Of a stretch of DNA of 48,591 bases, positions 1 through 48,591 are shown one piece after another. Under the pieces are notes generated by a model. It was not told where the DNA came from. It worked only from the letters and a program-made list of their open reading frames with translations, and did no database searches. How positions within the stretch are numbered: the first letter of the stretch is position 1; each line of letters begins with the position of its first letter. The position numbers and the translations under genes are program-made. The stretch is from Methanobacterium sp. (GTDB taxonomy: Archaea; Methanobacteriota; Methanobacteria; Methanobacteriales; Methanobacteriaceae), in contig PMWA01000080.1 of assembly GCA_003166335.1 (NCBI GenBank), positions 1 to 48,591 on the forward strand, read 5' to 3'.

Positions 1-1
1 G

Positions 2-250
2 GGAACTGTAATTCCCACTACTTTAAGCATAAGTGGCAATATTTTAACTATAAAACCAAATGTGGCACTTGCAAATGGAACACAGTACACAGTGATTCTA
101 CATTCGGGTAGTGTCACCAGCACCACTGGCGTACCATTAGCAGCAGCATACACCACTAGATTCACGACAACGGGAACAAACCCAGCAATTAACAGTGTTA
201 TTCCCGAGACCAATGCAATTGATATCCCAGTAAATACTACAGAGAGTTAA
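2..250 (+). CDS. C-terminal part of a surface protein with Big_5/SbsA-type Ig-like repeats (5'-partial)
   Basis: Frame open from base 2: GTVIPTTLSISGNILTIKPNVALANGTQYTVILHSGSV...YTTRFTT, the typical end of a Big_5 repeat, then the start of another repeat (PAINSVIPETNAIDIPVNT) before the stop. Confidence 0.75.
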   Translation, partial: GTVIPTTLSISGNILTIKPNVALANGTQYTVILHSGSVTSTTGVPLAAAYTTRFTTTGTNPAINSVIPETNAIDIPVNTTES

Positions 251-493
251 TTTTTAGAGGATATAAAAAAACTCCCTTTTTATATTTTTTTTTAAAATGG
301 AATTATAAAATAATCAGAATTGAATAAATCAAGATTTAAAAAAAAATGGAATTGCCTTTAAACTGAATTAAGTTTGATCATATAACTCATAATCAACTTT
401 ATGAAAAGATTCATGCCCTATAATTTCTGGCCTTTGCACATTTGAAAGCATCGAAAAACGTTTATGACTTATTAAATCATAGAAAAGTACTTG

Positions 494-673
494 TTATTTG
501 ATGAATTTTAATTTCTTCGCTATTCGACACATAGCATTATCCTTTAAAATTACTCTTTGTGCTTTATGACGTCCTGTTTTAACTATAATAATAGTATCAG
601 TAATTTTCCTAGCTTCACCGACAATTGTTTCTCCTTTAATAATATCTCCTTTATTTGTGTATACTTGATTCAT
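494..673 (-). CDS. Small basic hypothetical protein (59 aa), coupled to the upstream RHH gene
   Basis: ATG at 673 follows the TGA of 675..1022 by one base (TGAAATG). Confidence 0.5.
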   Translation of the reverse strand: MNQVYTNKGDIIKGETIVGEARKITDTIIIVKTGRHKAQRVILKDNAMCRIAKKLKFIK

Positions 674-674
674 T

Positions 675-1022
675 TCAAATCGTCTCCAATCGACCTTCAT
701 CCTCTAGTTCATCAGTGATTTTACAAACAAGCTCATAATCTAATTCCAGATCATCAGCTACTTCGTAATCATAAGCTTCTGAATAACTTCTATAATAACC
801 TAAAACTTCTTTTTTAGCGGTATCATAATCAACATCACGAATCTTAATAATCTTTATTGCTTTGAGTTTATCTCTTACAGATTCTCTTATAAAGTCAGAG
901 ACACTAAGATATACACCAGCTTCTATTAAAGCCTCTATTTCCTTAATTTCTTTGGGGGTGACTTTTGTCCCAACTGCTTTAGGCCGTAATTGATCATCGG
1001 GTTTAGTTATTATAGCTGTCAT
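675..1022 (-). CDS. Ribbon-helix-helix (CopG/Arc-like) regulator with a C-terminal HTH-like domain
   Basis: VGTKVTPKEIKEIEALIEAGVYLSVSDFIRESVRDKL is an RHH signature; EVADDLELDYELVCKITDEL is HTH-like. Confidence 0.75.
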   Translation of the reverse strand: MTAIITKPDDQLRPKAVGTKVTPKEIKEIEALIEAGVYLSVSDFIRESVRDKLKAIKIIKIRDVDYDTAKKEVLGYYRSYSEAYDYEVADDLELDYELVCKITDELEDEGRLETI

Positions 1023-1566
1023 AGTATTTTATATATAGTTAACGATATATAAAACCAACTATAATTTTTAAAATTGTCAAAAAATAATTAAATAGAATCT
1101 TAATAGCTACAAAGCAAATCAGACCGGCTTCTAAATTCGAGCAAAAAAAATCAATTTAATATTAGAATAAAATATTCAAAAAAAAACACTATTTAAATCA
1201 AAATAACTGCACCTTCTCGAAATCATCATGCAATTTACATTTATCTTCTACATGGCAGATTCCCCAACCTTGAGCACATGCTTCGCATGGAAGAATATTT
1301 AAATCATTCAAACGGACCATTATTGCTTCGCAGTTTTTTATTTATCACTTGATGGTCCTGAAAATTGGGTAAATGGTGTTTATCAATCTATGGAGAATAT
1401 TATCTCTAATTGGGAACCACAGTTTACTTGGATATGAAAACTAAATAATTATTAAATTATCCTTCAGAAATCTTAACTTTTTTTAATATAATTAGATTTT
1501 TTGTAGAATATCAACTCAATTTTAGGAAATCCCAAAATAAAATTAGGTTCTATTATATAAACTTAA

Positions 1567-1575
1567 CATTCACCT
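1567..1575 (+). repeat. Left 9-bp target site duplication CATTCACCT
   Basis: Identical to 5912-5920 and directly outside the left TIR. Confidence 0.88.
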
Positions 1576-1598
1576 GATACTGCTAACTTTATGTTCTT
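1576..1598 (+). repeat. Left terminal inverted repeat
   Basis: 20/23 inverted match to 5889-5911. Confidence 0.88.
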
Positions 1599-1808
1599 TT
1601 TTATACTTTAGTATAATTTTTATTACTAATTATAATTTCTATTATTACTAATTTCTCTTTAAAGTGTAACTTTTAAGTATTATTAAGAATTAACACATTA
1701 TTATTAAAAAATTAAAATCGTAAGTTTTATCTGCAATAACTTAACAAATTCCATTTAGAAACTGTATATTGGGATTTTAGGTTTTTTATTTGGGGGGTCG
1801 TATTTTTT

Positions 1809-4442
1809 ATGGAAGTAGAGCAAATATTAGTCAAAAGATCGGGAGAAACTGAAATAATCCCACCAGGAAGAATAAAATGTTACATAACGGGCAAAACAAA
1901 AAAAGATACACCTGAAGAACACGTCCGTCAAAGAGTAGTAAGAAGCCTAGTTGAAGAGTATGGATATGAAAAAAAGGATATTCAACTTGAATTTAAAATA
2001 AAAATGGCTAGTGCTAGTAAAAAAGCAGATATCGCTATTTTTGAGAAAGATCAGAAACATAAACAAGAAAATGTCTTTTTAATTGTCGAAGCAAAAAGAG
2101 AAGATATTAAGCCCTCTGATAGGGAAGATGGAATAGAACAATTAAAAAGTTACATGTCTGCAAGTATCAACTGCAAATTTGGAATGTGGGTTGGATCAGA
2201 GGTAATGGTCTTTGAAAAAGTAGAGAATGAAAGAAACAGTTATGATTATGTTGAATCTGTTGATATTCCAAGGGAAGGTGTAACAGCTTCAAATCTTACT
2301 TTTGATTTATTGGTTCCAGCAACAGATGGTTTAAGAGATGTTTTTAAAAGATGTCATAATTATATTCATACAAATCAAGGAATATCGAAAGATCAAGCTT
2401 TTCATGAATTTTTAAAACTTATTTTTTGTAAAGTTCATGATGAAAGAGAATCGTATGAACTTGATTTTTATATAACTAATGAAGAGATAAGATCGGAGTT
2501 AGGGCAAAGAAAATTAAAAAAAAGAATTGATTTCCTCTTTTTAGATGTTAAAGAAACCTATGATTATATATTTGAACCACAAGAAAAGATTCAACTCGAA
2601 AAACGAGTCTTAGCTTACATTGTAGGGGAACTTCAAAAATATACATTAATAGGCACTGAATCTGATTATAAAGGAGAAGCTTATGAGGAAATTGTAGGTT
2701 CAAACTTGAGAGGAGATAAAGGAGAGTTTTTCACACCAAGAAACTTATGTGAAATGGCGGTGGAAATGGTATTTTCTTTGATACCTAAAAAAGAAATATT
2801 AAAAATGAAAATACTTGATCCGGCATGTGGTACAGGAGGTTTTTTAAAAACAGTCGTTGATCATCATCGTAAACTTGTTCAAGAAGAAGAATCAAGAAAA
2901 TATAAAGATGACACTGAATTATTGCATAGTGTAAATGAGAGAGTTAAAAGCATATGTAATAAAAAAGTGTATGGTATTGATTTTAATCCTTTATTGGTTC
3001 GTGCTGGTCAAATGAACCTAGTAATGCATGGAGATGGTTCTTCGAACATTTTCCATGCAAATTCATTAGTATCTCCAAGTGAATGGAAAAAAGACGTGAG
3101 AAAAGCCGTTCATTACGAGGATTTTGATATTATTTTTACTAATCCTCCATTTGGTGAAAACTTATCTTATGATGACCCTTACATTTTAGATTCATACGAA
3201 TTATCAATACATGAATCTAAGAGTCGTAGAAATTCAATGCCACCTGAACAACTTTTTTTTGAGAAATGCTACCAATTTTTGAAACCAGATGGATATCTGG
3301 TCATAGTGGCTCCCGATAATGTATTAAGTAATCCTGGACTTAAATTTATGAGGAGATGGCTGTTAACCAAATTTAATATTATTGCAAGTGTTTATTTACC
3401 TGAAGAGATGTTTGAACCATCAGTAGGTTCTCAAACTAGTTTAACAATCTTTAAAAAGAAAAAAGGAAGATTGTCTGCAAAAGAAAAGGAATTAAAAGAT
3501 ATTGATATTTACAACGTTTTTATGGCGATTGCCAAAAAAATAGGACATGATAAACGAGGAGATCCCATAATCCTAAGAGATGAAATAGGTAATGAGATAT
3601 ACCAAAAAGTTAAAAGACCTTTTATTAAGAAAACTTTTGATGGAAAAATCGAAATAGATACTGTTGAATCTGATGAAGCAGTATTAGATGATGATTTACC
3701 CTTTATTACTCAGGGATTTAAAGAATGGTTAAACGATAATCATGTGTTAATTAAAAAATTCTCTTTTACGAATATACCTTCAGACTATTTGTTGTCTGGT
3801 GAAAATAGGTTAGATGCAACTTATTATAATAAAGATGCATTCGTAGTTAGGAAATTATTAAAGGATAGTGGAGTTCCACTTAAAACCGTTGATTACTATA
3901 GTGAGGATGTTTTTAATCGCCCACCCATAAAGAGAGCATTTACTGATGATTTGAATATTGGAACACCTTATATGCAACCTTCGGAGATGTTTGATTTTAT
4001 TTGGGATGCAAAGAAGTATGTAATTGAAGATAAGATGAATAAGATTGAAGATTGGCATATAAAAGATGAATGGATTGTTGTTACTCAATCTGGTAATGCT
4101 GGAAAACCGTTTTTTGTAACAGAAAAATTAGAAAACATTGTTTTATCGCAAAATGCCATTAGAATTGTACCTAAAGAAGGAGTTTATTCTGGATTTTTAT
4201 ATGCATATTTATCAACATATTTGGGTCAGACTCTTATTAAGAAAGACAAATTTGGGGTTACTGTGAAGCATATAATGCCTCATCACGTATCTTCTGTTCC
4301 TGTACCTAATATTGATGAAGATAAGCAAAAGATTATTCATAATAAGATAAAAAAAGCATTTGAATTAAGAGAGGAAGCGAATGAACTAATAAAAGATTGT
4401 AAAGAGATGATTTATGAAGAACTAGGTTTAAAGAAAAAATAG
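1809..4442 (+). CDS. Single-chain restriction-modification enzyme: HsdR_N-like PD-(D/E)xK nuclease + N6-adenine MTase + one HsdS-type TRD
   Basis: N-terminus PEEHVRQ...YGY...ADIAIF...LIVEAK; MTase motifs GEFFTPR, LDPACGTGGFL, NPPF; C-terminus RLDATYY...TQSG...SQNAIRI...HIMPHHVSSVPVP followed by an S-subunit-like helix. Confidence 0.9.
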   Translation: MEVEQILVKRSGETEIIPPGRIKCYITGKTKKDTPEEHVRQRVVRSLVEEYGYEKKDIQLEFKIKMASASKKADIAIFEKDQKHKQENVFLIVEAKREDIKPSDREDGIEQLKSYMSASINCKFGMWVGSEVMVFEKVENERNSYDYVESVDIPREGVTASNLTFDLLVPATDGLRDVFKRCHNYIHTNQGISKDQAFHEFLKLIFCKVHDERESYELDFYITNEEIRSELGQRKLKKRIDFLFLDVKETYDYIFEPQEKIQLEKRVLAYIVGELQKYTLIGTESDYKGEAYEEIVGSNLRGDKGEFFTPRNLCEMAVEMVFSLIPKKEILKMKILDPACGTGGFLKTVVDHHRKLVQEEESRKYKDDTELLHSVNERVKSICNKKVYGIDFNPLLVRAGQMNLVMHGDGSSNIFHANSLVSPSEWKKDVRKAVHYEDFDIIFTNPPFGENLSYDDPYILDSYELSIHESKSRRNSMPPEQLFFEKCYQFLKPDGYLVIVAPDNVLSNPGLKFMRRWLLTKFNIIASVYLPEEMFEPSVGSQTSLTIFKKKKGRLSAKEKELKDIDIYNVFMAIAKKIGHDKRGDPIILRDEIGNEIYQKVKRPFIKKTFDGKIEIDTVESDEAVLDDDLPFITQGFKEWLNDNHVLIKKFSFTNIPSDYLLSGENRLDATYYNKDAFVVRKLLKDSGVPLKTVDYYSEDVFNRPPIKRAFTDDLNIGTPYMQPSEMFDFIWDAKKYVIEDKMNKIEDWHIKDEWIVVTQSGNAGKPFFVTEKLENIVLSQNAIRIVPKEGVYSGFLYAYLSTYLGQTLIKKDKFGVTVKHIMPHHVSSVPVPNIDEDKQKIIHNKIKKAFELREEANELIKDCKEMIYEELGLKKK

Positions 4443-4491
4443 GGGCAATATTATTATGGCCCCCAATAACTCCAGATAAAAATATATCTGG
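4442..4491. terminator. Two hairpins between the convergent RM and transposase genes
   Basis: GGGGCAATA-TTAT-TATGGCCCC (one mismatch) and CCAGATA-AAAATA-TATCTGG, followed by a T run. Confidence 0.5.
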
Positions 4492-4516
4492 TTTTTCATA
4501 TAAAACTTTGTTTTTT

Positions 4517-5377
4517 TTATAAATTATTAACCTCCCATTGGGTCGCCAAATCGATTAAACTCTCCCATCTATCCGTTAAATCCAGTTTTATTCCAGCGGC
4601 TTCAGCGGGTGTTTTACCACCTAAACTACTATGTGGTCTTAGGAAGTTGTAAAAAACAAACCAACCGTCTAGCATTGTTCCTGTCTTATCCATTTGATCC
4701 ATACCTCTCCTAGCTCTCATCATATCTTTTAATGTCCCATGTAACCTTTCAACCATATTCTGATGAACTCTACCATTTATTCCTACATTTTGAATTAACC
4801 GACAAGTTCGGTTACGGTCGCCGAAATGAAGGTTGAATCCTTTAGGATATGCGAAGCAACCATCAGCATAGATTATTCGTGGTTTTCGTATTGTCCGGTT
4901 ACGTGCATCTTTGAATAATATTTTACTATCCTTTATAGTGCGGGTGTTTGATAAGTGTTCAGCGACCATAAAACGAGTCCGTTCGTCAATTATCTCCCAG
5001 AACCATTTATTTTCACCTTTAATTTTGATAACTGTTTCATCCACGTGCCAGATGTCACCGAGGTCTGCTTTTAAGGTGTCAGTGTAGTTTTTGGTTAGTG
5101 TACTGTATTTGTTTATCCATTTATAAATTGCAACTGATGATACTTTTACTTTGAAGAGGTATTGTATTTGTCTTTCTATTTTACGTATGCTCATGCCCTC
5201 ATAATATAAGTCCATTGCAAATGCTATGACTTGTTTTTTATTCCTCATAGCTGTGAAATTATCGTTGTCTATGAATGTTTTACCACAATCTTTGCATAGA
5301 TATCTCTGTTGACCGTTAACTTTGCCTTTTTTTATTATTTTTGCTGACCCACAGTTTTTGCAATCCATAAGCTTCAT
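4517..5377 (-). CDS. IS6-like DDE transposase with N-terminal Zn ribbon and HTH
   Basis: CKNC...GQQRYLCKDC Zn ribbon; HTH GMSIRKI...VSSVAIYKWI; catalytic motifs WHVDET, IYADG, NMVERLH; C-terminal YNFLRPHSSLGGKTPAE. ORF is intact. Confidence 0.92.
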   Translation of the reverse strand: MKLMDCKNCGSAKIIKKGKVNGQQRYLCKDCGKTFIDNDNFTAMRNKKQVIAFAMDLYYEGMSIRKIERQIQYLFKVKVSSVAIYKWINKYSTLTKNYTDTLKADLGDIWHVDETVIKIKGENKWFWEIIDERTRFMVAEHLSNTRTIKDSKILFKDARNRTIRKPRIIYADGCFAYPKGFNLHFGDRNRTCRLIQNVGINGRVHQNMVERLHGTLKDMMRARRGMDQMDKTGTMLDGWFVFYNFLRPHSSLGGKTPAEAAGIKLDLTDRWESLIDLATQWEVNNL

Positions 5378-5494
5378 CCCCTACTTAATATATTGTTTTA
5401 GGAGTATTTAAAGCTTTAGGTCTAGTTTAAGGGTTTAAATCTACCCAAAATATAGGGTTAATTTTATAAGCAATGTATCATAAAATAGTAGATT

Positions 5495-5653
5495 ATGGGA
5501 ATTAAAGTAAGAATATATGCTGACAAAGAAGGAAAACAATTCAAACTCTCAATACCCAAAAAAGTTATAGAGTTGCAAGGGTATAAGCATAAAGATTTGT
5601 TCGAATTAGAAATAGAGGGTAAAGACATGATATTAAGGAAGGTGGATGAATAA
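5495..5653 (+). CDS. AbrB/MazE/SpoVT-like DNA-binding protein (52 aa; not in ORF track)
   Basis: MGIKVRIYADKEGKQFKLSIPKKVIELQGYKHKDLFELEIEGKDMILRKVDE fits the swapped-hairpin pattern; divergent from the transposase. Confidence 0.75.
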   Translation: MGIKVRIYADKEGKQFKLSIPKKVIELQGYKHKDLFELEIEGKDMILRKVDE

Positions 5654-5814
5654 TGGTTTCAGAAGATGTTGAAATATTAAGTGACATGCTAACCGCATTA
5701 GTCGATATATTAGTTGAAAAAGGATTACTCACTCAGGAAGAATACGAGGATAGAGTTAAAATTTTACTCGAAAAATCTGCAAAACTAACAAGATTCGATG
5801 ACCTAGAAGAATAA
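5653..5814 (+). CDS. Small acidic helical protein, SHOCT-like motif (53 aa; not in ORF track)
   Basis: TAATG overlap with the AbrB-like gene; MVSEDVEILSDMLTALVDILVEKGLLTQEEYEDRVKILLEKSAKLTRFDDLEE. Confidence 0.7.
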   Translation: MVSEDVEILSDMLTALVDILVEKGLLTQEEYEDRVKILLEKSAKLTRFDDLEE

Positions 5815-5888
5815 AAAATAAAAAGTATTTTACAGTATAATATCAATTTTTATAATTTTAATATTACCCAGATGCAAATATTTTTTAT

Positions 5889-5911
5889 AAGCACATCAAG
5901 TTAGCAGAATC
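5889..5911 (-). repeat. Right terminal inverted repeat
   Basis: AAGCACATCAAGTTAGCAGAATC, inverted match to 1576-1598. Confidence 0.88.
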
Positions 5912-5920
5912 CATTCACCT
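5912..5920 (+). repeat. Right 9-bp target site duplication CATTCACCT
   Basis: Identical to 1567-1575. Confidence 0.88.
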
Positions 5921-6161
5921 AACCCCGAAGTCTTACTTTACCTTCAAATTCTTCCTCTTCTAAAACGCATCCACATTTTTTACAAACATATTCATAATGT
6001 TGACTATCTAAGTATACGTTTTGCGAACTACATTCTGGGCAGTTTAAAGTTGTTTTTCTTTCAGATATTTCTACGTTTATTGAGGGTATATGATCTTCTT
6101 TCTCGGCATTATGACAATTCTGATCCAAATATTCCTCATGACGTAACCTGTTGTTACTCAA
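5919..6161 (-). CDS. TFIIB-type zinc ribbon protein
   Basis: CPECSS...EYVCKKCGCVL; GGAGG upstream of the TTG start. Confidence 0.75.
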   Translation of the reverse strand: MSNNRLRHEEYLDQNCHNAEKEDHIPSINVEISERKTTLNCPECSSQNVYLDSQHYEYVCKKCGCVLEEEEFEGKVRLRG

Positions 6162-6251
6162 ATTATATTCCCTCCAAACTTTACGGAAAATTCTATAATA
6201 TCTTTATATAAACTCAATTCCTAACGTTTCTTTATTAAAAATAATTATAAA

Positions 6252-9034
6252 TTAATTTTCTGTGATGTCTTCTATTGTCAATAAAATAAATTGTGTACCT
6301 ACATCTCCCCTGTAGATTCTGCGGGCGTTAAGCAGCATCTTTTTATATCCCATGTCTGAAAATTCATGTTCAACCTCATAATCATTAAATTCAGTATTTT
6401 TAGGCAGAATTTTTTCCAATAAATTTCGCAATTCTGGAATATCCCATTGTTCCTTGTCCAATTTAAAAAAAGATATTCCTACAGTTCCCTTTGGATTAAC
6501 TTTGAAATTATCGTAAAATGATTGATTGGCAGAGTAAACTGTTAAATCTTCATTCAAAACTAAAATTGGCTCTCTAAGGGAGTTAACTATATTTTCAGAA
6601 TATTTCAAAGCTGCCTTAACTTTTTCCTCTGCATTCATTCGATCATTAATATCAACAAATATAATCACCACTCCATCTACGATATCTTCTGAAGTTTTGT
6701 AAGGTGTTATACGCATAAGATACCAATTATCATCTAGGGTTTGAATTTCTATCTCCTTATGAATTAATCGATGAATCAAGTACTGTTAAAGAAGTTATTC
6801 AAATCATCAATAGCTCTGGTGAGTTCATCAATCTTTGACTGTAATTCTGAATTCACAGTTGCCAATTCCTCATTAATAGATTGTAACTCTTCCTTGGAAG
6901 TTTCCAATTCCTCATTAGTACTCTGTGATTCCTCATTCATTGATTGTAATTCTTCATTAGATGCCTTAAGTTCCTCGTAAGAAGTTTCCATCTCTTCAGT
7001 AGTAACATTAAGCCGTTCCTTTGTCTCCATTAATTCATTTTCAAGTTCAGAAACACGATCGTCATTTACACTACCTGTACTCAATTTAATTTTTTCCTCT
7101 TCCGACTTTCTAGGTTTTCCAACATCTTCAAAAGATACTACAAGTAAATTTCGCATGACTCCCGGTTCTTTTATAAATTTGATTGTTGTATTAACATTGT
7201 TATATTCACCATTAGTTTTGACTCTTAATCCTTCCAAAAAAACATCCTTTTTGTTAGAAATCGCTTTCTTAATTGCAGACCTTAATTCAAACTTAATGCC
7301 ATCCCTTGCCATATCAAACAGATTTAAACGTGCTTTTCCCGGGGCAGGTTCTAAATACTTTCCCATTCTACCATGAATATAAAATATTTCACCAGAATCA
7401 TTAATTATAACCGATGGCGGTGCATATATATCAAGTAACTGTCTAGTAGCCAAGTTAGATACATCTATTCTTTCATTTTTATCTCCTAACTCAGATCCCT
7501 TATCACTTACCCTTCCTGTGTATGATGTAAACAAATTCGATGCTTCTATACGTTTCCTAGGAAAACCCGATTGTTTATTGGATTTAAATATTTTCCATTT
7601 CTTATCCATGCTAGAAAAAACATCCAAAGCATCACCAACACTCTCAGAGGGCCCTAAAAAAAGTATACCATCAGGATTCAAAGCATAATTAAATATAGAT
7701 AACAAATTTTTCTGAGCATCTGATTTCAGATAAATCAACAGATTTCTGCACGATATCATATCTAACTTAGTGAATGGAGGTTCTTTAAGAACGTTATGCA
7801 CTGCAAAAACAGCTAATTCCCTTATTTTACTTTTAATATGATATTTACCTTCCTTCTTAATAAAAAATTTTTTAAGACGCTTCTCGCCTACATCAACTAT
7901 AATATTATCATGATAAACACCTTTACGAGCAATATTAATGGCAATATCGTCTAAATCTGTTCCGAATATCTGTACTTCAAAATATTTTCCCATGGACTCC
8001 ATAACTTCCCGGAGGATTATAGCAATGGAATAAACCTCTTCACCACTTGAACAACCCGGAACCCAAACACGTATGGCTTCCGATTCATCTTTACCTGCCA
8101 AAAGTTCAGGTAATATTTTAAATTTTAGCGAATTAAATGCTTCAGGGTCACGGAAAAAACTTGTGACATTTATAAGGAGTTCCTGGAATAAATGATCGAT
8201 TTCTTCAGGGTGCCGCTGCAGATAAAGAGCATAATCAGCAATATTATCGATCTGGTGAATATTCGCACGTTTCCCAATCCGACGGTTCATAGTGCTTTCT
8301 TTGTAAGACGAGAAGTCATGACCCGTATGGTTTCTGATTAATATAAATATTTTTTGAAGATCCTGTTCCACCTTTACTTCGCCGGTGTCGATTTTATTCA
8401 TGATTTTATGTGAGGATTGAATATAGGAAATGATGGATTTAGGCATTTCTTCAGGTGGAAGAACGAAGTCTACGATTCCCGTTTTTATAGCGCTGATAGG
8501 CATGCTATTTGATTCAGTAGTTTTAGGATCTTGGGCTATGGTCATTCCTCCTTCAGATTTGATTTCTTTAAGACCAATAGTTCCATCAACTCCAAATCCA
8601 GATAGAATAATGCATATTGCATTATCCTTTTGATCTTCTGCCAAACTCTTTAAAAAGAAGTTAATTGGCGTTCTCAAACCGTGAGGTTCAGAAGGCTCTA
8701 ATAATTGTAGAACACCATTTAATATAGCCATATCCTTATTTGGCGGTATAACATATACATGGTTAGGTTCTACTTTCATTCCATCCTCCATTTGAATAAC
8801 ATCCATAGATGTATATCTATTTAATAATTCCACCATGGAGCTTTTATGAGTGGGATCTAAATGTTGTACCAGCACAAATCCCGAACCACTGTCTGGAGGC
8901 ATATGCATGAAAAATTTTTTTAAAGCATCCAAACCTCCTGCAGATGAACCTATACCTGTAATGGGGAAGAATTTTTCAATTATTTCTTCTGGTTTTTCAG
9001 CCGTTTTTTCCTTCTTGTTTATCTCAGCTTTCAT
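6252..9034 (-). pseudogene. CheB/CheR fusion with coiled coil and PAS domains, split near 6779 into 752-aa and 175-aa ORFs
   Basis: CheB motifs GSSAGG, QHL, SGFGVDG; CheR motifs TSFFRD, RVWVPGCSSGEE, CRNLLIY; NEELQS repeats. The first ORF stops at NFFNST; the remainder resumes mid-PAS in another frame. Confidence 0.75.
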
Positions 9035-9132
9035 AATAACCCCTTATATTCTACTCTCTGAGTTATAAATTTCAAATTTATGATTATTTATGGAATAAAT
9101 AAAAATTTTTTTTTAGTTCATCTTTAAATTTT

Positions 9133-9576
9133 TTATTTTGGTGGTAAAGTTACTGTGTTAAACCAATAATGTTCGATGGATTTAATTACTTTAATAAATT
9201 TATTTAAATCGATAAGTTTGGTGAGATAAGCATTAGCATAGTTCTTATAAGTATGATTTATGTCCCATTCTGACTGAGATGTGGTTAAAACAATCAAGGA
9301 AATCTGTTTTAATTGAGGATCTTCTTTAATCTCTTGTAAAACCTGCCTACCATCTTCCTTTGGTAAGTTCAGATCCAGTAATATGAGATCCGGACGCACC
9401 GCATCAGAGTGTTTATTTTTTCGATGCAGAAATTCCATGGCTTCTACTCCATTAGTCACCATATGCTTGTTATTTTTAATTTCACCCTCTTTAAATACTT
9501 CAATCATCAATCAGTTATCTCCTAAGTTATCTTCTATTAATAGAATCTCAATAGGTTTAATGATATCAACCTTCAA
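9133..9576 (-). pseudogene. Stand-alone response regulator (Rcp1-like receiver) with an in-frame nonsense codon
   Basis: AGGTGA RBS and TTG at 9576 give MKVDIIKPIEILLIEDNLGDN*LMIEVF with TGA at 9513-9511. PDLILLDLNLP is present; the usual KP motif reads KL. Confidence 0.8.
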
Positions 9577-9982
9577 GAAGTGTTCACCTTCTTAGGAATC
9601 GAAGAATAGATGTTCTTATAAAAATAACTTTTAAAGGTTTAAAATTCATTTATAACATCAATTAAACTAATAAAATTAAATTTTCATTAGTATTTAATAA
9701 TGTATAGTGTTGTACTTGACATCTTCTTAAATATTATGTTTTAATATTTTTATTGTAATTGCATGATGAGTGAATAAGATTTTAATTCAGAAATCAAAAC
9801 TATTGTAGAAAGAATGAAAAATTCATTCGTTTGGCTTATTAAAATTTGAATCATGTATTTAAAAAATTCAAGAAATAAAGTGGAGTAGTAACACATTTGA
9901 GAGTTAAATAAAAAAATATATATTTATCATTAATAATAATGACATTCAATTTGTTTCAACATGCTTAAGTGGAAGTGAGAAT

Positions 9983-10189
<207 letters not shown>

Positions 10190-10198
10190 GTGAGTTAA

Positions 10199-11803
10199 TT
10201 GGCTAATAATTTACTTGATCTAACTATTATAGTTTTAATATACTTAGCATTGATTATTTATGTGGGATACGTGGCCTGGCGGCGTACTAAGTCTGCGGAT
10301 GATTATATGGTCGCTGGAAGGGCAACCCACCCATTTATAATGGCTTTAAGTTATGGTGCTACTTTCATCAGTACAGCTGCCATTGTAGGTTTTGGTGGAG
10401 TAGCCGGAGTATATGGAATGGGATTACTATGGCTCACCTTTTTAAACATACTGGTAGGTATATTTATTGCATTTGTATTCTTTGGGAAACGCACCCGAAA
10501 GATCGGTCATAATCTAAAAGCATTAACTTTTCCCGAGTTATTATCGCGACGTTTCAACAGTAAATTCATTCAATACTTCAGTGGAGCGGTAATATTTTTA
10601 GGAATGCCACTGTACGCATCGGTAGTTTTAATAGGAATGGCCAGATTTGTCGAAACAACCCTTAGCATCAATTATAATATAGCTTTAGTGGCTTTAGCTA
10701 TTATAGTATCAGTTTACGTTATTTTTGGTGGTATAAGAGGTGTAATGTACACCGATGCATTACAGGGAACCATAATGTTCATAGGAATGATAATTCTACT
10801 AGGAGCAACTTATTGGATATTGGGAGGTGTAACAGGAGGTAACCAAGCTCTCACCAACTTGATTCACGTAGTACCCGCTCAATCAACTGCCGTAGCAGCA
10901 GCTACAGGATTCACAGGTTGGACTTCTATGCCATCCTTAGGAAGCCCATTCTGGTGGACCCTGGTAAGTACCCTGATATTGGGAGTGGGAATAGGAGTAC
11001 TATCACAACCTCAACTAGCCGTAAGATTCATGACAGTGAAATCAAACCGGGAACTCAACAGAGCAGTATTGATTGGAGGAATATTCATTTTCATGATGAC
11101 CGGAACTGCCTTTATTGTCGGGGCGCTTTCCAATGTTTATTTCTTCAATACTATAGGTAAAATAGCTATACAGGTTGTTGGAGGTAATGCTGACAATATA
11201 ATACCTGCATTTATCAGCGCAGCAATGCCTGTATGGTTTGCCTACTTATTCATGATAACCCTACTTTCCGCGGCTATGTCCACTCTCTCTGCTCAATTCC
11301 ACGTGCAGGGAACATCTTTAGGACATGATATATATGAAACTGTTTCTGGAAAGAAAGGCCGAGCATCAGTCCTGATGGCCCGATTAGGAATAGTAGTAGC
11401 GGTTATTATAGCAGTTATACTAGGATTCACCCTACCACCTAACATCATAGCTGTGGGAACTGCTATGTGGTTTAGTTTAGCCGCAGCTGCTTTCCTCTCT
11501 ATGTATGCCTTCGCATTGTTCTGGAAACGTTCCACCAAAGCTGGTGTAATCTCTGGTCTGGTTATTGGAACCGTAGTCAGCGTATTCTGGATTGTATTCG
11601 AATTTACAACATCTGCAGAGGCATTGGGTATTTCTAAAGCATTAACAGGTAAATCTGTGCTTATAACAACAGCTCCATGGCCTACTGTTGATTCCATAGT
11701 AATAGCCTTGCCAATAGCATTTGTGATTACAATTGTGGTGAGTCTGCTGACTAAACCACCTAGCAAAGAACACATTGAAAAATGTTTCAGTGGAGTAAAA
11801 TGA
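10199..11803 (+). CDS. Sodium:solute symporter family protein
   Basis: DYMVAGR, GGIRGVMYTDALQG, PQLAVRF, SAAMSTL; multi-pass hydrophobic. Confidence 0.95.
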   Translation: MANNLLDLTIIVLIYLALIIYVGYVAWRRTKSADDYMVAGRATHPFIMALSYGATFISTAAIVGFGGVAGVYGMGLLWLTFLNILVGIFIAFVFFGKRTRKIGHNLKALTFPELLSRRFNSKFIQYFSGAVIFLGMPLYASVVLIGMARFVETTLSINYNIALVALAIIVSVYVIFGGIRGVMYTDALQGTIMFIGMIILLGATYWILGGVTGGNQALTNLIHVVPAQSTAVAAATGFTGWTSMPSLGSPFWWTLVSTLILGVGIGVLSQPQLAVRFMTVKSNRELNRAVLIGGIFIFMMTGTAFIVGALSNVYFFNTIGKIAIQVVGGNADNIIPAFISAAMPVWFAYLFMITLLSAAMSTLSAQFHVQGTSLGHDIYETVSGKKGRASVLMARLGIVVAVIIAVILGFTLPPNIIAVGTAMWFSLAAAAFLSMYAFALFWKRSTKAGVISGLVIGTVVSVFWIVFEFTTSAEALGISKALTGKSVLITTAPWPTVDSIVIALPIAFVITIVVSLLTKPPSKEHIEKCFSGVK

Positions 11804-12049
11804 ATCTCCACCTACTTTTTCTATTTTTTTGAAGAGATAACTTTTAAAGATAAAAATAAATTTTTTACAGGTTTTGCTCATTCTTAAGGAATTAATATCA
11901 ATTTATTTTACTTAAATTTGCATTTAGGAAGGTATAAGTATAACAGAGTATATATTATTAATTTACTGTTCAATTGAAAAATTTAATTTTATTAAATTTT
12001 TTAATTTATTTAATTAAAAAAAACCGATTCTTATTTAAGGTGATATTTT

Positions 12050-12274
12050 ATGAGGATAATGGAAGAAATTATAGGTAAAGAAGTTCTTGATAATTCTGCA
12101 ATTGTTATTGGTAGAGTAAAGGATATAGAAGTTAATATAGAAACTAATGAAATAGAAGCTTTAGTATTAGGTAAAGGCGGAATTAAAGAAAGTCTTGGTC
12201 TTTCTGGTGATGAAATTATTATATCTTATGATATAATAAAAGGAATAGGGGATAAAATACTCATAAATCGGTAG
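12050..12274 (+). CDS. PRC-barrel domain protein
   Basis: IIGKEVLD...IGRVKDIE...IKGIGDKILI. Confidence 0.9.
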   Translation: MRIMEEIIGKEVLDNSAIVIGRVKDIEVNIETNEIEALVLGKGGIKESLGLSGDEIIISYDIIKGIGDKILINR

Positions 12275-12484
12275 TTAATTAGGTTTAGACTTTACAAATC
12301 TAATTTAAATATTTAAAATTAATTAACAAATAAGATAATTTAATAAAACATTTGAATATTGGATCTTTTTTTCTAAAATCTTCATAAAAATTCTTTAAAT
12401 AAATTTTTAGAAACTTTAATATTGTTTTTTTTAATAAAAAATCTTTAAATATTATATATTTTGGAATTGTTAGGTGAAAATTTA

Positions 12485-13009
12485 ATGAAATCTAATTCAG
12501 ATTTAATTGAACTTCTTAAAGAGAATGAAGTCATTAAATTCGGTAAATTCAGGCTTTCCTCAGGGATTGAAAGTCATTACTACGTGGATATGAAGAAGGC
12601 TATTACTAATCCTCGGATACTCGGAGAAGTAGCGGAAATATTATCTGGTAAAATAAATAAAATGTGTGTCGATAGGGTGGCCGGCCCAGCATTAGGAGCT
12701 ATACCAATTGTCACTGCAGTTTCACTCTATTCTGGACTTCCCATGATTATGATCAGGAAAGCTAAAAAAGATTACGGAACTACTAATCTATTAGAAGGTG
12801 ATTTGGAGAAGGGAGATTTAGTGGTTGTATTCGAGGATGTGACTACCACTGGTAATTCACTTTTAACAGCAATTGAAGCCGTTTTAGAGAATGGCGGTAA
12901 TGTTGAAAAAGCTTTTGTGGTCGTTGATCGGGCGGAAGGTGCTATAGATAATCTTGGAGAGAAAGGAATTATTTTAGAGCCTTTGGTATCAGTTAATGAT
13001 TTGAAGTAA
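12485..13009 (+). CDS. pyrE: Orotate phosphoribosyltransferase
   Basis: [31 protein letters not shown]; start moved to the ATG after AGGTGA. Confidence 0.95.
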
Positions 13010-13104
13010 AGTAAATTTTTTATTAAAACAACTTTATTTATTACATTAAATTTTAATAGTTCTATATATCTAAAAAAAAATTATATCTTTAAGGTGGAAA
13101 TTTT

Positions 13105-13314
13105 ATGAATGTATTATTAGGTGCAGCGGGTGCTTTTTTAATTATTATCGGTTTACTCAGACAATTCGTTCCAGCTACACTACACATAAGTTACCATATA
13201 ATTATATTACCTGGTTACTTTATTGTTGGGTTAGGATTTTTGATAATTATTGCAGGTTTTTTTGTAAATGTACCTGGAAAATTAGAACCAAATAATAAAA
13301 CCAAAAAAAATTAA
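13105..13314 (+). CDS. Small two-TM membrane protein
   Basis: AGGTGG RBS; two hydrophobic stretches. Confidence 0.7.
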   Translation: MNVLLGAAGAFLIIIGLLRQFVPATLHISYHIIILPGYFIVGLGFLIIIAGFFVNVPGKLEPNNKTKKN

Positions 13315-13347
13315 GATATCGTTCTTATTTCTATAAAAAGTTTTTTT

Positions 13348-13872
13348 TTATTCTTTTAAATGTTTAACCAGATGTTTCAACTCCGGTAATATTAATTTAA
13401 GACCTAATTTAACCGCATTAGGAGATCCAGGTATTGAAATTATTAATGTTTTTTTATAAACTCCTGCAGTAGCCCTACTTAATAAAGCACCTGTTCCAAG
13501 TTCTTTATAAGTTTCATATCTAAAAATTTCTCCGAATCCAGTAAGTTCCTTCTCAAATATAGCTTTAAAAGTTTCAATAGTTATGTCTCTACTCCCTATT
13601 CCAGTTCCACCGGTAGTGATTATTACATCAGCCTTTTTATTTTCAATAATATCTATTACTTGGGATAAAAGAAGTTTTGACTCATCTGGTATTATAGAGT
13701 AGGATACTAATTCGTTTTTATTTTCCACAGCGTCTGTTATCATCTTTCCAGAGACATCAGTTTGTTTTGATTGGAGATAATCCTTATATTTTGAATCACT
13801 TAAAGTTATAACTCCAATTTTTACTTTTGATGGCGATTGTTTTCGATGTTCTTCCATACTTTGACTTTTCAT
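13348..13872 (-). CDS. moaB: MogA/MoaB molybdenum cofactor biosynthesis protein
   Basis: [33 protein letters not shown]. Confidence 0.93.
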
Positions 13873-14099
13873 TATTTTTTACACCAATAATAATTCAGCA
13901 TTTTTTTTTAATAAATTTATTTTTAAAGTAATTTATCTTAAATGAATTATTGGATTTAAATTAAACATTTCATAATATTTATATTATTAATATGTTTAAC
14001 TAAAATTAATTGAATGGAAATAGTTTAAATAAAGTGGATTGTAGAATATTTTCAAAATTATAAATATATTTTAGAAAAAAAGTAAAAATTCATTATTCT

Positions 14100-14197
14100 A
14101 TTAAAACGGAGTGGAGGAAGGGCTTAGGTCCAAAACGGAGGCGGTTTATATTATTGCGAAAGAATAAACGACGAGTCTAAACACGCCCTTCCTCAAC
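14100..14197 (-). ncRNA. Candidate structured RNA closed by a perfect 10-bp stem (strand not certain)
   Basis: GAGGAAGGGC (14114-14123) pairs with GCCCTTCCTC (14185-14194); inner GTTTAT/ATAAAC stem; GC-rich island in an AT-rich spacer; BRE/TATA at canonical spacing on the minus strand. Confidence 0.6.
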
Positions 14198-14218
14198 AAT
14201 AATATTTATTTTTAATAA

Positions 14219-14234
14219 CATAAAAACCTTTTGC
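14219..14234 (-). promoter_or_regulatory. BRE-TATA-like promoter for the structured RNA
   Basis: Minus strand reads GCAAAAGG-TTTTTATG, centred about 26 nt before 14197. Confidence 0.5.
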
Positions 14235-14370
14235 ACATGGTATGGTAAATATGTTAAAAATCATTTTAGCGATTGAATCCCAAAATGATTAGATTTAATA
14301 ACTAATATTTACAAATTTGGTCATTAAAACATAGAAAATTTAATATAAACGATTTTAACAGGTTTCAGAT

Positions 14371-14883
14371 ATGGTAAAAAATAAGGTTTATGTTCTGGAT
14401 AGTTCTGGAATTATTGGAGGATTCTTCTCTAAAAAGTTTGCAAATTTCACTACAAGCCAAGTTATAAATGAAATTAAGGATTTAAAATCAGAGATATTTC
14501 TACAATCTGCTCTGGAAAATGGACATATAACCATTAAGGAGCCTGCACCTCAAGATTCTAAACAAGTAAAGAGGGTTATAACCGAATCAGGAGATATATT
14601 AAGATTATCTGATGTAGATAAACAAGTTATAGCATTAGCTTTAACTATTAAAAGAGATGGAATGGATCCTATAGTAGTTACAGATGATTATTCAATCCAA
14701 AACGTTCTTAAAATCATTGGAATATCCTATCGAAGTGTTCTAACCAAGGGAATAGAAAATATCGTTGGATGGATTAAGATTTGCAAAGGATGTAAAAAGA
14801 AGTATCCTTCAAACAATTCTTTAACCGAATGCGAAATATGTGGTTCTCCCATCTATCGGAAAAGAATAAAGAAGATAGAATAA
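14371..14883 (+). CDS. nob1: NOB1-family PIN endonuclease with Zn ribbon
   Basis: [24 protein letters not shown]...CEICGS. Confidence 0.92.
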
Positions 14884-14967
14884 ATCATCTAAAAAAAAAT
14901 TAATTAAGTAAAATTTTAATTAAATGAAATAAAAAAAACCGTATTAGTTTCAGGAGAATTCATTCTA

Positions 14968-16128
14968 ATGACGAAGAATAATTGTAACAACAGAACCTTG
15001 ATTAATGTTGATCCCATGCTTATTGGTGTGGTGGTTCATGGCCCGGAAATAGTGGATTCAGGATACGCTGCAAAAATAATTGATATCCTCCAGGATTATG
15101 GGGAGGTAAAAGCCAGATTAGGCGGGACCATGGGTAGAACTGCTGTTTTAGATGCGGAACTTGAGAGTATAATTGATATAAGTCAGAAATTACTGCCCAG
15201 CCAATCCATCAACAAATTCGTTGAGGAAGGATTAGATATAATTTTTTTAATTAACTATGGGAAATCAAGCTTGACTGGACACACTTTTGGATTCAAAGTG
15301 CTGAATAATTGCCCGGGTAATCCACCTTTAATCCAAATTGAAAGACCAGGCGAAGCTGATGGAAGTTTGGTGGCATGGAAATCGGATATTGAAAAATTTG
15401 CAGTAATTTTAGCTAAAGAACTTAATATAGAGATGATTAATCCCACGAGAATAGTAACTGAAATTAATAGTAAGTCACGCTACACTCAAGAAAATCTTAA
15501 ATCGTATCGTAAAATTGCAGGTGTATCACCCCAAGAGAACCTGTTCGTAAATGGTATAGTAGTAGGAAAATCTACTACTAATGAAGTCACTATTGTTGCT
15601 GAGGATGGAATTATAACTGCTATCGATGGTGGTGAAATTAAAGGACATGGAATACAAAAATTGGGCAAAATTGATCTTGGGAAAGCTATTATTAAAACAG
15701 GTTTGCTTAGGAAATCCGTGGTTAAACCTCGTGTTTTAGAATCCCCAAAGAATTATAAATCCCCAAAAGTAGCTTTCCTGAATCATGCTGCAGAGGATAT
15801 TTATAAATTTAATAATATGGATATGGTCGTTACTGTAGGTGATGATACGACATTAGTCGCTGCTGATATATTATATCGGTTTAATGTACCTATTATAGGG
15901 ATTACCGATGGTGATTTAGATAAAGTAGTTCAAAAGGGTTTCATAACTACTGGATCAGTAATAGTGGAGCTTGAGAGTGGATGTGATGATTATATTGGTG
16001 AAAAAATCCTCTTTGAACTTTTTAATGGAAAAGAAACCATGAGAATAGAAAATATAGAAAATTTTAAAAATGAATTAATACAAATTATAAATAACACCAC
16101 TAAACGCTATAATATTAAATACAACTGA
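14968..16128 (+). CDS. DUF2117 family protein
   Basis: [34 protein letters not shown]. Confidence 0.88.
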
Positions 16129-16202
16129 ATTATAAGCTAATAATTATATATATTTATTTAAATATTGATCAAAGATTGACTATGAATTATTTCTAAATTG
16201 AG

Positions 16203-17198
16203 GTGTCCCATTTGGATTTAAATGCGCTTATTAATTCTATAAGGAATTTTGAAGGAATTAAAAGGAAGAATCTCATAAAAGATGTCACTGACATTCTTCA
16301 GGATAGTTATAATGTTTCTGGAAAAACAGTTTTAGGCTTTGGAGATGATGCTTCAGCTATAGACATAGAAAATAATCAATTACTCCTTCTGGCAGCTGAT
16401 GGAATGTGGGGTAAGTTAATGGATGCCGATCCAAGATGGGCAGGTTATTGCTCTGTTCTAGTGAATGTCAATGATATAGCTGCTATGGGTGGTATACCAA
16501 TGGGTATGACTAACATATTATCAGTTAATGATCATGCCGTATGTAAAGCTATAATGGAAGGAGTAAGAGAAGGCGTCCATAAATTCGGAGTACCCATGGT
16601 GGGAGGTCACGTTCATCCTGATACTCCTTATAATGCTCTGGATGTTTCAATAACTGGAATAATTGGTAGGGATGATGTTATTACTAGTGGAGGTGCTCAA
16701 GTCGGTGACTGGGTGATAGTTGCTATTGACTTGGATGGGAAGCCCCATCCTAAATTTCCCTTAAATTGGGATACTACGACTATGAAGAGTCCTGAAATGG
16801 TACAGGAGCAGATAGCTGTTATGAACAGTATTGCAAGTAAGCATCTGGTTACTGCAGGTAGAGATATAAGCAACCCAGGAACATTGGGTACTTTGGGGAT
16901 GCTTCTGGAGTCATCGGGTGTAGGTGCGCTGATTGATTTAGAAAAAATTCCTAGAAATGATAGTGTAGATTGGTATGATTGGCTTAAACTTTACCCAGGA
17001 TCTGGTTTCGTTTTAACTGCTGAAGAAAAGAATGTAAATGAATGTTTGAAACTCTTAGAGGATGTTAATATAACTTCAAAGGCTGTAGGTAAGATTATTG
17101 AGGAGAAAAAATTTTATTTGACTTACAGAAACCAAAAAGAGGTTTTATATAATTTTGATAAAGATAAAATTATGGGTGTTAAAGAAAACATATCTTAA
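16203..17198 (+). CDS. Methanogenesis marker protein 2 (PurM/AIR synthase-like)
   Basis: [32 protein letters not shown]. Confidence 0.92.
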
Positions 17199-17251
17199 AA
17201 AAAAATAATGAGGATTTATGATTAAATCATCTTATAAATGGGGATTTTTTT

Positions 17252-18790
17252 ATGCTAGTTAAAATTAACGGGGAGGAATTACACCTTCCTGATGGTTCCA
17301 CCATAAGAAATGCCATAGACGCGTTTAATGCACCTTATATGGAAGGTTGTGTTTTAGGCTTAATACAGGGTAAAGAAGAAGTAGAAAGCCATGTAAATAA
17401 GTATAGTTTGAAAACAAGCAAGGGCAGTATTATAATCGAACTGTTAAATAATGCTTCTGAGAAGATTGTTGAAACTTGGAAGAAGAGGTATAAAGATTTT
17501 AATGGTCTGCGTATAAGATGGACTACCAGTAATGATGTAGCATTAGGTCCTATAAAAACAGATTTAGAACCTACCCGGGAAGAATATGAGTATGAACGTT
17601 GGGATGTTATTTTAAGTCTTTCTGGATTTACTTCTGAAGCTACACATATTATATTTAGTAAAGATAAGCATCGAGCAGTATATGGTGTGCCCGGAAACCA
17701 TAAAGGTGTTTTCGCCCGTGTTGTAGGTGGTAAAAGAACTATTATGAAACTCACAGATAAGGATGTTATAAAACAGGTGAAACCGGTTGTGGAGAGGAAG
17801 AGTATAGTGAAAAGTGCAGCCATAACTAATTTGGATACACAAATTTCTGCAGGGAATGAAATATTCACTTATACTTTAGTAGAAACCACGAGTAAATCTC
17901 CTCAATCAGCTGAACATTTCTTCGCTCTTTCAGATGAGGGTAATATACGTATTGACTATGAATCTAATTCATTTGTAGGTTTTTACAGTTTACAGGGATT
18001 GGAAAGTCCGCAAGAATATGTGGATCAGCGTAAGAGAGGGACTGTAACTCTCAGAAACACTGGCAAAGGCGTTGGGAGAGTATATATTTACCGGGAGGAT
18101 CGAGTATCAACCCCTTCCCATTCAGTTGTGGGTGAAGTTCTAAAGGGGATGGAAATTCTGGACATCGCTCGAACGGGTGATATGGTTACATTTAAAACTG
18201 AACCGGAGCGAATAATGACACTTTCTTTAACTCAGAAGAAAGCTGAAGAATTATTACTTAGGCAAGATATTAAACAGGTGAGGGATGGTATTTTGGATGA
18301 TGATGCGATAATCATTAGACAGGAACCCCGTTTCACTATGGATATTATTGGAGAGAAGCAGGTTAAAACAGTTGGTATAAATAAAGAGGATTTAATTTAC
18401 ATAACCATTTATGATGATACTCCTCGTTCATCTTGGTACTTTAAAAAGATAACTGGTCTTATAGATTCACCAGTAGGTTCCCTTAAAGTTCACCTTGCCT
18501 ATCCTAGCATGAAGGTTATGATGTTTCAAGGAAGTCCTAAAGATTCTAAAGGTTTAATACCTGAAAACAACCCCAAAGAAAAGGTGGAAGCAGGAGAGAT
18601 AGGCTTAACTAACATGTCCAAAAGGTTTACGGGGATGTTAGGCGTGCGTTTTGAGGATAATAATGAATTCGGCCCTACAGGGGAACCTTTCCAAGGTACT
18701 AATATTTTAGGGAAAGTTGTGAAAGGAATTGAAAATTTGGAGAAATATAAGGAGGGAGAAACGGTTTATGTCACCACTAGAAAACCCTAA
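17252..18790 (+). CDS. Methanogenesis marker protein 3 (cyclophilin-like, MCR-associated)
   Basis: [35 protein letters not shown]. Confidence 0.92.
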
Positions 18791-19187
18791 AGTCACTAGG
18801 ATGATTATTCTGGGACCTTCAGCTAATATAAGTCAATCTGAACTTGTAAGGAAATTACATATGATGGAACTTCCACTTACCATTAAATCCACCTGTTACG
18901 GAGCTGCTGTAAGTGGCGATGAAGAAATTGTTAAAAAAGCTATAGAAGATGTCAGGGCATTGGATCCCTATAACATATTCTCCAAGGATAGAGGATTCCC
19001 ACCTGGAGATCCTAGAAGATGCAGAGCTAAAAGAGGAGGAGCTAGAGAGGGCTTTCATCAATTGGAGAGGGAATTTGAATTATTAGACGCTGTGAGTAAC
19101 GCTTTGGAGCATCCTCAAAAAGTAAGCCTCAAAAAAGCTAAAAAAGTGTCACCTGAAGAATTTAAGGAAATAGCAGAGGAGAATTGA
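18768..19187 (+). CDS. Methanogenesis marker protein 6
   Basis: [30 protein letters not shown]; start refined to ATG 18768. Confidence 0.9.
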
Positions 19188-19573
19188 AAATGAAAATTAC
19201 AACTTCATCAACGGGAACGGAAATAGAATCATTAGCCCTAACCATACATAAGCTAGTAAATGAATTACCCGTAACCATGCGCACTAGAAACTCTAATGGA
19301 ATTCGATTAGAAAAAGGTGTTATTGTGGAATATGATTATACCGGCCCTATTTTAGAGAAAGTGCTAGATAATGGTAAAAAATGTGGTGAAACACCAGAAA
19401 ATGGTCCTTATAAAGGAATACCAGTATTAGTGGTTCCTTTAATAGAAGATGATGAAGTTATAGCTGCTATTGGCGTGGTGGATATAACTAAAGGAATTTA
19501 CAGTGACATAATGGAGATCACTAAAAGGTCACCGTCAAGAGAATCAAAGACATTAAAGGAGGGAAATCTGTGA
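19184..19573 (+). CDS. DUF2111 family protein
   Basis: [33 protein letters not shown]. Confidence 0.85.
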
Positions 19574-20016
19574 AAATAGCCATATTTCCACCTAACTCTC
19601 TGATATTAGCAGATTTAGTGGAGCGTAGAGGACATGAACCTCTGGTTCTCCAGAGAGAGATTAGGAAAAGGGTAAGTACTCCTGAGATTGATTCACCTCC
19701 ACTTAATATGACCGAAGAAGACCCAATAAAAGGTCTTAAATATGCTGCTATCGAAGTACCTTCAGGTGTTAGGGGTAGAATGGCTTTACTCGGTCCATTA
19801 ATTGATGAGGCTGATGCTGCTATTATTATGGAGGATGCACCTTTCGGTTTTGGATGTGTAGGTTGTGCTCGTACTAATGAATTATGCATGTTCAATCTTC
19901 GTAAAAAGAATATTCCCGTACTTGAACTTAAATATCCCACTAATAGAGAGGAGACTCAAGAAGTAGTGAACAAGATCAACGTATTTTTAGATAGCCTGGA
20001 GGAGAATAATGGTTAA
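19570..20016 (+). CDS. Methanogenesis marker protein 5
   Basis: [39 protein letters not shown]. Confidence 0.93.
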
Positions 20017-21241
20017 AATAGCTCAAATATCATGCGGAACAGAGTATAGCGGTGTGCAAAAGGAGATTGAAAGAGCGGCCAGTACTTTTGGTGCTGAAAT
20101 AATTATTCCTGAGGCTGATCTAGATTATATAGAAGAGGCTTATCAAAAATTCGGTTTTAACACTGCTAGTTCTGGTTTAAAATTGATGGTTGCTCGCGCC
20201 ATGTCCTTAGTGGAAGGTAAAAGTGATGCTGACGCTGTTTTCATTGCAACTTGTTTCAGATGTGCCGAAGGAGCTCTCATCCGTAATGAACTAAGACGAT
20301 TCATTCAACAGAATACAAGTTTACCAGTGGTTACTTACTCCTTCACTGAAAAAACCAAGGCAGATGAACTTTTCATCAGAATGGAAGCATTATCCACCAT
20401 TGTAGCTCGTAAAAGCTTGTTAGCTCGTGAAAAACAGGAAGGCTTAACTATGGGTATTGATTCTGGTTCCACTACCACTAAAGTAGCGGTCATGGAGAAT
20501 AACAAGATTATTGGAACTGCATGGTTAACTACCACTGACGTGATTGAAAATGCTAAAGATGGAATGGCAACCGCATTAGAAGGCACTGGATATAAACAAT
20601 CAGATATTGAGGGTATTGGAGTAACAGGTTATGGAAGATTAAGTATAGGAAAATATTTAAATGCGGATTTAATTCAGGAAGAGTTGAGTGTAAATTCTAA
20701 GGGAGCTGTTTTCCTAGCTAAACATCAAAAGGGTGAGGCTACGGTACTGGATATTGGTGGAATGGATAATAAAGTCATCACCGTTAATGATGGTATACCA
20801 GATAACTTTACTATGGGAGGTATTTGCGCTGGTGCATCGGGCAGATTCCTTGAGATGACCGCCCGTCGATTAGGTGTAGATATCAGTGAACTAGGAGCAC
20901 TTGCATTGAAGGGGAATCATGAGAATGCTCGTTTAAACAGTTACTGTATAGTATTCGGTATCCAGGATTTAGTGACATCATTAGCGGCGGGTAGTAGCAA
21001 AGAAGATGCAGCTGCTGCAGCATGTTATAGTGTTGCGGAACAAGTTTATGAACAGCAACTTCAGGAAATTGACATTCGCGAGCCTTTGATACAAGTAGGT
21101 GGGACTTCATTAATCCAGGGATTGGTTAATGCAGTGAGCTGTGTCCTGGGCGATATAGATGTAATTGTTCCTGAGTATTCACAGTATATCGGAGCTGTGG
21201 GTTCTGCTCTTATAGTTTCTGGTTTAGGTGTAAAGAAATGA
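20009..21241 (+). CDS. Methanogenesis marker protein 15 (CoA-substrate activase-like ASKHA ATPase)
   Basis: [42 protein letters not shown]. Confidence 0.93.
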
Positions 21242-21792
21242 AGATAGAATGCTATGATGAAACTGGAGCAGAAGTTTATGACATGGTTGTAAGACAAATA
21301 CTCCAGGATCTACAGCTTTCAAGAGCTATTAAGGATTTAAGAGTGTATGTGGATCCTCGTGAACCAGTATTTATCATCGTATTAAGTTATGAGAAAACCG
21401 CACCAGATGTACACTTAGAAGATTTCGCTGAATATGAATATGATACAGAATCTAATGAAGCATTTTTAAGGATTAAAGACGAGAAATACCTTCCAGAGCT
21501 CCTGGCGAAATTATGGGAATTGGAGGGGAGGAATAAAATACATCAGACAAGTAGATATGAGGTTATAATAGATGATCCTCAAGTTGATCTCAAAAACTTA
21601 GTGGTGCATAATCCAGAAGAGAATCTTAGAAAGAAAATTTATGATGCTTTATTTCGCATCATCCCTGAGGGTTTCCGGGTGGTGGAGCATTACTCTGAAG
21701 GGAATATTATTGCTTTAACAGCATCTGATGAGGTTATTAAGAAAGAATGGCTTGATAATACTATGGCTATTGTTGAAGAATTGAAAGAATGA
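21238..21792 (+). CDS. Methanogenesis marker protein 17
   Basis: [28 protein letters not shown]. Confidence 0.9.
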
Positions 21793-21887
21793 AATAATAT
21801 TTACCTAAAATGTTTTAAAATGAATTTTTTATGCTATCGTAAACTGGGAATTTATATAAAAAAATCTTTTTATGGAGGAAATAATTT

Positions 21888-22739
21888 ATGGAAGAATCTA
21901 AATTCGCCCATTTAACTAGGGTACATCCTTGTTTCAATGAAAAAATGCATGATAAAGTGGGAAGAATCCATGTTCCTATTGCACCTAAATGTAATATTCA
22001 ATGCAACTTCTGCACCCGAGAGATTAATAAATGTGAAATGAGACCCGGAGTATCCGCTTGTATCATGAGTGTGGAGGATGCAGTTAAACATGTGGATAAA
22101 GTTACTAAAGAGATGGCTATATCAGTGGTAGGTGTGGCTGGTCCTGGAGACGCCTTATTTAACCCAGAAACTTTTGAATTCTTCAGGATAATGGATGAAA
22201 AATTCCCAAAACTCATAAAATGTATAAGCACTAACGGACTTCTACTTCCTGATAAAGCGGATGAATTAGCGGAAATACATTTAAACAGTATAACCGTAAC
22301 TGTTAATGCCATTGACCCGAATATAGGTAAAGAAATTTACTCAACAGCAGTTCATCATGGAGAAGTTTACAGAGATGAGGAAGCTTTTAAAATTATCTCG
22401 AAAAATCAATTGGAAGGAATAAAAATGATTGCTGATAGAGATATTGTGGTTAAAGTTAACAGTGTCCTTATTCCTGGTTTAAATGATAAACATATAATCG
22501 AAGTTGCCAAGAAAGTGAAAGAACAAGGTGCATCTCTCATGAATGTTATACCTTTAATACCACTCTATAAATTTAAGGATACTGCACGGCCGGGCTGTGC
22601 TGAACTCAGCGAAGTTAGAGACACGGTTGAAGAGGTAATACCCGTATTTAGAGCCTGCACTCAATGTCGGGCTGATGCTTATGGTATACCTGGTAAAGAG
22701 GATAAACATTTAGATATGACTCCAGCTAGTCACTACTAA
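21888..22739 (+). CDS. nifB: NifB-like radical SAM protein (SAM domain only)
   Basis: HPCF, APKCNIQCNFC, RPG, AGPGD, STNG, KVNSVLIPG, CTQCRADA. Confidence 0.85.
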   Translation: MEESKFAHLTRVHPCFNEKMHDKVGRIHVPIAPKCNIQCNFCTREINKCEMRPGVSACIMSVEDAVKHVDKVTKEMAISVVGVAGPGDALFNPETFEFFRIMDEKFPKLIKCISTNGLLLPDKADELAEIHLNSITVTVNAIDPNIGKEIYSTAVHHGEVYRDEEAFKIISKNQLEGIKMIADRDIVVKVNSVLIPGLNDKHIIEVAKKVKEQGASLMNVIPLIPLYKFKDTARPGCAELSEVRDTVEEVIPVFRACTQCRADAYGIPGKEDKHLDMTPASHY

Positions 22740-22860
22740 AAAATATCCTTAATTTCTTATTTTTGTTTAAATACAGAATCAAACTTATTATGACTTATCT
22801 AAACATTTTTTTAGTTCCTTTTAGGTTTTTAAGAGTTTCAAAAAAAACGGTGTATAAATA

Positions 22861-23790
22861 ATGAAAACTATGTATTGGCAGGATAATCATCTTTTCCTGG
22901 TTGATCAAACTCAACTCCCAGATAAAACGGTTTATGTAGAATGTAAAACCTATCAAAATGTAATTCATGCTATAAAAACATTGATGGTTAGGGGTGCTCC
23001 TGCTATAGGTGTTGCAGCTGCCTTTGCAATGGCATTGGCAGAATTAAACGGAGAGAACTTGAAAAAAGTAGCGGATGAAATCAAAGCATCTAGACCAACT
23101 GCTGTGAATCTGTTTTGGGCTGTGGATAGGGTCTTAAAAGCTGATTCAGCGTTAGATGAAGCCTTTAAAATGTATGAAGAGGATATTAATACTAATCAAG
23201 CCATTGGAAGAGTTGGAGCTAAAGTAATTGAGGACGGAGACACTATCTTAACTCATTGCAATGCTGGGGCTCTGGCCTGTGTAGATTATGGAACTGCATT
23301 GGGAGTGATCAGAGCAGCTGTAGATGAAGGTAAAAATATAAGAGTAGTGTGTGATGAAACTAGACCGGTATGTCAAGGTGCGAGACTCAGTGTTTTTGAA
23401 ATGCAGGATGAAGGTATTCCAGTGAAATTAATCGTGGATAGTGCAGCTGGGAGACTTATGCAGGAAGGTAAAATAAATAAAGTTATCATAGGTGCAGATC
23501 GAGTGGCATGTGGTGGTGTAGCTAATAAAATAGGTTCACTCATGGTGGCATTGGCAGCCAAACGTTTTAAGGTTCCTTTTTATGTTGCTGCGCCTAAAAG
23601 TACCTTTGATGAAGAAATATCCATATATGATGTGGAAATAGAAGAAAGAGATCCTCTTGAGGTTTTATATTATGGGAAATGCAGAGTTGCACCAGAGGGA
23701 ACAAAAGTAGAAAATCCTGCCTTTGATATTGTTCCTTCAGACCTTATAACCGGTATTATTACTGAGGATGGAATTTTACTTCCAATTTAA
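22861..23790 (+). CDS. mtnA: Methylthioribose-1-phosphate isomerase
   Basis: VRGAPAIG, SRPTAVNL, THCNAG, ETRP..QGARL, GADR, NKIG, NPAFD. Confidence 0.93.
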   Translation: MKTMYWQDNHLFLVDQTQLPDKTVYVECKTYQNVIHAIKTLMVRGAPAIGVAAAFAMALAELNGENLKKVADEIKASRPTAVNLFWAVDRVLKADSALDEAFKMYEEDINTNQAIGRVGAKVIEDGDTILTHCNAGALACVDYGTALGVIRAAVDEGKNIRVVCDETRPVCQGARLSVFEMQDEGIPVKLIVDSAAGRLMQEGKINKVIIGADRVACGGVANKIGSLMVALAAKRFKVPFYVAAPKSTFDEEISIYDVEIEERDPLEVLYYGKCRVAPEGTKVENPAFDIVPSDLITGIITEDGILLPI

Positions 23791-23821
23791 ATTTTAATTA
23801 TTTTTTTAAATATTTCAGCTA

Positions 23822-24370
23822 TTGAAAATTATGAATCTTAGAGCCCTTAGTAAAATTGCAAGTAACTGCATTCAATGTCCTTTACATGAGAGTAGAACGA
23901 ATGTTGTTTTTGGAGAAGGACGTATAGACGCTGATATAATGCTTATAGGGGAAGCGCCCGGTAAAAATGAAGATGAAACAGGTAAACCTTTTGTTGGAAT
24001 GTCTGGTAAATTATTAAGCGAGATTATAAGTGAGGCAGGATTGAAGAGGTCTGATATTTATATTACTTCCATTGTAAAGTGCAGACCGGAAAATAACAGG
24101 AACCCAAGGAAGTTGGAGTATAGTAAATGTATAAATCTTTATTTAAGCAATCAAATAGAGTTAATAAATCCAGATGTTATAGGATTACTTGGAAATAGCG
24201 CTGTTTATGCTTTAATTGGTAAAAAAAATATTAAACAGATTCATGGAGAGACCTATGAGCTTAATGGTAGAAAATATATGGCTCTTTTTCATCCAGCTGC
24301 TGCTTTATATTCCCGTGCACTTTTACCACAGTTAAAGAAAGATATGATAAAATTAAGTAACGCAATTTAA
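23822..24370 (+). CDS. Family-4 uracil-DNA glycosylase
   Basis: CIQCPL, GEAPG, PFVG, KCRPENNR, FHPAA. Confidence 0.93.
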   Translation: MKIMNLRALSKIASNCIQCPLHESRTNVVFGEGRIDADIMLIGEAPGKNEDETGKPFVGMSGKLLSEIISEAGLKRSDIYITSIVKCRPENNRNPRKLEYSKCINLYLSNQIELINPDVIGLLGNSAVYALIGKKNIKQIHGETYELNGRKYMALFHPAAALYSRALLPQLKKDMIKLSNAI

Positions 24371-24683
24371 TCATAATCAAAAACAAATTTATGGATTATT
24401 TATTTGTTTCACCACATTATATGATGACCAGATCATAATTTGAGGAATGGAAATATAAAATAATTTTCATTTTAGGTTTAAGATGGTTCGAAATAAGTTC
24501 AGAATCCATTGAATTTAATACTTTTGATGGTAAAAATAGCCTTTAAATTTAAGAATAAAGTTTATTTAAAATCCTTAAATGTCTCTTATCTGTACTTTAA
24601 GATTAATTTTCTCAAAATAAATAATTCCCTGAGATTGATGCGGAGTTGCATCTATTTTGAATTTTAATAAAAATAAGTTGTTA

Positions 24684-25598
24684 TTATTTAAATATTCTGA
24701 TTATTCTCTCTTTTTTACCCCAAAAGATGATTGCTAATAGTATTAATGCATACAAAGTAATAATGGGAATATCTGATAATAGGTTGGGTGCTGAATTATC
24801 GGTTAGTAGGGAGGGTATATTACCAAGTCCTCCATTTGGAGAGTTAAGAATTAATGCTACGAAGATATTGTTTGCTATATGCACACCCATAGCTGTTTCC
24901 AATCTATTCTCACCCAATGTTATTATACCAAGTGTTAATCCTATAATAAGTGCTTGTAGTACAATATCAACACTTGTCAGGGTATTTGCACCGTTAGGGA
25001 AATGAAGAAGAGCAAAAATGATTGAAGTAGTAATTAAAGGTATTACTGGCTTTTCTGCTAATAATCCAATATGTAGTCTTCTTATTTTTATTCTTCCTAT
25101 ACCTTGCATTAAATATCCTCTGAAGAATAATTCTTCAAAAGACGCCTGAACAGGAAATACTATTAAGCTTATAACTAGCAAGATTAGAAAGTTTTGAGAA
25201 TTGAAAGAACCATTTATATTAGTGGGATTGAGTAGTAATGTTATTATTAAGCCTAATGTTAATAATCCAAACCATATTCCACCACCTTTAAAAATTCTCC
25301 TCCAACTGAATTTAGAATCTGTATTAACTAGGGATATGAACTGCCTTTCATGTATAAAACGTATACCAATGTAAAGAAATATTAATGAAAGCATGTCGGA
25401 TATGCCAACTAGTACAATGAGTGCAAGTGGTTCTGACAGGATTGAAGCAAGATTACTTGGATTAAATCTGCTTAATATGAAAAAAACAATAGAGAGAATC
25501 ACAACAGGCGTTCCCCAGGTTAAAATAATTGTTGTAAGGTATCTCCACCAATTATTTTTACCCTCCGCCGCGTTATCTAAAAAAGTTATCCTAGACAT
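24684..25598 (-). CDS. CPBP-family intramembrane glutamic endopeptidase
   Basis: EELFFRG, FALLH, GVHIANN. Confidence 0.92.
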   Translation of the reverse strand: MSRITFLDNAAEGKNNWWRYLTTIILTWGTPVVILSIVFFILSRFNPSNLASILSEPLALIVLVGISDMLSLIFLYIGIRFIHERQFISLVNTDSKFSWRRIFKGGGIWFGLLTLGLIITLLLNPTNINGSFNSQNFLILLVISLIVFPVQASFEELFFRGYLMQGIGRIKIRRLHIGLLAEKPVIPLITTSIIFALLHFPNGANTLTSVDIVLQALIIGLTLGIITLGENRLETAMGVHIANNIFVALILNSPNGGLGNIPSLLTDNSAPNLLSDIPIITLYALILLAIIFWGKKERIIRIFK

Positions 25599-25640
25599 TA
25601 TAATATTACCTCAGTTTTTAATATTCGTTGAAAAAATTAT

Positions 25641-26663
25641 TTAAGTTATCATAATATCTAAACCGATATGCCAAACACCTGGACTTCTGGATTTAACTCT
25701 TCTTTTATCCAATACTTTAACTTCTCGAGGGCCTGAAGCAGTTCGAACCCGTTCAATGGGTTTATCATAATCACGTGAAAATTCATAATAATGTAAAACT
25801 CCACCTTCCTTAAGGCAATTGATAGCAGATTCAAGGAATAAATAGGCTGTTCCGGGAAGATTCATTATTATTCGGTCAGCGATTATATCTTTAACATTTA
25901 AAACTTCTTTAACATCACCTAATATTGGAATAATTTTTCCGTGAATCTTATTAAGTTGGATATTCTTTTCCAGATAATAAATGGCATCTGGGTTAATATC
26001 AATAGCGTAGATTTCCACCATCCTATTGCGAGCAATTGCAATGGAAAAGGGACCTACTCCCGTAAACATGTCAATAATCGTTTCACCATCATTAACTTGA
26101 TTAGTAATTCTCTCCCGTTCCGTGGCTAGTCTGGGGCTGAAGTAAACTTTACGTACATCTATCATCAACCGGGACCCGTATTCAGTGTGAATAGTTTCAG
26201 ACTCATCTTTTCCAGCCAGATATTCTAACTCACGGGTTCTAATAACTCCCTTTATGTTACTATTCTTCTTAAAAACCGTCCTCCTTTTAGTGAAATCTAA
26301 AGCCGCTTTGCCGATTAAGTATTTCTCATCCTCTAATTCCTCAGTCACTTCAAGAATCACCACATCTCCAATTATATCGAATGACTTCTTAATTTCGATT
26401 ATTTTATCAGAAGAGATTTTATTCTTCAAATAATCTTTAAGACTTCTAGGTTCTTTAGGGTGTGATTCAAATTCTGTTTCTATAATTTCAAATGATGCGA
26501 AGCCTAATTCCTTAATTTTTTCAGCGTCGAGTTTTTTAATGAGCGGTATGAAAACAAAATCGTCAGATCGTTTTATTTTAAATTGACGATCAATGAGCGA
26601 ATATTCTAATAATATTCTCCTTACTTCATCTGCACGTTTTTTAGGGATTTTTAAGCCAATCAA
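25641..26663 (-). CDS. trm5: tRNA (guanine-37-N1) methyltransferase, Trm5/Met10+ family
   Basis: SFDIIGD, VYFSPRLATER, DMFTGVGPF, DINP, RIIMNLP. Confidence 0.9.
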   Translation of the reverse strand: MIGLKIPKKRADEVRRILLEYSLIDRQFKIKRSDDFVFIPLIKKLDAEKIKELGFASFEIIETEFESHPKEPRSLKDYLKNKISSDKIIEIKKSFDIIGDVVILEVTEELEDEKYLIGKAALDFTKRRTVFKKNSNIKGVIRTRELEYLAGKDESETIHTEYGSRLMIDVRKVYFSPRLATERERITNQVNDGETIIDMFTGVGPFSIAIARNRMVEIYAIDINPDAIYYLEKNIQLNKIHGKIIPILGDVKEVLNVKDIIADRIIMNLPGTAYLFLESAINCLKEGGVLHYYEFSRDYDKPIERVRTASGPREVKVLDKRRVKSRSPGVWHIGLDIMIT

Positions 26664-26813
26664 TTCAAAAATTTTCCCCCTATTATGACTATATTTTATT
26701 CTCTTACTTCTATTACCTTATTTAAGAAAATATAAATATAGTATTTTATGAACTTTTATTTATCTAAAATTTTTTATTTAATTATTACGTAAAAATAGAA
26801 TATGGGTGATTTA

Positions 26814-27605
26814 ATGCTTTATTTTATTGGTTTAGGGCTTTATGATGAAAAAGATATATCACTTAGAGGAGCTGAGATTTTAAAGACTGTGGATGTTATT
26901 TATGCTGAATTTTACACTGCAAGTCTTTTCGGAGGTAGCATCAATTCTCTAGAGGAACTTTTAGGCGTGGAAATTGACATTTTAAATAGAGAAGAAGTTG
27001 AGGATGAGAATATTCCTCTAATTGAAGCTGAAAACAAAGATGTTGCATTTTTAACTGCGGGAGATCCTTTGATTGCCACCACTCATTCGGATATGATGAT
27101 TCAAGCCAGGAAAATGAATATAGAAACAAGAATTATCCATTCTGCATCCATACTATCCGCTGCACCTGGAATAGCTGGATTACAAGCTTATAAATTTGGA
27201 AAAGTCACTACTATCCCCTTTACTGAAACTAATTACTTCCCTCATTCACCCTACTTAACAATTAAAGCTAATTTAGAAAATGGAATGCATACATTAGTGC
27301 TTCTGGATATTCAAGCTCATTTAAACCGTTATATGACTGCTAATCAGGGGTTAGATTACTTGATTCATGTGGGGGAGAAGCGGGAAGAACATGTCATTTC
27401 TCAAGATACATTAGCTATAGTTGTGGCTCGTGTTGGTTCACCAAAACCCGTTGTAAGAGCTGATAAACTAAGAAATCTTCTAGAAGAAGATTTTGGAGAT
27501 CCACTGCATTCACTTATAATACCTTCAGATCTGCACTTTATCGAGGCAGAAGCATTGGTAGTGCTTGGAGGGGCATCACCTGAAATCATTAGAAATGCAT
27601 TATAA
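26814..27605 (+). CDS. dph5: Diphthine synthase
   Basis: MLYFIGLGL, GDPLIATTH, GLQAYKFG, HTLVLLDI. Confidence 0.95.
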   Translation: MLYFIGLGLYDEKDISLRGAEILKTVDVIYAEFYTASLFGGSINSLEELLGVEIDILNREEVEDENIPLIEAENKDVAFLTAGDPLIATTHSDMMIQARKMNIETRIIHSASILSAAPGIAGLQAYKFGKVTTIPFTETNYFPHSPYLTIKANLENGMHTLVLLDIQAHLNRYMTANQGLDYLIHVGEKREEHVISQDTLAIVVARVGSPKPVVRADKLRNLLEEDFGDPLHSLIIPSDLHFIEAEALVVLGGASPEIIRNAL

Positions 27606-27671
27606 AAAGAATATAAAAATTTAAAGCCTTAAATTATATTATTGGATTTTATGGAATATTTAAATGCGAAT

Positions 27672-27929
27672 TTAGAGTTTTAATACTTTTTTTCCACTCT
27701 TTTCATTAGTTAAATTGCCTTTATCTATGAATTCACATTTTTCAACATTTTGGAGGGGAATTAAAACTTTTTTCATTCCAATCTCCATTTTACCATAATC
27801 AATTTCTATAAATCCCCGGGTTTCATCGATTTCTATGTTCTTCACTCCGAATTCGCCTATACGAAAATTATGAACGGATTCATTGATCATATTTATTTCT
27901 ATTTTCTCAATTGTTTTAGTCATAATCAA
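27672..27929 (-). CDS. Hypothetical protein
   Basis: Clean ORF with GGAGAGTG upstream. Confidence 0.7.
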   Translation of the reverse strand: MIMTKTIEKIEINMINESVHNFRIGEFGVKNIEIDETRGFIEIDYGKMEIGMKKVLIPLQNVEKCEFIDKGNLTNEKSGKKVLKL

Positions 27930-28178
27930 ACACTCTCCAGCTAATTAATATGTGCTTTATTTGAAATAATATTTCCCAACGTCGTTGAATAAAATAAAAC
28001 ATTTATTCAAAGTATTATTCTATTTTTTATGATTTTATTATATATTTTTAGTGTTTAATTTAATAATAAAACTCTTGAAAGGCTGTATTTCAAGAAATGA
28101 TTGTTTTATAATTTTATTTTCTATCATCCAGTTTAAGGGTTTATAAAAATTCTTTTAAATTAACTTTTTTTAGTAAGG

Positions 28179-28243
28179 TTTATATATAAAAAGTTACTAA
28201 GAGTAACTATGTTACTATAGGTAGATTAATTACTAATGGTAAC
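28179..28243 (+). promoter_or_regulatory. TATA box followed by three GTTAC-N5-GTAAC-type palindromes (likely TetR operators)
   Basis: TTTATATA, then AGTTACT-AAG-AGTAACT (28192-28208), GTTAC-TATAG-GTAG (28211) and ATTAC-TAATG-GTAAC (28229-28243). Confidence 0.7.
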
Positions 28244-28273
28244 GGATTGAAGAATTTTTAGGATGTGGTATAA

Positions 28274-28909
28274 ATTTCAATTTCCAAGAGAATAAAACGT
28301 GAGCGAAAAACCAATGAAATAATTGATGCTGCCGAAAAAGTGTTTTTTTCGAGGGGTTTTAATGAAACCACCATGGAAAACATAGCAACTGAACTTGAAC
28401 TAACCAAACCCGCTTTATACAGGTACTTCCAGAGTAAAGAAGACCTTTATTATGCTGTGGTGCTTCGAGGTGAGATTATTCTGTCAGAAATAATAGATGT
28501 AGAACTTGCTTCTAAAAAAACTGGCATAAACAAAATCCTCGCTACAGGTTTAGCTTATAGTAGATTCTATCAAGAATATCCTAATTACTCCAGGTTGATG
28601 CTAGATACAAAAAGCAACCTTTTAAGAGGTAGGGATTGTATGAACTTCCAGAAACTGTCAGAATATAACAGAAACCACTTAAAAATCATGTGCGATGCAA
28701 TTGAAACAGGAAAGCATGACGGTTCAATTAGAACAGATATAGACACGTTCATGACAGCATTGTACTTGGTAGAATCAACAATTGCTATAATGCAGTTATC
28801 AGAAAATAGGGATGACATTATAAATTCCATGGAAAAGGGTAAGGAAGATTTCATACATCACTCTTTCATGTTAATGGGAAATTCACTCAAGAATGAAAAA
28901 ATTAAATAG
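28274..28909 (+). CDS. TetR/AcrR regulator; apparent start is ATT at 28274
   Basis: Frame open from 28274: ISISKRIKRERKTNEIIDAAEKVFFSRGFNETTMENIA...LYRYFQSKEDLY. Confidence 0.85.
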   Translation: MSISKRIKRERKTNEIIDAAEKVFFSRGFNETTMENIATELELTKPALYRYFQSKEDLYYAVVLRGEIILSEIIDVELASKKTGINKILATGLAYSRFYQEYPNYSRLMLDTKSNLLRGRDCMNFQKLSEYNRNHLKIMCDAIETGKHDGSIRTDIDTFMTALYLVESTIAIMQLSENRDDIINSMEKGKEDFIHHSFMLMGNSLKNEKIK

Positions 28910-28927
28910 GTGGGAAGGGATTGAATC

Positions 28928-29030
28928 ATGAAAAAATTGCGGTTTTAAATGGAAGTCCCAAGGTGAATTAAGTGAACAATACATAAGTTAAGTTCATACA
29001 AAAAAATTTCCAGAGAACGAAATGAAAATA
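28928..29030 (+). pseudogene. Remnant of an NAD(P)H-dependent FMN reductase/flavodoxin-like gene
   Basis: Fragments KIAVLNGSPK, VKFIQK and KKFPENEMKI across frameshifts; the rest is missing. Confidence 0.6.
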
Positions 29031-29142
29031 AATAAAACAGTATCAAAGAAACTTAAAATGATTAAAACATTTCATATTCAAAGCAATGATAACCCGAATT
29101 TTTATTTGATAGATTAGGACAAAAAGGAGGAATGGATTCATA

Positions 29143-30081
29143 ATGGATTATATAATAAGTGCTCAGAAAATCACTAAAGATTTTGATGGGTTTAAAGCTG
29201 TAGATGGATTGAGTTTACAGGTTAATAAGGGTGAAGTTTTCGGTTTCTTAGGTCCTAACGGAGCAGGTAAAACCACTTTTATCAATATTATGGTGGGTCT
29301 TCTCAAACCTACTAGTGGTCAAATATTAATTAACGGTGAAGATGTGCAAAAGATTGATAAAGGATTAATTGGTATTTGTCCGCAGGAACTGGTTCTTTGG
29401 GATAACCTCACTTGTAAGGAAAGTCTTACGTTGATGGGAGACATGTATGAGGTTCCTAAAAAATTATTGAAGCAGAGAGTAGATAAACTCCTAAAAGATC
29501 TTCTTTTAACTGATAAAGCTGATACCGTAGTTATTAAACTTTCTGGTGGAATGAAACGTCGTTTAAATTTAGCATTAGCATTAGTCCATGAGCCGGAGAT
29601 TGTAGTGTTAGATGAACCATCCGAAGGTTTAGATCCTCAATCAAAAAGAGTTCTTTGGAATTATATTAAATCTTTAAGAGATGATGAGGGTAAAACAGTA
29701 ATACTAACCACCCATCTTATGGATGAAGCTGATAAATTATCAGATCGTGTTGCGATAATAGATCACGGCCAACTTATTAAATTAGACACTACTGAAAACC
29801 TTAAAAAAGAGATTGGAGAGGGAGATGTGGTGGAAATGAAGCTATCTAAACCACAAATGAATAAGGAAGTTATTAAATCCCTGAAAAGTATCCAACAAAT
29901 CATATCAGTGCTTGAAGTTGATGGCCTTATTAATTTAAGAGCCATGGATGCCGTTGGTAAGTTACCACAGATAATGGAAAAAGTTGAGTCAACAGGAGTT
30001 CAAATATCAGATCTTAATGTACGACAGAATACCCTAGAAGATGTTTTCATAGAATTAACAGGAAGCAGTTTAAGGGAGTAA
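29143..30081 (+). CDS. ABC-2 exporter ATP-binding protein
   Basis: GPNGAGKT, LSGGM, LDEP, TTH. Confidence 0.95.
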   Translation: MDYIISAQKITKDFDGFKAVDGLSLQVNKGEVFGFLGPNGAGKTTFINIMVGLLKPTSGQILINGEDVQKIDKGLIGICPQELVLWDNLTCKESLTLMGDMYEVPKKLLKQRVDKLLKDLLLTDKADTVVIKLSGGMKRRLNLALALVHEPEIVVLDEPSEGLDPQSKRVLWNYIKSLRDDEGKTVILTTHLMDEADKLSDRVAIIDHGQLIKLDTTENLKKEIGEGDVVEMKLSKPQMNKEVIKSLKSIQQIISVLEVDGLINLRAMDAVGKLPQIMEKVESTGVQISDLNVRQNTLEDVFIELTGSSLRE

Positions 30082-30087
30082 ATAATA

Positions 30088-31356
30088 ATGAAGTTTTTAA
30101 GTATAGCCATTAAGGACTTAAAGGAAATATTACGTGATAGAAGAGGATTCTTTTTTATCCTGCTTTTCCCCATGTTATTAATAGTGGTGTTTGGATTTGC
30201 CTTCGGCGGATCAGGAGGAAACACTCCCCATAACCTTGCGATAATCAACTATGATCAAGGTTCCGAACTAAATAATCAAAGTGTTAACTTTGGAAATAAT
30301 CTAACTCAAATGCTGGAAAATGCAAAATATTCTAATAGTAATGTGTATTTATTTAACGTTACACAACCTAGCGAGAGTACTGCTGATCAACAATTAAAAC
30401 AAGAGAAAATAGACGCAGAGCTGATTATACCGCAAAATTTCTCACAAGCCACAGTATCTCTGATTAACAATACTATTTTAGAAACTACTAACCCTCTCTC
30501 AACAGGATCATCAATGAATTCCAACATTACCTCCACGCTCATAATTCGTGGTGACACTGGATCGATGAATTTTGGCACCACTCAAGGTATTTTAGTGGGA
30601 ATTCTGTCCCAATATAAAGATGGAGTAGTCACCAGTACTCAAAACAGTGTTAGGGGAACACCCGGAGCACAACCCACAGAATATCTTTCTAGTACGGTGG
30701 AACCCATTGCTGGAACTGCGAACTTCACCACTTTCGACTTCCAGGCTCCAGGATTGATAGTATTCGCTATAATACTCTTAGCCACTACTATCGCTACGAG
30801 TTTAACTAGAGAGACAGAAAGAGGAACATTAGCCAGACTCAAACTATCAAAAATGCGAGGATTTGACCTATTATTCGGCGCTATGATCCCTTGGTCCCTA
30901 GTTGTTGTGGCTCAAGTAGTAATACTGCTAATCGTAGCTAAAGCCATTGGATTCAGCTGGCAGGGCGGTATTAACTCAATTCTTTTAGCCATTTTTGTGG
31001 GTGTTATTGGTGGAATAGCTTCTATTTCCCTAGCAATGATAATTGCATCTTTCGCTAAAAACGACAGACAAGCTGCTAATTTAGGAACATTAATTGCTGT
31101 TCCCACCAGTTTCCTGGCAGGAGCATTCTTCCAATTACCTCAAGCATCAATCGGAACCTTTCTGGGACAATCATTCCAGATCTACGATATTTTACCCTGG
31201 ACTCATACTATCGATGCTCTGCGAACCATCCTTACCTACGGAGGCGGATGGAATGACATTTCCTATCAAGTGGGTTTAAGTGTCTTGCTTACCATAATAT
31301 TGTTTGTGATAGGTGTAGCAGTATTCTCGCGTACCAGGTTAAGGGCTGAAAGTTAA
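30088..31356 (+). CDS. ABC-2 exporter permease
   Basis: N-terminal TM, large extracellular domain, ETERGTLARL, further TMs. Confidence 0.92.
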   Translation: MKFLSIAIKDLKEILRDRRGFFFILLFPMLLIVVFGFAFGGSGGNTPHNLAIINYDQGSELNNQSVNFGNNLTQMLENAKYSNSNVYLFNVTQPSESTADQQLKQEKIDAELIIPQNFSQATVSLINNTILETTNPLSTGSSMNSNITSTLIIRGDTGSMNFGTTQGILVGILSQYKDGVVTSTQNSVRGTPGAQPTEYLSSTVEPIAGTANFTTFDFQAPGLIVFAIILLATTIATSLTRETERGTLARLKLSKMRGFDLLFGAMIPWSLVVVAQVVILLIVAKAIGFSWQGGINSILLAIFVGVIGGIASISLAMIIASFAKNDRQAANLGTLIAVPTSFLAGAFFQLPQASIGTFLGQSFQIYDILPWTHTIDALRTILTYGGGWNDISYQVGLSVLLTIILFVIGVAVFSRTRLRAES

Positions 31357-31387
31357 GAATTAGATTAAATTTATGAGGTTTTGATAT

Positions 31388-31966
31388 ATGACTGATAAAA
31401 AACATGGACATGTTCATCACAGTAAATCTACAAAAGATATTTTAAGTGCTGATAAAGTTCTCTCAGCAGCAGGATTAAAAAGTGGAGATGTTTTCCTTGA
31501 TGCGGGCTGTGGAGATGGTTACATCTCCATAGCCGCCTCTCCCCTAGTGGAAGGGGAAGGAAAAGTTTATGCTATTGACGTGTACCCTGAATCGATTGAA
31601 ATAGTGAAAAAAGATGTTCAAAAGAAAAGAATAAAAAATTTAGAGGCTATTATTGCAGATTTAACAAGTGAAATTCCTTTAATTGATGATTCAGTTGATT
31701 TATGTGTTATGGCTAATGTACTTCATGGTTTTGTCGAAAATGGAGAATTAGATAAAGTCCTACCTGAAATTAAAAGAGTTATTAAATTGGGTGGGATTTT
31801 TTCAGTCGTGGAATTCAAGAAAATAGAGGGACTGCAGGGACCTCCATTTGAGGTTCGATTAAATCCGCAAGATGTTGAGAATGTACTTATAAAATATGGA
31901 TTTGAGGTAACAGAGACTGTTGAGGTTGGTAAATATCATTATTTAGTTAATGCTGTGAAAAATTAA
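31388..31966 (+). CDS. Class I SAM-dependent methyltransferase
   Basis: FLDAGCGDG, VYAID, NVLH, GPP; His-rich N-terminus. Confidence 0.9.
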   Translation: MTDKKHGHVHHSKSTKDILSADKVLSAAGLKSGDVFLDAGCGDGYISIAASPLVEGEGKVYAIDVYPESIEIVKKDVQKKRIKNLEAIIADLTSEIPLIDDSVDLCVMANVLHGFVENGELDKVLPEIKRVIKLGGIFSVVEFKKIEGLQGPPFEVRLNPQDVENVLIKYGFEVTETVEVGKYHYLVNAVKN

Positions 31967-31991
31967 AATTTTTTTTAATAAATTTATTTTT

Positions 31992-32723
31992 TTAATAAAG
32001 CGCAGTGTATTTATCTAAAAAATCAGTGTAATCTCGATCTGCTATTCTTAAGGCGGACATAGCCTCTGGTGATGAGCAGCATCTCTGTTCAACTAGATTC
32101 CTAAGAGATCCATTCTTAATATTCTCTCTAACTTCTCTTAAAACAAAATCCATTATCTTTTGATTATATTTTTTTAACTCGTCCAAAGTGAAGTCGTATA
32201 TTTCATAATTTTTAAGGTCATAAATATTGTCAGGAGTCATTATTAATCCTAGTTGAGCATAGAAATCACAGCTGAAATCTCCAAAGAAATCAACCCCGAG
32301 ATAGGTTAATAATGGTATAAATGATGTTTTAATGAATGGAAAATAGAGTGCAGTGTTGGGGTTTATATTCTCTCGGATGTTTACAGTCATGTTAATGAGA
32401 TCTCTGGGTCGTTTTAGGAGTTCTTCTGAATTTGCAATCATTAATATATTATTACCTAATTTTTCAAGTTCAATTGCACATTGAACTCTTAGATCGAGGT
32501 ATTTAGAGCCATGTATCACTGTAATCCCCGTTTTTTCACTTTTCTCTGCTTTTTGAATGGTTTTGTAAACTGAATACTCAGCAAGGGTTTTTGGTACATC
32601 GTATGGCATGGGCTCGTCTTCAATAAATTGTAATGAAGTATCTGCTCTTAATATGTTGGGTGATTTAAGTTCTTTGTATTTACCCATACGTGCCGGGCCG
32701 TCATGTACTATAATCTCAATCAT
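31992..32723 (-). CDS. TGT-fold archaeosine-pathway-related protein (possibly N-terminal half of a split archaeosine synthase)
   Basis: HDGPARMG, LLTYLGVDFF, IKNGSLRNLVEQRC. Confidence 0.65.
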   Translation of the reverse strand: MIEIIVHDGPARMGKYKELKSPNILRADTSLQFIEDEPMPYDVPKTLAEYSVYKTIQKAEKSEKTGITVIHGSKYLDLRVQCAIELEKLGNNILMIANSEELLKRPRDLINMTVNIRENINPNTALYFPFIKTSFIPLLTYLGVDFFGDFSCDFYAQLGLIMTPDNIYDLKNYEIYDFTLDELKKYNQKIMDFVLREVRENIKNGSLRNLVEQRCCSSPEAMSALRIADRDYTDFLDKYTALY

Positions 32724-32981
32724 ATATTCTTAATGGATCTTTAGGAAATTAAAAGCTTTGCTTTAAATTATCCCGCTGAAATTTAAAAATTATTAAATAC
32801 TAATATGCATCTAAAAAAAAATTAATAATAATATAAATTATTCTGGAATTAATTAGTGTCATCAAAAAGGTTACACTTAGTGATTTTTACACAACGTTTA
32901 TATAGACCTAATCTCACACTTAACTATGAAAATTACAAGTTTTCACATAGGCTGGTATTGTTTACTAGGGCGTGAAGATAA

Positions 32982-33857
32982 ATGAAACAACTTAAACGCT
33001 TAAAAAATATGTTGTTAAGGGAAGAAGAACAGAAAGAAACAGATGAACAAGTTCAACAACCAGAGTCAGAGATCGAAACAAAATCAAAGCAAACAGAAAC
33101 ACCAAAGTCTGAAATAAAAACCAGTGACACAGAACCAAATCAAGAACAAAATGATTCAAAAGTATCAGAAGCTGAACAAGAATTAGAACCAGCCTCTCCA
33201 AATTTAATTGATGAAGAGCCAAAAGAGGCTGAAGAGAAGGTTTCGGAAGACCCCAAAAAAGTTGAAGGAAAACCTAAAACAACAAGGAGTGATAGCATGA
33301 CTTTACTTGAAGGAAGAGATGCAGAAACTATAACTCGTGCAGAAATAGATGTAAATTTCAAACAAGCTGTGATGGATGCTGGTGCAGAAACATTATCTTT
33401 ATGTTTCCAATGTGGTACATGTACAGGCGCATGTCCATCTGGAAGAAGAACTCCCTACCGGGTAAGAACAGTTGTAAGAAGATCATTAATGGGCTTTAAA
33501 GATGACTTAATATCTGATGATAGTCTATGGATGTGCTCAACCTGCTATGAATGCCAGGAAAGATGCCCTCGAGGCATTAAAATAGTAGACATCGTGAAAA
33601 TAGCCAGAAATTATGCAGCTCAAGCAGGTTACATGGCGAAAGCTCATAAAATGACCGGATCCTACGTTATTAAAACTGGACATGGTGTACCAATAAACGC
33701 TGCAACCAAAGCATTAAGGAAAAGAGTGGGATTAAGCGAATTACCACCAACCACCCACGAATTCCCAGAAGCATTAGAAGAAGTAAGAACAATATTAAAA
33801 ACCACTAAATTCGATAGGTTAATAGGATACAACTGGGAAACCGGAGAAATAGAATAA
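32982..33857 (+). CDS. hdrC: Heterodisulfide reductase subunit C with a 105-aa N-terminal extension
   Basis: CFQCGTCTGACPSG and CSTCYECQERCPR; second RBS and ATG at 33297. Confidence 0.93.
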   Translation: MKQLKRLKNMLLREEEQKETDEQVQQPESEIETKSKQTETPKSEIKTSDTEPNQEQNDSKVSEAEQELEPASPNLIDEEPKEAEEKVSEDPKKVEGKPKTTRSDSMTLLEGRDAETITRAEIDVNFKQAVMDAGAETLSLCFQCGTCTGACPSGRRTPYRVRTVVRRSLMGFKDDLISDDSLWMCSTCYECQERCPRGIKIVDIVKIARNYAAQAGYMAKAHKMTGSYVIKTGHGVPINAATKALRKRVGLSELPPTTHEFPEALEEVRTILKTTKFDRLIGYNWETGEIE

Positions 33858-33872
33858 AAAGGAGGAACCAAT

Positions 33873-34793
<921 letters not shown>

Positions 34794-34964
34794 CACTCTT
34801 TTTCTCATAATTCATTTCTTTTTTTTATTTTAAATTAATTATTTTTTTTATATCACAAAATTTTTTAATTTTAAATATTATTTAAGAACATAACTATTAA
34901 TCATATCATAAAAATCAATTCTTGACAAATTTTATAAAATCCCTAAAAAAAAGAGGTGTTCTTT

Positions 34965-35240
34965 TTGTTTATCGCGAGTCTGGTGGGAATATTTAAATAC
35001 AATGAATTACCTGAAAAATTCAGCCCCTATGTACAATATAAGGCTTCTTTGGAGAATAAAGATATTGAAGAGAATGATGAAATAGCTATTTTAAATATTA
35101 GTGGCACTGAAAGTTATCATGTTCTTTTCATAAATTCATATAATAGTATAGATGAGATAGTTGAAGAATTAAAAGTTGCAGAAGCTAAATTGAATTATAA
35201 TACTAAGAAAATTTTGGAAGAACATTTGACTACAATGTAA
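34965..35240 (+). CDS. DUF749 family protein
   Basis: FIASLVGIF...LPE...EIAILNI.GT.SYHVLF...KILEEHL; follows hdrB. Confidence 0.85.
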   Translation: MFIASLVGIFKYNELPEKFSPYVQYKASLENKDIEENDEIAILNISGTESYHVLFINSYNSIDEIVEELKVAEAKLNYNTKKILEEHLTTM

Positions 35241-35280
35241 AAACCTTTATAGAACTAAAAATTTAAGATTACCAGAAATT

Positions 35281-35871
35281 TTAGTATCCTGTACCAAGTA
35301 TATTCGCTGTTTCATTACCGGGTCCTATAAGAACAAATGGCGTACCATCACCTACATCACCATAGTGGTGTGAATTAAAGCCCGTATAATCCCAGGATTT
35401 CCATCCATTACCTGTATTGATTTCAACCCATGTATGTCGATATCCGGCTCCATATCCACGGTCAACATAACTCATAATCCTGACTGGTATTCCAGCGCCG
35501 GTTAATTGATCATATAACCACATGGAATCAGCCCAGCAATCACCATAGTTAACTTGAGTCAAAACTTTTGGATCGGATTGTCCTTGAACATCCGCAACTT
35601 GCGCTTCTTGTTGGCCAATAGAGGTTACAGCTGCTGAACTATTCACATTTTGAAAAGGAACAGAATAAAATAGTAAGAAGGTAATTGCAATTATGATTAC
35701 TAAATGTATTATTATATTTTTAGGTCCATGAGTTTTTTTTGAAGATAGTAAATTAGTATCACTATATATTAATTTTCCACCGCAGGCACATCTATCCATG
35801 AAATCCTCTGGATACTCACCTGGCTGAAGTTTATAATATCTTTTACATTTAGTACAAATCAAATAACTCAT
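35281..35871 (-). CDS. Membrane-anchored protein: N-terminal Zn ribbon, one TM, transglutaminase-like domain
   Basis: CTKC...CACGG; TM; YGDCW...HTWVEI...WDY. Confidence 0.7.
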
Positions 35872-36109
35872 AAATCACCCTCGATCAGTATATACCCCCT
35901 TTCATAATAATAAATATTATCTCATAAAGAGTTTTTTTTAAATTAGAAACAATACACTAAAACAAAAAATTAAGAAAAATGAACAACTTTAATAGATCCT
36001 CATCTCTTCTTTATTTTATACACGAGAACAATTCGAAATAATTCGCGATAAATATTTTGGTAATATTGAATTATATTAATAAATAAGATTTATATATGAA
36101 GGGGAAAAC

Positions 36110-36514
36110 ATGAAAAGAATAACTCAAAAACCATGGTTTGGTAAAAAAATTGTTGGATATGGACCAGCTCCAGCTACATGGCAAGGATGGATAATAACAA
36201 TACTCTTAATATTAACTGTAATACTAGATTTTCTACATTTCCGAATAAGCATTACTAGTATTATAATTTTTATCATAGCGATCATCATTTTTTTTGTAAT
36301 CACCATTTTAACAGGTTGGAAACCAGGAATGAACCGAAAAAAAAGAGAGAATCCACTAATTACAGTAATATATCTAATCATTTTAATAGCTCTAATAGTT
36401 CTTTTAGACACAATGACATATTTAAAACACGATTTCATAGCAAGACTAATCGTGAATATATCAATTGTTATTGTGTTTATGATTGTTTATTTAATATTCA
36501 TAAGAAAATTATAG
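36110..36514 (+). CDS. Small multi-TM membrane protein
   Basis: WFGKK..GYG..PATWQGW followed by four hydrophobic segments. Confidence 0.75.
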   Translation: MKRITQKPWFGKKIVGYGPAPATWQGWIITILLILTVILDFLHFRISITSIIIFIIAIIIFFVITILTGWKPGMNRKKRENPLITVIYLIILIALIVLLDTMTYLKHDFIARLIVNISIVIVFMIVYLIFIRKL

Positions 36515-36640
36515 AAAATCTTTTAAAAAAAAGAGAAAAGAGAAAAAAAAGATTTTTTTTTTAGGATTGAAAATCAAATCCTGCAGTTTCTAATGATTTG
36601 CTTGATTTTTTGAATCTTCCTTTAACTTTGGGATCGAATG

Positions 36641-36931
36641 TTAGATTGCTCTTCTTTCAATTTCTTCTAGGAAGTAGATCTCTGGTTTGCCCTTAACACC
36701 AGCCTTTTGCATTGCAGTTCGTAGTTCATCGGATTCAGCAAAATTTTTAGCACTTTCCAGATTTTCAAACTGGGTAAGAGTCACCAAGTGGTTTGGATCC
36801 TCTGCAGTGCGAAATACAGAAGAAACTTTAGCACCCATGTCTTTAAGCATACCCTTATCGATACCTTCATCATACAATGGTTTCCACTTGTCATAGTCCT
36901 CTACTTTATGATTAACCAAAACATAAGTCAA
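36641..36931 (-). CDS. Dimeric alpha/beta-barrel (ABM/cyclase-like) protein
   Basis: HKVEDYDKWK...DPN...MQKAGV.GKPE; AGGAGG RBS. Confidence 0.85.
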   Translation of the reverse strand: MTYVLVNHKVEDYDKWKPLYDEGIDKGMLKDMGAKVSSVFRTAEDPNHLVTLTQFENLESAKNFAESDELRTAMQKAGVKGKPEIYFLEEIERRAI

Positions 36932-37426
36932 TTTAAAACCCTCCTATTGTCCAATTTTCTTTTTATCCACCTTTCCGATTTAAAGTTCCATGAAGGGGGA
37001 TTTAATCTACTAAGATGTATATTTTATGATTTACAATTATTACATTTTGTTATATGTTATTTTTAACTTCGTTAAACGTTGGAATGACTAAGTATTAAAA
37101 AAATTGAGAGAACGAGAAATACTGCAAGCGAGCCCGCGAGCAAAGCATGGTTTTATTTTTAAGTTGCTCAAAAGTACCATAAATTGATGATTTGCCCTAT
37201 ATCAAATGGATTAGATTCATAGACTTTGATAATTATTTCAATCAGCTATTCAACTTATTTTAAATTAATGTTGCTAATAATAACTGTTTTTATCCAATAA
37301 AATAAATAATCTTGAAAAAAGTTTAAAAAGTTTTGAATCCGTCGGATACATCTTTTAATTTATTAAGTTTTCCTCAACCATTTTTTATAATGCTTATCTA
37401 GTTTTTAGTGTTTTAAATTCAGTTTT

Positions 37427-38160
37427 TTAAGTATATTTTGTGAGTATCTCTTCTCTCTGGAATATAGATCTGTTTATATAAAATAAGATTATAGCCACAA
37501 CTAGGAGAATGACTGCAAATATTAGTATTGTTTTAATGTCTAATGTAATGACTCCGACTTCTCCTAAAATAAATACAACAAGTAAAGGTAAATATAATGC
37601 ACCCCCGTAACTTTGTGCTGTTCGAGGATCATTAACTCTTATTGAGACTAGCATATTGAATTCAGTACCAAAAAGACAAGTAAGAGGTGCAGCTACAAGT
37701 AAATAGACGGCCGCAGTCCAATTAGGATACAGAATGTAACCCAATTTTGGAAACTAATAATATCACTGCCAATCATAAATACGACAGCGCCAAGATAGGT
37801 TGCCAGAATACATGGTATGAAAACAGATAATGTTTTACCTAGGATTATTTCACCATCAGTTAGAGGCGTTGCTAAGAGTGGTTCTAATGTTTTCTCAAGT
37901 TTCTCACCAACTATACTATAAGAAGCAACAGCAACAGGAATAATAGCCGCTAAAATAATGAACCAGAATAAAAGCGCAGTAAAAACAGGAAGTAAAGCAA
38001 CATATGAAGACTGACTCAGATTACGAATAAAAAATGTGATTACGGGGAAAGCTATTCCAATAGCCACTGGCATTATGATTAATGCATAAATAATACTTCT
38101 CTTTTGTTTAAATATTGCAAAATCTTTACTAACAACATTCCATGTGTTTTCGAAATCCAT
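37427..38160 (-). pseudogene. ABC-2 permease split by a 1-base frameshift
   Basis: GEKLEKTLEPLLATP motif; junction CAAAATTGG needs one more A to read FQKLGYILYP. Confidence 0.8.
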
Positions 38161-38163
38161 TTT

Positions 38164-39081
38164 TCACTCCCCCCTAACATATTTCAGGTAAACTTCTTCT
38201 AAAGTGGATGTAACCTCATTGACTAATTGTACGCGGCCACCTGCAGTTTCAATAACCTTCAAGATATCAGGATTCTCCAATTCAGGATCCGCTACATTAA
38301 TAATTAGTTTATTATTACTAACCTCAACTTTCCCTGGTTTAAGTTTCTCAACAGCCATTATAATCTTATCATTAATTGTTTCCAGTTGGATAACTGTTTT
38401 AATTCCACTTAATGATTGAGTCAAATTTTCAGGAGTATCCACAGCCAACAATTTGGTTTTAATTATCCCTACTCTATCGCAGAGTTTTTCTGCCTCACTT
38501 AAAAGATGAGTATTAAGAAAAATAGTTCTATTCTCCCTCTTAAGTTCAAGAATGAAATCCCGCACTGTTTTTGCAGCTTCTGGATCAAGGTTTGCCGTGG
38601 GCTCATCTAAAAATAAGATTTTAGGATCATGAATTAAAGCTCGCGCTATAGCTAGTTTTTGCTTCATACCTTTAGAAAACTTTCCTGCTGATAAGTCCTT
38701 CTGATCCCAAAGTCCTAACATTTTAAGGAAATACTCGATTCTCTCCTGTCTCTGCTCTTTACTGATTTTATAAAATCTACCATAATAATCGAGATTCTGA
38801 TAAGCGCTTAACGCTTCATAGAGACCAACATTCTCCGGTAGTAAACCAATCATTCTCCGGATCTTCTGCATATCTTCACTATTTCCAATATCATACTCAC
38901 CTATCCTAGCGGTGCCACTGGTTTTTGATATCAAACCGGCGAGCATCCTCACAGTAGTTGTTTTACCAGCTCCATTGGGCCCTAGAAAACCGAAAACCTC
39001 ACCTTCACCTATATGTAAAGTAAGGTCGTCTACTGCAGTAATTTCATCAAATTTTCTTGTAAGATTTTCTGCATCGATCAA
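38164..39081 (-). CDS. ABC transporter ATP-binding protein
   Basis: GPNGAGKTT, FSKGM, LDEPT. Confidence 0.95.
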   Translation of the reverse strand: MIDAENLTRKFDEITAVDDLTLHIGEGEVFGFLGPNGAGKTTTVRMLAGLISKTSGTARIGEYDIGNSEDMQKIRRMIGLLPENVGLYEALSAYQNLDYYGRFYKISKEQRQERIEYFLKMLGLWDQKDLSAGKFSKGMKQKLAIARALIHDPKILFLDEPTANLDPEAAKTVRDFILELKRENRTIFLNTHLLSEAEKLCDRVGIIKTKLLAVDTPENLTQSLSGIKTVIQLETINDKIIMAVEKLKPGKVEVSNNKLIINVADPELENPDILKVIETAGGRVQLVNEVTSTLEEVYLKYVRGE

Positions 39082-39218
39082 AGTTCATCAACTCCACTAT
39101 TATTATATTTACAAGTTAATATCTATTTTATGCGATTTATTAGATGTTGTTCTACATAGATGTTCCTCTCTGTCAATTAGTAAACCAGAGCGCCAAACAT
39201 TACTCGATTTATTCCAAA

Positions 39219-40436
39219 TTAGTAGTTTTCTGCTTTCTTATTATTTGTTGGGATTAAAAATGTTAAAACCATTGTTATAATTGATATCACTGCTAAAATA
39301 AGGAAAATAATCTGGAAACTACCTGTTACATCCAGTATTATTCCAGCCATACTAGGTCCGATTACAGCACCAAGATAACCAATAGCTATTACAACACCAC
39401 CTGCAACTCCAGCATGTTTTTTAGGCATTATTTCAACCGGTAAACTAAGTAAAGTGTTAAAACGTAGGATATTAATGATTCCTGCGATGATCATTATAAT
39501 CCAGAGTGAAAATCCAGTGGCATATATTATCCATATTGATAAGAATGCAAATATCAGACTAGGCAGCCATATAAGGAGTCTTTTAGATATATTGGTTTTT
39601 GAAAAAAGCTTTGGAATGAATATTATAGTCGGAACACCCACCCATAACATGACTGATGCTAACAATCCGCTGAAACCAAGACTAACACCTTTTTGTAATA
39701 AAAATGTTGGAATCCAAGCAGCCCAAGTGTAAAAGTAGATATTATGGAGTAAAAGTATAAAAGCCAATGACCATAATGTTTTGTCTCTTAATACCTCTTT
39801 TAATCCTATAGATCCCTTAGCATCCGATTCAACTTCATTACTAGGGCATGGTGGCTCATGGACTAAAATCCACCATAAAATAGTTGCAATCACTAAAGGT
39901 ATACTCCAAATATAAAAAACATCATGATAATCCTTAGTTAATGGGTAAATTAATGGAATTGTAATGGCTAATGCAAAGCCAATACCCGCTAATAATCCAA
40001 ATGCTGTTATAAAACCCATTACTAAACTTGTTTGACGGGTTGAACTGCATGATCTTGCTAATTTTGGTAAATTAGAAAAAGTAAATCCCATACCAAACCC
40101 AAAAATAAGTGAAAGGATGAGTAAACCTGAATAAGTTGATTCTATTCCCCTAAGCAATGCTGCGATGGATGCAATGACAGTTCCAAAACCAATTGCTCTT
40201 TTAAGTCCTATTCTATCAGCAATAATCCCTGCAGGAATAGCTACGATAGCCAACATAATGATGGGTGCCGTGAATAGTAAACTAGTTTGAAAATGGGATA
40301 TTCGTAAACTAGCCGATAATATAGTCTCCATGGGCGGGATTATAAACAAGAATGCCCATGTAGTGAAATTCAGGAAAATTGCAATTACTATGATTTTCCA
40401 AGGTATACGATAGTGATCATTAACCATGTTATCCAT
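39219..40436 (-). CDS. MFS transporter (CynX-like)
   Basis: GIIADRIGLK motif A; 12-TM hydrophobic pattern. Confidence 0.9.
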   Translation of the reverse strand: MDNMVNDHYRIPWKIIVIAIFLNFTTWAFLFIIPPMETILSASLRISHFQTSLLFTAPIIMLAIVAIPAGIIADRIGLKRAIGFGTVIASIAALLRGIESTYSGLLILSLIFGFGMGFTFSNLPKLARSCSSTRQTSLVMGFITAFGLLAGIGFALAITIPLIYPLTKDYHDVFYIWSIPLVIATILWWILVHEPPCPSNEVESDAKGSIGLKEVLRDKTLWSLAFILLLHNIYFYTWAAWIPTFLLQKGVSLGFSGLLASVMLWVGVPTIIFIPKLFSKTNISKRLLIWLPSLIFAFLSIWIIYATGFSLWIIMIIAGIINILRFNTLLSLPVEIMPKKHAGVAGGVVIAIGYLGAVIGPSMAGIILDVTGSFQIIFLILAVISIITMVLTFLIPTNNKKAENY

Positions 40437-40884
40437 TAAAAACCCAATATTTAATAACTTTATAATATTTATTTTTACTAATAGAGCCTAGAAAAAAAAT
40501 AATTATAATTATTTTTAATTACTTATTCCGTATATAAATAGAATTTCAACATTTTTAATGGGTACTCGGTACAACAGTAAATTGATTCAATCCCATCCAG
40601 AATTACTATACCATTATGTTTTAGCGGTTGATGAAGGAGTATACAAGAGGAAATTGGAAGTATATGCAGATGGGGTATACGAGCAATTTCGAGTTCTTTC
40701 AGTATCGATATTATGGACTAGAAATTTTACTCATTCAACTCTTTTTTAATTAATTCCAGATACCATTCTTTTTTTAATATTTTAATGGCTATTGTAATCA
40801 TTGATTATTTCTTTAATGATTTTACTGGTGAATTCTAGTACGTGCAGCCATTTTTGGTAGATTTTATAAGCTTCCGTTTCCTTG

Positions 40885-41589
40885 TTAATATCTAATCCTA
40901 AATTTCTCTTCTAATTTTTTAATGTATAATGAATTCCTGGTCCAGAACCTTTTTTTTTCAATTAAATCATTTTTTAACATATTATTAATAATTTTAAGGG
41001 CTGCTTGAGGTGTTATATTAAACATTTTTTGTATATCCTTATTTGCAATCTTCTCATGCTCACGCAGATATATAACAATTTCGCGTTTTTTTTCTGGAAG
41101 TACTACTTGACCTGAATCTTCAACCCTTTGCATTTCTGAAGACAATTCTAATACTATCTCTTTTACATTTAAAATAGAAATTAGTACTCCTTCTACAAAA
41201 TAATCTAACCATTCAGTGAGATTTCGTGTTGCATCAGCCGTTCTTAATGCTTGCTCATAAGCATCTCTATCAGCATCATAAAATTCATCTAAAACAAAAT
41301 ATCGCTTGATATCAAATTCTTTAATATACAGGATAAGTGTTGCTAATGCTCTTGCTGTTCTTCCATTTCCATCAACAAATGGATGAATCCTTACAAATTC
41401 ATAATGAGCTATTCCTGCAATTATTACAGGATGTAAGTCTGATTCACTGTTAATCCATTTTATTAAATTTTGAATCAAATCCGGAACTTCAGAATAATCT
41501 GGGGGGTGATAAACAGTCCCTCTTAATTTATTAGCTATTAAAAAAATTTTATTCAATTTTAAAGCTGTTAAAAATTTATCAACAACCAA
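40885..41589 (-). pseudogene. Fic-family protein with C-terminal HTH; 5'-truncated and frameshifted near the end
   Basis: HPFVDGNGRTAR; N-terminal region missing; A9 run at 40950-40958, where A8 would give KKGSGPGIHYTL. Confidence 0.75.
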
Positions 41590-41753
41590 AATTCAGATTT
41601 CTATTATGTGTTAAAAACCTAGAAATTAATATTTTATTCGTTAAATGTTCATGAAATTTATAACTATAAATAACTTTAAAATAGCTATTTACAGTGCAAT
41701 TGGGTTGAGCTACATTTTTAATCTAAAAAAAAATGTTCATTTAATTCATGTTC

Positions 41754-42158
41754 CTATTTGGCAACCCGTTCACATGATTTACGTAATTGCATATAAAAAA
41801 TCAGATCTTTCCAAAAATGATGATGCTCTGGTTTTCTCACTTCTAGTGAATAAGATAATTCATTAAGATGGGGTGGTTTTATTTCATGTACTATAACTTG
41901 GCCTTTTACTCTTTTACAAAGATAAGATCTATCACTAGAACTATCCTCTAAAACTAACATTTCTGGTGGGATGAAATCATTAACTATAATCTCAATACCT
42001 AACTCTCCAAATTTCTTAATATATTGCTGTGTTTCCGGCGTGTCAATAATTGATTTACATTCTGGACAGAAGTACTGCTGGATAACCGTCATTTCCATTT
42101 CGGCTCCACATTTACATCTGAAAACATCTCTCAACATCACATCTTGAAATGAAAACAT
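41754..42158 (-). CDS. Hypothetical Zn-finger protein
   Basis: CKCG...CPECK; ATG 42158 follows the upstream stop (TAAAATG). Confidence 0.65.
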   Translation of the reverse strand: MFSFQDVMLRDVFRCKCGAEMEMTVIQQYFCPECKSIIDTPETQQYIKKFGELGIEIIVNDFIPPEMLVLEDSSSDRSYLCKRVKGQVIVHEIKPPHLNELSYSLEVRKPEHHHFWKDLIFYMQLRKSCERVAK

Positions 42159-42159
42159 T

Positions 42160-42306
42160 TTAATCACCCACTGGTTCGACTAAAAGTATTTTAACCTTCT
42201 TTCCAATCCATTCTTTTGGAACTAAGATGTGGCCACTGTTTCCGGTTGTAGTTACTGTTTTTACTAAATAATCATAAAACTCTGTTTCTAACTTATCCGG
42301 TTTCAT
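42160..42306 (-). CDS. DUF2080-like transposon-associated small protein (48 aa; not in ORF track)
   Basis: MKPDKLETEFYDYLVKTVTTTGNSGHILVPKEWIGKKVKILLVEPVGD; GAGG RBS. Confidence 0.8.
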   Translation of the reverse strand: MKPDKLETEFYDYLVKTVTTTGNSGHILVPKEWIGKKVKILLVEPVGD

Positions 42307-43063
42307 GATTAATCCTCAAAATTTTGCATTATTATTTAATTTATTTATACTTCTTTGTATCCCATTTTTCATATTTATCAATTCTTTCTTTTTGTTACCT
42401 TTATCATTTATTTCAAATTTGATCTTCAAATTTAATCATCATATGTACAATGTTTCTTTAATACTTATATTTTGTTATTTTATGATTAAACAAATATTAT
42501 ACTTTGTTTGTTTTTAATTTTAATTCTCTTTCTATTTATATTAATAAAACAGTAGGATTTATTTTATGGGGCCAACTGTTCTAAGTAAAAAAGAACTATT
42601 ATATGCTGTAGATATTTAAACATTTCCCAAGAGATCGAGCATGGGAGCGAGATAGCAAGATAATAGTATTATAAAATTGCCATAAATCGAAAGCTTGATG
42701 TTGGATGAAAGATCTATATTTAACAGTTTTAGCAAATTTAAAGCACATAAAGTACTTACTTGCTGTTTTGGTGATTTCTTTTTTGCTTATTTGGATTAAC
42801 TAATAAAATTAATAAATAGAGGTATGTAAGCAAGCGCGAGTTTAATCAGCTTATATCATAAGCGAAGATTAATTAAAGCTTCATTTAATCTGGCTTACTT
42901 CAAAAATTTGAGTACAGAATTAAATAAGGGAAGATTTTTTAATTAAATCTTACTTGTGGACACTTTTTATGTCATGTTTAATATATAGGAAGCCGGCAAG
43001 CAAGCGGGCAATGGCAGGAGTAAGAGATCAAGCAAGGGCTCATCAACTCCTCATAATATCTTT

Positions 43064-44119
43064 AATTCACCTATTTTCACCACTTTTAGAGCACTTAAAC
43101 ATGTAAAAAGCAGTTAGGATCATCGTGAAAATCATTGTGGAGTAAAAAGTATTGGATTGAGATTGGGGTGTAACATGGGTATAAATACTATACTCTGGAA
43201 ATTAAATTTTTATAAAAAGAAAATTTGTGAGTGTAAAAAAATTATGACTGCTATTATTGAAACTTTAATGAATATGATGATTAACTTGATATACAATTTG
43301 GGTTATTGGGGTGTTTTCATTGGAATGTTAATTAAAATTCCTAGTGAAGTAATATTGCCCTTAGCTGGATTTGCCGTTTTGCAAGGGAAAATGACGATCT
43401 GGGGAATAACTCTAGTAGCTGCTCTGGCAGATGTTGTGGGAGCTCTATTCTTATATTTCATCTCCTTGAAAGGTGGAAGGCCTTTGCTTGATAAATATGG
43501 TAAATACTTCTCAATATCACCAAGCAAACTAGACCGAGGAGATAAATGGTTTGTAAAATACGGTGATGAAACAGTTCTAATCAGCCGATGCATACCCATG
43601 ATCACGGAACTAGTATCTATAACAGCGGGAGTCTCCAAAATGGATCTTAAAAAATATATTATCTACACTTATCTAGGCGCATTACCCTTTGACTTTGGTT
43701 TAGTATATCTCGGATTCATACTAGGACCTCATTGGAATATAGTAGAAACATATTCATCCCAATTAGATATAATATTCTATATCGGAATTATAGCAGTAGT
43801 AGCTTTCATAGTATACAAAATTATCCAAACACGTGATGATGGTAATTTGATTGTTAAAAATACAAACCAATAAAATACGGCCCGAAAAAGTACGTTTCTG
43901 AAGAAGAATAAAAAGTTAAAAAAAATGTCATTTTCCTGTTATTGATTATAGTTATATTATTTTATTATTAAAGTTCTTTCTAAAAAAAATTTACTACATA
44001 ATTAATTAGAGAAAACACCTTCAGAGCATCTTTAAAAATTTTCAACCTTTCTAAAATGACTTCTAGATAAATACTTAAATCCAATTCACCTATTTTCACC
44101 AATTTAAAGCACTTTAAAC
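43064..44119 (+). repeat. Imperfect 37-bp direct repeats flanking the DedA gene (43064-43100 and 44083-44119)
   Basis: Identical 19-mer AATTCACCTATTTTCACCA, then CTTTTAGAGCACTTAAAC versus ATTTAAAGCACTTTAAAC. Confidence 0.7.
43244..43873 (+). CDS. DedA family membrane protein
   Basis: IPSEVILPLAG, GGRPLL.KYGK, SRCIP, SITAG. Confidence 0.9.
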   Translation: MTAIIETLMNMMINLIYNLGYWGVFIGMLIKIPSEVILPLAGFAVLQGKMTIWGITLVAALADVVGALFLYFISLKGGRPLLDKYGKYFSISPSKLDRGDKWFVKYGDETVLISRCIPMITELVSITAGVSKMDLKKYIIYTYLGALPFDFGLVYLGFILGPHWNIVETYSSQLDIIFYIGIIAVVAFIVYKIIQTRDDGNLIVKNTNQ

Positions 44120-44311
44120 TTACTTGCTTGTCCGTAAGATCGCATACATGGGTGGGTGCTTATTAGTTTGAATATAGTTTATCTGAACTTCATTTTCTAT
44201 AATCTGGATGTTTTTGTAGTTAATGCAATAATATTTAATAGGGTTACCAGGAATATTTAATTATCACAGGTGGATTTAATAGGGGAAATAGTGAAGCGTT
44301 GGGGATAAGAA

Positions 44312-44959
44312 ATGAAGAAAAGATATATCATAGGTGTTATGCTTATTTGTTTTATAGTGTTTATTTTCATTCTAGGAAACATAGGGTCTACAAATAATGG
44401 AAAAAATCCTCAAATAGCTTATAACACTTATACTAATCAGAATATGTCATTTGAATACCCTGCAGATTGGCAAGCTGAAAATAATGATGCGGGAGGAGTT
44501 AATGTATATAATGGTACGCAAAATAATTATACGGAATGGTTTACTGTTAATACTGTAAGTATGGCTGATTACAGTTTAATTGCTACAGTCATCTCAGAAA
44601 TTCAATCACCAAATGTTCAAACTAATGATAACATTTCAATAGCTACAATTCAAAATCAAATTCTTAATAACAGTACATTAGCTACAATTATCTCAGATAT
44701 TCAACCAAACATTATCCAAAATCAAACCATTAATAACAGTTCAATAGCTTCAATCAGCTCAACTCTTGAAGCATCAACTATACAGAATCAAACTATTAAT
44801 AACACAAACTATACATCAGTTGATCCCAATCCAGATAGTAGTGTTGGAAATTATAGTTGGAAATATTGTTTTTTCACTAAAAATAATGAAGGTGTAGTAG
44901 TCGCAGGTTACGTTGATAATATTACAATTTTAGAACACGTTGTAGCTACATTTAATTAA
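44312..44959 (+). CDS. Anchored/secreted PsbP-like protein with internal repeats
   Basis: N-terminal TM, SFEYPADW, three IQNQxxNN repeats. Confidence 0.7.
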   Translation: MKKRYIIGVMLICFIVFIFILGNIGSTNNGKNPQIAYNTYTNQNMSFEYPADWQAENNDAGGVNVYNGTQNNYTEWFTVNTVSMADYSLIATVISEIQSPNVQTNDNISIATIQNQILNNSTLATIISDIQPNIIQNQTINNSSIASISSTLEASTIQNQTINNTNYTSVDPNPDSSVGNYSWKYCFFTKNNEGVVVAGYVDNITILEHVVATFN

Positions 44960-45640
44960 AAGAATCAAGGCAGTGAAATTATAGCATTTTCATTCATATT
45001 ATACTAGGTCCTAAAACAGATAAAAAATGCCTGCTATTTCTATAAATCGATATAATCTTAAGGAAATTCAATTTGATAGATAACGATTTAAAATTAGCTA
45101 TTGAACTTTTAAAATTAAAAAATTTTCCTAATCTGTAAAAAATTTAATTTAGTTTGATTAAATGAAAACTACATGGCTGAGCATACTCCCTGTGCTATAG
45201 GTATGCTAATTTGAAAAAAAAGGTTTTTCTTAAGGGTTTTGAAAGCTGTTTTGAGTGATTCTGAAATTCACGGTCCTTGTGTCAATTATCACATTTATTT
45301 AAGTAAGTATAAATATTGTAAATTGATTCTTCGTTTATGATGTGTGGTTCTCATAGCAACATTTTAGTTTAAAACTGGGATTACTACTTGGAAACCACTT
45401 AAATACACCATAAGTAGTAAACGTTACAAATACTACACCTACGGTTAACAATTCTACTAATAACTTCAGAATTCATATCAATTTACCTATTACTTACTTT
45501 TAGAACATAATGTTACTTTTATTTTCATGAGGTATTTAAATAATTATAGGTATAAATGTATCGAACATCTCTAATCTAAAAATTTATGAATTTAGCAAAA
45601 AAAATGGAATGAAATATTTTGATAAATCTAGGTGTAAATT

Positions 45641-46219
45641 ATGAAAATAATGGTTATAACAAGTAGTCCCAATAAAGAAGGTTTAACCGAAAGCTGCGGT
45701 GAAGCTGCAAAAAAAGGAATTGAAAAAGGAAACGGCGAAGCAATAATGGTCCGTTTGAATGATTTAAATATTCTTAAATGCGAAGCATGTGAGCAGGGTT
45801 GGGGAATCTGCTTGAAAGGTAATAAATGTATTTTGGAGGATGATTTCGAGAAGGTGCATGAAGCGATGGGTGAAGTTGATGGTTTTGTTGTTATAACTCC
45901 TGTATACTTTCATGATATGAGTGAATCAGCCAAGATGTTCTTCGACAGATTAAGAAGGTGCGAAGCGAATCTTCATTTTAACCGTGAAAAAGTAAACATA
46001 ACAGAGAAAAAGCCGTTTATATGCGTGGCAGCCGCAGGTGGCGGTGGAAGTGGAACTCTTTCATGTTTAACTAATATGGAAAGATTATTTTTCCACCTGA
46101 ACAAGATTGACTATTCAAATCTTAAAAAATTTGATTATATTGGTGTTACTCAGAGAAATAAAGAATATATGCTCGATGCAATAGAAGCAAGTGCTTTTAA
46201 AATGGCTAAAGGCGAATAA
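45641..46219 (+). CDS. Flavodoxin-like iron-sulfur flavoprotein / FMN reductase family protein
   Basis: SSPNKEGLT, CEAC..GWGIC....C...DD, TPVYF. Confidence 0.9.
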   Translation: MKIMVITSSPNKEGLTESCGEAAKKGIEKGNGEAIMVRLNDLNILKCEACEQGWGICLKGNKCILEDDFEKVHEAMGEVDGFVVITPVYFHDMSESAKMFFDRLRRCEANLHFNREKVNITEKKPFICVAAAGGGGSGTLSCLTNMERLFFHLNKIDYSNLKKFDYIGVTQRNKEYMLDAIEASAFKMAKGE

Positions 46220-46280
46220 TTTATGGATAAAATTTGTACTTGTATTCAACTCCATAGCAGGAATAGGAGGTTATATCCTG

Positions 46281-46508
46281 TTAGGAATGTTTTGTTAATA
46301 AATCAATTCCTTTTTGAAATTTCTTATAATCATCTAAATTGAAAACTAAAACAATATCACCCGTTTTAAACTTATCGAAGTCATTTTTATAATCATCAAC
46401 AAGTTTAACAAATTTACCTGTGAATTTACCCGCATATGCTTTAATATCCCCTAAACAAAGTATTTCTCCTTTTTCCATAGCTTCCTCAAATTCCTTAAAA
46501 TATTCCAT
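46281..46508 (-). CDS. Hypothetical protein
   Basis: Clean ORF with GGAGTTGG upstream. Confidence 0.6.
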   Translation of the reverse strand: MEYFKEFEEAMEKGEILCLGDIKAYAGKFTGKFVKLVDDYKNDFDKFKTGDIVLVFNLDDYKKFQKGIDLLTKHS

Positions 46509-46693
46509 TTTACCAACTCCGGAAGGATTTTACTAAATTAAATTAATTCAATTATGGATTTTAAAGATTTTTAATTTTTTTTTAACATTGAAATTGTACT
46601 ACTGTAAAACACATCTATGATGAAGTAGATTTCTCATTTGTACAATGAAATATTGATTTAAAAAATGTTAGATATGTCCATGTATGGTTTAAT

Positions 46694-48415
46694 TCACATA
46701 GCCAGATGGCGGTAAAATGGTTTAAGGAGACACGTAGGATGTGTATCATACCCATTGTTGTTTAATTTTGAACTTGATAATAACAATTCATTTTTTGCAC
46801 GAGATATTCCCACATTCAATAATTTTAGGCTTTTAATCCATTCAAATTCCCCTAATTCGCCATTACACTCATTACATGAAAGATAAAAAGGCAAAGATCC
46901 ACTGTCAAGGCCACAAATAATTACTTTTTCAAATTCTAATCCTTTAACACCATGGATTGTTGAAAGAAATATCTTATTTTTTATTTCCTTTTTCAGAATC
47001 TCTCCCCAATTGATCTCTAATAAAATTTCATTGGAAAAAACTTTTACCTTCTCAGATAAAGTTATTGAATATTTCTTATCATATTTTTTGGATAATTTAA
47101 CTAAAATTTTTAAAATATCATCTGTGTTGGATATTCCAATTCTTTCAGCAATATCCTTAAGGATTTCTTCTAATTTACCTTGAATTCTGGAAACACTTTT
47201 TAATTCTTCAAATAATGTGTTATATTTCTTCTCTATTTCAATACCTTTAAAATCAGGTATACAAATGTATTCATTTTCATTAAGTCTACTTTTTATAATA
47301 TCTAAATTATATCCAAGTGGAGCTATAATTGCTACATCGTGAAGATTAATCTTTTCCTCTTTAAAATCTTCAATTTTTCTAAGAATATAACTGGCTTCGG
47401 ATCCTTTATCATCAAAAATGAAATATTTAGGTTTATTATCCGATACAACTGGAGATAATAAAGTTCTTTCTTCCATAAACCGAGAAATTCCTTCTTTTAA
47501 AGTTTTGATTTCAATTGAATCAAACCTATAATCTCCTTTGAGTTTAATAATTTCACAATTAAATGCTTCTAAGGAATCATCTATATTTTTAGGATCTGCT
47601 CCCTGAAATTCATAAATACCCTGGTTAGGATCAGCTAAAATAAAAACAGACCGATTAGGTATAGATCCATTCCGATTTAATAGTAATCTTAATAATTCAA
47701 ATTGCAAAGGATTCGTATCCTGAAATTCATCTACTAAGATATATTTGAAAACAGCCCTATAATAATTTAGTACGTTTTCGTTGCTTTTTAGTAATTCATA
47801 GCAATAATAAAGAATATGATCAAAATCTAATAAGTTAAGAACATTTAAATCATGCCTAAAATCATGTAAAGCAGTTTCAAAACGATTATCGAAATTTTCA
47901 TCGTGAAAATCTGGATTGAGTTTTAATATTCTCTCATTTTTCCATTTTTTATAACGTTCGAAAATTTCCTGTGCATTTTTTCTCTTTTGATTATATTTAC
48001 TTAAAGAAAAAAACCTGGAGATGCTCAATTTATTTTTGAGGTGAATTTCCCATTCTGTTTCTCCAAGGATAGAAAAATTTCTGTTAACACCACAATGATT
48101 ACCATATGCTTTCAAAATTGAATAAGCAAAAGAATGGAAATTAGTTATGTAAACAAGTCTTTTTGAAGAAGGAACCTCAGTTAAGACCATTTTTTTCATT
48201 TGATCTGCAGCTGTATTTGAAAAAGTTAATCCCAAAATTTTATATGGATATCTAACAGCATGTATCTTAATCAGGAATTCCATTCGCTTAGCCATTACCA
48301 ATGTTTTTCCTGCACCTGGAGGGGCTAATACTAACAAAGATTTTTCTTTACATGCATAAACAGATTCTTTTTGTTCATCATCTAAAATAATATGTCCATC
48401 ATCAAAATTAGTCAT
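46694..48415 (-). CDS. UvrD/Rep-like SF1 helicase, GajB-like
   Basis: APPGAGKT, LTFSN, NFHSF, LVDEFQDT, DPNQGIYEFQGA, STIHGVKGLEF, VGISRAK; start refined to ATG 48415. Confidence 0.88.
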   Translation of the reverse strand: MTNFDDGHIILDDEQKESVYACKEKSLLVLAPPGAGKTLVMAKRMEFLIKIHAVRYPYKILGLTFSNTAADQMKKMVLTEVPSSKRLVYITNFHSFAYSILKAYGNHCGVNRNFSILGETEWEIHLKNKLSISRFFSLSKYNQKRKNAQEIFERYKKWKNERILKLNPDFHDENFDNRFETALHDFRHDLNVLNLLDFDHILYYCYELLKSNENVLNYYRAVFKYILVDEFQDTNPLQFELLRLLLNRNGSIPNRSVFILADPNQGIYEFQGADPKNIDDSLEAFNCEIIKLKGDYRFDSIEIKTLKEGISRFMEERTLLSPVVSDNKPKYFIFDDKGSEASYILRKIEDFKEEKINLHDVAIIAPLGYNLDIIKSRLNENEYICIPDFKGIEIEKKYNTLFEELKSVSRIQGKLEEILKDIAERIGISNTDDILKILVKLSKKYDKKYSITLSEKVKVFSNEILLEINWGEILKKEIKNKIFLSTIHGVKGLEFEKVIICGLDSGSLPFYLSCNECNGELGEFEWIKSLKLLNVGISRAKNELLLSSSKLNNNGYDTHPTCLLKPFYRHLAM

Positions 48416-48416
48416 C

Positions 48417-48590
48417 TCAAACATCCTGAGAATTTTTAGATAACTTCTTAGCGTGTTCAATAGCTTTAATGAACTTCGAAGGTATTTCTTTTTTATCTAG
48501 GTTTTCAGCTAACAACCTACCCAGGGTATAACCTTTCTCATCTTTCATCAAGCTTTTGAACTTTGGTCGCAATTTATCAAACTCTTTAAT
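48417..48590 (-). CDS. C-terminus of the upstream gene (5'-partial), resembling OLD/TOPRIM nuclease (GajA-like) ends
   Basis: IKEFDKLRPKFKSLMKDEKGYTLGRLLAENLDKKEIPSKFIKAIEHAKKLSKNSQDV*; stop one base before the helicase ATG. Confidence 0.55.
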   Translation of the reverse strand: MKEFDKLRPKFKSLMKDEKGYTLGRLLAENLDKKEIPSKFIKAIEHAKKLSKNSQDV

Positions 48591-48591
48591 T

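Follow-up and report, generated by a model that had tools for sequence, protein, structure and literature searches.

A putative unit transposon with a restriction-modification gene in Methanobacterium, from a widespread archaeal group of cargo-carrying elements

Background

When an IS6-type transposase gene lies beside a restriction-modification (RM) gene in an archaeal genome, does it belong to a small insertion sequence that adjoins the RM gene, or do both genes lie within one mobile unit? The catalogued IS6 members are 789-880 bp long and filled by their transposase, and the transporter IS (tIS) ISDsp3 is the sole passenger-bearing IS6 example listed (PMC7986276). According to a 2019 survey, passenger-carrying DNA transposons had yet to be detected in archaea (PMC6563490). 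We analysed such a gene pair in a 48,591-nucleotide stretch of Methanobacterium sp. contig PMWA01000080.1, called the window below. Judged from its sequence, the locus is a real jumping gene in a methanogen and a member of a widespread group of archaeal transposons that carry cargo.

Results

Positions 1576-5911 of the window constitute a unit transposon of 4336 bp, bearing out the original prediction of an intact 4.3-kb element within a single pair of terminal inverted repeats (TIRs). The cargo-side TIR (1576-1598, plus strand) is GATACTGCTAACTTTATGTTCTT and the core-side TIR (5889-5911, minus strand), as its reverse complement, is GATTCTGCTAACTTGATGTGCTT; the two are identical at 20 of 23 positions, with mismatches at 4, 15 and 20, and the family consensus begins G[AG]T[AT]CTG. 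Each abuts an exact 9-bp direct repeat, the target site duplication CATTCACCT, at 1567-1575 and 5912-5920 (both plus strand), where the identity ends. An inverted repeat of at least 20/23 with an abutting 9-bp duplication was found in none of 150 random 20.85-kb windows from the same genome, and the end motif with its duplication was found again in 89 other distinct elements. Inside lie a cargo RM gene of 877 aa (1809-4442, plus strand), an IS6-like DDE transposase of 286 aa (4517-5377, minus strand) and, across a gap at 5378-5494, the divergent orfA (52 aa, 5495-5653) and orfB (53 aa, 5653-5814), both on the plus strand. The transposase is internal and far from both TIRs, as had been noticed, its ORF being 2944 bp from one end of the element and 534 bp from the other, and across the window's first 12 kb no further TIR-like site exceeded the threshold. 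Besides this one copy, the assembly contains a decayed transposase fragment on contig C7. A composite or pseudo-compound transposon was rejected, since the element contains a single transposase and the assembly a single full copy, and so was a Tn3/Tn7-type unit transposon, as no resolvase or TnsABC/TniQ genes occur in the element.

The predicted empty allele with a single CATTCACCT was seen in genome G063, with 62 identical bases across the site, at a non-syntenic locus that is the homologous end of an integrase island. It was seen again in peat run X12, where a contig joins 1566 to 5912, omitting 4345 bases, with 9 ambiguous bases; the short side of this joint has only 29 bases, aligned at 90% likeness and flagged as weak, and the joint may derive from a related island. 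Among 121 genomes, the 62-bp target sequence was present only in G000 and G063, by which its being a repeated element was rejected; matches in the other 50 genomes were short and AT-rich. The proposal of a recent insertion holds in part: the site is polymorphic in X12, but the same run has a variant with 14 differences in 495 bases (~3%) at the same right junction, and the TIRs here are less perfect than in 66 of 90 family members. Contigs of the RNA run X15, which may include DNA, cover parts of the element.

The element, we infer across a contig gap, is part of a tyrosine-integrase island and lies 12 bp in from one of its ends. The probable att core of the island, TTACTTTA, is at 5933-5940 (plus strand), and contig C112 carries the island's opposite end together with the integrase. 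The island end replaces the last codons of a host TFIIB-type zinc-ribbon gene (5919-6161, minus strand; PF08271, E 5.8e-11), and the last two bases of the right target site duplication fall within the stop codon of this gene. Its 3' end is uninterrupted in G063 and G131, and runs X5, X12 and X15 have loose ends at 5933 that read the uninterrupted allele. Such an island could carry the element between cells.

The transposase is of the IS6 type by PF13610 (E 6.4e-18) and by NF033587, where its 129 bits are barely above the cut-off of 125, and therefore the IS26 mechanism need not apply. The IS1 model (74 of 100 bits) and the IS1595 model (18.5 of 75) both fell under their cut-offs, and assignment to IS1 or to the IS1595-family tIS was rejected, only the N-terminal C4 zinc finger matching, by way of zinc domain NF050000. 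The catalytic residues D113, D172 and E210 are invariant in 53 aligned homologues, and a PDB sequence search with the transposase alignment returned zinc fingers only. IS6/IS26 ends were compared by their short TIRs, GG tip, cTGTt motif and G7; among 180 ends of the present family, G1 is found in 180, G7 in 178, and the second base is A in 133 ends and G in 47, with this copy beginning GAT. Instead of the 8-bp duplication of IS6/IS26, 9 bp are duplicated here and in 82 of the 90 distinct elements (8 bp in the other 8), and instead of a single ORF in ~0.8-0.9 kb (up to ~1.8 kb in the long branch) there are four ORFs in 4336 bp. Passengers between the element's own TIRs with one transposase are the arrangement of a tIS. 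The nearest IS6 group is the long zinc-finger branch (ISCpe7; clade h of PMC7986276, clade VII of PMC6807381), yet ISCpe7 and ISHme1 are only 28% and 30% identical to the transposase, and both fall outside on long branches. The tree was a quick version with weak deep branches, of which only the methanogen clade (99) was used, with no root or donor drawn.

Homologous loci numbered 163, and 92 of these (90 distinct elements) have TIRs and an 8-9-bp duplication. The bounded elements range from 1798 to 10430 bp, include no bare IS, and share a transposase-regulator-OrfB core with differing cargo, as foreseen for a family with exchangeable cargo; close homologues, checked for ends adjoining the ORF, had instead the same kind of ends, far from it, and different cargo. 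A cargo ORF of 100 aa or more is present in nearly all (89/90), 67 have cargo on both arms and 55 have defence-type genes; restriction-modification, Lamassu-like, GmrSD, PIN and toxin-antitoxin genes are represented, together with many genes without an assigned family. The hosts are methanogens (named Methanobacterium and Methanolobus genomes among them), Archaeoglobus, Bathyarchaeia, Nitrososphaerota, Woesearchaeota and Thermoplasmatota, mostly with one copy per genome. Plasmids held only distant IS6 members (<60% identity); two distant loci, neither of them bounded, were in viral contigs, and the phage collection gave none. A literature search found no description of this transposon family.

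Loci L184 and L185 share 3443 identical bp, and BLAST found no match in L184 to the 1-kb left flank of L185, showing that an identical cargo-bearing relative occupies two unrelated sites. Element pairs with 85-89% identical cores of ~1.27 kb have different cargo on both arms, and L111 and L234 have the left arm in common (87%) but not the core (70%), a pattern in which cargo on either side of a ~1.3-kb core is exchanged. No recombination-site motif was seen by eye among the core/cargo borders listed, the upstream one coinciding with the transposase promoter. Capture of cargo through internal TIRs was rejected as a general mechanism, because just 6 of 90 elements have an additional TIR-like site inside.

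The two tiny genes are present as described, but they are conserved family core and not cargo. OrfA, a putative regulator, is AbrB/MazE-like by a weak Pfam match (PF04014, E 0.021) and is 69-76% identical in six family relatives; in most non-methanogen members an RHH-like protein occupies its slot. OrfB, acidic and helical, is found in 84 of 90 elements; it matched no Pfam or NF profile over cut-off, its Atlas matches were at most 0.81, and no solved relative fell below E 0.03. Gene orientation and the TATA-like motifs upstream of the relatives' transposase indicate that the gap at 5378-5494 probably holds both promoters. Of the RHH-type elements, 37 of 72 have a palindrome upstream of the transposase, versus 2 of 14 AbrB-only elements; a scan for sigma-70 promoters, a model ill-suited to archaea, stayed at chance level. 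The small DNA-binding protein would probably repress the transposase, and OrfB would be an accessory factor.

In the RM protein, an HsdR_N-type nuclease, an N6-adenine methyltransferase and one target-recognition domain form a single chain (PF13588, PF02384, PF01420), which is the composition of a predicted type IIG/IIB enzyme. The motifs DPACGTGG and NPPF are intact, full-length fused relatives exist at 86% and 75%, and the best solved relative is RM.BsaXI (E 6.7e-23). A MADS system was rejected, as the MAD2 (580 of 720 bits) and MAD5 (201 of 400) cut-offs were missed and there is a single cargo gene. As in the type IIB/IIG enzyme RM.BsaXI and in MAD2/MAD5, a nuclease-methyltransferase fusion is followed by specificity-subunit sequence; unlike in these, there is one target-recognition domain only, fused in frame, and unlike a MADS locus the element has no room for other mad genes. 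The cargo would provide defence or addiction.

A TATA-like motif, TTTATATA (1554-1561, minus strand), starts 5 bp from the duplication, an offset common to about half of the family. With a motif pattern that was broadened after a first look at the data, 46 of 86 elements, the present one included, have a start 4-6 bp from the duplication and 40 do not. Seven other offsets gave counts of 1-5 of 86, random positions gave 88 of 3108, and intergenic controls gave 240/4455 (5%) in the loci and 984/6750 in this AT-rich genome. A long ORF crosses 7 of 55 rebuilt empty sites, against a coverage of 60%. The statistical pattern suggests that targets would be chosen ~5 bp upstream of TATA-like motifs, sparing genes. 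A role of OrfB as the TATA-targeting factor is disfavoured because four Thermoplasmatota-clade elements without it (L141, L148, L151 and L153) retain the motif at offset 4-6.

Discussion

The original prediction of a single-transposase unit transposon that moves a defence gene is supported by the empty alleles and by homologues with the same kind of ends, and we are highly confident that this is a unit transposon, not a composite one, from an IS6-like clade of archaea, with the mechanism proposed here taken as a whole. That an ordinary small IS6 element adjoins the RM gene, the distant repeats being due to chance or of other origin, would agree with the size of catalogued IS6 members and with the frequency of this RM family outside transposons (4503 matches among 7999 candidates scored). 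It is nevertheless hardly credible: the ORF has no adjoining TIR-like site, the smallest of 90 bounded relatives is 1798 bp, the random windows gave nothing comparable, and the empty alleles, which omit exactly the element and its duplication, refute it. More weight, though it is still unlikely, belongs to the idea that this copy is old, can no longer move by itself and is now spread solely by the integrase island. The three differing TIR positions and the divergent variant sharing the right junction would fit, as would the occurrence of at least half of the stretch's words in 14 peat and permafrost runs (4 being possible sources), among which one long contig aligns to this same position with a single difference over 2610 bases. 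Against it, the reading frame and DDE triad of the transposase are undamaged, some coexisting copies of the island lack the element, and an 87%-identical relative has a nearly identical end sequence, so the TIR mismatches may be a lineage trait.

How the transposon moves and what it recognises are less settled. One zinc-finger DDE transposase would act on both distant TIRs, moving all that lies between them with a 9-bp staggered cut, and IS6-type copy-in cointegration with resolution by host recombination is the most likely route, which we favour slightly. All IS6 members tested form cointegrates that RecA resolves without a resolvase (PMC7986276; PMC6807381), and replicative rearrangement would fit 14 loci in which two TIRs have flanks that do not match, though these could be assembly chimeras. 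Movement by cut-and-paste or via a circle (copy-out, paste-in) is a competing route to which we give somewhat less than an even chance: duplications are clean and matched at 92 loci, genomes mostly have a single copy, ISCpe7 is so distant, and no resolvase, TnsABC or TniQ was found among 195 family proteins scanned (cargo and a few core proteins, mostly one per cluster); as a weak counterpoint, no end-to-end joint was among those listed for the contigs of four runs. As for the target, it is almost an even call whether TBP/TFB-bound or bent promoter DNA is recognised, as opposed to an intrinsic sequence preference. When aligned, the motifs form an 8-bp TTTAWAWA box preceded by an A three bases ahead (0.78), which we take to resemble BRE-TATA, the offset is constant across four archaeal lineages of differing GC content, and divergent flanking genes outnumber convergent ones (25 versus 8, with 21 tandem). 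A transposase preference for a bendable TA-rich step beside the target, in an otherwise real element, is possible, if a little short of that, and would account for the weak palindrome and the A/T bias outside the duplication in the symmetrised target profile. Gene starts within 300 bp on the TATA side show no significant excess (19/38 versus 36/84, p 0.56; 24/39 versus 46/87 in a cruder test), and the split of 43 one-sided to 3 two-sided matches, where independence would predict ~7 two-sided, does not tell the models apart. The most far-reaching reading, somewhat less likely than not, is a pan-archaeal family of defence-cargo unit transposons whose single IS6-like transposase may be guided by TBP/TFB on BRE-TATA to just upstream of promoters.

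Such a family, by shuttling defence genes, would be one of their main routes in archaea, and its many cargo genes without an assigned family are candidate defence genes. Since members occur in named Methanobacterium and Methanolobus genomes, transposition and promoter targeting are testable, and a compact transposase that inserts between genes could serve as a tool for methanogen genetics. The yeast retrotransposon Ty3, which targets via TFIIIB, likewise has a fixed spacing between its insertion sites and a TATA-type promoter element. Ty3 inserts at Pol III genes and its dependence on the factor is proven, whereas here there is a positional pattern only; if true, promoter targeting would be a prokaryotic counterpart of the Ty3 style, in which neither a dedicated targeting protein nor a guide RNA would be needed for insertion to be safe.

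With IS6/IS26, and especially the ISCpe7 branch, the family has in common the DDE_Tnp_IS240 catalytic domain, over the NF033587 cut-off, the N-terminal CxxC zinc finger, the lack of a detected resolvase and, in part, the TIR pattern (G1, cTG and G7). It differs in its size of 1.8-10.4 kb, with an internal transposase and cargo within one TIR pair, in its mostly 9-bp duplication and mostly A as second TIR base, and in two conserved accessory genes. The tIS ISDsp3 likewise has one transposase and passenger genes between one TIR pair, but in the present family passengers are the rule, on both arms in most members and often defence genes, and there is a conserved regulator-OrfB module. Compared with Tn7-like defence-cargo transposons, as far as the sections of PMC10761935 considered here describe them, no TnsABC, TniQ or CRISPR genes were seen, a single 286-aa transposase is present, and there are many targets instead of one att site; alike are the non-composite structure, low copy number, carriage of defence genes, a set spacing between the insertion and a recognised feature, and use of other mobile elements as vehicles. 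Giant genes, a ParA core module, tRNA targeting, Cas1 and PolB, which the sections considered describe for the Aloposons of Heimdallarchaeia (PMC8813620) or for casposons (PMC6563490), are absent here, but all of these are archaeal transposon-like elements that carry genes.

The element and its family

The inverted repeats, 9-bp duplication (1567-1575 and 5912-5920) and four ORFs of the original prediction were all found as given: a restriction-modification (RM) gene (1809-4442), a transposase (4517-5377), OrfA (5495-5653) and OrfB (5653-5814). Together they form an element of 4336 bp (1576-5911; GC 31% vs 32% genome-wide), present once in the 126-contig assembly; 150 random 20.85-kb stretches of this genome contained no inverted repeat of that quality with a 9-bp duplication directly beside it. 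The names borne by its nearest relatives among transposases make Methanobacterium the probable host. The reading as a unit transposon stands, with an empty site in another genome (G063) and a family of 90 bounded elements that includes it; that the element is real and belongs to a large archaeal clade without description in the literature searched is well supported. The family is not described in that literature, which was mostly non-subscription and included passages of PMC6563490, PMC8813620, PMC11529989 and PMC10761935.

Of 200 other genomes covered by a family-level search, 7 have close transposases (71-87%), and one of these 7 has them at two loci. Collection scans retained the best 79 of 230 genome matches, the best 80 of at least 534 metagenome matches and 2 viral matches, which with one further family locus (L049) and the window made a set of 163 loci. 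These were scanned for inverted repeats bordered immediately by direct repeats, motif-free in the first round and restricted in the second to the TIR start that emerged from the first, G[AG][TC][AT]CT; 92 loci were bounded, and removal of two duplicates left 90 elements of 1798-10430 bp (median 4229). The search for TIR ends and transposase homologues that had been proposed gave duplications of 8-9 bp throughout (9 bp in 82, 8 bp in 8). Of the 71 unbounded loci, many run off the end of a contig, 14 show two TIR-like ends whose flanks do not match, and one differs by a single mismatch. Named hosts include Methanobacterium, Methanoperedens, Methanolobus, Archaeoglobus, Bathyarchaeia, Nitrososphaerota, Woesearchaeota and Thermoplasmatota; the sample is mostly Bathyarchaeia and its members are related, so that counts are not independent.

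Seventeen of the 90 elements (L158, L160, L162, L176, L181, L199, L213, L217 and L236 among them) make up an entire contig, with no more than 250 flanking bases per side and often 127, the pattern expected of population-polymorphic insertion. One single-contig genome starts exactly at a family TIR (L050:1-2659, with L244), and its last bases differ from the other flank of the element, which is a rearrangement or an assembly break; a bounded element with two transposases (L148:56-10485) probably represents nested insertions. Within the window's own assembly, G000, a decayed transposase fragment (C7:24269-24502) and a solitary high-scoring family TIR (C90:12583) are traces of earlier family members.

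Transposase, core genes and cargo

The 286-aa transposase scores above the IS6 model cut-off (129 vs 125 bits) and bears an IS1/IS1595-type zinc domain. In an alignment of 53 sequences, 52 of them chosen from the 120 matches listed, C6, C9, C28, C31, D113, D172 and E210 are invariant. OrfB occurs in 84 of the 90 elements and an RHH-like OrfA in 72, a fold which, lacking a Pfam match, we presume from the sequence pattern. An AbrB-like gene is found in 21 and is the sole regulator type in 14, among them all 11 methanogen-clade members. A palindrome of the GGTATC-N6-GATACC type lies upstream of the transposase mainly in RHH-type elements (37/72, against 2/14 AbrB-only and 1/4 with neither), a distribution which suggests that the element may regulate itself. 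The orfA-orfB pair is upstream of and divergent from the transposase in Methanobacteriaceae, and mostly downstream elsewhere.

Many Bathyarchaeia-type elements have a conserved structured sequence of ~100 nt 3' of orfB (L200:11227-11335, L192:2352-2460, L184:2772-2885 and 16 more loci), possibly a non-coding RNA. Ten of its 19 nhmmer matches are seeds, and 8 of 26 predicted pairs have double changes, with a covariation term near zero; it matches no Rfam family and is absent from the window's genome.

The window's cargo protein combines nuclease, methyltransferase and one specificity domain, and its best solved relative is RM.BsaXI. It is MAD2/MAD5-like, yet below both cut-offs; we read it as a predicted Type IIG/IIB-like enzyme. 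Among the 120 homologues listed, two more (86% and 75%) have the full-length fusion, and the remainder, at ~650 aa, lack the specificity part. Three DNA runs have C where the window has G at 3919 (codon 704, inside the specificity domain), which reflects either strain variation or an assembly error.

The suggestion of a family with exchangeable cargo is borne out by element pairs with 85-89% similar cores, which have only ~1.27 kb in common. Movement of cargo as a single unit, also proposed, has direct support from two loci, L184 and L185, whose 3443 bp of identical sequence sit in different flanks. A defence-type gene occurs in 55 of the 90 elements and an RM-type gene in 36, and defence types make up 91 of the 255 cargo ORFs, on crude ORF calls and on classes that we assigned from Pfam and PADLOC matches, mostly of one protein per cluster, and extended to cluster members. 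Flanking genes are defence-type in 3 of 108 cases, in a scan that used Pfam alone at a stricter threshold. Two recurring cargo operons without full family matches are candidate new defence systems: a three-gene set encoding PIN-like, SocA/DarG-like and ~370-450-aa proteins (L083, L094, L104, L111, L120, L208, L234) and a two-gene set of ~165 and ~450 aa (L099, L108, L122, L187, L215).

Insertion sites

Across 83 elements, a first TATA pattern gave 51 matches in the 5-9 bp bin; no other bin exceeded 6. A widened pattern lies at offset 4-6 in 46 of 86 elements, with its peak at 5; other offsets show it in 1-5 of 86, and intergenic controls in 5.4% (14.6% for the window's AT-rich genome). The motif accompanies 9 of 11 methanogen-clade elements, among them that of the window. 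Its consensus, TTTAWAWA plus an A at -3, resembles the archaeal BRE-TATA. Against promoter targeting, gene starts downstream of the motif are not significantly enriched (19/38 vs 36/84), and no gene begins within 500 bp of the motif in the window. ORFs are under-represented at insertion sites, spanning 7 of 55 of them vs 60% coverage; selection alone could also yield this bias. Guidance of target choice by a factor would be a tentative reading, a little short of an even chance.

The empty allele that had been called for exists: in G063, 62 identical bases run across the site with a single CATTCACCT, at a locus not syntenic with that of the window. There, the DNA right of window position 5930 runs on into the equivalent of contig C112 of the window's assembly. 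C112 encodes a tyrosine integrase (PF00589, E 5.7e-12) adjoined by a TTACTTTA core, and the same core lies at window 5933-5940. This shared core and the continuity in G063 make it most likely that an integrase island entered the 3' end of a zinc-ribbon gene, that the left part of the window is one of its ends and that the transposon landed 12 bp inside that end; no contig of the assembly joins the two ends of the island. The other end of this probable island (L245, C112:612-5900) carries the integrase, an AbrB-like 81-aa ORF and three ORFs (551, 387 and 168 aa) without a Pfam match at E 1e-5. Related integrases occur in 14 of 18 same-genus genomes. The transposon might spread from cell to cell on the island. 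An inverted copy of CATTCACCT lies 11 bp from the core on the C112 side, so that this sequence may serve the integrase as an arm site; the 9-bp duplication leaves it in place.

Four of the 20 sequencing runs listed were compared with the window. In one, X12, a contig joint omits 1567-5911 (depth 45.9, which does not equal a share of cells; short side 29 bases at 90% likeness), depth over the element is mostly 4-15 per bin, and the loose ends found at 5933 represent the island-free allele; thus three alleles seem to coexist.

Left of the element, a ~129-bp sequence (1208-1336), which may be a small mobile repeat or an RNA, has a second copy at 45730-45858 (86%), occurs at other loci in three further genomes (G117, G100, G131) and shows many loose ends in sequencing runs. 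At 494-1022, a gene for a 115-aa RHH protein precedes a 68-aa ORF with no family match; this arrangement, of which G117 has two copies, looks like a toxin-antitoxin pair whose second gene is shortened.

Relation to known elements

Unit structure, the 9-bp duplication, empty sites, cargo exchange and positional bias are all documented. Kinship of the transposase slightly favours copy-in transposition, which would be the somewhat better bet. IS6 members are given as 789-880 bp with 8-bp repeats and one passenger-bearing member in PMC7986276, and archaeal and long IS6 members are argued to form separate families in PMC6807381. Our element differs from an IS6 insertion sequence in its size, its several ORFs and its duplication, which is not of 8 bp, and is therefore not filed as one. 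It works like a tIS that has an IS6-like transposase at its base.
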